NCBI GenBank assembly: GCA_001600695.1
Contig: BCKQ01000002.1
Location: 1,137,184 to 1,201,183, forward strand
Direction: 5' to 3'
DNA: 64,000 bases
Origin: Ascoidea asiatica JCM 7603
Taxonomy: Eukaryota; Fungi; Ascomycota
Of the stretch, positions 1-64,000 are shown one piece after another. Both the position numbers and the translations under genes were made by a program. How positions within the stretch are numbered: the stretch's first letter is position 1; each line of letters starts with the position of its first letter. The notes under the pieces were generated by a model. That model was given only the letters and a program-made list of their open reading frames with translations. It made no database searches and had not been told where the DNA came from.

Positions 1-571
1 TACTTTTGGTAAAACTATTTCTATAGATTTTTCATTTACAAGAGGATGCAAATGATTAATAATTGACCTTAACGATGTTATTTACTGGTCTTTGAATATA
101 ATAGAAAGCCTTAAATGAAATCAGCTCAAAACTTTACCAAAAACCTTTTTATATTTGAGGTAAATGAAATAACAAATCATAACGGAAACAATATTCCATA
201 GCCAGGATTGTTAAAAATTTATGGAATTGAATCCTGAGCATGGAAATATGGACACGGAAATATGGAATTTCAGCGTGGCTGAGTATTTCCTATTTAATTT
301 GTACATGGCTTATACCGAGGCTCAGCCACTCCTGGAAAACAGACTCGTCGACAACAAACTTTGTGGAAGTTGAATCTGAGAAAGTGAGACTTCTTTTATG
401 AAAACAGTTGCCAATCAATTATATGTTTATAATCAGCTTTAATTCAATCAATTCAATCAATTCCATTCAAATAGATTCTATTCTGTCAGTTCAATTTATT
501 CATAAATTTTGATAAAATTCAATTCATTTTATCCATTTCAATTCAAATCAGATCAAATCAAGCTATGAAAA

Positions 572-1306
572 ATGTATGATTTTGATGAAGATGCTAATAT
601 TATAGACAATATATGTTTTTCATGTAATAATGTAAAAGCATATACAGTACCAGCTCCAGAAGAACCTTCAGATCCAAATTCTGTATTTACTCAAGATCAA
701 GATTTTGGTCTTTGGAATTTAGAAAATCCAATTTGGAGAGGTAGATTAGAATTACATGAAATTGAAGAAATAATTTCTCAAAATCAAGAAAATGTTAAAA
801 AAAATCCAATTGAATTAATGAAATTAATTTTAACTTTATATAATTATGATGGTTCAATTTTTGCAAAAGTTAATTACATCATTGATGATATTAATTTAAC
901 TAGAAATTATAATATTAAAAATACTTATTCAACTAAATTTTATTTAATTTTTGCTTATACTAAAAATATTAAAAAAATAGCTCTTGGTATACGTTTACCA
1001 ACTTTTGAAGATGTTAATGATTTTACTTCCTCATTATCTTCTTTTAGGAGGCGTTTAAAAGTTTTTGTTGATTCTTATAATGAACAACATGATTCTAAGT
1101 CAAGTAATCAAGATACTAATAGTAGCTCCAATGATAATGATAATCCTAATGATAGCTTTAATGATCTCTCTAGTGATCAGCCTAAGAGTACTTCTCTTAA
1201 AAGGCTAATAGATGATGTTACTCATGATGACAATGAACATAACAATGAAAATGAAGATGATGAAGATGATGATTTTGGAGATTTTGTTAAAAGTTCAAGT
1301 CAGTGA
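572..1306 (+). CDS. NECAP / adaptin ear-binding coat-associated protein (PHear domain)
   Basis: WNLENPIWRGRL, IFA, LGIRLPTFEDVNDFTSSL resemble the NECAP PHear signature (W-L-P-W-GRL ... IGIGF-R-DAFDF--L); acidic C-terminal DDDFGDF adaptor-binding motif. Confidence 0.75.
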   Translation: MYDFDEDANIIDNICFSCNNVKAYTVPAPEEPSDPNSVFTQDQDFGLWNLENPIWRGRLELHEIEEIISQNQENVKKNPIELMKLILTLYNYDGSIFAKVNYIIDDINLTRNYNIKNTYSTKFYLIFAYTKNIKKIALGIRLPTFEDVNDFTSSLSSFRRRLKVFVDSYNEQHDSKSSNQDTNSSSNDNDNPNDSFNDLSSDQPKSTSLKRLIDDVTHDDNEHNNENEDDEDDDFGDFVKSSSQ

Positions 1307-1458
1307 TTTCAATGAGTAATTCTAATATATTCAATTCTACAATTTACCTTTAATAATTAAAATTTATTATTGTTCATACATATATCTACTTGTGTAATAT
1401 GCTTCTATACAATATTTGATATAAAATAATTATTATATAACATTTAGTATATAATATT

Positions 1459-3376
1459 TTAACTATTAAGAATATGCTTCTCATAAAATGTTTCCCATAA
1501 TTCAATACTTTCTTTTTGATTTTCAATCATACCTTCAAGATATGTTTCAACTGCATTTCTAAAATCTTCTGTTTTATTTTTCTCAAAATTTTTTAATTGT
1601 CCTTTGATAATATTTGAAATATTATCAAATTTTAATTTTATATTAATTAATTTATTTTCTGAATTATTTAATTCATTTTTAATCAAATTTAATTTATCAA
1701 TTTGATTTTTATGATTTTTATAAAATTTATCTAAACTTAATTGTTTTTTATTAACTTCAATTTCAATAATTTTTAATTGTTGTAAAATTTTAATTCTTTG
1801 ATTAAATATAACTCTAATTGATCTAATTTCTCTAATATATTCTTCAATTAAATATCCTAATGTTATCATATCTGAACTTGAATTTCTATTTAATAATTCT
1901 TTAATTCTATTTTCAATTTTACTAAATTCAAAAATTAAATTTGATGAATTTTTATTAATTTCTAGATTTGATAAATTTATTAGACTTATAGAAAATTCTT
2001 CTGTTATATTACTAAGTTCTTTTTTTTGTTGAATAACATTTTCTAAAGATTTAAAAAAAATTTTAAAACTAATTTCCAAATTTTCAATATATTCTTTCAT
2101 ATCTTTAAAAAATTCATCAGGTTCAATAATTTTTGTTGAACTAAATGCATTATTAAATGCTCCAGATAATTTAAATGAACTCATAAAACCTCCTCCACTA
2201 CTACTATTACTATTATTATAATTATTATTATTACTATTATCATTATTATCATTATTTTTATTTGTATTAATATTATTATTTGAATCATATAATAAATTTA
2301 AAGAAGAATCTAAAGAATTACTTAAATCATCCAGAATCGAAGAAGCTCCAGAACCTGTAATTCTTTCTCTTTCTTTTGAATCACGATTAAAATTTTGACT
2401 TGTTAAAAACATAATAAAATCTTGATCTTTTTGTAAAATTGGATTTTTTGAAATTTTAATAATCATTTTTTCTAAGAAATATCTTCTATTTTCAATAAAA
2501 TTTTCATTAAATCTACCCATTGCTTGTTTTGAAGGTGGTGGAGGTATTATTATACCTTGATTTGTAGCTTGTAATTGATGATAAATCCATCTAAAATCTC
2601 TATATCTTCTTGAAACAGAAAAACTTTCAAAATGATTAATATTATAAGTATCTATTTGTTTATTAGGTTCATTATTTGTTTGACTATTACTGTTAATGTT
2701 GTTACTGATTGTATTAAGATGAAGAATTTTTGAATTTGTTTTAGATTTAAGAGTATAAACAATATGAGCGGAAGTTAAATCTCCAACTTTCATTGGATCA
2801 CTTAAAGAAATTTCAAATTTATCTAAAGGTTCTTTAAGTTCATTATCATCATCATCTAATTCTTTATTAATTTTATCAATTGAATTATCATCATTAATAA
2901 AATTTTCATTTTCAATTGAATTTTGAAAATGATTTTGATTTTGAATTTTATTATTATTTATATCTAAATTTTTAAAATAATTACCAATTTTTGAATTTAT
3001 TGTAGTTGTAGAGAATGAAGAATCACCAGTTGGGATTTTATTTAAATAATTTAAATTATTATTATTATTATTTGATTGTGGATATAAATCAAATAAAGGA
3101 GCATCAAGAGAATTAAATAAAATTTCAGCTGGAGTTGGTTCTTTTGAAATATTTGAATTTCTTTTATCATTGATTGATAATTTATTTAGATTATCACTTA
3201 ATGGATCATTATTACTCAATTTGTTGTTATTATTATTATTATTATTATTATCAATTTCAATATTTTTATTGATTTCTATTTTTTTATCATTATTATTTAT
3301 TATCGTATTTTTAGATAGACTATTTCTACGATGATGACGATGTCTTTTAGCTTTATACATTTTGAAAGGAGTTAAA

Positions 3377-3417
<41 letters not shown>

Positions 3418-3951
3418 TGAATTCGAATTGGAGATTGAATTAGAGTTAGGTGTAATTGAATTTGATAATATGTTTTTTTCTTGAATTGAGTTATTATCAA
3501 TTAAAGGATCTTTATCGTTATCAATAAATAACATATCATTTGAAGTAATTTTTTTTTTAGAATCATTTATAGAATTTAAAGATTTATTTTGAGAATTTAA
3601 AAAATCATCAGAATTATTATCATTGATATTATCAGTTAATGAAGATAATAATTTATTTTTTGAATTTTCTTTTATAATTGAAACATCATTTGAAATTATA
3701 TTATTCTCATTTTCAATCGTTATACTTTTATTTAAATCACCAATAATATCTAATTTGACATTATCTTTATGATCATTTTTGGTGATTATTTTATTTTTGG
3801 AATTAGAATTTTCTTCATGATCTTCAATGTCTCTAGAAAATGGATTTGATAATGAATCATTTGAATCTTGAACTTTGTCATAAGGAGACGCAAAAGCATC
3901 ATCCTGAAAGATATTTGAAGACTCCCAATGAGAAGAAGTTAAATCTTCCAT
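1459..3951 (-). CDS. VPS5: Retromer sorting nexin (PX + BAR)
   Basis: DPMKVGDLTSAHIVY, VSRRYRDFRW, IIPPPPSKQAMGRFNENFIENRR PX motifs; C-terminal QKESIELWETFY typical of Vps5; poly-Asn N-terminus. Confidence 0.93.
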
Positions 3952-4506
3952 ATTATATAGATCTTTAAAGTAATTGTAATTGTATTTCAGATAGTGATTG
4001 ATAAAGCAATTGTAGTTGCAAATACTGAAATATATCCCAATTAAAATACTTCTATGATCTGGATAAAGATTAAATTGAGTCCAGAATGCTTTCTTTTCCA
4101 GCTTGAGAACAACAAATCAAGAGTGCAGCAGTTGTAAAAGCAGAGCTGGAGTTACTGCCAGTTGAGATTCAAATGTCGTTACTGCTGCCGTTACCGTCCA
4201 AGCAGTACTTTGATACTCTTCTGATACTCGAAGTGATAAGTATTATGTAATGTCACAGGGTATGGATAAAGTTATTACCGTAGCAAGGATATGGAAGTAC
4301 TTTTTATTTATTTATCCGTATCACGTAAGATTTAATAAAAAGTGACTCAGCAAGATATTTGTGACCCGCTGCAATGGTTTGGTTTGATTGAGAATTTGAA
4401 AATTCCAAAAGCCCAACAATTTTCATATCAGTTCATATTTTGATTTGTAGCCGGCTTGAAGTCTTATCCCTTAGATCGAGAAACTTGCCGTCTTTAGTCG
4501 TTCCGT

Positions 4507-4514
4507 GTCACGTG
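4507..4514. promoter_or_regulatory. Cbf1-type E-box GTCACGTG in the VPS5/FAD2 divergent promoter
   Basis: Exact RTCACGTG match; the same motif recurs in other promoters (48955, 56502, 63217; TCACGTG at 17550). Confidence 0.55.
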
Positions 4515-4947
4515 TAATAGAAAAAAGCACGTTAATAAGTATAAAATCAGGACATTTATTACTGTAAATAAGATTTATTATTTTGAATAACCTTATAGAT
4601 ATGATACAGATATATCTCGTTTATATCAAGTATTGTATGCAGCAGAATCTGTGGTTTAAGAGAACCGGTGTCTGATATTCATATTTCCAATCACTTTATC
4701 TTTATTCGGTTGAAAAAGAAATCAGATTATTTTAATCGATAAAATATTTGTTGCATGAATTCAGATTTAGCATAAACTTTTTTTTTCCATTTTTTTAGAA
4801 GCATTTATATAATTATTCTTTCCCAGTAAAGTTAATCAATAAATTAATTCTTTTTTTTTTTAGAATTATCATATTTTTTTTTTTTTAGAAAGATAAGTGA
4901 TTTTATTCTTAAAATCTATTATATTTATTCCCTTACACTCACATTTT

Positions 4948-4953
<6 letters not shown>

Positions 4954-4979
<26 letters not shown>
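4954..4979. repeat. (AT)13 microsatellite 11 nt upstream of the FAD2 ATG
   Basis: Read directly from the sequence. Confidence 0.95.
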
Positions 4980-4990
4980 CTGATAGAAAA

Positions 4991-6271
4991 ATGTCTGCAA
5001 CCACTGTTACTGGTTCAGGCAATCAAGGTAATTGTCAAGGAACTGCAATTTCAACTTCAACTTCAACTTCAACTAAAAGAAGTGGAAATGTTACCTCATT
5101 AAATAATAATCAAGAACATAAAACTGCAATTGATACTTATGGAAATGTATTTGAAGTTCCTGATTATTCAATTAAAGATATTTTAAGTGCAATTCCAAAA
5201 CGTTGTTATGAAAGAATATGGTATGAAGGTTTATATTATGTTTTTAGAGATATTGCTTGTATGTTAACTATTGGTTATATTGGTAATAATTATATACCTT
5301 TAATACCAAATCAATTCATAAGAGCTTTATCATGGTTTTCATATGCAACTATTCAAGGTTTACTTGGTACTGGACTTTGGGTTTTAAGTCATGAATGTGG
5401 ACATCGTGCATTTTCTGATTATGAATGGTTAGATTCAACTGTTGGATGGATTTTACATAGTTATTTATTAGTTCCATTTTTTAGTTGGAAATTTTCTCAT
5501 GGTAAACATCATAAAGCAACTGGTCATTTAACAAGAGATATGGTATTTGTACCAAAAACAAAAGAACAATTTTTAAAATCAAGAGGTGTTGAAAAACTTA
5601 AAGATTTATCTCAAGATTCTCCAATTGTAAGTTTATATGGTTTACTTGTACAACAATTTGGTGGATGGATTGCATATCTTTTTACTAATGTCAGTGGTCA
5701 ACCACATCCAGGTGTATCTGCATGGAAAACTAATCATTTTCATCCAGCTGGTGCAATATTTGAAGAAAAAGATTATTGGTATGTTTTTTTATCTGATGTT
5801 GGTATTATTATTCAATTAGGTATAATATATATGTGGATTCAAACTTATGGAATTTGGAATTGGTTTATAAATTGGTTTTTACCATATATTTGGGTTAATC
5901 ATTGGTTAGTTTTTATTACTTTCTTACAACATACTGATCCAACAATGCCTCATTATGATGCAGATGAATGGAATTTTGCAAAAGGTGCAGCTGCAACCAT
6001 TGATAGAGAATTTGGTTTTGTTGGTAAACACATATTTCATGATATTATTGAAACTCATGTTTTACATCATTATTGTTCAAGAATTCCATTTTATAATGCA
6101 AGAGAAGCAAGTGAATCTATTAAAAAAGTTATGGGACAACATTATAAACATACTGATGAAAATATGTGGGTTAGTTTATGGAAAACTGCAAGATGGTGTC
6201 AATTTGTTGATGGTGATAATGGTGTAAGAATGTACAGAAATATTAATAATTTAGGTCCAAGTGCCGAATAA
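4991..6271 (+). CDS. FAD2: Delta-12 (omega-6) fatty acid desaturase
   Basis: Three His boxes HECGH, HGKHH, HVLHH; HKATGHLTRDMVFVPKT and GAAATIDREFGFVGKHIFHDIIETH as in yeast Fad2. Confidence 0.9.
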   Translation: MSATTVTGSGNQGNCQGTAISTSTSTSTKRSGNVTSLNNNQEHKTAIDTYGNVFEVPDYSIKDILSAIPKRCYERIWYEGLYYVFRDIACMLTIGYIGNNYIPLIPNQFIRALSWFSYATIQGLLGTGLWVLSHECGHRAFSDYEWLDSTVGWILHSYLLVPFFSWKFSHGKHHKATGHLTRDMVFVPKTKEQFLKSRGVEKLKDLSQDSPIVSLYGLLVQQFGGWIAYLFTNVSGQPHPGVSAWKTNHFHPAGAIFEEKDYWYVFLSDVGIIIQLGIIYMWIQTYGIWNWFINWFLPYIWVNHWLVFITFLQHTDPTMPHYDADEWNFAKGAAATIDREFGFVGKHIFHDIIETHVLHHYCSRIPFYNAREASESIKKVMGQHYKHTDENMWVSLWKTARWCQFVDGDNGVRMYRNINNLGPSAE

Positions 6272-6532
6272 ATTAAAAAGTTTTGAACCAAAATAAAAGA
6301 AAAAAAAAAAAAAGAAAGTGAATGGGTTTTTTTTTTAACTGGATGGGCGTGTTTTTTTTCGATAAACAAGATAAGAAATTGAGTAACTATAAATTATAAA
6401 TTATAAACTAAAAAAACAAAAGCAAACCATTTCCTTAAATATATTACAAAAAAATAAAAAGAAATTTCATTAATATTCTTTTTGTTTATTGTTAGATTTG
6501 AATAGAGTAAATATCATTTATTTAGAAATACA

Positions 6533-6574
<42 letters not shown>

Positions 6575-6968
6575 ATTAATATTATTATGATCTACCGAAG
6601 GTATATGTATAAGCCTCCATGTGGCGTTTACACGCGGCGAGAATTAAAGGGTCATTGCGGAAACAGTAACGCCACTTCCACTCCGGCGATAGCGTTGAAA
6701 TGATTAACGACGTTCCAGTTCTCTCCTGGGTTTGTTGTTTTCAATTTGAGAAGAAGCAACAGCCTCCAGCGCAAACAAACTATCAACAATCAATAACCAA
6801 TAATCAATGTCTATCAATGATCAAAATAAATCAGAATCAAAAGTATAATATTTAAAAATCTATAAGATAATAATATAATATAATATAATATAATTTAATA
6901 TAATATAAAATATTCATTCATTTAACAAACTTTGACTTTCAATAATATATTAGCTTAATTTATTAAAA

Positions 6969-8543
6969 ATGCCTAGTAAATTAGTACGTTCAGTTAAAAA
7001 TGCTGTAAGTGGTTACAGTTCTGTTCAAATTATGGTCAGAAATGCAACTGCAAATGAACCAAATGGTCCAAGTACTTCTGAAATGCAACTTATTGCTGAA
7101 CATTCATATAGTGGTGCTGAATTTTATGATTTAATGGATATGATAGATAAAAGATTAAATGATAAAGGTAAATATTGGAGACATGTTGCAAAAGCTTTAA
7201 CTTTATTAGATTATTTAGTTAGATTTGGTTCTGAAAATGTTGTACTTTGGTCAAAAGAAAATTTATATATTATTAAAACTTTAAGAGAATTCACTTATAC
7301 TGATGATACTGGTTATGATCAAGGTGGAATAATAAGAACAAAAGCAAAAGAATTAACTTCTTTATTATTAGATGATGATAGATTAAATTCAGAAAGAAGA
7401 GAAAGACTGGGTAATCGTTCTCATCATAATATTAATAGTACTGATGATAGTCTCAATAGTAATAATAGTAACAATAACAATATTAATAATAATAATCATC
7501 CAAAAAGAAGAAATAGAGGAGCAGATGGTGAATATGAAGAAGATTTACAAGCTGCTTTAGAACAAAGTAAAAGAACTGCAGAAGAAGATGATAGAAGAAG
7601 AAGACGAAGATGTAATGATGATGATGATGAAAGTTTACAAGCTGTAATCAAATTATCAAAAGAAGAAGAAGAAATGAAAAGAATGAAAGAAATTCAACAA
7701 CAAAATTTATTAGATCTTGATGACGATGAAGATAATAATAATCAAAATCAAAATCAAACTCAATCAGCTTATCAATTAGCTTTTATCCAACAACAACAGC
7801 AACAACCATTTATGCAAGTTGATATGTTTGGAAATCCAATAACTTATGCTCAACAAAATCCAGTAGGTACTGGATTCTTACAAAATGCTTATGCAACTGG
7901 TATGAATGTAAATCCTTATCAACAACAACAAGATCAAAATTTGGCATATCAACAACAACAGCAACAATTATATCTTCAACAACAGCAACAATTATTGCAA
8001 CAACAACAACAACAACAACAACAACAGTTCCTAGAACCTTTGAAAACTGGATCTCATAATCCTTTTGCATTTGGTGCCCCACAACCTCAATCTCAACCAC
8101 AACAACAACAACCCCAACAGAATTTTTTTGACATATCTCAATATCAACAGCAACAACAACCTCAAGAATTTCAACAACAACAACAACCTCAACAACAACA
8201 ACAACCTTTAACTCAAACTTTAACAGGTCAACAAAAAATGAATGCAAAACATGCTGAATTAAATGCTTTATTAGCTCAAGGAACTGGAATAGATACTTTT
8301 GGTAATGAAGGTGATTTAAGAATACCACAACAACATACTAAAACTGCTCAATTTATTAATAGTTCAGGAACTGGTTATAAACAAGAATCAAATTCTAATC
8401 CTTCAAATCCATTTTTTGGTTCTCAATATACTGGTATGCCAAATTCAAATATTGTTCCTTCTTATACAGGTTATGGTTTTGGTAATGCTCCAAATAAAAC
8501 TCAAAATCAATCAAATCAAGAAATGAATTTAATTGATATATAA
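6969..8543 (+). CDS. ENT2: Epsin (ENTH, two UIMs, Q-rich region, NPF motifs, clathrin box)
   Basis: ENTH RLNDKGKYWRHVAKALTLLDYL; UIMs EEDLQAALEQSK and ESLQAVIKLSKEEEE; NPF x2; C-terminal LIDI. Ortholog of Ent1/Ent2. Confidence 0.93.
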   Translation: MPSKLVRSVKNAVSGYSSVQIMVRNATANEPNGPSTSEMQLIAEHSYSGAEFYDLMDMIDKRLNDKGKYWRHVAKALTLLDYLVRFGSENVVLWSKENLYIIKTLREFTYTDDTGYDQGGIIRTKAKELTSLLLDDDRLNSERRERLGNRSHHNINSTDDSLNSNNSNNNNINNNNHPKRRNRGADGEYEEDLQAALEQSKRTAEEDDRRRRRRCNDDDDESLQAVIKLSKEEEEMKRMKEIQQQNLLDLDDDEDNNNQNQNQTQSAYQLAFIQQQQQQPFMQVDMFGNPITYAQQNPVGTGFLQNAYATGMNVNPYQQQQDQNLAYQQQQQQLYLQQQQQLLQQQQQQQQQQFLEPLKTGSHNPFAFGAPQPQSQPQQQQPQQNFFDISQYQQQQQPQEFQQQQQPQQQQQPLTQTLTGQQKMNAKHAELNALLAQGTGIDTFGNEGDLRIPQQHTKTAQFINSSGTGYKQESNSNPSNPFFGSQYTGMPNSNIVPSYTGYGFGNAPNKTQNQSNQEMNLIDI

Positions 8544-8964
8544 TCTGTAAATCAATAACTCAAAAGATCAATAAATCAAATTAAGCACCTCAATAACCAA
8601 TAACCAATATCCATCAACAAATACATAATAATAAATTAATCAATAAATTACTTAATTAATAAAAATCCATGAACAAATCATTCGCTCTAGATCTTTTGTT
8701 TACAAAAATTGCTGCTTTTGTTAATTGGTTTTCTTTTAAGAAATTTGTATATATTAGTATTTTCTTTTCTTTCTTTCTTTTGTGCGTTTAAAATAGACTC
8801 TTTTGAATAAAATTAATTTTCTTAAACACAAAAAAAAATAATAAAAATCAAGAAAACAGATAAGTTCTCAAATCATTGTTTATTCGTAATAGATTATATG
8901 AAATTCAATTCTATAATAAATTTATTAATTTTTATATTTATATTTATATTATAATATAACTTTT

Positions 8965-10698
8965 CTATGGTTTTAAAAATTTTTGAACGATAACATTCTC
9001 AGATACATCACAATATCTATAGTTTAGATTATCTAAAAATTCTTGAAATTTTTTATCATCTTCCTTTGGAACATCTAGTCCTGCTAATACTTGTGCCATA
9101 TCTGATCCATGATTTCTATAATGAAATAAGGTTAAATTCCATTGACCTTTTAAATTCTCTAAAAATTTAGTTAAAGCTCCTGGTTTTTCAGGAAATTCAA
9201 AACTTAATAATCTTTCTCCGGGAATATTTGGACTACCTCCAACAAGATATCTACCATGAGATTTTGCAATTTCATTATTTGAAATATCAATAGCAGAAAA
9301 TCCAATTTTTTCCAATTTTTCAACAACTTCATGAATATCTTCATTTCTATTTTTTACACTAAATGAAGTATATATACAAGCTGGAATTGGTTCTCCATTA
9401 GTAGATTGTAATGAAGATTTTTCATTATAACGATAAGAAAATTCAGTTACAGATCTTGGATGTATAATAGATTGTAATTTTTGAAAAGATCCTGGAATAT
9501 CAGGTATTGTTATCAACATAAAAACTTCTTTACCTTCACCAAGAACAGCTCTTTCACTTACAAATCTTAATCTATCAAAATTCATATTTGCACCAGATAA
9601 TACAGGAACATAAGTTTTTTTAGAATGATCAATTTTTGGATTTTCAGCAATATATTTTTTCATACCAGCAACAGTCATTGCTCCGGATGGTTCAACAACA
9701 GATCTTGTATCTTCAAATACATCTTTAATTGCAGCACAAATTTCATCAGTATTTACACGAATAACTTCATCAACATTTTCCATACATATACGAGTAGTTT
9801 CAATACCCATATTTTTAACAGCAGTTCCATCAGCAAAACTTCCAACTGAATCAAGTATAACATGTTTTCCAGTTTTCTTAGATTGGTATAAAGCATCAGC
9901 ATCATAAGTTTCAACACCTATCACTTTAACATTAGGAGCAATACGTTTAAGATAAGAAGATACACCAGCAATTAAACCACCACCACCAACAGCACAAAAC
10001 ACTGCTGATAGACTACCACATTTAATTTGTCTTAATAATTCTAAAGCAATAGTTCCTTGACCTGCAATAACCAAAGGATGATCAAAAGGTGGAATATTTG
10101 TCAAATCATGTTCTTTTGTAAGTTTTGCACATTGTTCTTTTGCACTATCAAAATCTTCACCAAATAATACAACATTTGCACCAAGTCTACTTACGTTTGT
10201 AAATTTTATAGAAGGAGTTGCGAGTGGCATAACGATTGTGGATTTAATGCCTAATCTTTTACTAGAATAAGCAACACCTTGAGCATGATTTCCAGCAGAA
10301 CAAGCAATAACACCTTTTGCTTTTTTATCATCTGGTAAATTGGCAATCATATTATAAGCACCTCTTAATTTAAATGAAAAAACAGGTAATAAATCTTCTC
10401 TTTTCAAAAAAACATTAGAATTAGTTTTGGCAGATAAAGAATAAGCATTGGTTATTGGTGATTCATCTATAACATCATAAACTCTAGAAGTTAAAATCAT
10501 TCTTACATAATCTGGTTCACCATTTGGTAATAAATTTTCTGGATTTAAATCTGGAAAAGTAGATGATTTTACTGTTGAATTGAATCTAGCCAAAACACTT
10601 TTTTGATTATTTATATTATACAGGTTATGAAAATGAGATTTTGAGGAAAGTACAGTCCTTGATATTTTTTGAAGCAAAGCCTCATTTAGCAAAACCAT
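8965..10698 (-). CDS. ILV1: Threonine dehydratase, mitochondrial
   Basis: LKREDLLPVFSFKLRGAYN (PLP lysine), SAGNHAQG, VGGGGL, SGANMNFDRLRF, regulatory domain; basic presequence. Confidence 0.97.
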   Translation of the reverse strand: MVLLNEALLQKISRTVLSSKSHFHNLYNINNQKSVLARFNSTVKSSTFPDLNPENLLPNGEPDYVRMILTSRVYDVIDESPITNAYSLSAKTNSNVFLKREDLLPVFSFKLRGAYNMIANLPDDKKAKGVIACSAGNHAQGVAYSSKRLGIKSTIVMPLATPSIKFTNVSRLGANVVLFGEDFDSAKEQCAKLTKEHDLTNIPPFDHPLVIAGQGTIALELLRQIKCGSLSAVFCAVGGGGLIAGVSSYLKRIAPNVKVIGVETYDADALYQSKKTGKHVILDSVGSFADGTAVKNMGIETTRICMENVDEVIRVNTDEICAAIKDVFEDTRSVVEPSGAMTVAGMKKYIAENPKIDHSKKTYVPVLSGANMNFDRLRFVSERAVLGEGKEVFMLITIPDIPGSFQKLQSIIHPRSVTEFSYRYNEKSSLQSTNGEPIPACIYTSFSVKNRNEDIHEVVEKLEKIGFSAIDISNNEIAKSHGRYLVGGSPNIPGERLLSFEFPEKPGALTKFLENLKGQWNLTLFHYRNHGSDMAQVLAGLDVPKEDDKKFQEFLDNLNYRYCDVSENVIVQKFLKP

Positions 10699-10941
10699 TT
10701 GATGAAAGTTATTAATTTACAGATAATTTATTCTTGAAATACAGTAGAAGTGAAATTTAATTGAAAGTGAAAAAAAAAAAATAAAAGAATCGAAGTAAGT
10801 AAAGTCAAATAAATTGAGATGAAAAAGTGAAGAAGAAAATTATTTATTTTTATAAGTTTTAAGGATTGAAAATAAAAATGTCTTATCTTTGAATAATTAG
10901 TTGTAAATGGAGTGAAATATCTTTCAAAACACAGTAATTTT

Positions 10942-10950
10942 ATGACTCAA
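10942..10950. promoter_or_regulatory. Gcn4 response element (ATGACTCAA) upstream of ILV1
   Basis: TGACTCA core about 245 nt upstream of an amino-acid biosynthetic gene that is a classical Gcn4 target. Confidence 0.65.
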
Positions 10951-11268
10951 AGATTGAAAAATTTCGAGACCCAGTAACGCCATAGTCTATGAGAATATTA
11001 AATAACGTTAAATAAACTTGTTTGAGACATTTCATACAAATAAGGGTTTAGGACAAATAAGCACGATATTTCGGGGGATCGTAGTTAATATCGGGAGGCG
11101 TATGTGGGGCTGTCCTAACTTAGGCTTATGAAAGTAACCCGGAAATAAATCTAAATTTGATTGCGTTTTACAGTGATAAAGATGGGCGATAAAGAGATGA
11201 TAATTTGAATTGGTTTGAATTGTTTTGAAGAGATTCATTATCCACAAATTGAATATATTAATTAAACT

Positions 11269-12936
11269 ATGGAACTGGATGAAGATTACGATGAGAACCA
11301 TAATCAATCCAATCCAGAACAGGAGTCCAATAAAGTAGCTCAACAGGATCAAACTGCAGGCACTGGTAATTCTGAGAGCTCAAATAATCTTGCAAATTTA
11401 AAAAATTCAAATAAATCCAATAATGAGTTATCAAACTCTAATCATGAATTAGATGAAGAAGATGATGATGATGATGACGATGATGATTTTGAAGATCAGC
11501 ATGTAAATGTATCGAACTCAAAAAAGAATAAGAATAAAAATGGAAGTAAAAATTTAAAAAATGAAAAAACTTTAAAAAAAAAACCTAAGAAAGTTAGAAT
11601 TGATCCATCGATGCAAGGTGCAAATGGAGGTTATGCATGGGAAGCAGATTATAAAAAATCTTGGGATCTTTTACAAGAAGATGATAGTTCTTTAGCTGGA
11701 ATAGTTTCAAATATAGTTGAATCTAGAAAAAGAAGAATAATTAAAGATGCAAAATCTTTTCAAAGAGGTATCATAAGAACTTTAATATTAATAATCGATG
11801 CTTCAATAGCTATGAGAGAAAAAGATTTAAGACCAAATAGATTCTCATTAACAATACAATATTCAATCGAATTTGTTACTGAATTTTTTGATCAAAATCC
11901 TATATCTCAATTAGGTGTTGTAATGATGAGAGATGGTGTTGCAACTGTAATATCTGATTTAAGTGGAAATCCTTCAGATCATATAAATGTTCTCAAAAAA
12001 TTAAAAAAATTAGATGGAGAGCCAAGAGGTGATGCATCTTTACAAAATTCATTAGAAATGGCAAGAGGTTTATTATTACATATATCTGATAATTGTACAA
12101 GAGAAGTTTTAATTATATTTGGTTCATTGTTAACATTAGATCCTGGAGATATTAATAAAACTATAACATCATTAGTTAAAGAGAAAATAAGAGTTAAAAT
12201 TATAAGTTTATCAGCTCAAGTTTCAATTTGTGAAAAAATATGTTATAAAACAAATTTTAATGATAAATCTTCTTATAATGTTATTTTAGATGAAGTTCAT
12301 TTCAAAGATTTATTAATGAGTGCAGTTACACCAATGGCAATTGCAAAACAATCAGATTCAACTGCAATTAATAATTCAGGTACATATTCTTTAATTAAAA
12401 TGGGTTTTCCAAAAAGAATTTCAGAAATGTTACCATCATTTTGTTCATGTCATTCTAAATTAACATTTGGTGGATATATTTGTCCAAATTGTCAATCAAA
12501 AGTTTGTTCATTACCAAATGTTTGTCCATGTTGTAATTTAAGATTAATTTCATCAGTTCATTTAGCTAGATCATATCATCATCTTTTTCCTTTAAAGAAT
12601 TTTATTGAAGTTCCATTAAGTTTAAGTTATAAATATTTTAGATGTTTTAGTTGTCAAAGTGAATTTCCTAATTTAAATTTATTAGATAAAAAATTAAATT
12701 TAACACAAGAAGATGTTGATTCAATTAATGAAATTCAAAATCAAGCATTATTACAAAATAAATCAATGAATGAATTTGAAATTCAATCTTTAGATAAACT
12801 GTTTTTAAAAAAATTTAAAAATTTAAGAAGTTCAAGATATGAATGTAAAAATTGTAAAAGACAATTTTGTATTGATTGTGATGTTTTAATTCATGATATT
12901 ATGCATGTTTGTCCAGGATGTGAATTACAAAATTAA
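11269..12936 (+). CDS. SSL1: TFIIH p44 subunit
   Basis: GGYAWE, FQRGIIR, EKDLRPNRF, EFFDQNPISQLG vWA domain; C4 zinc motif; HLARSYHHLFPL; C-terminal RING-like domain. Confidence 0.96.
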   Translation: MELDEDYDENHNQSNPEQESNKVAQQDQTAGTGNSESSNNLANLKNSNKSNNELSNSNHELDEEDDDDDDDDDFEDQHVNVSNSKKNKNKNGSKNLKNEKTLKKKPKKVRIDPSMQGANGGYAWEADYKKSWDLLQEDDSSLAGIVSNIVESRKRRIIKDAKSFQRGIIRTLILIIDASIAMREKDLRPNRFSLTIQYSIEFVTEFFDQNPISQLGVVMMRDGVATVISDLSGNPSDHINVLKKLKKLDGEPRGDASLQNSLEMARGLLLHISDNCTREVLIIFGSLLTLDPGDINKTITSLVKEKIRVKIISLSAQVSICEKICYKTNFNDKSSYNVILDEVHFKDLLMSAVTPMAIAKQSDSTAINNSGTYSLIKMGFPKRISEMLPSFCSCHSKLTFGGYICPNCQSKVCSLPNVCPCCNLRLISSVHLARSYHHLFPLKNFIEVPLSLSYKYFRCFSCQSEFPNLNLLDKKLNLTQEDVDSINEIQNQALLQNKSMNEFEIQSLDKLFLKKFKNLRSSRYECKNCKRQFCIDCDVLIHDIMHVCPGCELQN

Positions 12937-13031
12937 TTTTTTTTTTTTTTCTTTAGAAATAAAATGAAGTGAAATATATGTATTATTAAATAACTTGTAA
13001 TAAAAGATTAAATTTTTTTTTTTTATAAAAA

Positions 13032-13667
13032 TTAAACCAATTGTTTTCTTGAACCATTAAAGAATAAATGAACTACAGCAACTTGTAAAGCTGCCATTCC
13101 ACACATTAATACAACTTCAAAAATACTGAACCAAAATATTCTTGCTTCAGTTGATTTGACAGTTGATTGATTTCTATTATTTCTAGTTTTATAATATTGT
13201 AAAGTTCTTATAAGATTATTAAGTTTTGTATCAATATTTTCAACAGAAGATACCATACCTTCTACACTTGCAGGTTGATTTGGAGTATCAGGTAAATGAG
13301 CTTTAAAATCATTTTCAAGTTTAATTTCAAAATCTACAACTTTTTCTGCAAAAGTTGACATACCATTTGCAAAACAAAATTCATATTCACCTGGTGTATC
13401 AGCTCTAAATACCCAATCACCTTGTCTTTGTTTTTCTTTAGATACAATTAATTTTCCATCAGGACCAGTGATTGCATAATCTACATCAAAAGATCCACCT
13501 GATTGAACAGCAAAATAATAACCAACATATACTTCTGGTTGATCTGTTAAAACATAATAACAGGATTTCTCTTGAGCTCCAAGTACAAAAGTTAAAGCAG
13601 AAGCATTAGAAAAGGATATTAAAGAAATTAAAACAAGAAGAAAGTGTATGAAATCTATCTTGATCAT
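13032..13667 (-). CDS. ERP2: p24 family gamma subunit (GOLD domain), Erp2/Erp4-like
   Basis: Signal peptide, FAVQSGGSFDVDY, YEFCF-N-MSTFAEKVVDFEI, YYKTRNNRNQSTVKSTE, TM helix and FF..RKQLV tail. Confidence 0.8.
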   Translation of the reverse strand: MIKIDFIHFLLVLISLISFSNASALTFVLGAQEKSCYYVLTDQPEVYVGYYFAVQSGGSFDVDYAITGPDGKLIVSKEKQRQGDWVFRADTPGEYEFCFANGMSTFAEKVVDFEIKLENDFKAHLPDTPNQPASVEGMVSSVENIDTKLNNLIRTLQYYKTRNNRNQSTVKSTEARIFWFSIFEVVLMCGMAALQVAVVHLFFNGSRKQLV

Positions 13668-14607
13668 TATTTTACTTGAGCTATATTCTAATTGAGAAAA
13701 TGTATTTAATGTGTTGATTTTCTATTTCATATTACTCTTCAAGATATATTCATGTATTTATATATCTATTTATCTATTTACATGTTTATTTTGCTATTTT
13801 TGGTTGATTTTACTCTTGGATTAATGCATTACATTGAGAATTGTTTTTGTTTGCTAGAAATTGGGAGCGTTGTGTTGTTGTGCTGTGTTGGTTAAGTTAA
13901 ATCTGTGCAGTATTGCGCCTCGGTAGCCACGCAGCGCAATCCTTTTAAATTATAACACCCGTGGGAATGGTTCAAGACCACTTATGCGGTACTTTCCAGT
14001 AACACGGACCCATGCAACTTGAGTGATACAGCTGTGTGTTTAATACAATAAAACGCACTATCAGCGTTCTTCAGTTATTGAGGCTGGTGTCATAATAGAT
14101 TTCTTCTTTAGTAATAATAAGGCTTGTTTATTATTATCTACATGTGGCGAGTGCTATATACTGTTTGCCTTGCTTTGTCTTGTCTTGTTTACATTCTGCC
14201 CTCTTTGGCCATTTTCAGGTTCAAGATTTAATTTTTCTGAGTTCAGTGGAGCTCCAACCAAACCTAATCACACAATAAGTTACTACGGATGCTGGATGCA
14301 ATTTGTCTCAGTTACGTGAATGTTACTCAAACAAAAATATATCAAAAGGTGAAGAATCAAAGAAGATAAATTATTAATATTTTATTTATATTTTATTTAT
14401 ATTTTATTAGTTCTGTTAAGGATCAATTGTTTATTTATATTCAAACTTTTTGCAAAATTATTATATGTTGCTAATATATGCTATTCATTCACTAATTCAT
14501 AATAATAATTCATTATTTCATCACTCAATTAATTCATTCATTTATTCGTCTATCCATTCATTTAATTACTCTTCTAAATTAAGACGTAAACAAAAATAAA
14601 AAATAAA

Positions 14608-16851
14608 ATGGAGCTTTTAAATGAAAAGGGCTATTCAAAAACTTTAGCCAATAGTGTTCTTGATGAACTTTATTCAAGAGCAGAAAAGATATCTTCGAAT
14701 TTACCTCCAATTTCTTTAGATTTTAATAATGATAATAATAATTCAAATAATAAAAATACTTTAAAATCTAGTGTTTCTCAAACTTTTAATAAAAATCATC
14801 AAGCAAATTTTAATAAAATGGAATCAATAAATAATTATGCTTTAAGAAAAAAAATCTTAATTTCAAATCAAAAATATCAAAAAATTCAATTAAATCAAAA
14901 AAATCAATCAAAAAGACAAATTAAACCATTACCACAAAGGAGATTACATAGAACTGAATATGAAATTAAAAATATTCCTCAATCACTTAATAATAATGAT
15001 AATAAAGTTAATAAACCTCAAAATCTTCCAAAAACTCCAGAAGATAAAAATAAAAGACTTTCTTCAGGTCAATTGAGCAGTGCTTCAAAAAGAAGAAAAA
15101 CTTCTTTAGGTCCAAAAGAAAATAAAGCTCATACTAAAAATTTAGAGAATAAAATGCTTAAAAATTTGAAAAATTTGGAAAATTTACAAAATCCTAAAAA
15201 ATTAACTAATAATACTAATATCAATATTACTAATAGTAATGACGATAATGATAGTGATGATTATAACCAAAAAAAACATATGATTATACCCAAATCAAGA
15301 AACTATAGAAATTTACATCAATTAACAACTTCTACCAATAATGATAATGATAACGAGACTAATAATGATTATATAGAAAAAAAATATAATGAAATCAAAT
15401 CTAAATTAGAAAAATATAAAAAGAAAAAAATGATAAAAGAAAATTCTTATAATATTCAAAATAATTATAATATTGAAAATAAATATAACTATATAAATGA
15501 AAGAAATAAAAATCGTCAAAAATTTGCTGATTCAAATTATGATTATGAACAATCTTTAATTTTAAAATTTGATCGTCTACCTTCTCCTTCAAAATTAAAA
15601 TATCATAATGATCTTCATAATAATCTAGATGATATTAATGATCTTGATAATTATGAAAAACTTGAAAAAATAGATCCAATCAACATTAGTAATATGATTA
15701 ATAACTGTAATAGTCATAATAACAATAGTGGTAATGATAATGACTTTGATGATGATTTTTTATCTACTAATTATACAGACTCAAATAAAGTATCAAACTT
15801 GAAATCAGAATCCAATATTCTTTTCAATCCTAACTCAAATTCTATTTCTCATTCTAATTTTCATTCAAATCTCAATAAAAATATCTGCGAAAAAGAAATT
15901 AATATTTTCAGTGATGATTCAAAATGTTCAAGTGACTCTAATGATAGTATTGTAATTGTAAAAGAAACTAAAATTTCTAATAATAATATTTTAAATCGTT
16001 TACATTCAAATAAAACAACTTCAAAAATAGATAAACCTTCTCAGCCAACAAGAAATTTATTATCTAACTCCACATTATTAAATAAGTCTAAACCGTTAAA
16101 TAAATATTCAACTAGATCAAATAATATACCTAGAACTACAAGTAGTTTATCTAATAGAATGACCAATAATGCCCGACCTATTTTACCTAGTAGATCAATA
16201 AGAACAAATAGAACAATTTCTACGAATTCTACAACTTCAACAACTTCTACATCTTCTGCAATTTCTAATGGCTCTACTATTAGCACACAAAGTTCAATGC
16301 TTTCTTTGTATGGAAGTAGAAAACCTCTGAATTCTCGATCAACATCTCAATCATCAAATTATACAAACTCAACAGAATCTTCCAATTTATATACCATGGA
16401 TTCTGGCTTTAAGAAACCTTTAATGCATAATCCAAGTGATCCAAGATTAAAATATAGAACTATAACATCTATAAATTCCACAAAAAATAATGGTAGCTCA
16501 ACTATTCGTTCTCATAGTTCAATTAGTTCGAGCCATTCAAATCATTCGAATAATTCCAGGAATCTCAATAATAATATTGCAGCCCAAAAAATAAAGCAAA
16601 ATTCTCTGTTGTCATTTCAGAGACCTACACTTTCTTCAACAAAGAAATCAAAAATTCCTCGAGCTATAAATGAATTACCGGCTAGTACTTTAAATTCAAT
16701 GGCTAAACGAAGAGGACCAGAAACAAAAAATACATTATCTCACAAGGAAACTTATCTGAATTTAAAACGTTCTATGGGAATGAGAAATATAAGTCGGAGC
16801 CGAGATATAAATACAAATAGAAGAAATATCCTTAAAAAGGATTATCTATAA
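14608..16851 (+). CDS. SHE1: She1-like mitotic spindle / microtubule-associated dynein regulator
   Basis: GYSKTLANSVLDELYSRA and FNKNHQANFNKMESINNY match recalled S. cerevisiae She1 blocks (GVSKRLGNSVLSELDSRA; FQAKHDSQFGQMESLDTHY); FQRPTLSS resembles FLMPTTNS; basic S/T/R-rich C-terminus. Confidence 0.75.
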   Translation: MELLNEKGYSKTLANSVLDELYSRAEKISSNLPPISLDFNNDNNNSNNKNTLKSSVSQTFNKNHQANFNKMESINNYALRKKILISNQKYQKIQLNQKNQSKRQIKPLPQRRLHRTEYEIKNIPQSLNNNDNKVNKPQNLPKTPEDKNKRLSSGQLSSASKRRKTSLGPKENKAHTKNLENKMLKNLKNLENLQNPKKLTNNTNINITNSNDDNDSDDYNQKKHMIIPKSRNYRNLHQLTTSTNNDNDNETNNDYIEKKYNEIKSKLEKYKKKKMIKENSYNIQNNYNIENKYNYINERNKNRQKFADSNYDYEQSLILKFDRLPSPSKLKYHNDLHNNLDDINDLDNYEKLEKIDPINISNMINNCNSHNNNSGNDNDFDDDFLSTNYTDSNKVSNLKSESNILFNPNSNSISHSNFHSNLNKNICEKEINIFSDDSKCSSDSNDSIVIVKETKISNNNILNRLHSNKTTSKIDKPSQPTRNLLSNSTLLNKSKPLNKYSTRSNNIPRTTSSLSNRMTNNARPILPSRSIRTNRTISTNSTTSTTSTSSAISNGSTISTQSSMLSLYGSRKPLNSRSTSQSSNYTNSTESSNLYTMDSGFKKPLMHNPSDPRLKYRTITSINSTKNNGSSTIRSHSSISSSHSNHSNNSRNLNNNIAAQKIKQNSLLSFQRPTLSSTKKSKIPRAINELPASTLNSMAKRRGPETKNTLSHKETYLNLKRSMGMRNISRSRDINTNRRNILKKDYL

Positions 16852-17517
16852 ACTTGAAAAGTATCTCTCATTTTCTAGTTATATTTCTAGCCATAATATT
16901 GAGACAAAAAACAATATACCCAATAATTTTTTTTTTTTCTTTCTTTCTTTTTTTTTCTTTTTATTTTTTTAATTTGACTTTACTTCTTTATTTTATTCTT
17001 CGTGAAATTTTGCTAATGTTATGTTGATTTTACTGACGCTTAAATAGATAAGTCATTTTTTTTTTATTGGACTTTCGACACTTTTTTCTTTTACATATAA
17101 GTTTTCAAAATTTCTCTCATATCTTCATAGTTCCATTTTTTTCATAATTTTTTTTTTTTTTTTGAGTATGGTGAATTAGGTTTCTTTCCAGGCTATTGCA
17201 AATCTAAAGATAAAGAATAAATGCTTTGTTGTCTTATTTCGTCTAAATTAATAAATTAATTTGCGCAAATCTCTTCTTTTTTTCTTGAAGAATTGATGTA
17301 GTTGAACTGAGAATCTCAATTTTTCACTTTCAGTTATTTCAAATAAAAATTGCTTTTGATTCGAAGTGTATCTATTTATGAAATTAAGGTGACTTTTTTA
17401 AAATTTAGAGTAGAGGATTTCTAAACCTTATTTTTATCTACATGAATCATGTAACATAATAACGTAAATACAAAAGATCCACAAACATGGATTCAAAAGA
17501 AAAACATCATTTGTGTG

Positions 17518-17556
17518 AGGGCTATTAAAACAATTAGCCCTAATAACATTCACGTG
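17518..17556. promoter_or_regulatory. Ribosomal-protein promoter module: inverted Tbf1 sites plus a Cbf1 site
   Basis: AGGGCTA (17518-24) ... TAGCCCTAA (17535-43) inverted pair, then TCACGTG (17550-56), upstream of RPS8; same architecture as Candida albicans RP promoters. Confidence 0.8.
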
Positions 17557-17847
17557 TACTTTTTATAATGTGCCGGTGTCTTTGTGACAGCGACAAAGTG
17601 GATTACTCCTGAAGTGTGCTCTCACTGCAAGTTTCAAATGTCAGCCTTTTCGTGTGCGGATTTTTGATTTGTTTCCGTATGATTTCCGCTCCTTCTAGTT
17701 TCGCTATCCATCTCAATCATTATCCATTCTCAACATCTTGTATTGGCAATAATTCACTACAGAAAAACGATTTTAGTTATAGAAAATAATAATTAATGAA
17801 ATATTTTGTTTTTCAATCTGTTAAGATAATCAACGAAAAATAATAAG

Positions 17848-18294
17848 GTAAGCATAGCAATAGTTTTGTGGAATGAAATGAAACAAGAATAGAATTTAGA
17901 ATAGAATCAAGAACTTATATAATAGTAAAATTTAAAAACCTTTAAGTTGATTTTGGGTTAGAAAAATATTCAAGAACAACAATTTTATGACATTTAGCAG
18001 TATTTCAATAGTAACATTAGCAATTAAAAGATTATAAGCTATCTGTTTCAGAAAAAAATTTATGAAAATATAATATTAAAATCGTAGTAATCCAGTTACA
18101 TTTCAAAAAATATAAAATTCAAAACATATTAGAATTTACCTAATACTATCTTTTTATATCCTATCATAACCAATATTCATAAAATCTTCTTAAATTTGTT
18201 CACGGTTCTAAATCAAATACAATTCATTATCACTTAAGCAAAAGTAATATATTATAAATTATTCAACAATTGAGTACTAACTAAATTTTCTTAG
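17848..18294 (+). other. 5'UTR spliceosomal intron of RPS8 (447 nt)
   Basis: GTAAGC donor at 17848, TACTAAC 18275-81, TTAG acceptor at 18294, 6 nt before the ATG; S. cerevisiae RPS8 genes also have 5'UTR introns. Confidence 0.85.
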
Positions 18295-18300
18295 ATCAAA

Positions 18301-18900
18301 ATGGGTATTAGTCGTGATTCTCGTCACAAAAGATCAGCCACAGGTGCTAAACGTGATAAATTCAGAAAGAAGAGAAAGTTCGAGTTAGGTCGTCAACCAG
18401 CTAATACTAAAATTGGTGCCAAACGTATCCATACTGTCAGAACTAGAGGTGGAAATCAAAAATTTAGAGCTTTAAGACTTGATACTGGTAATTTTTCATG
18501 GGCTTCTGAAGGTATTTCAAGAAAAACAAGAATTGTTGGTGTCTCTTACCATCCATCTAATAATGAGTTAGTCAGAACAAATACTTTAACTAAATCTGCT
18601 ATTGTTCAAATTGATGCTACCCCATTCAGACAATGGTATGAAAGTCATTATGGTTTACCTTTAAGTAAAAAAGGAAAATCTACTGAAGAAGAAGTTAAAA
18701 AATCAAGCAGAATTGAACGTAAATTAGCTTCAAGAGTTTCTGGTTCTAAAGTTGAACAAACTTTAAGTAGTCAATTCGGTGCCGGTCGTCTTTATGCTTG
18801 TGTTTCTTCAAGACCAGGTCAATCTGGTAGATGTGATGGTTACATCTTAGAAGGTGAAGAATTAGCTTTCTACTTAAGAAGATTAAATACTAAAAAATAA
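18301..18900 (+). CDS. RPS8: 40S ribosomal protein S8 (eS8)
   Basis: [15 protein letters not shown] ... [20 protein letters not shown]. Confidence 0.99.
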
Positions 18901-19320
18901 ATTTGTCATAAATAATAAAATGTAATTTATTTCATGTTTTTAAAAGTAATATATTAAATGCCATTTGTAGTTTTAGTCTTGTAAATTTTCTTTTCATTGC
19001 TCAAGGAGTATACTTTATCGAAAACTTTTACAGTTAATATATTTTAATGATAAATTATTGATTAGCAATTATTGAAATGTCTATAAAGAAATTTTATAAA
19101 AATCAGTACCAATTTTAATAACCGATATAATGAGAAAAGCAGAAGAAGGTATAAAAGATGAATTATACAAAAAATGAAATAAGTTAATTGAAATAAGAAA
19201 AAAAAATTTTAAGTTGATAAAAACTAATAGAGAAGAATAAAAAGTATCAACCAAAAAAGAAAATGAAAAGGAAAAAGCAAATTGAAAGTAAAGTAAAAAA
19301 TTGGATTCTGTGATTTTTTT

Positions 19321-22245
19321 CTATTGTACATTAACTTCGATATTTAGTAGTCTAGTTTTACGCTTTTCCAATTTGGAGAAAGCCCCAACAGCCATGTAAT
19401 CTAATTCATTTAACTTGTTTTGTCTTTCCATTTCTATAGCCAATAAACCATCCTTTTCACAAAGAGGTTTACCATCTAATACAAAATAGTCTTTGATTAT
19501 ATACTGTCCACATTGAATACATTTTAAACAGTCAAGGTGAAATCTTTCTCTATTATTATTTTCTAGACAAGGACCTTCTATACCATTATTGCATAATTTA
19601 CATAAAGACCCATTTAAAAAATGAAAATCAAATTGACAATAAGGACAATCATCAATGACATAACAATTAGAACCCTTTTTGAACAAAACTTTGCATCTAT
19701 AACATGCAAAACATTTTCTATGCCAGCAACCAGACATTTGATGATCTTTTGACCAGATCGATTTTCCAGTAATATCATCTCCACATTTCCTACAGGGCCC
19801 TTCACCCGATGGATATTTAAATTCTGGATTTATATCTTCAAGTTTAGTTTTTTGAAGCTCCTCTGCCAATTCTCTGATGGCTTTTTCTGCCTTTGTTTCT
19901 TCAATCAATGAATTTATTTCATCTATAACAGGACTAGTATTAAAGAAGTCATCATCAATATCAAATTCTGATTTATTGGTATTGATTTTCTCCAAGTCTA
20001 ATGGCTGTTCAGGTGATGATAAAAGCTTGAATTCTGCACTATTATTATTTGGAGTATCAATCAAATTGAGACTATTTAATGGATCATTTTCATTTGTTAA
20101 TTTCGGAGAAGCTTGAGTCGATTTGGAAGGAGGATTTGTTTTTGGATTATTAGGATCAATTATTGTAAGATCTGCAAATTCTTTCTCAATTCGAGAAGCT
20201 ATCGATCTACTACCAATTGAAGACCCAGAGCTTATTGGTCTATGATTTATTAATTCTTTATCGAGAGATAAAGGATCTGTATGACTTGTAGGGGACAAAG
20301 GAGTGTCAATGAAAACACCATTTGTTGGAACAGGGGATTGACTTGGAGATATAATACTATTTTTATTACTTAGAGACTTTTCTAAAGATTCAAAGAGGTC
20401 ATTTGCTAAAGTCTGTGATTGTTGTAATACAGGAGTATTATTACTAGAAGAAACATATGTTGAAAGAGGACTTTTCTTATTTTCAGAATGTTCCTTCTTT
20501 GAAATATCATCATGTTCTTGTTCATCTAAATCCACCAAGTATACTGAAGAAGCTATGGAGGTACGTTTGTACTTATTCAAATCATTTACCATAATAGAAT
20601 TTCTAGGATTATTTGATTTCGGAGCTTGTTTTGAATCTCTCGTATTTGTTTTCTCGTTATTATGATATTCTTCATCTTCTTCTTCATCTTCTTTTTCATC
20701 TTCATCTTCTTCTAAAATAACATCTTCTTTATTATTAAGCAGAATTTCTAAATTAGGAACTAATGGTGTTGAATCTCTTTTAGAAGTGAAACCACTGTTA
20801 GTACCAACGTTGCTATTAGGTAAAACTCCAATTGAAAATCTATCTAATTTATTTGACAATTTTCCAATCAATTTCTTATTTTGTTTACTAGCCAATGACT
20901 CGTAATCAGGATCAATTGGTGAGGAAGGTTGACTGTTTTCACTATTCAGTCCAGAAACTTGACTGGATAGACTAATTGGACTTTTTGGACTTTCCATTGA
21001 TACTGGACTATCGATTGATATTGTAGGAATAGCAGAAGAATTCTGAAAAATAGTCAATGTTTTTGGATCATAAGTTTTAGAGTCATTTTTGCTAATGGTA
21101 TCATACCTTGTTAAACTTATATTTGGAATATTAGAATGCTTTACGGAACTATTTATATCCCTGGATGAAATTTCATCTTTATTCTTTTCCACCGAATTAT
21201 TTTTTTCTAAATTAAAACCTTCATTATTGGAACTGCTATTCTTATCATTGAATTTAATTTCTTTTTTAATAGATTGGTTATTGAGATCACCAACATTATC
21301 CTGGGTCTCTAATTCTTTAAGATTCTTAAAATTGGAAATTTCTGAGTTGCTTGGATCGGATTCAAAGTTGTTATTATTATCTGTATTTTCAGGTATTTTT
21401 GGTTGGGTATTATTAAAGTTATTATTAAAGTTATTATCGAAATTATTATTATTCTTATTATTACCAATATTTGAAGGGTTATTCCTGATTTGACTTGGGG
21501 TATTATTTACATTATTATTAATGGATTGAATAGATTGATCATTTTTATTTGGAGAAGTAAAATCAACAGTTGTTCTAGGAGTTGAATTTGATGAAGTGAA
21601 TGGAGAATTTAATTCAGAAGAAAATGAACTTGGAGAAAAAACGGAACTTAAAGTAGTAGATTGAGTATCATGTTTATTAGAATTGTAATTATTATTAAAT
21701 TGAATATTTCTTGGAGATTGAAAAGGAGAATTTAAAGAACCAGTTGGAGTACCAATGGAATTATTAAATTGATTTGGAATAATTTGAGTATTTAATGGAG
21801 GCATATTTTTTGAAATTTGAAATTGAGTTGGAATTTGAGATTGAATTGGAGATTGAACATTTCGAACAAATTTTTGATGATTTAAATTTGAATTTAAATG
21901 TGGAGAACCAAAAGGAGGTTGAATTCTTGATTGTTTTTGAACAACTTTTTGATTTTGATTAAAATGATTTGGAGATTGAGAAGAATTAAATCCAGAAGGG
22001 GAACTTGTATTATTGTTGTTATTGTTATTGTTATTGTTATTAGGGTGGTTATTTTGATTTGCTAAAGATATATCTACATGTAAATCAGGAGGATAATTAT
22101 TATTATGATTATTATTAAGATTGTTATATGGTTTTTCTTCTATAATTGAATTAAATCTTGAAGAATTAAAATTTGGTTTTGGAGAATAAACGGAAGAAGC
22201 AGTTGTGAAAGTTGAATCACGAAAATTATTTGAGGAATTATATAA

Positions 22246-22314
<69 letters not shown>

Positions 22315-22849
22315 GATATTAGGAATAGGTGGTTGAAAATTATTAATATTTTTATTTAAAGGAGAAAAAGAACGAGGAGAATTTGGCGAATGTGATTGGG
22401 AATGTGATTGAGATTGAGAATGAGATTGAGAAGGGGAAGTGGAAGAAGAACTTGAATTTGAATTTGAGTTTGAACTTCTATTTGATTTTGAATTTAAAGG
22501 AATATTTGAACGTAAAGGGGAAGATAAATTAGATGAAGGAGCAGAATTACGAGGAGAAGAAAATGAAGAAGAATAATTAGGAGATTTTTTATTATTTAAA
22601 TCATTTGCAATGTTATTTATTGGCGAATTATTTGAAGAATTATTTGAATCATTTTTTGTTGAAATGGTTGAAGAAACTTCAGAATTTGAATTTGAATTAG
22701 AATTTAAATTAGAATTAAAATTTTGTTCTGAATTAGGTAATAAATTTTGAGCAGATTTTGATTTTGATTTTGAAAGTTTTGAGAAAAATGGAGATCTTGG
22801 AGATTTTAAGAAATTTAAATTTGAATGAGAATGATTTTTATGATTTGAA

Positions 22850-22886
<37 letters not shown>

Positions 22887-23136
22887 CAAATTTATTAATT
22901 TCAAAACCAGCTCTTTCATAAACACCTTTATATGATCTATTTAAATCTAAAGGAGGAAAATTACTATTAATTCTATTTAAATTTAAAATTGGAGTAACTC
23001 TTGAAGAATATATTGAAACATTTGATGAAGAAACATTTGAAGAAGATATATTTGATCTAATTGGAGTTAAATTTTGATTTGGATTAAGATTCAGATTTTG
23101 ATTTTGATTTTGGTTTATATTTGTATTTGACTGCAT
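19321..23136 (-). CDS. PXL1: Paxillin-like LIM-domain protein
   Basis: YPSGEGPCRKC...WHRKCFAC and CKLCNNGIEG..FHLDCLKC tandem LIM domains at the C-terminus; YKGVYERAGF and EKRKTRL conserved patches; long N/S/P low-complexity middle. Confidence 0.85.
22247..22315. repeat. (AAT)n trinucleotide microsatellite encoding about 23 Asn in PXL1
   Basis: Read directly; similar tracts near 3380-3417 (VPS5) and 6535-6572 (intergenic). Confidence 0.9.
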
Positions 23137-25625
23137 TTTTATATAAGTTTTTAATAAACTTAAGTTAAATTAAGTTAATTGAATGAAATAATGGAATAAT
23201 GAGATAATGAGATAATGAATGAATGAATAAATGAATGAAGTTTTATGAATTATGTATTGTGTATTATGTATTAAGTAATATGTATTAAGTAATATGAATT
23301 TAATAAGATAAATAAATGAGTTAATGAATAATAGTTATTGTATAAAAATATATAAATAAAAGGAAGGAATAAAGTCTATTATGATAATATAATAATATGA
23401 TAAGATAGATAGATAGATATTAAATATTTGATATTGAATATGAAATAATGAATGAAGTAATTTAGGGTGAATATGGATACAAAAGAATGTAATAATTATA
23501 GATTGACCTAATTTTTGTAAAGTTATAAAGAGTTAAATTTTATTAAATTTTCTAGAATATATTTGAAAAAAATTGTAAGAGATCTTAGAAATCATATAAA
23601 TCTCTTGGGAAACTCTTGGATTTATCTTGGAGAATTCCTAGGAATATGAATTATAATTGTTGAATAATTGTTTGATAATTGTTTAGATTATTTCTATTGG
23701 AAAATATCAGAGATGTGTTTTAATCAGATCAATTATTCTTTTATATTGAAAATAAAATTGAATAAATAATTTGAATTTATTAATAATAATTAGTGATAAT
23801 GATAATAATATGAGATGATCTAATAATTGGATAAATAAGATCAAGGTGTATAGAGATTCCAAAAGAAAGAGTGAAAGAAAATAGTGTAAAGCAGAAGTAA
23901 AATAAAGGAGTACTATTTATTTTTTATTATTATTGATATGTGATTATGAATAGGTGATTATCATGATATTTTTACTGATTGATTTGACAAAGGTGATATT
24001 TTGATATTCTTGAGACTCTTTCTTAGAATTACAATGATTCAATAGAATTGAATTGATTAAGTCCTGAGAATAAAAAATAATATATTTGTTTCATTATTAT
24101 CAGTATCATTTCTACAGTATCATTATCTCATTATTGTCAAGTTGGTGTTGTTCGCCAACATCCTAATATGCCTCCCAATTTGAAGTGTGAGAGTGTTCTG
24201 GCGTGCTATTTCGCTGCCTCTCGCAACCGGCTGATTCTCCAAAACACCACCGGGCAGCCTGAAAAATGGAAGACTCGGCGGCGTGGCACTGCCTGCCCTG
24301 GCAACCGCGCGAAGAGACCCGTGTTTCTGGCGTCGACCAGATAAATGTATTTAAAGAGGGTCTGACTTAAAGGTCTACTAAAGAGGTTTATGTTTTGTGT
24401 CAGCTGACATTTTTGGGGATGGGTGTGGCTAAGTATTTAAGGCTAGTTCAACATGTGATGTTTTGGTTTTTCAGTGCAACGCCGTGCAGGGAGAGCCGCT
24501 GGTCACTATTTGCCGCTGGATGCCGCTGTGAGCACTTCCACTTTCACTTTCTCTCTTTCTCTCTTCTTTCTCCTCTGTGCTCAGTTTCTGCTCAGTTTCT
24601 GTTCTGCTTCAGCGGCCGCAACAGCTCCAGCAAGAGTCCACAGACTTTCAGCAGTCGCCAGAGTTTGCACTGTCGCGAGAGTCTAAAAATACTGAATTAT
24701 TGACTTGGAACAGAGATAACCATTTTAACCATAATAAACATGATAAACACTCGATATATTATTATATTTTGAAATATTTAAATATCTAAATCAACTAATA
24801 TTATTCATCAATTGAATATCAAATATTAAATATCTTACTTACTTATTTACTTAATGCCTATTTTATAAAAACAACTTCTTAAACAGAAAGAGATTTGAAA
24901 TTATTACCTTTGTTAATTAGATTCATACACTAATTATATAAATCTCATTTTTGATCTAAGATTAAACCAATTGAAATTTATTTCTTTATCTCTAATATAT
25001 TATATTACTTTATATATTTAAATTTTGTTTCTTTTCAATATCTTAACTCAATCAATTCAATCAAATAAAATATATATTCATTAGTTCATTCAATTCAAAT
25101 CAATTCAAATTTCTAGTAATTTCTTTGAGAACATTTTTAATAATATAACATAATAATAAGATTTACAAAAAGTATTGAAAAATTATTACAAAAATATTAT
25201 TCAAATTATTAAAATATTTATTATCTATTCATTATTTATCCATTATTTATTATTTATATTTACTAAATTTTAACTCTTATCCATATTTGTACAATTCATA
25301 TACAAATACATACATTCTCTACTAAACTTACTAAGTTAATAATATTCTTATTATTATTTATACTCTTACTTTTATTCATTTAAATCTCATACTAATATCA
25401 AATTATCAATTATCAATTATAATTCAATTATTCAATATCAATTATAAATTATCATTTAATCAAATCATTGTTAAAAAATTCATATATATATTTCAATTTT
25501 TCTCTTATTCAACTACCTTTCAAATAAGTTTATTTTTTATTTTTTCAGTTCCTAAAAATCTTTTTTTGTTTTGTTTTGTTTTTTAATCATCAATATATAA
25601 ATATATAATTATTAATTATCTCATA

Positions 25626-26399
25626 ATGTCATCTCAAGTTGCTCCAAAATTAATCTCATTTCCAAGATTTAAATATTCTTCAATATCTTCTTGTTCTTCA
25701 AATGATTCTGATTCAAATAATATAATAAATAACTCTAATAATAATCCATCAAATGTTTCAACTTCTTCTTCTTCTTCTTCTTCTTTAAACTCTTCAATAT
25801 CATTCAATTCAAATATAAATTCAAACATAAATTCAAATTTAAATACAAATTCAATAAAATTTTCAAAAGATAAAAAAAAATTATCAAAAACTAAAATTTA
25901 TTTAGAATTATTTAATGAAAATAAAATTGATAATGATCAAGATAATTATTTTAATTATAATTATAATTCAATTAAAAAACCAAAATTATTAATACCATCT
26001 TATAAATTAAATAAAAATGATCCAAATTTTTATCTTGAATTTAATTATCCAAATTCAAATTTCTTAAATAAATATTTCTTAAAATTAGGTTTACCTTTAA
26101 ATTATATTAATGCAAATTTAATTAATTCTCCATTAGATTTTGGTTATTATAAAATTTATAATATCTATAATAATAATATTCATAATCATAATCATAATCA
26201 TAATCATAATCATTCTTCAAATTTAAATTCAAATTCAAATTCAAACATAAAATTTGGTTGTAAATGTGGTCATTGTGGTAAATTTATTCAAATTAAATTA
26301 AATAATCAAAATTTTGATCTAGAAAATTTAGATAATAATAATTTCCTTTGTTATATCTCTTATTTTCGTCATTATATTTTAAATCATTCAAATTATTAA
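25626..26399 (+). CDS. Hypothetical protein with C-terminal Cys/His cluster (possible Zn-binding)
   Basis: 257-aa ATG ORF with host-like codon use and a long AUG-free leader; CKCGHC ... CYISYFRHYILNH. Confidence 0.65.
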   Translation: MSSQVAPKLISFPRFKYSSISSCSSNDSDSNNIINNSNNNPSNVSTSSSSSSSLNSSISFNSNINSNINSNLNTNSIKFSKDKKKLSKTKIYLELFNENKIDNDQDNYFNYNYNSIKKPKLLIPSYKLNKNDPNFYLEFNYPNSNFLNKYFLKLGLPLNYINANLINSPLDFGYYKIYNIYNNNIHNHNHNHNHNHSSNLNSNSNSNIKFGCKCGHCGKFIQIKLNNQNFDLENLDNNNFLCYISYFRHYILNHSNY

Positions 26400-27955
26400 A
26401 AAGAAAACAACCTTTATTTTCATTTCATTTTATTTCATATCATTCAAATATCATAATACTATATATTCATCCTTTCATCATATACTCTTTTATATTTTAA
26501 CTTACCCTTCACTATTTTACTTTTAAACTCAAGTAAATATTTTTTCTTTTATTTATTTCTTTTATATCTTAATTACTCGCTTGCAATATGGTTTTTTTAT
26601 TTCAATTTACAATTCTCAAACTTTCTCATTTATACTTACTCCTTTTTTATTATCTTTTCTCTTTTATTCAATCTTCCTATATAGTTTGCTTCGCTATTCA
26701 GTGTATTATATTTCAAAATCAAATAATTTTGAACTAATTTAAATTTCTTTTTATTTCATGTCATTTAAAAAAAAAAAAAATTATTCATTCATTTACTTAC
26801 TTACTTATTCATTAACTATTGCAAATGTATTTGATCAATTCTCTTTGACCAAATTACTTAATCTGATGACCTTTAATGTTTCTCTCATGATCCTTTTTTT
26901 TGCCTTTTTTTGGAATCTAGCGGTATAGCTTTCTACCTTTGTTGATGAGATTTTATATTATATACGAGTAGTTTACTTTAATAAATTGAAAAAAAAAAAA
27001 AAATTAATATAAGAATTCTGAGTCCGATTTCAGTTGATCATTTTTTTAAAAAAATCAGCTTCAATATCTATTTGTTTATTACTGATTTGGGTGTTTTGTC
27101 TTGTTCTTGTCTTATTTTGGACTGTTTTAGTAGGTAAAAAATTTCACAACCTGTTGTAAATTTTTCGTTATTCCATAATTTTTATGACTCTGATATTCAT
27201 GTTGCTTTATTAAATAGAAAGTTGGCAAAAAAATTATATTTATTGGAATAATTCTCCAGCAAAGATTTTTTTTCCAAATTGCTTTTATCCTTTATTATTA
27301 TGCTCTTAATTTTTTTTTTCAAATACCCCAATAAAATCTTTTCAATCAATAAAGTTTTACTCTAGTTTAAATAACAATGAATTTTGATATAATTTTATGA
27401 TTTTCCAAGTCAATAATTCAAAGGAGTCTTCATTTTTTTCTTTTAAAAGTAAAAATTTTATTTCTCGAGTAAACTTTTAAAGTAGATAATTTTTTTTCAT
27501 TATTAATAAAAGTTTTTCTAAAGATTTCATCACTGAAATGAGCAAATAATATTCATAAAAGCAAAACACGAAAGTAATTAGTTTCATAAAATATTGCAAA
27601 ACTTTGTAATATATTCAACTTTTTGTGAAGTAAAAAAAAAGTTGAATACCAATCCTAATACAATAGTAAATTGTCTCATTGATGGAGTAAAATGGAAAAA
27701 TGTGAACATAATTTTATTGATTTTACTTTTCCTCAACGTTTTAAAATATTTGCATCTTTTAATTTTTAAATGCTAATTCCTCATTTAAAAGTTCCTAAAC
27801 CACCTATCATAAAAAATAAAAAACTATAATTTACCTCATAGGTCAAGATAACTACACGATTATTTTCTATATCTTTTAAAAGTTATACGACCTCCGATTT
27901 TATTGTTTTTGTAATTTTTAATATAAGAATATTTTATACAAAATAGTTAGTATTA

Positions 27956-30481
27956 TTACAAACTGATTTGATTTAAAATATTATTTACTATTTGGAATTC
28001 GTCTCCAACTTTTATAAAAGTTTTCTGAATACCGATATTGGAGATTTTCATATTTTCTCCAAAATATATTTTACCTTCATGTTTTCTTGTTTTAACAAGT
28101 TTTTTAAATATATCTGTATTTCGCTTTCCTGAACTCTGGTCTATGGTGATCATATGGCATCTATCGCACTTGGACATACTTTCTAAAATCATAAAATTTT
28201 CTCTATTACTTGAATCTTTTTTCAATAACTTCAAAAACTTCCAAGAATCTTCTTCATATGGCATTAAATCTTTGAAATTACTATTTATAACTATATTTGA
28301 TCTAAAAAGATTTAAAGTATTTCTTTTATGATCATTCAAAGAGTTTTTATCAACTTCATCAACACTTGATTTACTTATTATTAATAATGGACTACTATTC
28401 TGAAGAGAAATATTTTTAGAAGTATTCTTAGAATTATCAGTTTCGGAACAAGTTGCTAGGAAACAATATCTTTGGGTTATTTTGAAAAAAAAATTAATGA
28501 TTTTTGAATCATTAATGCAATGATAAATAACTCCAGCTTTTTCTTCAACATGATCAATAATATTATATTTTTTAGCTAATTTAATATCATCAAGTGGAAT
28601 TTCAATTTCTTCATTATCGTTAAAAACTTTCATAAAATTTCCCACTGGATCAATAAATGGATGAATAAAAACCATTTGAGAGCAATCTTTTAGTCTCAAG
28701 GGTTTATTAGAGGTAGAATCTATTAAACAAAATTTTCTATCATATAGTAAGCCTTTTTCATTTAATTCCCAGGATATAATATTTGAAATCTGAAAATAAT
28801 GACAAGATTTAATAGGATATATGAATAAATTTTCAACTTTTAAAAGTTTTTGTTTTAAATTTGTAATTTGGGAAATTGTATTTGAACTAGAGTCTAGACA
28901 ATTTTCATTTTGATTATCATTATCTTTAAAAAATTTTATTATAAAATTAATGAAATAATCTATATCAGATTTAGTAGTGATTGCACCTAAACTTACTCTA
29001 ATTGCACCTGTAACTTTATTATTTATAATATCTTTATGATCACCACATTTATGACCATGTTTTAAATAATTAGTTATTATATCTTTTTCTGTAAATTTTT
29101 CAATATTATCATTATTTATCCATTTTAAAAAACCTCCAATATTACATAAAGTTCCAACTCTGATTGAGATATTATAAATTGAAGCGATTTTTTCAAAATC
29201 ATGATAGCCTAAATTTTTTTTATTTTTATTTAATAATATAAATGTTATTATTGGACCTTGTTTTTTAATATTACCAAAATTATTTATATTATTTAAAAAT
29301 TTAGTCATTGGATTATTTGTTGAAGGATGTTTTAAATTAGATAATTTTTTAAATAGATAAAAAGTTAAATTATTAAGATAAATTGAAATATTTTTAAAAG
29401 AATTGAAAAATATTTGATGAAATTTGATTGCTTGAGATAAAAAAAGAATGGAATGAAAAGGTATAGTGCCATCTTGTAAATTAATTGATAATACTTTTGA
29501 AGGAGAATAAAATTTATTAAATGGAGTTATTGAATCAATTGTTCCACCACCAAAGAATTTTTTTTCACTAAAAATATTTAAAGCTTTTTCTTTTTTATAA
29601 ATTAAAATACCTAAATCTGGATAACCAAAAATTTTATATAGTGAAGCAATAATAAAATCTGGATTTAAATTTGGATCATTGAAATCAAAAATTGGAGGAG
29701 AAGTTGTTGATTGTGATGATATATCAAATAAAGTAAAATAATCATTTTTACTAAAAGAGTTTTCAATTTGTTTTAAAAAAGTGGAAAATTGAAATCTTTC
29801 ACCATTAAAATTTGATTGAGCTGTTGCAGATATTAATAATGGAAGAGAAGAAGATCGATTAAAAGTATTTATAATTGAAGTTAAATTGTTTTCATTACTA
29901 TCATAAACCATATAATTTTTTGAATAATTTCTAATTGTAATTATAGAAGTATGAGAGTCAATTGAATAAATGAAATTAAAATTATCATTAAATTTATTTA
30001 AGAATCCATCTTGAATTAAAATTTTAATTGAATGAGTTGAATTTAAAGTAAAAATTAAATCAAAATGAATTGGATTCAAATTGAAAATTTTAAATAAATC
30101 AGTTTTAATATCTTGAATTAAATTTGATGTAAAATTTGAGGATTGTGATTGAGAATGTGGATTTGAGATTAAATTATTTAATAATAGATTATTTGAATTT
30201 TCTAAAAAAGATTTTGAATATAATGTTGAACCAGCATGATCTAAATAACATTTATTTTCAAGATAAGGATATTCAATTTCTTTCAATTCTTCAATAGTTT
30301 TATATTTTCCTCCATTTTTATAATAATAAGTATCGAAATCCTTTGGATCTATAAAATCTGAGATTTCATTAGAGTTAAAATTTGAATTTGATTTAGTATT
30401 TAAAATTTGATTTTTTATCGGCGCTAGATTCGTATTGTTTATATTTCTAGAATTATTTGGTTCATATGTGCTTGTTATCAT
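27956..30481 (-). CDS. Molybdenum cofactor sulfurase (NifS-like domain + MOSC), hxB/ABA3/MOCOS family
   Basis: YLDHAGSTLY, NPHS, SLYKIFGYPDLG (PLP Lys), FFGGGT, DGTIPF, RVGTLCN (catalytic Cys), RVSLG; MOSC IYPIKSC, YDRKFCLID, FRSNIV, CDRCHMITIDQ. First ATG is 30481 (the track start at 30487 is GTG). Confidence 0.92.
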   Translation of the reverse strand: MITSTYEPNNSRNINNTNLAPIKNQILNTKSNSNFNSNEISDFIDPKDFDTYYYKNGGKYKTIEELKEIEYPYLENKCYLDHAGSTLYSKSFLENSNNLLLNNLISNPHSQSQSSNFTSNLIQDIKTDLFKIFNLNPIHFDLIFTLNSTHSIKILIQDGFLNKFNDNFNFIYSIDSHTSIITIRNYSKNYMVYDSNENNLTSIINTFNRSSSLPLLISATAQSNFNGERFQFSTFLKQIENSFSKNDYFTLFDISSQSTTSPPIFDFNDPNLNPDFIIASLYKIFGYPDLGILIYKKEKALNIFSEKKFFGGGTIDSITPFNKFYSPSKVLSINLQDGTIPFHSILFLSQAIKFHQIFFNSFKNISIYLNNLTFYLFKKLSNLKHPSTNNPMTKFLNNINNFGNIKKQGPIITFILLNKNKKNLGYHDFEKIASIYNISIRVGTLCNIGGFLKWINNDNIEKFTEKDIITNYLKHGHKCGDHKDIINNKVTGAIRVSLGAITTKSDIDYFINFIIKFFKDNDNQNENCLDSSSNTISQITNLKQKLLKVENLFIYPIKSCHYFQISNIISWELNEKGLLYDRKFCLIDSTSNKPLRLKDCSQMVFIHPFIDPVGNFMKVFNDNEEIEIPLDDIKLAKKYNIIDHVEEKAGVIYHCINDSKIINFFFKITQRYCFLATCSETDNSKNTSKNISLQNSSPLLIISKSSVDEVDKNSLNDHKRNTLNLFRSNIVINSNFKDLMPYEEDSWKFLKLLKKDSSNRENFMILESMSKCDRCHMITIDQSSGKRNTDIFKKLVKTRKHEGKIYFGENMKISNIGIQKTFIKVGDEFQIVNNILNQISL

Positions 30482-30935
30482 TATCACTGCTATTAAATTG
30501 TTTTCATGAAGGTTTGTTCTAGAAAATTAATGAAAAATAATTTCAATCAGTTTATTTCAAAACATGATAAAATATTCACATATTTATTTATTTTGAAGAA
30601 GAGTGAAAGTTTTAAGACACGACTAAAATATACTCCAGAGAAAGGTATAAACAAGAATTAGCACAGATAAGAAGAGCTTAACGCTGAGCTCGACAAACTC
30701 GGAGTTCCTTATCGTGAATGCTGGATGACAGTTGGTAGCACTACGGTTATCGGTTGTGTCGGAAGTCTCCAAAAACACCGAGGCTTACCGCGGGTTCTTT
30801 TTTTTCGAAAATTTTATAAGAAACAAATTAAAACAGAAGGGAAATTTTGATAAGGAGGAAAAGAATCAGGAATATATGAAAGAAAGAAAAGAAAAAAAAA
30901 AAAATGTATTTTAGTTACAGAAGAAGCAGTACCTT

Positions 30936-32201
30936 TCAAAGTAACAAGTTAGGATCAAATTCTGGATTTGGCGATATTTTGAAGGAATATGTGAATTTAT
31001 CTTTGACTGTAAATCTAGTGGCACTTGCAAAAGGAGTTGAGCCATCAGGTTTTAAATTTGGAATTATTTTTTCTTTCAGTGCACCAGCAAACTGATTCAG
31101 AAGTAATGACCTTAAGGACAATATACTTGGTTGAGATCCAGATTGTTGTTGTTGTGGATTTGATTTTAAAGTCCGATTATGAATAGAATTATAAAGCAAT
31201 TCGGTATTTGCTATTTTAATTTTATCAATTTTTAAATTTTCTTGAAATTTCTTTAAAAATTCATCATTTAATTGTAAATCAAATCTTAATCCCAATTTTT
31301 GATCAATATTGAATTTTTTATTTGATAATAAATGTAAAATATCATTTATTCTTTTAGATTCATAAGGATTTAAAATTATTGAAATTGCAGATTTTAAATT
31401 ATTTTTATAAATTGCAATTGGTATTTTATAAATTTTTGATGTATATTGAGAACTTAAGCTTAATTGTTTCTTAAAATATTTTGATCCACTTTCAGGTGTT
31501 GAATAATTAATTGAATCAAATAAATTAATTTTAACATTTTGATTATCATTATCATTGATATCATTATTAAAATCATTAGTTTGTTTATTATTTTGTTTAT
31601 TAATTAATTTACTTTGAACATCATTTTCAAAATTTATTAAATTTGAATTACTTAACAGTTTATTATTTTTAGTACCTGAAATAATTGATGGATTATTATT
31701 AGTATTGATATTACCTGAAGCAGAATTTTTAAAGAATTTTTTAAAATCTTGAGAATATAATAAACTATCATAAATTGCAGAGGGAAGTAAAAGTGCAGTA
31801 CCTAAAGTTGATAAACCACAAAGTGTTAAAAAAAAAGGTTCTAAGCCTAATCTTGGAATCGGAAAACAAGATGATACTAAACCAGTTGAAATCCCTAATG
31901 TTGAACTATATTTGCTTAATAAAAATGCAGTTCTTTTAAGTAGATCAATTGAATTATTTATACCAACAACATCTGAGTTTATGATAATATTTGAATTATT
32001 TAAATTATTTGTTTCATTAGCACCATTTGAAAAATTGAAAGAATTATTAATAGTTTGAGAAAGTTCAATTGGAAAACAAAGATTATTTAAATTATTATCT
32101 TTTAAACAAAATGATGAAATATCATAGTAATTATTGTTTTCATTGAAAGAATATACTGAATTTAAAGAGAAAAGTATTGAAAGAAATATTATCAAAATCA
32201 T
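30936..32201 (-). CDS. Secreted or membrane orphan protein (signal peptide, N-glycosylation sites, KR site, hydrophobic hairpin)
   Basis: MILIIFLSILFSLNSVYS signal; several NxS/T sites; LLKR followed by a Cys-flanked hydrophobic segment. Confidence 0.7.
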   Translation of the reverse strand: MILIIFLSILFSLNSVYSFNENNNYYDISSFCLKDNNLNNLCFPIELSQTINNSFNFSNGANETNNLNNSNIIINSDVVGINNSIDLLKRTAFLLSKYSSTLGISTGLVSSCFPIPRLGLEPFFLTLCGLSTLGTALLLPSAIYDSLLYSQDFKKFFKNSASGNINTNNNPSIISGTKNNKLLSNSNLINFENDVQSKLINKQNNKQTNDFNNDINDNDNQNVKINLFDSINYSTPESGSKYFKKQLSLSSQYTSKIYKIPIAIYKNNLKSAISIILNPYESKRINDILHLLSNKKFNIDQKLGLRFDLQLNDEFLKKFQENLKIDKIKIANTELLYNSIHNRTLKSNPQQQQSGSQPSILSLRSLLLNQFAGALKEKIIPNLKPDGSTPFASATRFTVKDKFTYSFKISPNPEFDPNLLL

Positions 32202-33242
32202 ATTTGGAAAATTGAATTAATATGGTAGGTACATTTCATTTTCAAAATTTCATTAGATTTTTCTTTGAACTAAAACAAAAATACCTTCTAAAAATCTGTA
32301 GCGCTATCATGATTTAGATAAAAAAACAGAAGAAAAAACAAAATTTCAATTTCATCAGTTCATTCATATTATTCAATGAACACTTCTCTGAAAGCACAAC
32401 ATGAAAAGTGGTGATAAAGAGTTTAAGAAGATTGTCTTTTACCTTTCAGTTTTGGTATTGAAATTGTTATTGATTTTGTGGACAGAGGAAATTTGAACTG
32501 AATTTGAGTTGGGTGAAGTTAGAAGGGTCCCATCATTTTCCAGAACTAATACAAATTGTATACAATCAACACAAGTTATTTGGTGCAAAATTGAAAACTT
32601 GAATATATTTCATATTTCATAAACCAACATCATATTTCAAGAACAAGAAACAAGTAATTTAATCGAAGTGAATGTAATATCGATGATAAATAAAGCCTTT
32701 TGAGCATTTAAAACCATCCATTTTTTTATGTTTTGTAGCGTTAAATTATTGAATATATTTGTGTAGTCAAAAAGCGTACTGCATTAAAAAGGCGTTTGAA
32801 ATTTACGCAAAACTCCATGCAATTTTCTCCACAGCGCATATTTCAAAAATGCCCTCTTTAAAAAATTATTGCACACTATTTAGATGCCTTGCGCTTATAG
32901 CGCGCACTAATTTATCTCAGCTGCGCCACTGGTGCCTTTGTAGTATGTCCTCAATTTCACTAATGGTGCGTGTTTTAAGGAATTTAATTGTCCTGAAAAA
33001 TACCTTCACACATAAATATTAAAAGTCAACTTGAACCTAACCCTCAATAAATTTTTTTTGTTCCTGATACAAATTTTTGTCATGAAGTTGCATGGAAGGA
33101 ATTTATGAACAGCTGTTTTTTTTCCCGATTATGAATAATATTTGATATTGTAAGAACTTCGAGATTAAATATTCAGTAAATTCCTCAAAGATCATACAAT
33201 AAAAATATTATTATTTCTGGAAATGAGTTTCTATAGTATTCA

Positions 33243-33258
33243 ACTGTACCGGTACAGT
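33243..33258. repeat. Perfect 16-bp palindrome ACTGTACCGGTACAGT
   Basis: Self-reverse-complementary, read directly. Confidence 0.95.
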
Positions 33259-33304
33259 AAAAGTTCTGGTACCTCTTTTTGAAGAATGTTCAAAAAAGGT
33301 CCCG

Positions 33305-33334
33305 TTATGCTTAAAGTTTCAACTTTAAGCATAA
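33305..33334. repeat. Perfect inverted repeat, 14-bp arms and 2-nt spacer (TTATGCTTAAAGTT-TC-AACTTTAAGCATAA)
   Basis: Read directly. Confidence 0.95.
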
Positions 33335-33909
33335 ACTCCGACGTGGAATGCTGTTTTACCGAGTATGTGTTAGCTTTTGTTGCTTGGATAAGCGCCGACA
33401 AAGCGACCAACATAACGTTCCTGAATGTGGCTTATTTAGCGGCGCTCGACCTGTGATAAAGCCATGCTACCTTACTAAGCAGCTAAGCGCATGGGGTGTT
33501 TGCGTCTCAGGCACTAAAAATAGAACCCTTCATTTCCCGAAAGGACCAGTCCCACACTCTGTCTCATAAGGTGGTGCCTTAGAAACTGTCTCAAAAAATG
33601 TCTCAGATAAACACTGCCCAACATTAAGTCTCCAGGGTAAAATAAGATTAAGAAGTGTGGTCGCTTGCGTAAGCACTCGCTGTAAAGAAGCGATTCAAAT
33701 TAAATTGAAATCACTTACTTCCATTTGTCATATATCTGTCCACGGTTTCCATTTCCGTATCTATTCCGTCCCAGCCTATCCTTTAGCATTTTTTTAATTT
33801 TTTATTAAATCAACGCCACCTTCATGGAACGCTTCCGCGTAAACCTTTTTTCAAATTCATATGCTATTTTTACATAATATCTCTCCCAAATCAAGAATTT
33901 CGCCTTCTT

Positions 33910-34100
33910 GGTCAAGTTTTTAGCCTCAAAATCCAGCAATTAAGTCTCTCACAAAAACAACCATTATTACCAATGTTCAATAATTCAGTCCCATAGGTCA
34001 AGTTTTGAGTCTCACAATCCAACTATTAACTCTCTCAGAAAATCAGCCATTATTGGCAATTTTCAATACTTTAGTCCTATAGGTCAATGTTTTAGCATCA
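33910..34100. repeat. 86-bp tandem repeat, about 2.2 copies
   Basis: Units start with GGTCAA at 33910, 33996 and 34082; units 1 and 2 align without gaps at 71/86 identity by manual count. Confidence 0.9.
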
Positions 34101-36991
34101 GCATGCCCAATTGAATCTTTTACAATTTCAACAATTAGTTTTTACTTGTTCTAGTACAATTTAAACAACTTTTTTTGAAACATTTGTGCCTATATATTTT
34201 ATATAAATACTCTTATATTTCTTTTTTTATCATTATAATTTATCTAAATAACTAAGCAACAATCAAGCAATTTTAAGTTGTTTAAACTTAATAACTATAA
34301 AAGATTTTAAATCAATATATTAAACAGTAAAATTAAAATAATAAATCTAATTTTTTGGATCACCCCCCACCCCCATTTTTTGTTACACTTCGTTGGTTGT
34401 ACCTTTGGTTTTTAATAGTAAGCATTTTGAGCTGCTATTTATTAACTCGTCGACACGTGGTGATATTGATTATCGTATTGGGTGAGTAGGATCGTTGAGA
34501 ATCTTACATCGTGACTCCCCTACCTCAAATTTTTCTATTCGAGTAAAATTACACAATTAACTCCAAATTCACAGGTATTTGAATAAATCTAATTATTGGT
34601 GTTTTTTTAATGTCTAAGATAAATTTCTAATTTCTAAGTCAATTAGTCAATTAGTGATTTTTTTTCAAATTATTTTGGTGATGAAATGATTAATCTATTG
34701 ATGTTTTAAGAATTACGAATTTACAAGATCCTACTTAATAAAAGATACAGGAATTTTATTTAAGCATCAATACTTACATTATTTACATTATTTACATTAA
34801 TTATAAAAAGAGGCTCGTTTGTTTTTTTAGTACAACAGTGTTAATTCAGTATCGTAATAAAATAAGGAAATAATTTCATAAAAAGCCAGATCCAAATCCA
34901 AATACAATCGAAAACTGAAAAAAAAACTATGAGCAGTAAAACCATTTTATTAGAATTCTTAAATTCTTTAAAAATTAGTTTGTCAACATTACTTGTATTC
35001 AAATTTTGAAATTTTGTATATGTTATATACGTTATTCCTTATTCATTCGGAAATATATTTCTTATGAAAAAGAAATAGATATAAATTTTATAGATTATTA
35101 TGCCAGATAATCCTTATTTGATGATTTTAGAATTAATTCTCATTTTCATTATTTAACATTTGATAATTTAAGAAAAAAATACAATAACCAAGTTCATTTA
35201 GTTTATAAAAGTTGCCAGGCTATTGTTCTTAAATTGCTTTTAAACTGTAATAAGCTCAATCGGGTAATTTACTGGTTTTGATTATGGCTGCCTATTGAAA
35301 AAAAAGAAAAAAAAAAAAGAATCACCAATTATTATACTTACTGAAAAGAAAAATGATAATCCTTCCTAATCCTTTTTAATCCTTGATTATCATTGGTAAT
35401 CATTGGTAATCAACGATCTTCAATGATAATCTTTGACAATCTTCAAACGCTTTTTTGATTGGTTTTTTATGTATGGAGAGCATGGAAAGTATGGAACTGA
35501 TTCTATTCCACCACCTTCACCAATACTCACCACCAAATACGCACATTCATCTGGTGATAAACATCACCACCATAAACAACATTTCAAATCCCAATCTGTA
35601 GATGTTTTTTTTTCAATATTTCCAACGTAATTACAGTCCTCTGCTCATCACCAACTGCTCTGGCCTTCCACCGGGTTCTCGTTATTCTCAACCACCTTTG
35701 TGTGCTTCGTGTGCCGAAAGTGCTGCAAAAACAACTGCATCTCGCCCGGCATTCGCAGCTGCGCAGTTAAAGCCTGGGAAACCTTCTCACTACCAACCAC
35801 CAGGATGATCACCAGCAACATCACCAACATCACCAACAGGACCAACAACAAGAAGAACAACCGCAGAGTCTTCTTCGTCTTCTTGCTGTCTTTTCTGTCT
35901 TTGGAGGCTGGGGTCCTAAAAAAGAACCAAAAGTTCCTGAATTATTCAGGTTCTTTTGCAAGGAAAACCAAGAGAAAAAAGAGGAAGATGATACAAAATA
36001 ATCTTCTTTTTTTTTTCAATTCTTTATTCAAAATCACCATCAGAATTATCTTTTACTAGTATTGTATTGGTATTTCTAATTCAATCTACAGATTTCTGTT
36101 TACAGTTCTGTTCCTGGTTCCTGGTAGTGCCTTTTTTCCACAGTTTTACTCCAAAAAAAATTATTTTTTTTAAAAATTTTGCTCAATTCGGCCTATGAGA
36201 TCAACAATTTGAATATAAAAAAAAATTATTTATTGAATTTTAAACTACTAATGAAATTATAAATAAAATTTGTTAAATTTTGTAAAAATATAATTAGAAA
36301 TGTTTATAATTTGATGGAATTTAATATAATTTATTAAAATTCATTAAAATTTAATAGAATAAATTTTGTAAACTTATTTGCATTGAAAATCTTTCAATTT
36401 TTTTAAATTTATTAAATTTATTCTCTGTATTTATTCTTTTTAGTATTATTTTGTTACATTCAACTGAAATCCATTATCTTCATATTAATTCTATATTGAA
36501 AAAAACTTTCATAATTTAATCAAAAGATATTCAACTTTATCAACTTTCTCAACTTTTTCAACTTTCTTTACTCTTTTTACTCTCTTTTATTCTCTTTATT
36601 CTCATAACAATAGGTTTATTTCAAACAAAAAAGAACAGGAATTTACTTATTTTTTAAATTCAATGTTTGCTTAATCTTAAAACTACTTCATATTCAATCA
36701 ATTTTATTCAATTTTATTTCAATTCTTCAATCAATTAACGTAATACTTATTATCACATTAATAGTATATTCAAATTTTGTATTTTATTTTTCAATTTTCC
36801 AAATTTTAGATAGATTTATCAAACCTTTAATTTTCTTATTATTATATTCTTTTTAATTCTATTATAACCTACAATAATCAAATAAATATCAACATTATTC
36901 CTCTTTTATTTTCACTTCATTTAAATTCACTTCTCTTTTGAAAATTAAAGATAAATTAAAATATAAGCAATAAATAATAAACTTTAGGAAA

Positions 36992-39379
36992 ATGAATGAT
37001 ACTGATTTCAATTTTGATATCAGTAATGATGATCAAATTGAAAATTCTCAACAAATTCAATTATATCCTTTAAATCCTTTATTATGTGATATATTTAATA
37101 ATATATATATTGGAGTTAATCAATTAAATAAAATTTCAATAATCTATAATCAATATTTAAATGAAAGAATATCTTATTTTAATAATGATAATTTATTGAA
37201 AACAAATTTGAAAAATTCTTTGAATATTGATATTGATATCGAAAGTGATGATATACAATTTCAAAATTTAAATCAAGATATAGATCAAGAATTAGATCAA
37301 GAATTAGATCACGAATTAGATCACGAATTGGACCATGAATTAGATCAAGAATTAGATCATAATTTGAATCAAGAGTTTCAAGATTACGAAATGGATTATG
37401 AACTGGATTTGGATATGGAATCTGATAATAAACGAAATTCAAATATCATTAATAATAAAATTTTAGTTGATACAAAACAATATATTATTGCAAATAAATT
37501 CTTATTTAATAGTCTTTTAAATAATGTTGAAATTGAAAGTCCAAGATTTTTAAAAATCACAAATAATAACAATTTCAATAATATTACTAATAATATTTTC
37601 AATAATACTAAAATTGATGAATTTGGAGGAAGTGATGGTTTAATCACTTTAAAATTCAAAAAAATTTCAAAAGATATTAATGAATCTTTAATTCGTTTAA
37701 ATGATATGAAATCAAAAATAAATAAATTATTAATTACTTCAAAAGAATATAATCAATTATCAAATATAAATAATTCAAATAATTTAAATATTTTACAAAT
37801 TTATTTAGATTTCTTCAAAGAATCTTCAATAAATATCTCAAAAAATTCAAATATTGAAAAATTATCATATAGTAAATCTTTAAAAGATACTTTAGAATTT
37901 AATGTATTATTCTTATCCTTAAAGTTTTTTAAACTAGAAATTCTTGATTATTTCTTATACATCAGAGATAATATATCTGTAAATCATGAATCTTGGAAAG
38001 TTATAAATTTCAGAACCTTATATTTAAGAATTTATAAAATTATACTGTATTTTGAATATTGCTCTAGATTAAATAAACAAATTTCATTTTTAGCTAAAAA
38101 TGTTCCAACTGCAAACTTAAATTCCTCAGATTCTCCAGATTCTTCAATTTCTTATTCAAATAAAATTATTTCAATTCCAAATTTTACAGAAATATTAAAT
38201 AAATATCAAACTGAAACTTCAAAATTTAATATAGCTGTTAAAGAAGTTGGAGATATTTGTTTCAAAATTCAAAATAGAGATACTTATAATCTAAATAAAA
38301 ATATTTACTACCTGGATATTTTATTAAAAAATAAATCTTCTAATAATAATAAAAAAAATAACATAATAAACTCTTTATCATCCGATTTGAATAATAATGA
38401 AACTATTCTTATAGATTTAATCAATGGATTTTATCAACAACAGCCAATGCTCGAATCAATTGTTAATTGGATAATCAATTTTCATACAAAATATCTTAAT
38501 TCTGGTAGAGATAAATTATTAAAATATGGGCTAAAATATGTAGGAGATAAATTATGTTATTCTCATCCTTCCAATAGTACTAAACTAACACCAAGTTTTC
38601 TTTTCAGTGATGATCTAGAAAATTTATATAAAATCTTTGCTTCAATTAGAGGGAAATTAAAAACTTCTTTAAAGAAATTACAAAATGAAAATACTCGAAT
38701 AGAATCGATTTTTTATGAGGCAGATTATATAACATCAAATGTTGAGAAATTATTAAAATTAAAAGAGCTTCCAACTACTCTTTTCAATTCAATGAAGATT
38801 TTTGACGATAGTTCAAGATATATAGAATCTTTACTTGGCCTAACTCAGAGGTTTACTAGTTATATTCCAAATGACAGAAATGAAAGTAATATTCCAGGAT
38901 TGAATATCCAATTAACCTCTAAAAATTTTATTTTAACAACACCACATTCTCTTAAAAATAATCATAATTATCTTTTCCCATCAAGTGAATACCCTTTAAA
39001 TCCTCCACCATCTCCTTATCAGACACCAAGCGTTTATATTTATTCAACTCCATTTTATAACGAATCATCTACTAATATGTATAATAATGATTTAAGCCCA
39101 TATTCAATGCTTAATTCATATTCTCCATGCCCAAATATAATCGAACCAGATATAAAAATGAAATTGGATAAACTTGTTTTTTATAAATTTCAAAACTTCT
39201 ATAACACAATACTTTTTAATGAGCAGAATATTATAAATGGAAGAAACTTGAAAACTTTAAAAGCACTGGTTGAAGAATTAAGAATCGATATTAGTAGATA
39301 TTACGAGGATATGGCTAATGAGATTGAAGAAGAAGAGCCATATGCAATAAATAATTTCATGAATTCTTCTTTCGATTAA
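36992..39379 (+). CDS. Hypothetical 795-aa protein with ELD(Q/H) repeats
   Basis: Long ORF with good start context (AAAATG) and host codon bias; no family recognised. Confidence 0.8.
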   Translation: MNDTDFNFDISNDDQIENSQQIQLYPLNPLLCDIFNNIYIGVNQLNKISIIYNQYLNERISYFNNDNLLKTNLKNSLNIDIDIESDDIQFQNLNQDIDQELDQELDHELDHELDHELDQELDHNLNQEFQDYEMDYELDLDMESDNKRNSNIINNKILVDTKQYIIANKFLFNSLLNNVEIESPRFLKITNNNNFNNITNNIFNNTKIDEFGGSDGLITLKFKKISKDINESLIRLNDMKSKINKLLITSKEYNQLSNINNSNNLNILQIYLDFFKESSINISKNSNIEKLSYSKSLKDTLEFNVLFLSLKFFKLEILDYFLYIRDNISVNHESWKVINFRTLYLRIYKIILYFEYCSRLNKQISFLAKNVPTANLNSSDSPDSSISYSNKIISIPNFTEILNKYQTETSKFNIAVKEVGDICFKIQNRDTYNLNKNIYYLDILLKNKSSNNNKKNNIINSLSSDLNNNETILIDLINGFYQQQPMLESIVNWIINFHTKYLNSGRDKLLKYGLKYVGDKLCYSHPSNSTKLTPSFLFSDDLENLYKIFASIRGKLKTSLKKLQNENTRIESIFYEADYITSNVEKLLKLKELPTTLFNSMKIFDDSSRYIESLLGLTQRFTSYIPNDRNESNIPGLNIQLTSKNFILTTPHSLKNNHNYLFPSSEYPLNPPPSPYQTPSVYIYSTPFYNESSTNMYNNDLSPYSMLNSYSPCPNIIEPDIKMKLDKLVFYKFQNFYNTILFNEQNIINGRNLKTLKALVEELRIDISRYYEDMANEIEEEEPYAINNFMNSSFD
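37283..37360 (+). repeat. 12-nt coding tandem repeat (GAATTAGATCAN) giving ELDQ/ELDH x6
   Basis: Read directly. Confidence 0.9.
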
Positions 39380-39674
39380 CCAAAACCAGATCTGTATATA
39401 TCAATTATACAAGCAAGAGTTATGTTCTTTTTTTAGTTTTCATCTTAATTTTCAAACTTTCAAATCCCATACTATAATTATTCCTTCTACTACAATTATT
39501 CTTTTCATATAATATCTTATCACCTTATTAATAGTGATTTTTAATACCTTATTTATTTTGCTTTTCTGTGACTTCTTTTTTGAGAACTTTTTTTTTTTGT
39601 AATATAATAAAATATCCATAATTCTTGCCAAAATTTAGTTTTTGTTTTGAATATCATTTAGATATTTGGAATTT

Positions 39675-42206
39675 TTATTCATCCTTTGTTTTTTCAGAAA
39701 CACTATAAAACGCTTTTCCAAATTCGATCAACCACTCTGGCTCAACTGCCGTTACAGTCAACATATATTCTTTACTTGTAAGTATTAATTCATGATAAAT
39801 TACATATGTAGGTAAATCACCTGTATCAAACAAGGCTGAAGTTGGATGAAGAAATAATTCCAATCCTGTTCTCAAATTAGAATATCTTCCATAACCTTTG
39901 ACTTTAGATGCTTGATGGGAAAACCCCGAACAAATACATTTTCTCACAATATCCCAATCATTTCCAGAAGATTTAATAACAAATTTATTTGAATTCATTA
40001 TAAACTCAAGCTGTTGCTTAATATCTCTAGCTCGCTGAAGAGATTTAGAGTGCAAAAAATGCTTTTGACACCAATTAACTGAATGATTATTGGATTCCCA
40101 CTGCTGATAAACATTTAATAATGTTAAATGATCAGATTCTGGAACTAAGAACTGTTCTCTCATAGAATCAGATTCCTTTTCCCTTTCTTTTGGTCTAAAA
40201 AAAACATTTGGGACAGAAAGCATAGAAACAATTATTGTAACTTCTTCCGAACATTCAAATTTGGATGATAGTAGTAAAATTTTCGATAAAGTTGGTTCCA
40301 TTGGAAACTTAGCCATTTGTTTTCCTAAATCAGTTAAATTTCCAGAATCTTCAAGAGCTCCAAGACACCATAAATCATATAATGCAGAAGTTATAGATTC
40401 TTCTGGAGGTGTATCCATAAAATTAAATTTATATAAGTCATTAATTCCTAATGATTTCAACAATAAAATAGTATTACTTAAATTTGTTCTTTGAATTTCA
40501 GGTATTGGTTCTTTATACATATCTTTTGATAAAATTGATTCAGTATAAAGTCTATAAGCAATACCAGGTTCAGTTCTACCAGCTCTACCACTTCTTTGAT
40601 TAGCATTTGTCATTGAAATCGGAGCAATTTGTAAAGTATCCATACCAATTTTAGGATTATAAACTTTAATTTTACAAAACCCAGTATCCACAACATATTT
40701 TATACCAGTAACAGTTAATGAAGTTTCAGCAATATTTGTTGCAATTATACATTTTCTTTTACCTTTTGAAGATTTATTAAATATTTTTGATTGTAAATCA
40801 GCAGGTAATTGAGAATATATTGGTAAAATATCTAAAGGAGGAGGAGTATCATCAAGTTCATTTAATCTTTGTTGAAGAATTTCACAAGTAACTTCAATAT
40901 CTTCTTGACCAGTCATGAATACTAAAATATCACCAGGAGAAGAACCTAAATGGATTGTTAAAATTTGTTTTATTGCCATATCAACATAATCAGTTATTGA
41001 AGATTTGGAATAATAAATATCAACAGGAAATGTTCTACCAGGAATTGTAAATTTTGGAGCATTACCAAAAAATTTTGAAAATTTTTCTGAATTTAAAGTT
41101 GCAGAAGTTACAATTAATTTTAAATCTCTTCTTCTTCTTAAAATATTTCTAAATAAACCCATTAAAATATCAGTATTTAAAGCTCTTTCATGAGCTTCAT
41201 CCATAATTATACAAGAATATTTATCTAAATCAGGATCTGTTAAAAATTCACGTAATAAAATACCTTCAGTCATATATTTTATTATAGTTTTTTTAGAAGT
41301 ACAATCTTCAAATCTTATTGCAAAACCAACTTCATTACCTAATTTTACATTCATTTCTTCTGAGACTCTTTTAGCTACAGACATTGCAGCAACTCTTCTT
41401 GGTTGAGTACACGCAATAATTCCACGTTTTGAATAACCGTAATCATTTAAAAATTGAGTTAATTGAGTTGTTTTACCAGAACCAGTTTCACCAATGATTA
41501 TTGTTATTTGATTTTCATTAATAATTTGAAGTAATTTATCTTTAACAGAATATATAGGTAAATTTGATCTTTTTTCTAATAATGATTGTTGATTACTCTT
41601 ATTACTGTTATTGTCACTATTATCATTGGATACAAGTGAAATGAATTTATTATTATTTTTGTGATTATTATTATCATAATTGTTATTATTATTTTCATTA
41701 TTCTGATAACCAAGGATATTACCTAAGGCAGAACCAATTATAGTTGATTTATCTTTTGCTTGTTTTTCCCTTTGACGTAATTGTCTATGTTGTATAAGTA
41801 AAAAACTACCATTTTTAGCTAATTTTGAAAAATCAGATTCAGAATCTTTGAATATTGAAATTTCAAAATTAGAAATATTTGAAATTTTTTTATTTAATAA
41901 AAATGTTGGTAAATTATGATTAAGAGACAAATTTATCATATTTTCATTATCATTATCATCATCATCATCTTCATCATTATTATCAAAATCATTATTGAAT
42001 TGCGAATTTTGATTATTTATTAATTGATTTGAAAAAATACCAGAATTAATGATCTTTGAATTCTCCCAAAGTTGTTGATGATAATTATAACTCTTGAAGT
42101 TTTTACTATTATTTGATTTTTTTTTAAGATGATTGTTTTTATTGAAGTTATTATTTTTATTATTACTTCTATTATTATTATTATTATTAGTAGTAGTAGT
42201 ATTATT

Positions 42207-42237
<31 letters not shown>

Positions 42238-42725
42238 GACTTTAAAATTAGAGAATCATAATTATCATCATATTGATAATCATTTATTGAATTTGAAAGA
42301 GCTAATGAAGACTCCTCAGAATTGTACCAATCTCTATCAAATTGTATATTTTCTTCTTGCTCTTCAATTGAAGTCTTAGAGTATTCTATATTATTTAAAT
42401 TATGAGAATTATAGGAATTATGATTATTAATAGTAGAAAAAGGTCTCTTATTCATATACTTTTTTCTTTCACTAGTGAGAGGAATAGAGCTGTTGTCATT
42501 TTCTTCATTATTATTATTGTTATCATATTCCTTGGTATGAAGTTGAACTTGGTGAAGAATAGGTTTTGAATTAGAATCAAGATGATTCAAATTTGGAGAA
42601 ATCGGAATGGAATCATCTTGCAGGAGTCCATCATCATCCAATTTTATTCTTTTTGACTTCTTGTTTTTGAAAGAAGCCTTCTTAGCCTTTGATTTCTTGG
42701 ATCTCTTAAATACAACGTCAGACAT
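39675..42725 (-). CDS. PRP16: DEAH-box pre-mRNA splicing helicase
   Basis: DRDWY N-terminal motif, GETGSGKTTQ, TQPRRVAAMSVAKRVSEEM, DEAHER, SAT, QRSGRAGR. First ATG (MSDVV) is at 42725; the track's TTG extension is not credible. Confidence 0.92.
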
Positions 42726-43628
42726 TAACCTGCTATTGATATGAAAGATATGAATATGTGAATGGAAGAAATATGAAAGGTATGTGAAATAAATTGAAAG
42801 AATATTTAAATATTCAAACACTCGAGTGAAATAAACATAGTTCAGAGATCGAAGCCAGATGCACGGGTCTTTTGAATAAAATGGAAATTTTAAATCCACT
42901 GTTTTTTTTCCATGTGTTGGATTAATTTTGTAAAATAAAAACAATATCCATGCACATGGATAAATCCGGAAAATAATCCGTTTTTAAACCCACACTTCTG
43001 GTAACCTCTTTGCTAAACCCCGAATGCTTTTTTGTCACCTGACTGGGGTCCAAGACACGTCGCATTTCCAGCAATAAACAATATCAACAGTCAACAATCA
43101 ACAAATAACATCAACAACACCAATTATTTATTTGTTTCTTTCTTTAATACCAGAGCCAGAGCCCTTCAATGCTGATTATATCACTTCTTATTAATAAAAA
43201 ATATTATTGATAAACAATAACAATAACAATAACATTAACCATTTAAGTCTAAATCTAAATAATCTAATCTAATCTGAGTATTATCCACTGTCACATCAAT
43301 CCAGAATAGAATAATATATTTTATTCAACCAGAACCTATTACTCTCAATCACTAATTAATAATATTCATAAATAGCAATTCATACTTATTTTCTTTATTC
43401 TCTCTATTCTCATACATTTCCACTATAAAATAAAGGTTCTTTTATTATCGAAAAACTTCAATTTTAATCATTTACATTTAAATACATCTGATCTGATCTG
43501 ATCCTGATCTCAAGTCATTTCCTATTTATTTAATATTTGGCGTGTTTTTTTAAAATTTAATTTTGTTTATGTTTACAAAATCTTTTTATTTTCATATTCT
43601 TATTCAATTAAATCATGAGTTATGAGTT

Positions 43629-46505
43629 ATGACTTCAGATGATACTTCAACCTCGAACTCTACTTCAATAAATAACCATACTAATATAAATATAAATAAT
43701 TTTAATAATATAAACAATATAAATAATATAAATAATATAAATAATATAAATAATATAAATAAATATGATAATCAGAAATCAATAATAAATAACTTATCTT
43801 TTCTTAATATCACAGATCATTTACCTGCAGAATTAATTAGATCTCTATGGCAAATTCAAAATTTAAATTTAATGTTTGAAAAAAAAAAAATCATTTTAGA
43901 TGAAATTTTAATAGAATATAAATCTTTAATAAATTTTCAATTTAAATTTAATAATTTAAATAATATTCATTTTATTAAAAAAAAATCAAAATTATATTTC
44001 TTAATTAAATTTCAAATTTTAAATTTAAAATTAATTAATTATGAATCTCAAAAAGAATCAATAAAATTAAATTCAATTTTAATTAATTCTTCTGATTATT
44101 TAAATAATTCTATTTTTCATTTAATCAATTTATTTTATTCTTTAAATAATTTAAAAAAATTTAAAATTAAATCTACTGAAAATAAAACTGAAAATAATTT
44201 AAGTGATTTAAATTTTATATATTTAAATGATTTTTTTAAAAATTTAATTAATAATTCAAATGAAAATTTAATCAAATCAAATAATGCTTTTAAAAATATA
44301 AATAAAACACAAAGTCAAAATCAAATTGAGAAAGAAAGAGAAAAAAGGCGAGAAAAAGAAAAAGAAAAAGAAAAAGAAAAACTAACAGTCAAATTACCTT
44401 TGAATAAACAAAATTTACCAAAATTGAAAATAAAATTATCTTTACCAAAATCTAAAAGTATTAGAAATCAATTAAATGATATTTTAAATGAAAATCAAAA
44501 CAATGTTACTATTACTACTAATAATATTTTAAATGAAAAAGTAAATCTTAATTTGAAGGAAATCAATAATAACATTGATGATAATAGTAATATAATAGCG
44601 AGATTCAATCCGAAAGAAAATCTCAATAATAGTCAAGTAATTAATGAAAAAATTGGAATAAACCCAAATAACGTTCACTTAATAGAAAACAAGATAGCTA
44701 ATGGTAAAATAATAGAAAAAGAAAAAGAAAAAGAAAAAGTTAAAGAAGAAAAATCAATAGAAAAAGCAATAAGTAAAGAGAATTTAATAGAAAACAAATT
44801 AATAGAAGAAGAAATAATAGAAGAAAAAATAATAGAAGAAAAAAAAATTGAAGATATTAATCAAATAAAACCCGAAAAATCAGAAAAATCTACTAATACC
44901 AAATCAACTACTGAATTTTCTGAAAATAATAATATTGTAAAATCTCCAATTAATGAAGAAGATAATATCAAAATTCAACAAGAATTGATAATACTTGAAA
45001 ACTCAAATCAAATAAAACTAAAAGATACTTTAGATAAATCAACTGAAAAGTCAATTTCAAAGTCAATTGAATCACTCGATGAAAAATATAATTTAGTCAA
45101 TGTATCAGCTTCTAAACTAGTTAATGAACCAGTCAATGAACATGTTAATGAGAAAATCAATGAAGATGTTAAAGAATCAGTTGATGAAACTACAATTAAA
45201 ATTGAAAAACTTAAAAAAATTAATAAACCTCATGATAAAAGATTCAAAATTCTTAGAGAATTAAGATCTCTAGAAATTTTACCAAATTCAAATAGAAATA
45301 AAAGTAATAATTTTAAAAATCAAGAAATTCAAAATAATACTAGTTATACCAAAGTAGAAGATTTTAGAAAACAACATCAAAGAAATATGAAAATGAATTT
45401 ATCAAAAAATAAATTAATCAAACAACAAATTAAACGAGAAATAAATAAAAAAGATATTGTTGAAATTGCTGAAAATATAATAGATTCTAATTCAGCTAGT
45501 ATTCCTTCTGAATCTATTTCATTTGAAAAAACTGATATAAAAAAGAATATCGAAATCCCAAAAGAATATGAAATTCCAATAAAAAAAGAAAGAAAAAATA
45601 AACATTTTAACTTTAAGATTCCTTCAACGGATGAAAGATCTCTTGATTTAAATAATATTTTACCAATAGATGTATCTAAAAGAAGAAGTTTAAGAAGTTT
45701 AAGAAGTTCTTCGCTAGTTCTTAATGAAACAAAAAATGAAAATGAATCTTCAATTTTAAAAAATGAAATAAATAATAATGAAAATGGAGTAAATAAAGCT
45801 GATTCAAATAAAATTTTTGCTACAAATGAAGAAATTAAGGATATAGAAAATAAAGAAGAAAATGATGATGAAGAAGAAGATGATGAAGGTGAAGAAAAAT
45901 ACTGTTATTGTAATGGAATTTCACGAGGTCGTATGATAGCTTGTGATAATGAGGATTGCAAATATGGATGGTTTCATTATGATTGCTTAAAACTTCTAAG
46001 AGCACCAAAAGCTAGCTCTTGGTTTTGTCCAACATGTCGAGCAGAATCAGAAGATAGAAATAAAATAAACTCCATAAATTCTAATAAGATTAAAAATTCT
46101 CTGAAACAAAAAGAGTCTAGTAAGTCTAAGGAATTATCAAATGAAAATTATAAAGTTAAAAAAGAATTACAGAATGTATCAAAAATTTCTGTAAATCAAG
46201 ATAAGCCAAATAAGTCTAATGATTCTGAAAACATTTTCTTTATGCCTTTAAGAAGGGGAACAAGGAGTATTTTGAAATTTGATAAAGATTTTCAAGTAAC
46301 AGATAATATTGATGGAATTTTAAGGAAAAAAAGAAAGTTTCCTATTAAAAGAAAGTCTGAACCGCCAATACCTGAAAATTTACCAAAAGTTCCAACAAGG
46401 AAAAGTAGTCGAAAAAGAATGTTAAAAGAATTAGAGTCATTCAATTCCATAGGATTAGAAGATGATAACAAAGATAATAAGATAAAAAAAACTCGAAAAA
46501 GATAA
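43629..46505 (+). CDS. YNG1: ING-family PHD finger protein, NuA3 subunit, greatly expanded
   Basis: SFLNITDHLPAELIRSL resembles Yng1 SFLSTLDHLPCELIRSL; PKLKIKL patch; PHD YCYC..MIACDNEDC..WFHYDC..WFCPTC; adjacent to ALG8 as YNG1 is near ALG8 in S. cerevisiae. Confidence 0.78.
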   Translation: MTSDDTSTSNSTSINNHTNININNFNNINNINNINNINNINNINKYDNQKSIINNLSFLNITDHLPAELIRSLWQIQNLNLMFEKKKIILDEILIEYKSLINFQFKFNNLNNIHFIKKKSKLYFLIKFQILNLKLINYESQKESIKLNSILINSSDYLNNSIFHLINLFYSLNNLKKFKIKSTENKTENNLSDLNFIYLNDFFKNLINNSNENLIKSNNAFKNINKTQSQNQIEKEREKRREKEKEKEKEKLTVKLPLNKQNLPKLKIKLSLPKSKSIRNQLNDILNENQNNVTITTNNILNEKVNLNLKEINNNIDDNSNIIARFNPKENLNNSQVINEKIGINPNNVHLIENKIANGKIIEKEKEKEKVKEEKSIEKAISKENLIENKLIEEEIIEEKIIEEKKIEDINQIKPEKSEKSTNTKSTTEFSENNNIVKSPINEEDNIKIQQELIILENSNQIKLKDTLDKSTEKSISKSIESLDEKYNLVNVSASKLVNEPVNEHVNEKINEDVKESVDETTIKIEKLKKINKPHDKRFKILRELRSLEILPNSNRNKSNNFKNQEIQNNTSYTKVEDFRKQHQRNMKMNLSKNKLIKQQIKREINKKDIVEIAENIIDSNSASIPSESISFEKTDIKKNIEIPKEYEIPIKKERKNKHFNFKIPSTDERSLDLNNILPIDVSKRRSLRSLRSSSLVLNETKNENESSILKNEINNNENGVNKADSNKIFATNEEIKDIENKEENDDEEEDDEGEEKYCYCNGISRGRMIACDNEDCKYGWFHYDCLKLLRAPKASSWFCPTCRAESEDRNKINSINSNKIKNSLKQKESSKSKELSNENYKVKKELQNVSKISVNQDKPNKSNDSENIFFMPLRRGTRSILKFDKDFQVTDNIDGILRKKRKFPIKRKSEPPIPENLPKVPTRKSSRKRMLKELESFNSIGLEDDNKDNKIKKTRKR

Positions 46506-46999
46506 AAAATTCAAAAAATTATTATCATTCAAACTAAAATATTCCTCGAAGCTAATGGTTTACTCTTTTCTCTAATATATGATGATGATCTTTCGATCAT
46601 GTCCCTCTTTTGTTTTTTTTTATTCAACTTTTCACTTCTCTAATTGTATTTTTACCAAATTTATAGTATATATTATTATCTGGATTTTTTTAAAATAACT
46701 TTTTTATTTTGGTTAGTTTATTTTTTTTTTGAAATATCTGCTTGATTAAAGTGTATAATAAATAATAATAATATTAATAGATCAAATTTACTTTTGTTTT
46801 GCCAGGTATCCAGTCTAATGGATACTCTAGCGGATACATATTGATAATAAATTCTGGCCTTTTACAAGATTTTTATTTCTCCAGAATAATTTAATGAATT
46901 TAAATTTAAGTCAATCAATTATTCATGATTTGGAAATGAAATTAAAGTAAAGATTTATTCAACAGGGAATTGTATGAGATAGAATAGGCTTTTTCAAAG

Positions 47000-48832
47000 A
47001 TGGTAAAGAAAACAAAAGATAAAACAAACTCAGATATCAAAAAAATAAACAAAAAGGCTTCAATTTCAAATTTAAAGAAAGCAAATAATAATAAAGAGAA
47101 AGTAATAGACAAAACAAAAGAAGAAGAGAGTAATTATTCATTATTGAACGTTTGGATTGCAAGTACATGTTTTAAAATACTATTATTTCAAGGATATTAC
47201 TCAACAGATTTTGATGTCCATAGAAATTGGTTGGCAATAACACATAATTTACCAATAAAACAATGGTATTTAGAAAAAACATCTCAATGGACTTTAGATT
47301 ATCCACCATTTTTTGCATATTTTGAATGGGTTTTATCACAATTTGTACCTGAAATTGTTAAAAATGATGGATGTCTTGAAATTATTGAAATTGGAAAATT
47401 TTCATTACCAACAATATATTATCAAAGATCAACAGTAATAATTACAGAAATTTTATTATTTTTAATACTTCAATTTTTTATAAATTTTAGTAAAAATAAA
47501 GCTGAAAAAAAAAAAAATTTTATAATTTCATGTTCAATTTTACTTTCTCCAGGATTTTTAATTATTGATCATATTCATTTTCAATATAATGGATTTTTAT
47601 TTAGTATATTAATATTATCAATAATTTTTGCTAAAAAAGGAAAATATATATTATGTTCAATTTGTTTTGCAACTGCAATTTGTTTTAAACATATTTTTTT
47701 ATATTTGGCACCAGCATATTTCGTTTACTTATTAAGAATATGTTTAAATTTAGATTCAATTTCAAATTTTAAATCAATCAATTTAATCAAATTAGTTTTT
47801 TGGAAAAGATTAACTTTAATTTCACTTTCTGTAATTTTAGTTTTTTCAATTGCATTTATTCCATTTATTTATTTAGGTGTAATCAAAGAATTAATTCAAA
47901 GATTATTTCCATTTTCAAGAGGTTTGACTCATGCATATTGGGCACCAAATATTTGGGCAATTTATTCATTCTTAGATAGAATTTTAGGTAAATTATGTTT
48001 AAAATTTAATTTTATTAAAATTTTTTTAAATTTTCTTGGAATTTCAAAAGAAAAAACTTCAAATGAATCAATTTTAAAAATTTTAAAAATTTCTTCATCT
48101 ACAAAAGGTTTAGTTCAAGATATTGAATTTTTAATATTACCAAATATTTCACCAAATTTAACATTTTTTTTAACAATATTTTATCAAATTTTATCATTTA
48201 TACCTTTTATTCCATTCATATCAAAAGTCATATCAACATTCAAGAAACCAAGTTTTAATAGATTTATTGGATGTTTAACACTTTGTGGATATTCATCATT
48301 TTTATTTGGTTGGCATGTTCATGAAAAAGCAATATTATTAATAATTATACCATTTTCATTTTTAATTTTAAATGATATTAAACTTTTAAAAATTTTTAAA
48401 TTATTAATTCATTCTGGATATATATCATTATTGCCATTAATTTTTACAAAAAATGAAATCTTAGTTAAAATTCTCTATTTAATGCTTTACCTTATTATCT
48501 TTAATATCTTATTTGATGATAATTGTTTGAGTAATTCAATATCAATTAAAAAAGAAAAAGAAAAAGAAAAAGAAAAAGAAAAAGCAAAAGAAAAAGAAGC
48601 AAAGAATACTACTTCCTATTTGGATAAAATGATTTGTTGTTATAAATTTTTAGGTAATTTTTTAATCTTAGTTGACTTATTCATTGAAATTTTTGAAAAT
48701 AAATTTAAAATCTTCAAGAAATTCCAGTTTTTAAGATTAATGGGATATAGTGTTTATTGTTCAATTGGAGTTATAGGAAGTTGGTGTGGATTCAATTGGA
48801 TATACTTTTTTGAAGAAAGCCTCTGGAGATGA
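47000..48832 (+). CDS. ALG8: Dol-P-Glc alpha-1,3-glucosyltransferase
   Basis: STDFDVHRNWLAITH, WTLDYPPFFAYFEW, IDHIHFQYNG, RLFPFSRGLTHAYWAPNIWA, WHVHEKAIL. Confidence 0.96.
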   Translation: MVKKTKDKTNSDIKKINKKASISNLKKANNNKEKVIDKTKEEESNYSLLNVWIASTCFKILLFQGYYSTDFDVHRNWLAITHNLPIKQWYLEKTSQWTLDYPPFFAYFEWVLSQFVPEIVKNDGCLEIIEIGKFSLPTIYYQRSTVIITEILLFLILQFFINFSKNKAEKKKNFIISCSILLSPGFLIIDHIHFQYNGFLFSILILSIIFAKKGKYILCSICFATAICFKHIFLYLAPAYFVYLLRICLNLDSISNFKSINLIKLVFWKRLTLISLSVILVFSIAFIPFIYLGVIKELIQRLFPFSRGLTHAYWAPNIWAIYSFLDRILGKLCLKFNFIKIFLNFLGISKEKTSNESILKILKISSSTKGLVQDIEFLILPNISPNLTFFLTIFYQILSFIPFIPFISKVISTFKKPSFNRFIGCLTLCGYSSFLFGWHVHEKAILLIIIPFSFLILNDIKLLKIFKLLIHSGYISLLPLIFTKNEILVKILYLMLYLIIFNILFDDNCLSNSISIKKEKEKEKEKEKAKEKEAKNTTSYLDKMICCYKFLGNFLILVDLFIEIFENKFKIFKKFQFLRLMGYSVYCSIGVIGSWCGFNWIYFFEESLWR

Positions 48833-48954
48833 ATAGTTTATTCTTGTTTGTAAGACATTATTTCATTATCATTTTAATAGATTGTATTTATAGCGCACAG
48901 TTTCAAAATCATCAGGTTCTAAAATGTGACTGAAAAATATATATTTTTTAAACA

Positions 48955-48962
48955 GTCACGTG
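48955..48962. promoter_or_regulatory. Cbf1-type GTCACGTG upstream of the RRM gene
   Basis: Exact consensus match. Confidence 0.5.
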
Positions 48963-49078
48963 TTATATTTATGATAATAATTCTTTTATATACCGCAAAC
49001 ATGGTCTTGTATTGGATTGAGGCCATGCTTGTGGGTTCTCTAACGCTAAGTTATCTTAAATCTTAAATCGATCCTGGA

Positions 49079-49080
<2 letters not shown>

Positions 49081-49121
<41 letters not shown>

Positions 49122-49122
49122 C
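49081..49122. repeat. (ACTTTC)7 microsatellite
   Basis: Read directly. Confidence 0.95.
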
Positions 49123-49299
49123 AGGATAATTCTGGAAATGAATTTGAATCATTCCAGAATAATCATCGAGTAAACCTTTAATTTTTAAATGAGTTTAAGA
49201 TCCTAAAGACAATTGTGTTATTTCAAGTTTATAAGATTCACTTCATTCTATTTACTTTCATATTTGAAACTTTGGTAATTTTCAAAAACAAGAAAAAAA

Positions 49300-50267
49300 A
49301 TGGAATCAAATAATTTAAGTCTGGTGCATTTAAGAAATAATGATGATATTAATGATAAAGTACCAATACAACCAAATAATCCTCAAAAAGATATCATTCC
49401 AATTTCTAATTTTAATATGAAAAATAGTATTCAAACAAATAAAGATAATCTTCCTACCTCAATTACTGCAATTCCTACTTTTATTAATCAAAATCAAAAT
49501 AAATTCAATAATGATCCAAATATTTATCCTTCAAGAATTAAACAAAATTCATTTTCTTCATCTAGTAATCATCAATCTAATAATTCATCAAATAGACCCT
49601 TTATAAGGAATAAATATTATAATCCAAAATCATATCGAAATAATAAATCAACTATGATTAGATCAAAATATTCTCAAAATTTACTCACAAGTTCATCTTT
49701 AAAAGCAAAAATTTTCAATAAATTAATGGAAGCTAATAAAATGGCTGGAAGAATTTCTTCTGAGAAATGGATTGCAAATCAAAAAGAACATGAAAAGATT
49801 AAAAATGGTGCAAAATTCCCACCAATAATAGCAACCTCTTGCTGTGTCAGAGTATCAAATATTTTTTTTTCAAATAAGTATGTATAAAGTTAATTTTTAT
49901 TTGCTTTTATTTTTACCATTTCGAAAAATGACCATGTTTACTAACACACTTCAGAATGTCTGATGATCAATTTCAAAATCTACTTACTCATTTTTTAAGA
50001 AAATGTAAAAATAAATGTGGAAAACCACAACATTATGTATTTGGTCGTTTAACTAAGGGAGTAGCTTTATTACAATTTGAAAATAAAGAAAAAGCACAAA
50101 AGGCTCTAAATACTTTTAATGGTACAATATTTTGGAATAATGTATTAAAAGCAGAATCTTATCCTGAAGAACGTTATAAATTTTTGTATGTATTAATATT
50201 CATCAATAATTTAATTATTTCTTTCTTCATATATATTTTACTAACAATTAACAGTTATATGCCTTGA
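49300..50267 (+). CDS. Single-RRM RNA-binding protein, 3 exons: join(49300-49877, 49955-50185, 50255-50267), 273 aa
   Basis: Intron 1 GTATGT 49878 / TACTAAC 49939 / CAG 49954 joins two track ORFs in frame and unites RNP2-like CVRVSNI with RNP1-like KGVALLQF and AQKALNTFNG; intron 2 GTATGT 50186 / TACTAAC 50239 / CAG 50254. Confidence 0.82.
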
Positions 50268-51208
50268 GCAACCCCATAAAAAGAAATTTCAATAAAGTTA
50301 TTATAAATGTTTTTATGATCTTTTTCAAATATTGTAATTAGAAATATTAAAAAATTTGATATAATTGAAGGAATTTTAGTGTTTAACATATTGAAATAAA
50401 TCAATACATAATCATGTTTTGCTGAAGATTTAATGATATAATAACTTCATATTCCAAATGTTCGAGAAATAAAGAAGAAAATTTAAAGTATCACTTCATT
50501 TTTATTTATATAAGGTAATTACTTTTTTGGTGAAATTTTTTATCCTTTACAGTTAAAAATAGTTAGCATTTTATTTTCCTTTGTAAATTTAAATGATCTT
50601 GAATGAAAAAATTGATCAAGAATCTGTTTATTCAGTTTGATGATTCTTTTCGATTGGATTTTTATTTCTTATATTTCACTTTCCGCATTATATTATATAC
50701 ATCTTAATAAAAATAGAGAAAGGGTTGTCATTTATTTTTGTCGCTTTCTTTTCCTCGTAAATTTCATTTAATCAATTGAAAGATGAGAATTATTCTAGAA
50801 AAATTGATTTGATTTTAAAATCAGTCAGGTTGTGCTTCATTGAACCATTGATTTCTATATGAAATTAAGAACCTCTAATTAGGTAATTCCTTTTATATTA
50901 AAAAAAATGAAAAATACAAGACCACTTAAGGTTCTATGCCAACATTGTTTTTTTAATTTTTGTTTTTGTTTTGATTTTGATTTTGATTTTGATTTTTGTG
51001 TTTAATCAAAAAAATTGATTATAAATGATTTTTTTTTACCAACGCGCCAAAGATAATCGATACTATGAAATAAAAAACTACTTGAGAAATATAAAAAGCC
51101 AAGATTGATTAGTTAATTAAAACAGTAGTAATATATATAGCTGTATAATTTCACAGAAATTTAGCAAAAGCATATAATTTGATTGTAAAAATAAAAAAAA
51201 AAAACATT

Positions 51209-51801
51209 TTATGCAGTTCTTTCTATCAAATGAACACCACTTTGTGTTTCAACAATATCACTTATTTCTCCAACCCTTAAAGCAAAGGCAGCCTTTTCGA
51301 ATTCAGGTTGCATTTGACCTTTTGAAAAAAATCCTAAATCTCCATTTCTTGAATGAGAAGAACAATCAGATTCAGTTTTAGCTAATTCACCCAATGTTTT
51401 CTCATGGGATATAATCTGAGATTGATATTCTTTTAAAATCATTAAAGCGGTCTCCTTTGTGATGGTGATATTGGGATTTTTCCAAGATTTGGGGTTTCTT
51501 GAATCTCTATGTTTAACTAATAAATGGTTGCATCTGATTTTTTGATTTTGATGATGTGAGCTACTACTGCTTTTATGAGAAAGGTATGCCTTTAACTTAT
51601 CTACATCAGTGCCTTCAGGAGCATCCCAAACAGATTTTTTGCTAGAAGGATTATAAAAGTAATGACGATTGTGGGATTTGGATTTATGCACAATCCATCC
51701 CTCAGGTAATCCACTGTCTGACTGAAATTATATTAAAAATATTGTTAGTATTTATTGATTTACTTATTATATATAGAATTAAAATAATTATTACTTACCA
51801 T
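51209..51801 (-). CDS. ESS1: Parvulin peptidyl-prolyl isomerase (Pin1), join(51801-51799, 51721-51209), 171 aa
   Basis: ATG-only exon, GTAAGT donor at 51798, TACTAAC 51750-44, CAG at 51722; gives MSDSGLPEGWIVHKSKSH WW domain plus HLLVKH, SDCSS, GDLGFF, MQPEFE. Confidence 0.95.
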
Positions 51802-52287
51802 TTTTATTATGTTTTTTATTTAACGCTGAAATCAAAAAATTTAAAATGCGAATTTTAAAGATCCTTTAATTGTTAAGTTTAATCTGTCAAATTTCTTCTA
51901 CACAAATTATGTAATGGTGATTATTATAGTTTTTATAGTTTATATAGTTTTTACTTTAAAATGGTAATGCTACTAGAAATTTATTATAAAAGTTATTGTA
52001 GTTGAACCAAAATAATTGTGAAAGAATGATTAATTTGCCTTTAACGTTCTCTTATCCTTAAAAATAAAGCTTCATACCAATTTAGTTAAATAAACAAACG
52101 GGTGCGGTAAACAAATTTAATCAAAAAAAATAAAACGTTTTTTTTTTTCAATCTATAATAGTTTCGTTAATAAGTACAATTTACTACAGTAAATTTACAA
52201 AAAAACAATAAAATAAAATCGTATTAACATTTATTTTTTTAAAAAGTATTTGATATAATAAATACTTCATTATAATTTACAAAATAG

Positions 52288-55268
52288 TTATTTTTTGTAA
52301 CCTTTTTCAGACAACCATTCATTAATTGCTTTTTCATCACGAGAAATCCATGAAAGAGTAGATTGTATTCTATCTAAGGATTTTTCAATACCTTTATTGT
52401 AACCAGCAGTATCTTTATTAGCAAAGAATGCATTGATTTCAGCTGGTGCACTTTCAGTTGTATAACTTGATAAACATATTTCTACTACAGAACCGAGCAT
52501 TGATAAACCAGGAGGTAATAAAACATATAATTCATCCCATTTTTCTTGTAACCATTTAAATAAAGCTAATGAACCTTCTTTGTGAGTACGTAAACCTCTA
52601 AGTGGAATATAAATATCTTGAGATTTAACAACAGTTGGATCAAGAGCATAACCTAAAGTACGTTTAATTAACTCAGGAGTATTGAAAAAACCTAAAGTAG
52701 TTAATGCAGTTACTTTTTCATCTAAAGAAGATGGATTTTTATAAATTTTTAAAAATTTTTCATAATCTTCAACTTTACCTTTACTTGCAATAGATTGAAA
52801 AATAGCAGCTCTAAGATTTGGATTAATTGCACTTTTATCACCAGAAAGATATTTATTAAACATTTCAGTGGCAGCATCAGCAATAACTGGATCATTACCA
52901 GAAACAGCAGCTCCAAATAAAGCACTCTTTAATCTTTTATGAGTAAAAGAATCTTCAGATAAAAATTCCCAACCAATAGTTTGAGATTTATTAGAAACTA
53001 AAGAACAAATTAAATTTTTTAAAGCAGATTTAGTTTTTTCAGATTGATGTAACCAAGCAGCACGAATAATATCAATTTGTGTAAGCATTTCACTCCAAAC
53101 AATATATTCTTTTTCTTCTTTCCAAGTAAAAATTAAATTTAAGAAATCAACAGTTGAAGTAAAACCACTTACAGATAAAGCACCAGCATCAGCAATTAAA
53201 CCAGCTTTATCTTCAATTGAAAGTAAACCATTTTTACCAGCTTCACCTAATTTAACCCAACGTTCAGGAGAATAAAGAGTTCTATAAATACCAGCATGAT
53301 CAGAATTAATTTTAAAAAAAAAAGGATCTTCAATTTCAATTGTTTTTTCTCTTGTATCCATAATAAGAGTTTCATCAACACCATTTTTAGTTTTTAAACC
53401 AATAAAAACAGGAAAAAGTACAGTATCTTCTTCAGGTTTAACATCACCAGTTGATAAAAAACGATTTTGTTTTAAATGAATTTTATTACCATTTTCAGTA
53501 ACAGTAATTAATGGAAAACCAACATTTTTAGTCCAAACATCCATAACTTTTAAAACATCTTTACCAGAAGCTTTTGAAAGAGCATCCCATAAATCATTAG
53601 TTGTAGTATTACTTAATTTATGTTTTTTTAAATAATTTGAAACACCAGTAATAAAAACATCTTCACCTAACCAACTTGAAATCATTTTTAATAATGAAGA
53701 ACCTTTTGAATAAGAAATAGCATCAAAAATTTGATTAATTTCAGAAGCATATTTTACAGGAACTTGAACAGGATGTGAAGATCTTAAAGAATCTTGAACA
53801 AGAGCAGTTTGTAAATTATCAGTAACATATTCAGACCAAACTTTCCAAGATGGATAAAATTGATTTGCACTATACCAACTCATCCAAGTTGCAAAACCTT
53901 CATTTAACCATAAACCTTCCCACCATTCCATTGTTACAAGATTACCAAACCATTGATGAGCAAGTTCATGTTGAACAACTTCAGCAACTCTTTGTTGACG
54001 TATTAAAGAAGAATCATTTTCATCAAATAATAAATCAACAGATCTATAAGTTACTAAACCCCAATTTTCCATAGCACCAGCAGAAAAATCATGAATTGCA
54101 ACCATATTCATATGTGGTAAATAATAATCAATACCAAAAGTTTTACCAAAAAAATCTAAAGTTTTTGCAGCAAGTTCACAAGAATATTCACCTTGTTTTT
54201 CTAAACCTGGAGTTGCATAAACACGTACTGGAGTTTTATAATCATTACATTCCACATAACGTAAATCACCAATAATAAAAGCAACTAAATAAGTTGACAT
54301 TAATGGAGTTGAATTAAAAGTAACTAATTTTTTATTATTATTTAAAATTAATTCTGATTTTATATCCATATTTGATAAACAAGTTAAATTTTTATCAGCA
54401 ATTAAAGTTACATCAAAAATTGATTTTAAAGCAGGTTCATCAAAACATGGAAAAGCACGACGACAATCAGTTGGTTCCATTTGAGTTGTTGCTAAATATT
54501 TAATTTCACCATTTAATTCATAAGAAGAACGATAAAAACCAGCCATTTTATTATTTAAAATACCAATAAATTTAATAATAATTTTAATTTCAGAATTTTT
54601 TTTAAAAAATTCATTAAATTTAAAAGTTATTTGTTGACTTTTTTCATTTAAATTAGTTTCAATAGATTCATTATTATTAATTTTTATAGAAATATATTCA
54701 ATATCAATTGAATTTAAAGTAATTGAATTAGTTAATTCATTTACTTTTAAATCAATTTCTACAGTACCATCATATTTAAAAGTTTTAAAATCAGGTTCTA
54801 AAGTAATATTATAACGAAGTGGTTTAACATTTTTTGGTAATAATTCACGATCAGAAGGAGATCTTTTATAAAATGAAATAGAAAAATGAAGTTAGTATGA
54901 ATTATTTAAAAGAAATAAAGATTAAAAAATTAAAAATTAAAAATTAAAAATTAAAAATTAAAAATTGAAAATTGAAAATTAAACTTTACGATATATTAAT
55001 TGTATTTGAATTTATTAAAAAAGAAGAATAAATTATTAAAATGATTAAATAAATTGAGTAAATTGAGTAAATCATTGAATATTTTGAAATATGAATGAGT
55101 ATTATTGAATGGGTGGCGTTAGCGGTTAATGATATAATTAATATGATTTAAATAATGATTAAAATTGAGGAAATGAATTTAATGAATAATAAATAAGTAT
55201 ATTATGAGATATTGATATTTTTTTAATCCTTTAATCTTTTAATATTTTCAATTTATAATTCCATTGTG

Positions 55269-55305
<37 letters not shown>

Positions 55306-55915
55306 ATGATATGATATGATAAAAAGTAATATAGTATATAATATAATATAATATAATATAAATGAAATGAAATGAAATAAAGTTTATTACTTACACAGAC
55401 ATATCAAATTTATTTGGAATTGTATTATTTGATAAAATTGAATGATTACGAGTAAAAAGAATAGTATTATTTAAATATTTTAAATTGAATGAATTGAATA
55501 AATTTGAAGACTTATTTAATAATGAATTTGAATAAGAATGAGAATTCAAAAATTTTCTTGAATTTGAAATTGAAATTGAATTTGAAATTGAATTTGGAAT
55601 TGAGTTGATTGAATTAAGAGAAGAATTTATATATTTATATAAAATAGAGGAGTAATAATCTTTAAAGCTATTTTGAAACAAAGATGAAGATGAAAATGAA
55701 GATAGTTTTGAAGTTCTCATTGAGAGATTGGAGTTGATGAGAGCAGAACCTAGATTTGAATTAACGGAAGAGGCTGGAAACTGGGAATTGGAAACGGAAT
55801 TGGAAACGGAAACGGAAACGGAAACGGAAAATCTAGAATTGGCTGAGAAATTTCGTGAGAACAAAGGAAAAGCCAGGGCCATGGATCTGACCACAGAAGT
55901 GGGTCTTTTCACCAT
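52288..55915 (-). CDS. APE2: M1 family aminopeptidase, join(55915-55395, 54862-52288); alternative start at 55402
   Basis: GAMENWGL and HELAH-x18-E motifs; intron GTAAGT 55394 / TACTAAC 54897-91 / AAG 54863 restores MSVSPSDRELLPKNVKPLRY in frame with the 752-aa track ORF. Confidence 0.92.
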
Positions 55916-56441
55916 TATTGATTTGATATTAATTGGAAATGATATTATTGTCTTCTTTGAGGAATATTATATATTATTCAAGGAAAGGAAGAGTGGTCAA
56001 GTAATGATTAGTATTTGAATAATAAAAAAGGCTTTTTGTTATCAGTAACAATAGATCACTTCAATTGAGAGACTTTAACCTATTATTTTTTTTACAATTT
56101 TCAAATTTTCACCTTTAATAAAAAAAAATTAAATTTAACCTTAGATTTTATTTTCGAGTTCATCTCGGATTTCATTTTGTCCTGAAAGTGAAATTTTAAA
56201 CGTTGTCCCAAAATAAGCGACGTCACGGGACTGTCGGATAATAAAGAAGAAAATAATTGAGGAACTGAGAGAAATCACGAGAATGTTTGAGAGAAAATGC
56301 ATTGTTGAAAGAAGTTAACTTTGGTAACGCCGTTCTGATGGAAGAGGAAAGATGGAGATGGAAGATGAAGACTTCCTTTTGAATTGTTTGCCCTTTGATA
56401 AATCTAAAGTTGAGGTCGTTCAGATCCAACAAAAGACACCA

Positions 56442-56509
56442 CCGGGTAAGTTTAACCAGACAAGCACATGATTACTTAAAAAAAAAAGATTATTATTATG
56501 CCACGTGAC
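56442..56509. promoter_or_regulatory. Reb1 site (CCGGGTAA, 56442-49) and Cbf1 site (CACGTGAC, 56502-09) in the APE2/RHO1 divergent promoter
   Basis: Exact consensus matches. Confidence 0.55.
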
Positions 56510-56806
56510 ACAGTGAATTTATATTTGTAAGCTAACAATGCGGACACCCCTTAGTTGTTTGAAAAGTAGGTGTAGTCTAAGCCCTTTAAAAAAATATGGT
56601 AACGTTTAGCAGGCCTGTTAATAAAGTAGACAAGTTGTGAAGCTTTGCTTTTCTTTATTCTTTAATAATAGCAGCACCGTTAACGTCAGAAAGATATTAA
56701 TAAACAGAACCAGCATTGCGGAATTTGATATTTGATCAAAGATAAGAAGAAATATGAATTGATATTATTGGGATTTCAAGTTTGTGGAATAAAGGTTAAT
56801 AGTAGT

Positions 56807-56815
56807 GTGACTCAT
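56807..56815. promoter_or_regulatory. Gcn4/AP-1 site GTGACTCAT
   Basis: Match to RTGACTCAT in the APE2/RHO1 intergenic region. Confidence 0.45.
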
Positions 56816-56988
56816 GTGAAGTAATCTTAATAATGGGATTTTCAGGCTAGCGGTGTGACACGGCACCACATTATAACACGAGCTTGTACGCAGCCGGACA
56901 TGTTCAGACATCGAGGCCATAGAGAAGTGAACAGCAAGCAAGAAAGAGTAAACAAACAAACAAACAAACCAAAGCAATTTGCCTTCCA

Positions 56989-57022
56989 TTCTGGATTTGC
57001 TTCTGGATTTGCTTCTGGATTT
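56989..57022. repeat. 12-bp tandem repeat TTCTGGATTTGC, about 3 copies
   Basis: Read directly. Confidence 0.9.
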
Positions 57023-57604
57023 CAAATTGGATCTTAATTTGGGATTTCACCTTGGATTTCATTCTGTCTGAGAGAAGAATTTTATGGTAATTGTATGGTA
57101 ATTATGGTTATTTGCTGTTAGCTGCTGTTTAGTATGGGAGTGGCGGTGTGGGAGAGAAAGAGAGAGAGAGAGAGAGAATTGCAATTGTGATACTTTCTCG
57201 CTTCTCTTTGCTCGCTTCTCACTATCACCAGGCAGAGAGGCAGAGAGTTAACAAACAACTGAGGCTGCTGCTGCGATTTGATTCATCGCTGACTGCGAGA
57301 AGTGCCACCGGAAACAGGCAAGTAGCAACACACCTACTAATTACTTAGCTCTTTACTATACTAATCAAACACACTACACTAATTTCTTACAAATCTCAAG
57401 AAATCCATGGAAATCCTTAACAATCTCATGAAAACATCAAAATTTATTTTATTTATTTACTGATTTTATCAATTTTATTATTATTATTCAATCATTCAAT
57501 CAATCAATCTCTTTAATCTATTTCTACTATTCATTATTCACTGTTCACTGTTCACTATTCACTATTCACTTCACTTTATTTTATTTTATTTCACCTGTTT
57601 ATTT

Positions 57605-57637
<33 letters not shown>

Positions 57638-58129
57638 TTTATCATTCTAAATAAATAATTATCACAATAGTAATCATTCTAATCATTACTATTATTACAT
57701 TATCATTATCATTATTTCCATCATTAAGTAATAAGTAATAAGTAATAAGTAATAAGTAATAAGTAATACATATTACATACTTATCACAATACTCATAAAT
57801 ATCTTTAACAGGCTCAATTTCAATTCCAATTCCAATTTCAATTTCAATTCCAATTCCAATTATTCCTGTTTTTATTCTTATTCTTATTCCTATTCTTATT
57901 ATTTACTCTTTTTCTTATTCTTATTCTTATTCTTAATACTAATAACTTATTTATTATTATTATTAATAAATATTAATCAATCAATCAATTAATTAATTAA
58001 TCAATTAATCCATTCAATTTTATTATATTATATACTTTCTTATCTTAATATTTATAATAATAATAATAATCATATAATCATATACTATAACAATATAATA
58101 CAATATAATACAATAATATATAATATAAA

Positions 58130-58723
58130 ATGGCTCCTCCAGCTGAAATTAGAAGAAAATTAGTTATTGTAGGTGATGGTGCCTGTGGTAAAACTTGTTT
58201 ATTAATTGTTTTCTCAAAAGGTACATTTCCAGAAGTTTATGTTCCAACTGTTTTTGAAAATTATGTTGCTGATGTTGAAGTTGATGGTCGTAGAGTTGAA
58301 TTAGCACTTTGGGATACTGCAGGTCAAGAAGATTATGATAGATTAAGACCTTTATCATATCCTGATTCAAATGTTATTTTAATTTGTTTTGCAGTTGATT
58401 TACCAGATTCATTAGATAATGTTCAAGAAAAATGGATTTCTGAAGTTTTACATTTTTGTCCAGGTGTACCAATTATCTTAGTTGGTTGTAAAGTTGATTT
58501 AAGAGATGATTCAAAAACTATTGAAACTTTAAGACAATCTTCTCAACAACCAATTTCTTCTTCTGAAGGTCAATCTGTTGCTGATAAAATTGGTGCTTTA
58601 AAATATATTGAATGTTCCGCAAGAACTGGTCAAGGTGTAAGAGAAGTTTTTGAAAATGCTACAAGAGCTTCTTTAATGGCAAAAGAAAAACCTCAAAAAA
58701 AGAAGAAATGTATTGTTTTATAA
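58130..58723 (+). CDS. RHO1: Rho-family GTPase Rho1
   Basis: [39 protein letters not shown], polybasic tail and CIVL CAAX. Confidence 0.97.
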
Positions 58724-59106
58724 TCTTAATTTTAATTTTAATCTTAATCTTAATCTTATTATATCTTTTTTTTTTTTATTTGTTTATTTTAAATCTTTTA
58801 TCTAATTTAATTTTATCTCAATAAGATAATCAACAAGAAGAAAATAAATTAAAAGAATTTAAAGAATAAAGAATTAAAAGAAAATTCAAAATATTTTAAA
58901 AATGAATAATAAAATTATTAAAACTAGTTGATTAATTATCTACTTAGTTATTTACTTATTTAGTTATTTACTTACTATCTTATCCATTTACATTGAATCC
59001 TAATTTTCTTTTTTTTTATTACTTTAATCAATTTTAATTTCTTATAATACTTTTATTTATTTACTAGTAATACTAAAATATAGATTAAATTTAATCACTT
59101 TTCCCT

Positions 59107-59141
<35 letters not shown>

Positions 59142-59848
59142 TTTTCTATCCTTTTAATTATTCTTTATCTACTATCTACTATCTACTATTTACTATTTAC
59201 TAATTGCTATTAATTATCTCTCCTTTTTTATTATTAACTATCTATCTACCTATCTATTTACTACTATATCTATTTATTATATCTATTTATTTTCTAATTG
59301 AATTCATATCTTATTTAATTTATTTACTTACCTCCTTACTTAACTTTAGCCATAATTGATACGTATTACTACTACCACTACTACTGCAATTCCACTGCTT
59401 TCTTTTTGAAGTGTCCATTCCATTTCCCTTGTTTTGGGCTTTGTCCTGGCTTGGCTTTTTCACAATTTCCTTTTTTAAACTTCTGAAGAACTCTTCAATT
59501 CAAATTTGATTCATTAAAAAAAAATAACAATTTTCCGTTGATTCCTGGTTCGAGTCACAATTCGTTCTTTTTATTATTTAATTTTCTTTATTTTTTTTTG
59601 GATTTTGAACTTTTGATTACGTAAGCTCAGATTTAATTTAATTTAATTTAATTTAATTTAATTTTAATATACGTATCAATTTAAGACTCCTTTTATTACT
59701 ATTGCTATTGTCATTATTTGTTATTATTGTTTATATCGATATAATGATTATATTCAATTTACTAATCTGATTTGATTCAATCAAAAAAGAATTGATATTC
59801 AATAATCAAATGCAAATACTATCACAAATATAACAATAATAGAAAACA

Positions 59849-62500
59849 ATGGAAATTGATAGTTTGAATATAGAATCTAATGATCATTTAGATCAATTAG
59901 ATCAAATAGAATCAATAAATGATCAAAATGATCAACAATCAATTTCAAATAATCTGATAAATAATCAATCAAATTTTGATTTACAAAATTTATTATTATC
60001 AAATAATTCTGATACTGATTTTATATTTCAATTAAATTCTTTAAATTCAAATGATTATTTAGATCAATTAACTCCAATTATTAAAGATTCTTTAAAAAAA
60101 AATAATAATTTAAATAATATAATTTCAAAATTAAATTTAAATTCAATTGATAAACAAAAAAAATTACAACAAATTTGTAAAAATTCTGAAAATGATATAA
60201 TTTCTTGTATAAATAATATAAATTCAGTAAATTTAATAAGTAATGAAATTTTTAATGAAATTTTATTAATTAATAATTTTATTAAAAAAACTGGTTTAAT
60301 ATTAACTGAAAAAAAAAAATTATATCTTAAAAATAAAAATATTTCAATAAAATTAAATCAATCAATAATTTTAATAAATTCATGTTTACAAATTTTGGAA
60401 TTAACAAATAAATGTCAAGATATGATTAATAAAAAAAAATTTTTTAATGCTTTAAAAAATTTAGATGATTTAAAAAATATTCATCTTAAAAATTCAGATA
60501 TTAAAAATTTAAATTTTTCAATAAAAATTAAAAATTCAATACCAAATTTAATAATTTTAATTAAAGAAAATTCATTTGATTTAATTAAAAAATTATTAAA
60601 TTTAATTGAAAAAAATTTTTCATTAATTGGTTCAAATTTATTTAATTATATAGATTATTTAATTTTAAATTGGAAAGAAACTGTTTTATCAAATTATACT
60701 TTAAAAAATTATTATATAAATTCATCAATTGAATTAACAATTAGAATTAATAATTCAAATTTAAAACCTTCAAATCCATTATTAATTAATAATCAAAAAA
60801 TTAATCTTGATCCAATTTATGATGCAATTTTAATTTATGAAACTTTAGATTCTCTTGATTTATTAAAAAATAATTATAATAAAGAATGGATTAAAAAAAA
60901 AGATAGATTAATTTATCCAGTTTTAAATAATAAAGATGATGAAATTTATTTCTCAAATAATGAAATTTTATCTGATTTTCTTTATAAATTAAGTGCTTTT
61001 TTTATTATTGATAAAATTATTAATGAAAATAATCAATATAAATTAAGATCTTTAAATTCAATTAATAATTCTTGGGATTCAATTGTTGATAAATTATGTC
61101 CAATATTATCAAATTATATTTCTCAAGAAAATTTTTATTTAAATATTGAAAAATTAAATGAATTTAAATTAATTATTGGAAATTTTATAAAATTAATGGA
61201 AAATTATAATTTTAATATTATTAAAATTTATAATAATATATTAATATTATTATTTGAAAAATATCAAAATAATTTATTATTAAATTTTGAAAAAGAATAT
61301 AAAACTTCTTTAGATGAAGATGATGCAATGCCAATGATTATAAATGATTTAACATTATTTAATAAAATTATTGCTGTAAGTTGGTATAAACCTGATGATG
61401 ATTCAATTTATTCAAGAAATTCTCAATCTCAAGAAAGTTTTCCAAAAGTTTTATCTTTTAGTCAAGTTTATCCAATGACTTGTGCACAAATAAGATCAGT
61501 AATTAATAAAAATTTACAATTTTTAGAATTTAGTTATTATAATTATAATTCTAAAATTATTAATGATTTATTAATTAAATTTTTAAGAGATTTAATGATT
61601 ATTGTTTTAAAACATATGAATGAAAAATTAAATTCAACTTCAAGAGAAGAAATTGCACAAAATTTAATTAATCTTGAATATTTTTTAATATCTGCAAAAG
61701 AAGTTCATATTTTAATTACAAGTACTTATCAATTAAATGTTTCAAAAGATTCAAATATTACTTCAGTTTCATTATGTGATAATTTAAGATTAATTAAAAA
61801 TTTACCAAAGAATATTGAACTTAATGATATAATTTCAAAATTTATTGAAACAAAAAAAACTGCAGAAAATAATTTATTTTCAATGGTTGATAGTAAAGTT
61901 GATGCTTTAATAGAATCTGTTGAATGGAATTTTGGTACAAATGAATCAAATAATGATGAAGTTTCAATTGATATGAATGATATTGGACAATTTTTAGAAA
62001 CTATGTTTCAAACAACATTTAGTAATATTCCAATAAAAATTAAAAATAGATTAATTGTCAGAGGTTTTTTTAGATTAAGTAATTATTTTTGGAATATACT
62101 TATTGGATCATCACAATATATAAGTGATATTGGAATTTCAAATTTTGAAATTGATTTACATTATATTGAAAATTTATTAAATGATTTAACTTTAGGTCAT
62201 AAAGATAATGATGAAAATTATAAAAATATGAAAATTCAATTTGAAAAATTAAATCAATTAATTTTACTTTTAAAAACTGCAAGTTATGATGATTATAGAA
62301 ATGGATTAAATACAAGATATTCATTAATTAAAAGAGATGTTGGATTTGATTTACTTAATAAATATAAAATTGGAAATAGATATTTAAGAGATATAATTTT
62401 TAATCCAAGTGATGTTGAAGAATCAAATTCTCCAAGAAGTCCAACTTCTTCAATGAAATTTTCAACTAAATTTTATAATAGATTCAGAAGTAGCAAATAG
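59849..62500 (+). CDS. SEC15: Exocyst subunit Sec15
   Basis: DYLDQLTPIIK, FFNALKNLDDL, EDDAMPMII, FPKVLSFSQVYPMTC, EIAQNLINLEYF, VDSKVD. Confidence 0.9.
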   Translation: MEIDSLNIESNDHLDQLDQIESINDQNDQQSISNNLINNQSNFDLQNLLLSNNSDTDFIFQLNSLNSNDYLDQLTPIIKDSLKKNNNLNNIISKLNLNSIDKQKKLQQICKNSENDIISCINNINSVNLISNEIFNEILLINNFIKKTGLILTEKKKLYLKNKNISIKLNQSIILINSCLQILELTNKCQDMINKKKFFNALKNLDDLKNIHLKNSDIKNLNFSIKIKNSIPNLIILIKENSFDLIKKLLNLIEKNFSLIGSNLFNYIDYLILNWKETVLSNYTLKNYYINSSIELTIRINNSNLKPSNPLLINNQKINLDPIYDAILIYETLDSLDLLKNNYNKEWIKKKDRLIYPVLNNKDDEIYFSNNEILSDFLYKLSAFFIIDKIINENNQYKLRSLNSINNSWDSIVDKLCPILSNYISQENFYLNIEKLNEFKLIIGNFIKLMENYNFNIIKIYNNILILLFEKYQNNLLLNFEKEYKTSLDEDDAMPMIINDLTLFNKIIAVSWYKPDDDSIYSRNSQSQESFPKVLSFSQVYPMTCAQIRSVINKNLQFLEFSYYNYNSKIINDLLIKFLRDLMIIVLKHMNEKLNSTSREEIAQNLINLEYFLISAKEVHILITSTYQLNVSKDSNITSVSLCDNLRLIKNLPKNIELNDIISKFIETKKTAENNLFSMVDSKVDALIESVEWNFGTNESNNDEVSIDMNDIGQFLETMFQTTFSNIPIKIKNRLIVRGFFRLSNYFWNILIGSSQYISDIGISNFEIDLHYIENLLNDLTLGHKDNDENYKNMKIQFEKLNQLILLLKTASYDDYRNGLNTRYSLIKRDVGFDLLNKYKIGNRYLRDIIFNPSDVEESNSPRSPTSSMKFSTKFYNRFRSSK

Positions 62501-63216
62501 TTTTCACTTAATATAAAGAAAATTAATTTCGAAATCAATTTTAATATTGTAATTTGGTAAAATATTCTATAATATCTTTAAAACTATTCAACAGTCAAAA
62601 AAATTGTCTTTTCTGAAAAAGGTATGACAGAATGCGGGAAAATGTTCAAAAGGCAGAAACTTACATATTCTGTTCTAAACCTTATTTTCCATTATAAATA
62701 TGAATTCTAAATTTTAGATTCAAATTGTTTTGAAAAGCAAAAGTTTTAATAAGGATGAAAATGAGAATAGGGGATTGAATTTTTTCAATGAGCAGCAAAT
62801 TTTACTTGAAAAGTAAGATTTAGTTTGAGTGTTTCTATTTGATGGTCTACAATGTTTTTGATTTTGTAATAAAAAATATGAAATGAGAAGAAAAGAAGCT
62901 CGAATATTGTATATAGAGATGCTTAATTTTGTGAAAAGAGATATTCAGTATATATATTACAACTTCACTTAATCCTAATTTTGTCTTACTTTTCAATTTA
63001 TTCTGATTTCTATCAATATCCATGATACGAACTTTTGACCCAGTAATGTAGATCATGTAGTGGCCAATTCTAGAAAGCAAAAACTACAATGATGAATATG
63101 AACAAGATCCTCATGATTGTTGTAATTTGTATTTTTAATTGTAGTTTGTAATTGTAACTGCAGTTGTTGATTGATTATCTCGAGCTTCACAAAGAGAAAT
63201 AAAGGTTAAAGCCAGA

Positions 63217-63224
63217 CACGTGAT
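63217..63224. promoter_or_regulatory. Cbf1-type CACGTGAT upstream of TCA17
   Basis: RTCACGTG on the minus strand, about 135 nt before the ATG. Confidence 0.5.
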
Positions 63225-63359
63225 CATATATAGCTTTATATTTGAGTGTCCTTAAAGGTGTTAAGACGAGTGTATCGCAGGAGGATTGAAAACTATTTCT
63301 GAAGAGTTCATCAAAAGAAACAGATTCAAGCTACTCTTCTTCAAAAACATTACCAGAAA

Positions 63360-64000
63360 ATGTCTAATTTTTCAGTATATTTTGTTTCCCTAATAACCAG
63401 AGACGTACGTGCTTTACTTATTTATTCCAATTTATCGTTTGTTTTCAAGAATTGTTTCTAACTCTTTTTTTTTCATAATTTATAGAATCATCCTTTGCAT
63501 ATTCAATCTTTCTCACCTTTTGAAGAACAGGAAGAAGAAAAAGAATTGAATGTAAAGACAGAATTGGAAAAAACTGAAAAAATAGAAAAAGAACCAATAA
63601 TTTCTGAAATAATACAAAAACCAGAATCTAATGAAAAAGTGGATAATAAGGAAGTTGTGGAAAAAAAACCTGACATAAAGACTGACAGTATAAAAGAAAA
63701 TGATCAAGAAAAGGACAATGAAATAGATAAGGAAAAAGTTATAGAAAATGAGAAAGATATAGTAAAGGAAAACGTAGAAAACGTAGAAAACGTGGAAAAA
63801 GAAGAAAAAGAAGAAAAAGAAGAAAAAGAAGAAAAAGAAGAATATGATGAAGATTCAATGTTTGATAAAAGTATAACGGATTTGGTTTTTGTTCAAGGAA
63901 GTAAAGCTAATGAATTTTTAAAATATAATTTTTTATCAAATATGGCACTTGATGTATTTTTATCAACTTTTTATGAACCACCAACAAATGATCAAGTTTC
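63360..64000 (+). CDS. TCA17: TRAPP sedlin-like subunit (TRAPPC2L), partial, join(63360-63404, 63486->64000); missing from the ORF track
   Basis: MSNFSVYFVSLITRD|NHPLHI ... NEFLKYNFLSNMALDVF resembles Tca17 (CFVSLIDESDKPILI ... DVLKYNVLSNISLDYF); intron GTACGT 63405 / TTCTAAC 63456 / TAG 63485. Confidence 0.82.

What the first reader, a model, noticed from the sequence alone, without database searches (positions are those of the whole stretch)
14785..14853. She1 ortholog carries a NuSAP-like motif: possible unrecognised fungal-metazoan spindle protein family
Seen: residues 60-82 read FNKNHQANFNKMESINNYALRKK. Recalled human NuSAP1 has FKKLHEAHFKEMESIDQYIERKK, 13 of 23 identical without gaps, while the N-terminus matches yeast She1. 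Established: both are basic, disordered, microtubule-bundling spindle proteins. Inference: this sequence bridges She1 and NuSAP, which I do not know to be described as homologs. The comparison sequences are from memory.
Basis: partly seen in the sequence, partly recalled or inferred. Interest (0 to 1): 0.8.

Follow-up and report, generated by a model that had tools for sequence, protein, structure and literature searches.

The report
She1-like yeast protein with NuSAP motif
A yeast spindle protein of the She1 family carries a short helix that a curated model of the vertebrate spindle protein NuSAP also recognises, so She1, which the field says has no known animal relative, may be a distant relative of NuSAP.

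Summary
Window 14785-14853 encodes exactly the quoted 23 residues, aa 60-82 of a 747-aa ORF (14608-16851, +).

The N-terminal 100 aa pass Pfam's curated cut-offs for both families:
- Msap1/SHE1: 33.1 bits against a cut-off of 27.
- NUSAP: 27.3 bits against a cut-off of 26.

Residues 1-50 alone hit only SHE1. Residues 41-100 alone hit only NUSAP (27.9 bits, E 2.5e-6). Seven other 100-aa pieces of the ORF hit neither.

I assembled 17 homologues from Saccharomycopsis, Candida, Spathaspora and environmental yeasts. None carries a precomputed Pfam family. The motif F/Y-x3-H-x3-F-x2-M-E/D-S-I-x2-HY is conserved in all of them. Of the N-terminal pieces, 14 of 17 hit SHE1 and 5 of 17 hit NUSAP. No other family recurs.

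AlphaFold2 predicts the motif as one amphipathic helix. The similarity covers only about 45 residues. No SAP domain, ChHD or C-terminal match was found.

I could not obtain any S. cerevisiae She1 or NuSAP sequence, so the reciprocal profile-profile test was not run. The human peptide remains unverified.

No indexed paper mentions both proteins. Two She1 papers say no animal homologue is known.

Verdict: the motif link is real and apparently undescribed. Common descent is likely (about 0.55) but unproven.

The parts
14608..16851 (+). Intron-less ORF of 747 aa plus stop: a basic, N/S/K-rich She1-family protein and likely spindle microtubule-associated protein
   Evidence: 119 K+R against 66 D+E. 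Upstream in-frame stops mean the ATG at 14608 is the first possible start. It is single copy in the 20.3-Mb genome.
14608..14703 (+). Motif M1 (aa 1-32), built around GYS-x2-L-x3-VL-x-EL-x2-RA. It is She1-specific and presumably equals PISH1.
   Evidence: aa 1-50 alone hit Msap1 only (18.1 bits, model positions 14-61). G8, Y9, V17, L18, E20 and A25 are invariant in 17 homologues. AlphaFold2 predicts helices at aa 2-6 and 11-31 with pLDDT 84-93.
14785..14853 (+). Motif M2 core (aa 60-82), the NuSAP-like motif of the finding: F-x3-H-x3-F-x2-MESI-x2-Y followed by RKK. It presumably equals PISH2.
   Evidence: NUSAP scores 27.9 bits (E 2.5e-6, model positions 12-58) on aa 41-100 alone. H64, F68, I74 and Y77 are invariant, and M71 and S73 are at least 90% conserved. 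The conserved residues fall within about 120 degrees of one helix face.
14791..14910 (+). Predicted long alpha-helix (aa 62-101) that carries M2 and the basic residues after it
   Evidence: AlphaFold2 with the 17-sequence alignment A4 gives pLDDT 65-82 here. The rest of aa 1-180 is disordered and pTM is 0.23.
15079..15120 (+). Motif M3 (aa 158-171): a conserved basic cluster, S-A-x-KRR(K/R)T-x2-G, that looks like a nuclear localisation signal
   Evidence: K161, R163 and T165 are invariant in 17 homologues. It has no Pfam hit of its own. The function is inferred.
16606..16650 (+). Degenerate copy (aa 667-681) of the family's C-terminal motif M4. In Candida-clade members M4 reads P-F-S-L-Y-x-K-P-T-I-S-S-S-Q-K-S.
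   Evidence: Seen by eye in the C-termini printed. It has no Pfam match to Msap1, NUSAP or TPX2. Residue 667 is a CTG codon.
15958..16848 (+). Basic, S/T-rich, low-complexity C-terminal third (aa 451-747), a candidate microtubule-binding region
   Evidence: It holds 49 K+R, 10 D+E and 95 S+T in 297 residues. The role is inferred by analogy with the She1 C-terminal region aa 194-338, which binds and cross-links microtubules (Zhu et al. 2017, PMC5584168). No sequence similarity was detected.

Best explanation
The ORF encodes this yeast's single She1-family spindle protein. Its layout is:
- a short N-terminal module of two conserved helical motifs, M1 and M2;
- a conserved basic KRRxT cluster, M3;
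- a long disordered, basic, serine/threonine-rich tail.

M2 is an amphipathic helix. Its conserved residues (F60, H64, F68, M71, I74, Y77) line one face. The same motif opens Pfam's NUSAP model. In vertebrate NuSAP that part of the model should lie in the predicted helical region that carries the bipartite nuclear localisation signal, around aa 194-211. That placement is inferred.

The most likely reading is that She1 and NuSAP inherited this helix from a common ancestral spindle protein, and that the disordered remainder diverged beyond recognition.

Proposed mechanism (inferred, not shown): the hydrophobic face of M2, together with M1, docks onto a conserved spindle partner. In S. cerevisiae the region holding PISH1 and PISH2 is needed for normal binding to Sli15/INCENP, for restraining Ipl1/Aurora B loading and for metaphase spindle stability. 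It is not needed for microtubule binding or dynein inhibition. The basic tail would bind and bundle microtubules. The flanking basic clusters would give nuclear import and possibly importin/Ran control, as in NuSAP.
For: - Both Pfam models match the same 100-aa fragment above their curated cut-offs: Msap1 33.1 against 27, NUSAP 27.3 against 26.
- Splitting the fragment assigns M1 to She1 only and M2 to NUSAP (27.9 bits, E 2.5e-6).
- The Msap1 score rises from 18.1 bits for aa 1-50 to 33.1 for aa 1-100. Motif-only pieces hit Msap1 in 2 of 16 homologues. The She1 model therefore also contains M2.
- The Msap1 match is replicated in homologues: 14 of 17 at E<=0.05, six of them above the cut-off.
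- The NUSAP match is replicated in 5 of 17: window, Saccharomycopsis P0002 (E 1.2e-4), P0130 (E 1.6e-4), P0128 (E 3.2e-4) and one more. No other family recurs.
- Seven other pieces of the ORF and ten C-terminal pieces of homologues hit neither family.
- The motif is invariant at H, F, I and Y across the family.
- It is predicted to be a helix, and its conserved residues share one face.
None of 5000 shuffles exceeds 11.1. That peptide is unverified.
- From the literature: the N-terminal region with PISH1/2 is needed for the Sli15 interaction and for Ipl1 control (PMC5584168). NuSAP has a bipartite NLS inside a predicted helical domain, placed at aa 194-211 (PMC2172854, PMC12173916).
Against: - The similarity covers only about 45 of the 297 NUSAP model positions, and the scores sit at the cut-off (25.7-27.9 bits depending on the fragment).
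- Full-length proteins give no Pfam hit at all.
- 11 of 16 homologues do not reach NUSAP even with motif-only pieces.
- There is no SAP domain, no ChHD, and no match to NuSAP's microtubule-binding part.
- M1, M3 and M4 have no detected counterpart in NUSAP.
- No She1 from Saccharomycetaceae and no NuSAP sequence was in hand, so there is no reciprocal or profile-profile test.
- She1 is reported absent from basidiomycete yeasts. NuSAP was originally described as lacking clear invertebrate homologues. Common descent would therefore need many losses or extreme divergence.
- Equating M1 and M2 with PISH1 and PISH2 rests on Pfam model coordinates. The published alignment figure is not held.
Confidence: 0.55

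Rival explanations
1. The motif is shared but the ancestry is not. M2 is a short helical interaction motif that arose independently in two disordered, basic spindle proteins because both bind the same conserved partner, for example an importin or the chromosomal passenger complex.
For: Only about 25-45 residues match. Nothing else in the two architectures corresponds: no SAP, no ChHD, and M1, M3 and M4 are unmatched. Both proteins are largely disordered (She1 is 96% disordered by the prediction cited in the 2021 preprint). Short motifs evolve easily in such proteins. The taxonomic gap is wide.
Against: Eight positions spread over 18 residues agree, and they include every invariant position of the yeast family. 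That is more than typical convergent linear motifs share. The motif sits in a similar setting in both proteins, as a helix followed by a basic cluster ahead of a basic microtubule-binding tail.
Confidence: 0.3
2. The match is chance, inflated by composition. Both Pfam models describe basic, low-complexity proteins, and the N/K-rich yeast sequence scores against them spuriously.
For: Scores sit near the cut-off. Hits vanish when full-length proteins are scanned. Most homologues do not reach NUSAP.
Against: Seven equally biased 100-aa pieces of the same ORF and ten C-terminal pieces of homologues hit neither family. The hit lands on the same model positions (10-58) in five different proteins. 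E-values run from 2.5e-6 to 3e-4 per protein against the whole library. The matching residues are the family's invariant ones, not its K/N content.
Confidence: 0.07
3. The gene is not the She1 orthologue. It is a separate yeast protein family that only shares the N-terminal module with She1.
For: The Msap1 match covers only model positions 14-113 of 366. The C-terminal motif M4, which is very well conserved in Candida-clade members, has no match in the Msap1 model. There is no synteny between the window, S. crataegensis and C. albicans loci.
Against: Six family members exceed the Msap1 curated cut-off. The genome has a single such gene, and the family search of the genome found no other Msap1 candidate. 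Length, charge and disorder resemble She1.
Confidence: 0.1

Closest known systems
She1 (YBL031W, S. cerevisiae; Pfam PF17077 Msap1)
   Same: The N-terminal two-motif module matches model positions 14-113 above the curated cut-off. The protein is basic, mostly disordered and single copy. By analogy, the N-terminal module would serve control of the chromosomal passenger complex and the tail would bind microtubules.
   Different: It is more than twice as long (747 against 338 aa). No similarity to the She1 C-terminal microtubule-binding and dynein-regulating part was detected. Its M2 scores better against NUSAP than against the She1 model. The family has its own C-terminal motif M4.
NuSAP / NUSAP1 (vertebrates; Pfam PF16006)
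   Same: The helical motif F-x3-H-x3-F-x2-MESI-x2-Y followed by basic residues matches model positions 10-58 at the curated cut-off. Both are basic spindle proteins that bundle microtubules and are regulated by an Aurora kinase (Ipl1/Aurora B for She1; Aurora A at Ser-240 for NuSAP per PMC12173916) (PMC5584168, PMC2172854, PMC12173916).
   Different: There is no SAP domain, no ChHD, no conserved KEN box and no match to the NuSAP microtubule-binding region (aa 243-367). NuSAP has no detected counterpart of M1.
MAP4 / MAP9
   Same: The 2021 She1 preprint proposes them as possible metazoan functional counterparts of She1: disordered microtubule-associated proteins that restrain dynein.
   Different: No sequence relation was seen here, and no Pfam hit to MAP families appeared in any scan.

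Membership tests
She1 / Msap1 (PF17077) | Match to the curated family model at or above its gathering score (27 bits) | tested here: met
   The window's aa 1-100 score 33.1 bits, aa 1-180 score 30.1 and aa 1-200 score 29.6. Five homologues score 27.4-34.3. Caveat: the full-length protein gives no hit.
She1 / Msap1 (PF17077) | Two neighbouring N-terminal motifs, PISH1 and PISH2 (Zhu et al. 2017) | tested here: inconclusive
   Two conserved motifs, M1 and M2, align to model positions 14-61 and about 62-113. In S. cerevisiae, PISH1 lies within aa 1-89 and PISH2 within aa 90-126. The published alignment is not held, so the equation is inferred.
She1 / Msap1 (PF17077) | C-terminal microtubule-binding and dynein-regulating domain (S. 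cerevisiae aa 127-338 / 194-338) | tested here: not met
   No piece beyond aa 100 of the window ORF, and no C-terminal piece of nine homologues, matches Msap1 at E<=10. Only the composition agrees: 49 K+R and 95 S+T in the last 297 aa.
She1 / Msap1 (PF17077) | Binds and cross-links microtubules, inhibits dynein, binds Sli15 | not testable with these tools
   Needs biochemistry or genetics.
NuSAP (PF16006) | Match to the curated family model at or above its gathering score (26 bits) | tested here: met
   Scores are 27.3 bits (aa 1-100), 27.9 (aa 41-100) and 26.1 (aa 1-180). They drop to 25.9 and 25.7 on aa 1-200 and aa 41-180. The match is marginal, and its core covers only model positions 10-58 of 297.
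NuSAP (PF16006) | N-terminal SAP motif | tested here: not met
   No SAP-family hit on aa 1-50 or 1-100 at E<=10. The profile of 17 N-termini finds no chain in the PDB.
NuSAP (PF16006) | C-terminal microtubule-binding region and charged helical domain (ChHD) | tested here: not met
   No NUSAP hit from any piece beyond aa 100 or from the C-termini of homologues. Alignments that extend to model positions 121-134 add no score.
NuSAP (PF16006) | Reciprocal recognition: NuSAP proteins score against a She1 profile, and the two profiles align | not tested
No NuSAP or Saccharomycetaceae She1 sequence could be retrieved.

The most novel reading that the evidence does not exclude
She1 and NuSAP are true orthologues or remote homologues: one ancient opisthokont family of spindle microtubule-bundling proteins. 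Its only recognisable remnant is a partner-docking helix (PISH2 in She1, the helix next to the NLS in NuSAP). If so, yeast results on restraining Aurora B/INCENP loading and inhibiting dynein would predict untested functions of human NUSAP1, a gene linked to cancer and microcephaly. Ran/importin control of NuSAP would likewise predict how She1 is regulated.
Probability: 0.45. Interest if true: 0.8.

Novelty: new member of a known kind. Interest (0 to 1): 0.62.

Why it matters
Two She1 papers say that a metazoan She1 homologue has eluded sequence searches or is not apparent (PMC5584168; bioRxiv 10.1101/2021.02.02.429374). The original NuSAP paper found no clear homologues outside vertebrates (PMC2172854).

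A shared, conserved, one-faced helix gives both fields a concrete and cheap test. Mutate the F/H/F/M/I/Y face in yeast She1 and in NUSAP1, and ask whether both lose the same partner.

The work also shows that the She1-like proteins of Candida albicans, Spathaspora, Saccharomycopsis and related yeasts carry no family annotation in the public sets I saw. The reason is that family models miss them unless the N-terminus is scanned alone.

Tried and rejected
**Searches that gave little**
- Word-index search with the window's N-terminus found nothing.
- Word-index search with the fragment P0002 returned almost only junk matches to its read-through tail.
- The exhaustive phmmer search with 100 aa found only one true relative. 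It also found two repeat proteins whose score comes from eight weak repeats.
- Two protein-atlas look-ups gave nothing usable.
- PDB sequence searches with the protein and with the family profile found nothing relevant. The GINS Psf3 hit at E 0.12 was rejected as chance.
- NCBIfam gave nothing.

**Tests that came back negative**
- A third collinear match to NuSAP (the RTP/KRR region): the longer fragments only lower the score.
- A C-terminal match of motif M4 to Msap1, NUSAP or TPX2: none.
- M1 as a degenerate SAP motif: no support from Pfam or PDB.
- Synteny as a test of orthology: the window, S. crataegensis and C. albicans loci share no neighbours.

**Checks on the recalled human peptide**
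- I could not verify it in papers.
- The supplementary alignment of Zhu et al. is not held.

**Not used or not encountered**
- No reads tool was used.
- No spliced gene model was involved.

Full report
**What is there**

Window 14608-16851 (+) is a single uninterrupted ORF of 747 aa. The DNA is very AT-rich, at 20-31% GC. The window comes from a 20.3-Mb yeast assembly.

The finding's coordinates, 14785-14853, translate exactly to the 23 residues quoted, aa 60-82. The protein is rich in N, S and K and is basic (119 K+R against 66 D+E). Its last 297 residues hold 49 K+R, 10 D+E and 95 S+T.

The neighbouring genes are:
- a threonine dehydratase;
- SSL1;
- an emp24-family protein;
- ribosomal protein S8e;
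- a LIM-domain protein.

**Is the motif more than chance?**

The full-length protein gives no Pfam hit. The first 100 aa scanned alone give two hits above the curated cut-offs:

| Pfam family | Bits | Cut-off | E-value | Residues | Model positions |
|---|---|---|---|---|---|
| Msap1/SHE1 (PF17077) | 33.1 | 27 | 4e-8 | aa 2-92 | 14-111 |
| NUSAP (PF16006) | 27.3 | 26 | 4e-6 | aa 42-88 | 10-55 |

Splitting the fragment separates the two signals. Residues 1-50 hit Msap1 only, at 18.1 bits. Residues 41-100 hit NUSAP only, at 27.9 bits and E 2.5e-6.

Seven further 100-aa pieces of the same compositionally biased ORF hit neither family. The genome contains no second gene with this motif.

**The family**

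An exhaustive phmmer search found one true relative. Its cluster contains a 757-aa hypothetical protein of Saccharomycopsis crataegensis. A metagenome scan added a 541-aa yeast protein at L002:2761-4383.

A profile of these three retrieved 15 more proteins. They include uncharacterised proteins of Candida maltosa, Spathaspora passalidarum, Candida albicans and Candida verbasci. None has a precomputed Pfam domain.

The N-terminal alignment of 17 sequences shows three conserved blocks:
- **M1**, around GYS-x2-L-x3-VL-x-EL-x2-RA.
- **M2**, a basic run followed by F/Y-x3-H-x3-F-x2-M-E/D-S-I-x2-HY. H, F, I and Y are invariant.
- **M3**, a KRRxT cluster.

Most members also share a striking C-terminal motif, M4. 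The window keeps only a degenerate copy of it at aa 667-681.

**Family-level Pfam results**

- Of the 17 N-terminal pieces, 14 match Msap1 at E<=0.05, six of them above the cut-off.
- Five of the 17 match NUSAP. No other family recurs.
- With 66-aa pieces holding only M2, NUSAP is again hit by 5 of 16 (best E 3.8e-6) and Msap1 by 2 of 16.

M2 is therefore encoded in both curated models.

The C-terminal pieces of ten members match neither model, nor TPX2. Longer fragments that include M3 add no NUSAP score.

**Structure**

AlphaFold2 on the 17-sequence alignment predicts:
- helices at aa 2-6 and 11-31 (pLDDT 84-93);
- one long helix at aa 62-101 (pLDDT 65-82);
- disorder elsewhere, with pTM 0.23.

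The conserved M2 residues 60, 64, 68, 71, 74 and 77 lie within about 120 degrees of one helical face. That pattern is expected of a helix that docks onto a partner.

**The human side**

I could not obtain any NuSAP or S. cerevisiae She1 sequence. The PDB holds no relative. No paper in the library contains the peptide.

Taken as given, it is 13/23 identical to the window. It scores 18.5 bits against the yeast M2 profile, or 15.0 bits when the window and Saccharomycopsis are left out. The maximum over 5000 shuffles is 11.1.

The firm evidence is the Pfam NUSAP model itself.

**Literature**

- No paper holds both "She1" and "NuSAP".
- Zhu et al. 2017 (PMC5584168) defined PISH1 and PISH2 in the She1 N-terminus from fungal alignments. 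They showed this region is dispensable for dynein regulation and that the N-terminal fragment (aa 1-212) does not bind microtubules. It is needed for normal Sli15 binding, for preventing premature Ipl1 loading and for spindle stability. [quoted passage not shown] - BLAST finds no She1 in Cryptococcus, Trichosporon or Rhodotorula.
- Raemaekers et al. 2003 found no clear NuSAP homologues in invertebrates. They placed a bipartite NLS inside a predicted helical domain.
- A 2025 review places that NLS at aa 194-211, the microtubule-binding region at aa 243-367 and the ChHD at aa 410-430.

**Interpretation**

*Shown:*
- The gene is a She1-family member by Pfam's criterion.
- Its M2 helix is significantly similar to the opening motif of the NUSAP model.
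- The motif is conserved across the yeast family.

*Inferred:*
- M1 and M2 equal PISH1 and PISH2.
- The NuSAP counterpart lies at the NLS-bearing helix.
- The two families share ancestry.
- The helix docks on a conserved partner, either the chromosomal passenger complex (suggested by yeast data) or an importin (suggested by NuSAP data).

*Against full homology:*
- Only about 45 residues match.
- Scores sit at the cut-off.
- SAP, ChHD and the microtubule-binding parts have no counterpart.
- The phylogenetic gap is wide.

I put common descent at about 0.55, a convergent motif at about 0.3 and chance below 0.1.

**Limits**

- All translations use the standard reading of CTG. The relatives belong to clades that reassign CTG. 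The ORF has three CTG codons (aa 574, 667, 717), none in M1-M3.

Noticed in passing
P0127-P0139 C-termini; L002:4240-4383; window 16606-16650: The yeast family shares a very well conserved C-terminal motif of about 30 residues: T-I-P-Q-P-F-S-L-Y-x-K-P-T-I-S-S-S-Q-K-S-L-N-K-F-Q-R-F-K. It matches no Pfam family, including Msap1, NUSAP and TPX2. The window keeps only a degenerate core. It is a candidate microtubule- or partner-binding element.
   Followed up: partly
P0001 (1255 aa) and P0003 (834 aa), hits: These are two repeat proteins of unknown origin. Their roughly 40-residue unit resembles M1 plus the following NLPP-x-SL stretch (8 and 6 weak repeats, summed E 6e-10 and 6e-5). They end in a cysteine-rich tail. 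The resemblance is probably chance, but I did not examine it further.
   Followed up: no
window 14608-16848; P0002, P0123, P0137, L002:2761-4383: Full-length members of this family get no Pfam hit, not even Msap1, while their N-terminal 100-200 aa pass the cut-off. The low-complexity remainder suppresses the match. That would explain why the Candida, Spathaspora and Saccharomycopsis proteins are listed as hypothetical with no family.
   Followed up: yes
L004:8001-10274, L005:8001-9302; window aa 574, 667, 717: The S. crataegensis and C. albicans genes do not translate to the deposited proteins under the table used by the tools, as expected for yeasts that reassign CTG. The window ORF has three CTG codons, one of them at the first residue of the M4-like core.
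   Followed up: partly
P0126, P0129, P0134, P0136, P0137, P0138, about 8-20 residues after M2: A conserved T-P-S-P-Q-K stretch follows M2 in Candida-clade members, giving proline-directed kinase sites. The window has K-T-P-E-D-K further downstream. This recalls the Hog1 site T117 reported within PISH2 of S. cerevisiae She1.
   Followed up: no
window 8965-13667 and 18301-23136: The neighbours are a threonine dehydratase (ILV1-like), SSL1, an emp24/p24 protein, ribosomal protein S8e and a 1271-aa LIM-domain protein. None is shared with the loci of the homologues in S. crataegensis or C. albicans.
   Followed up: yes
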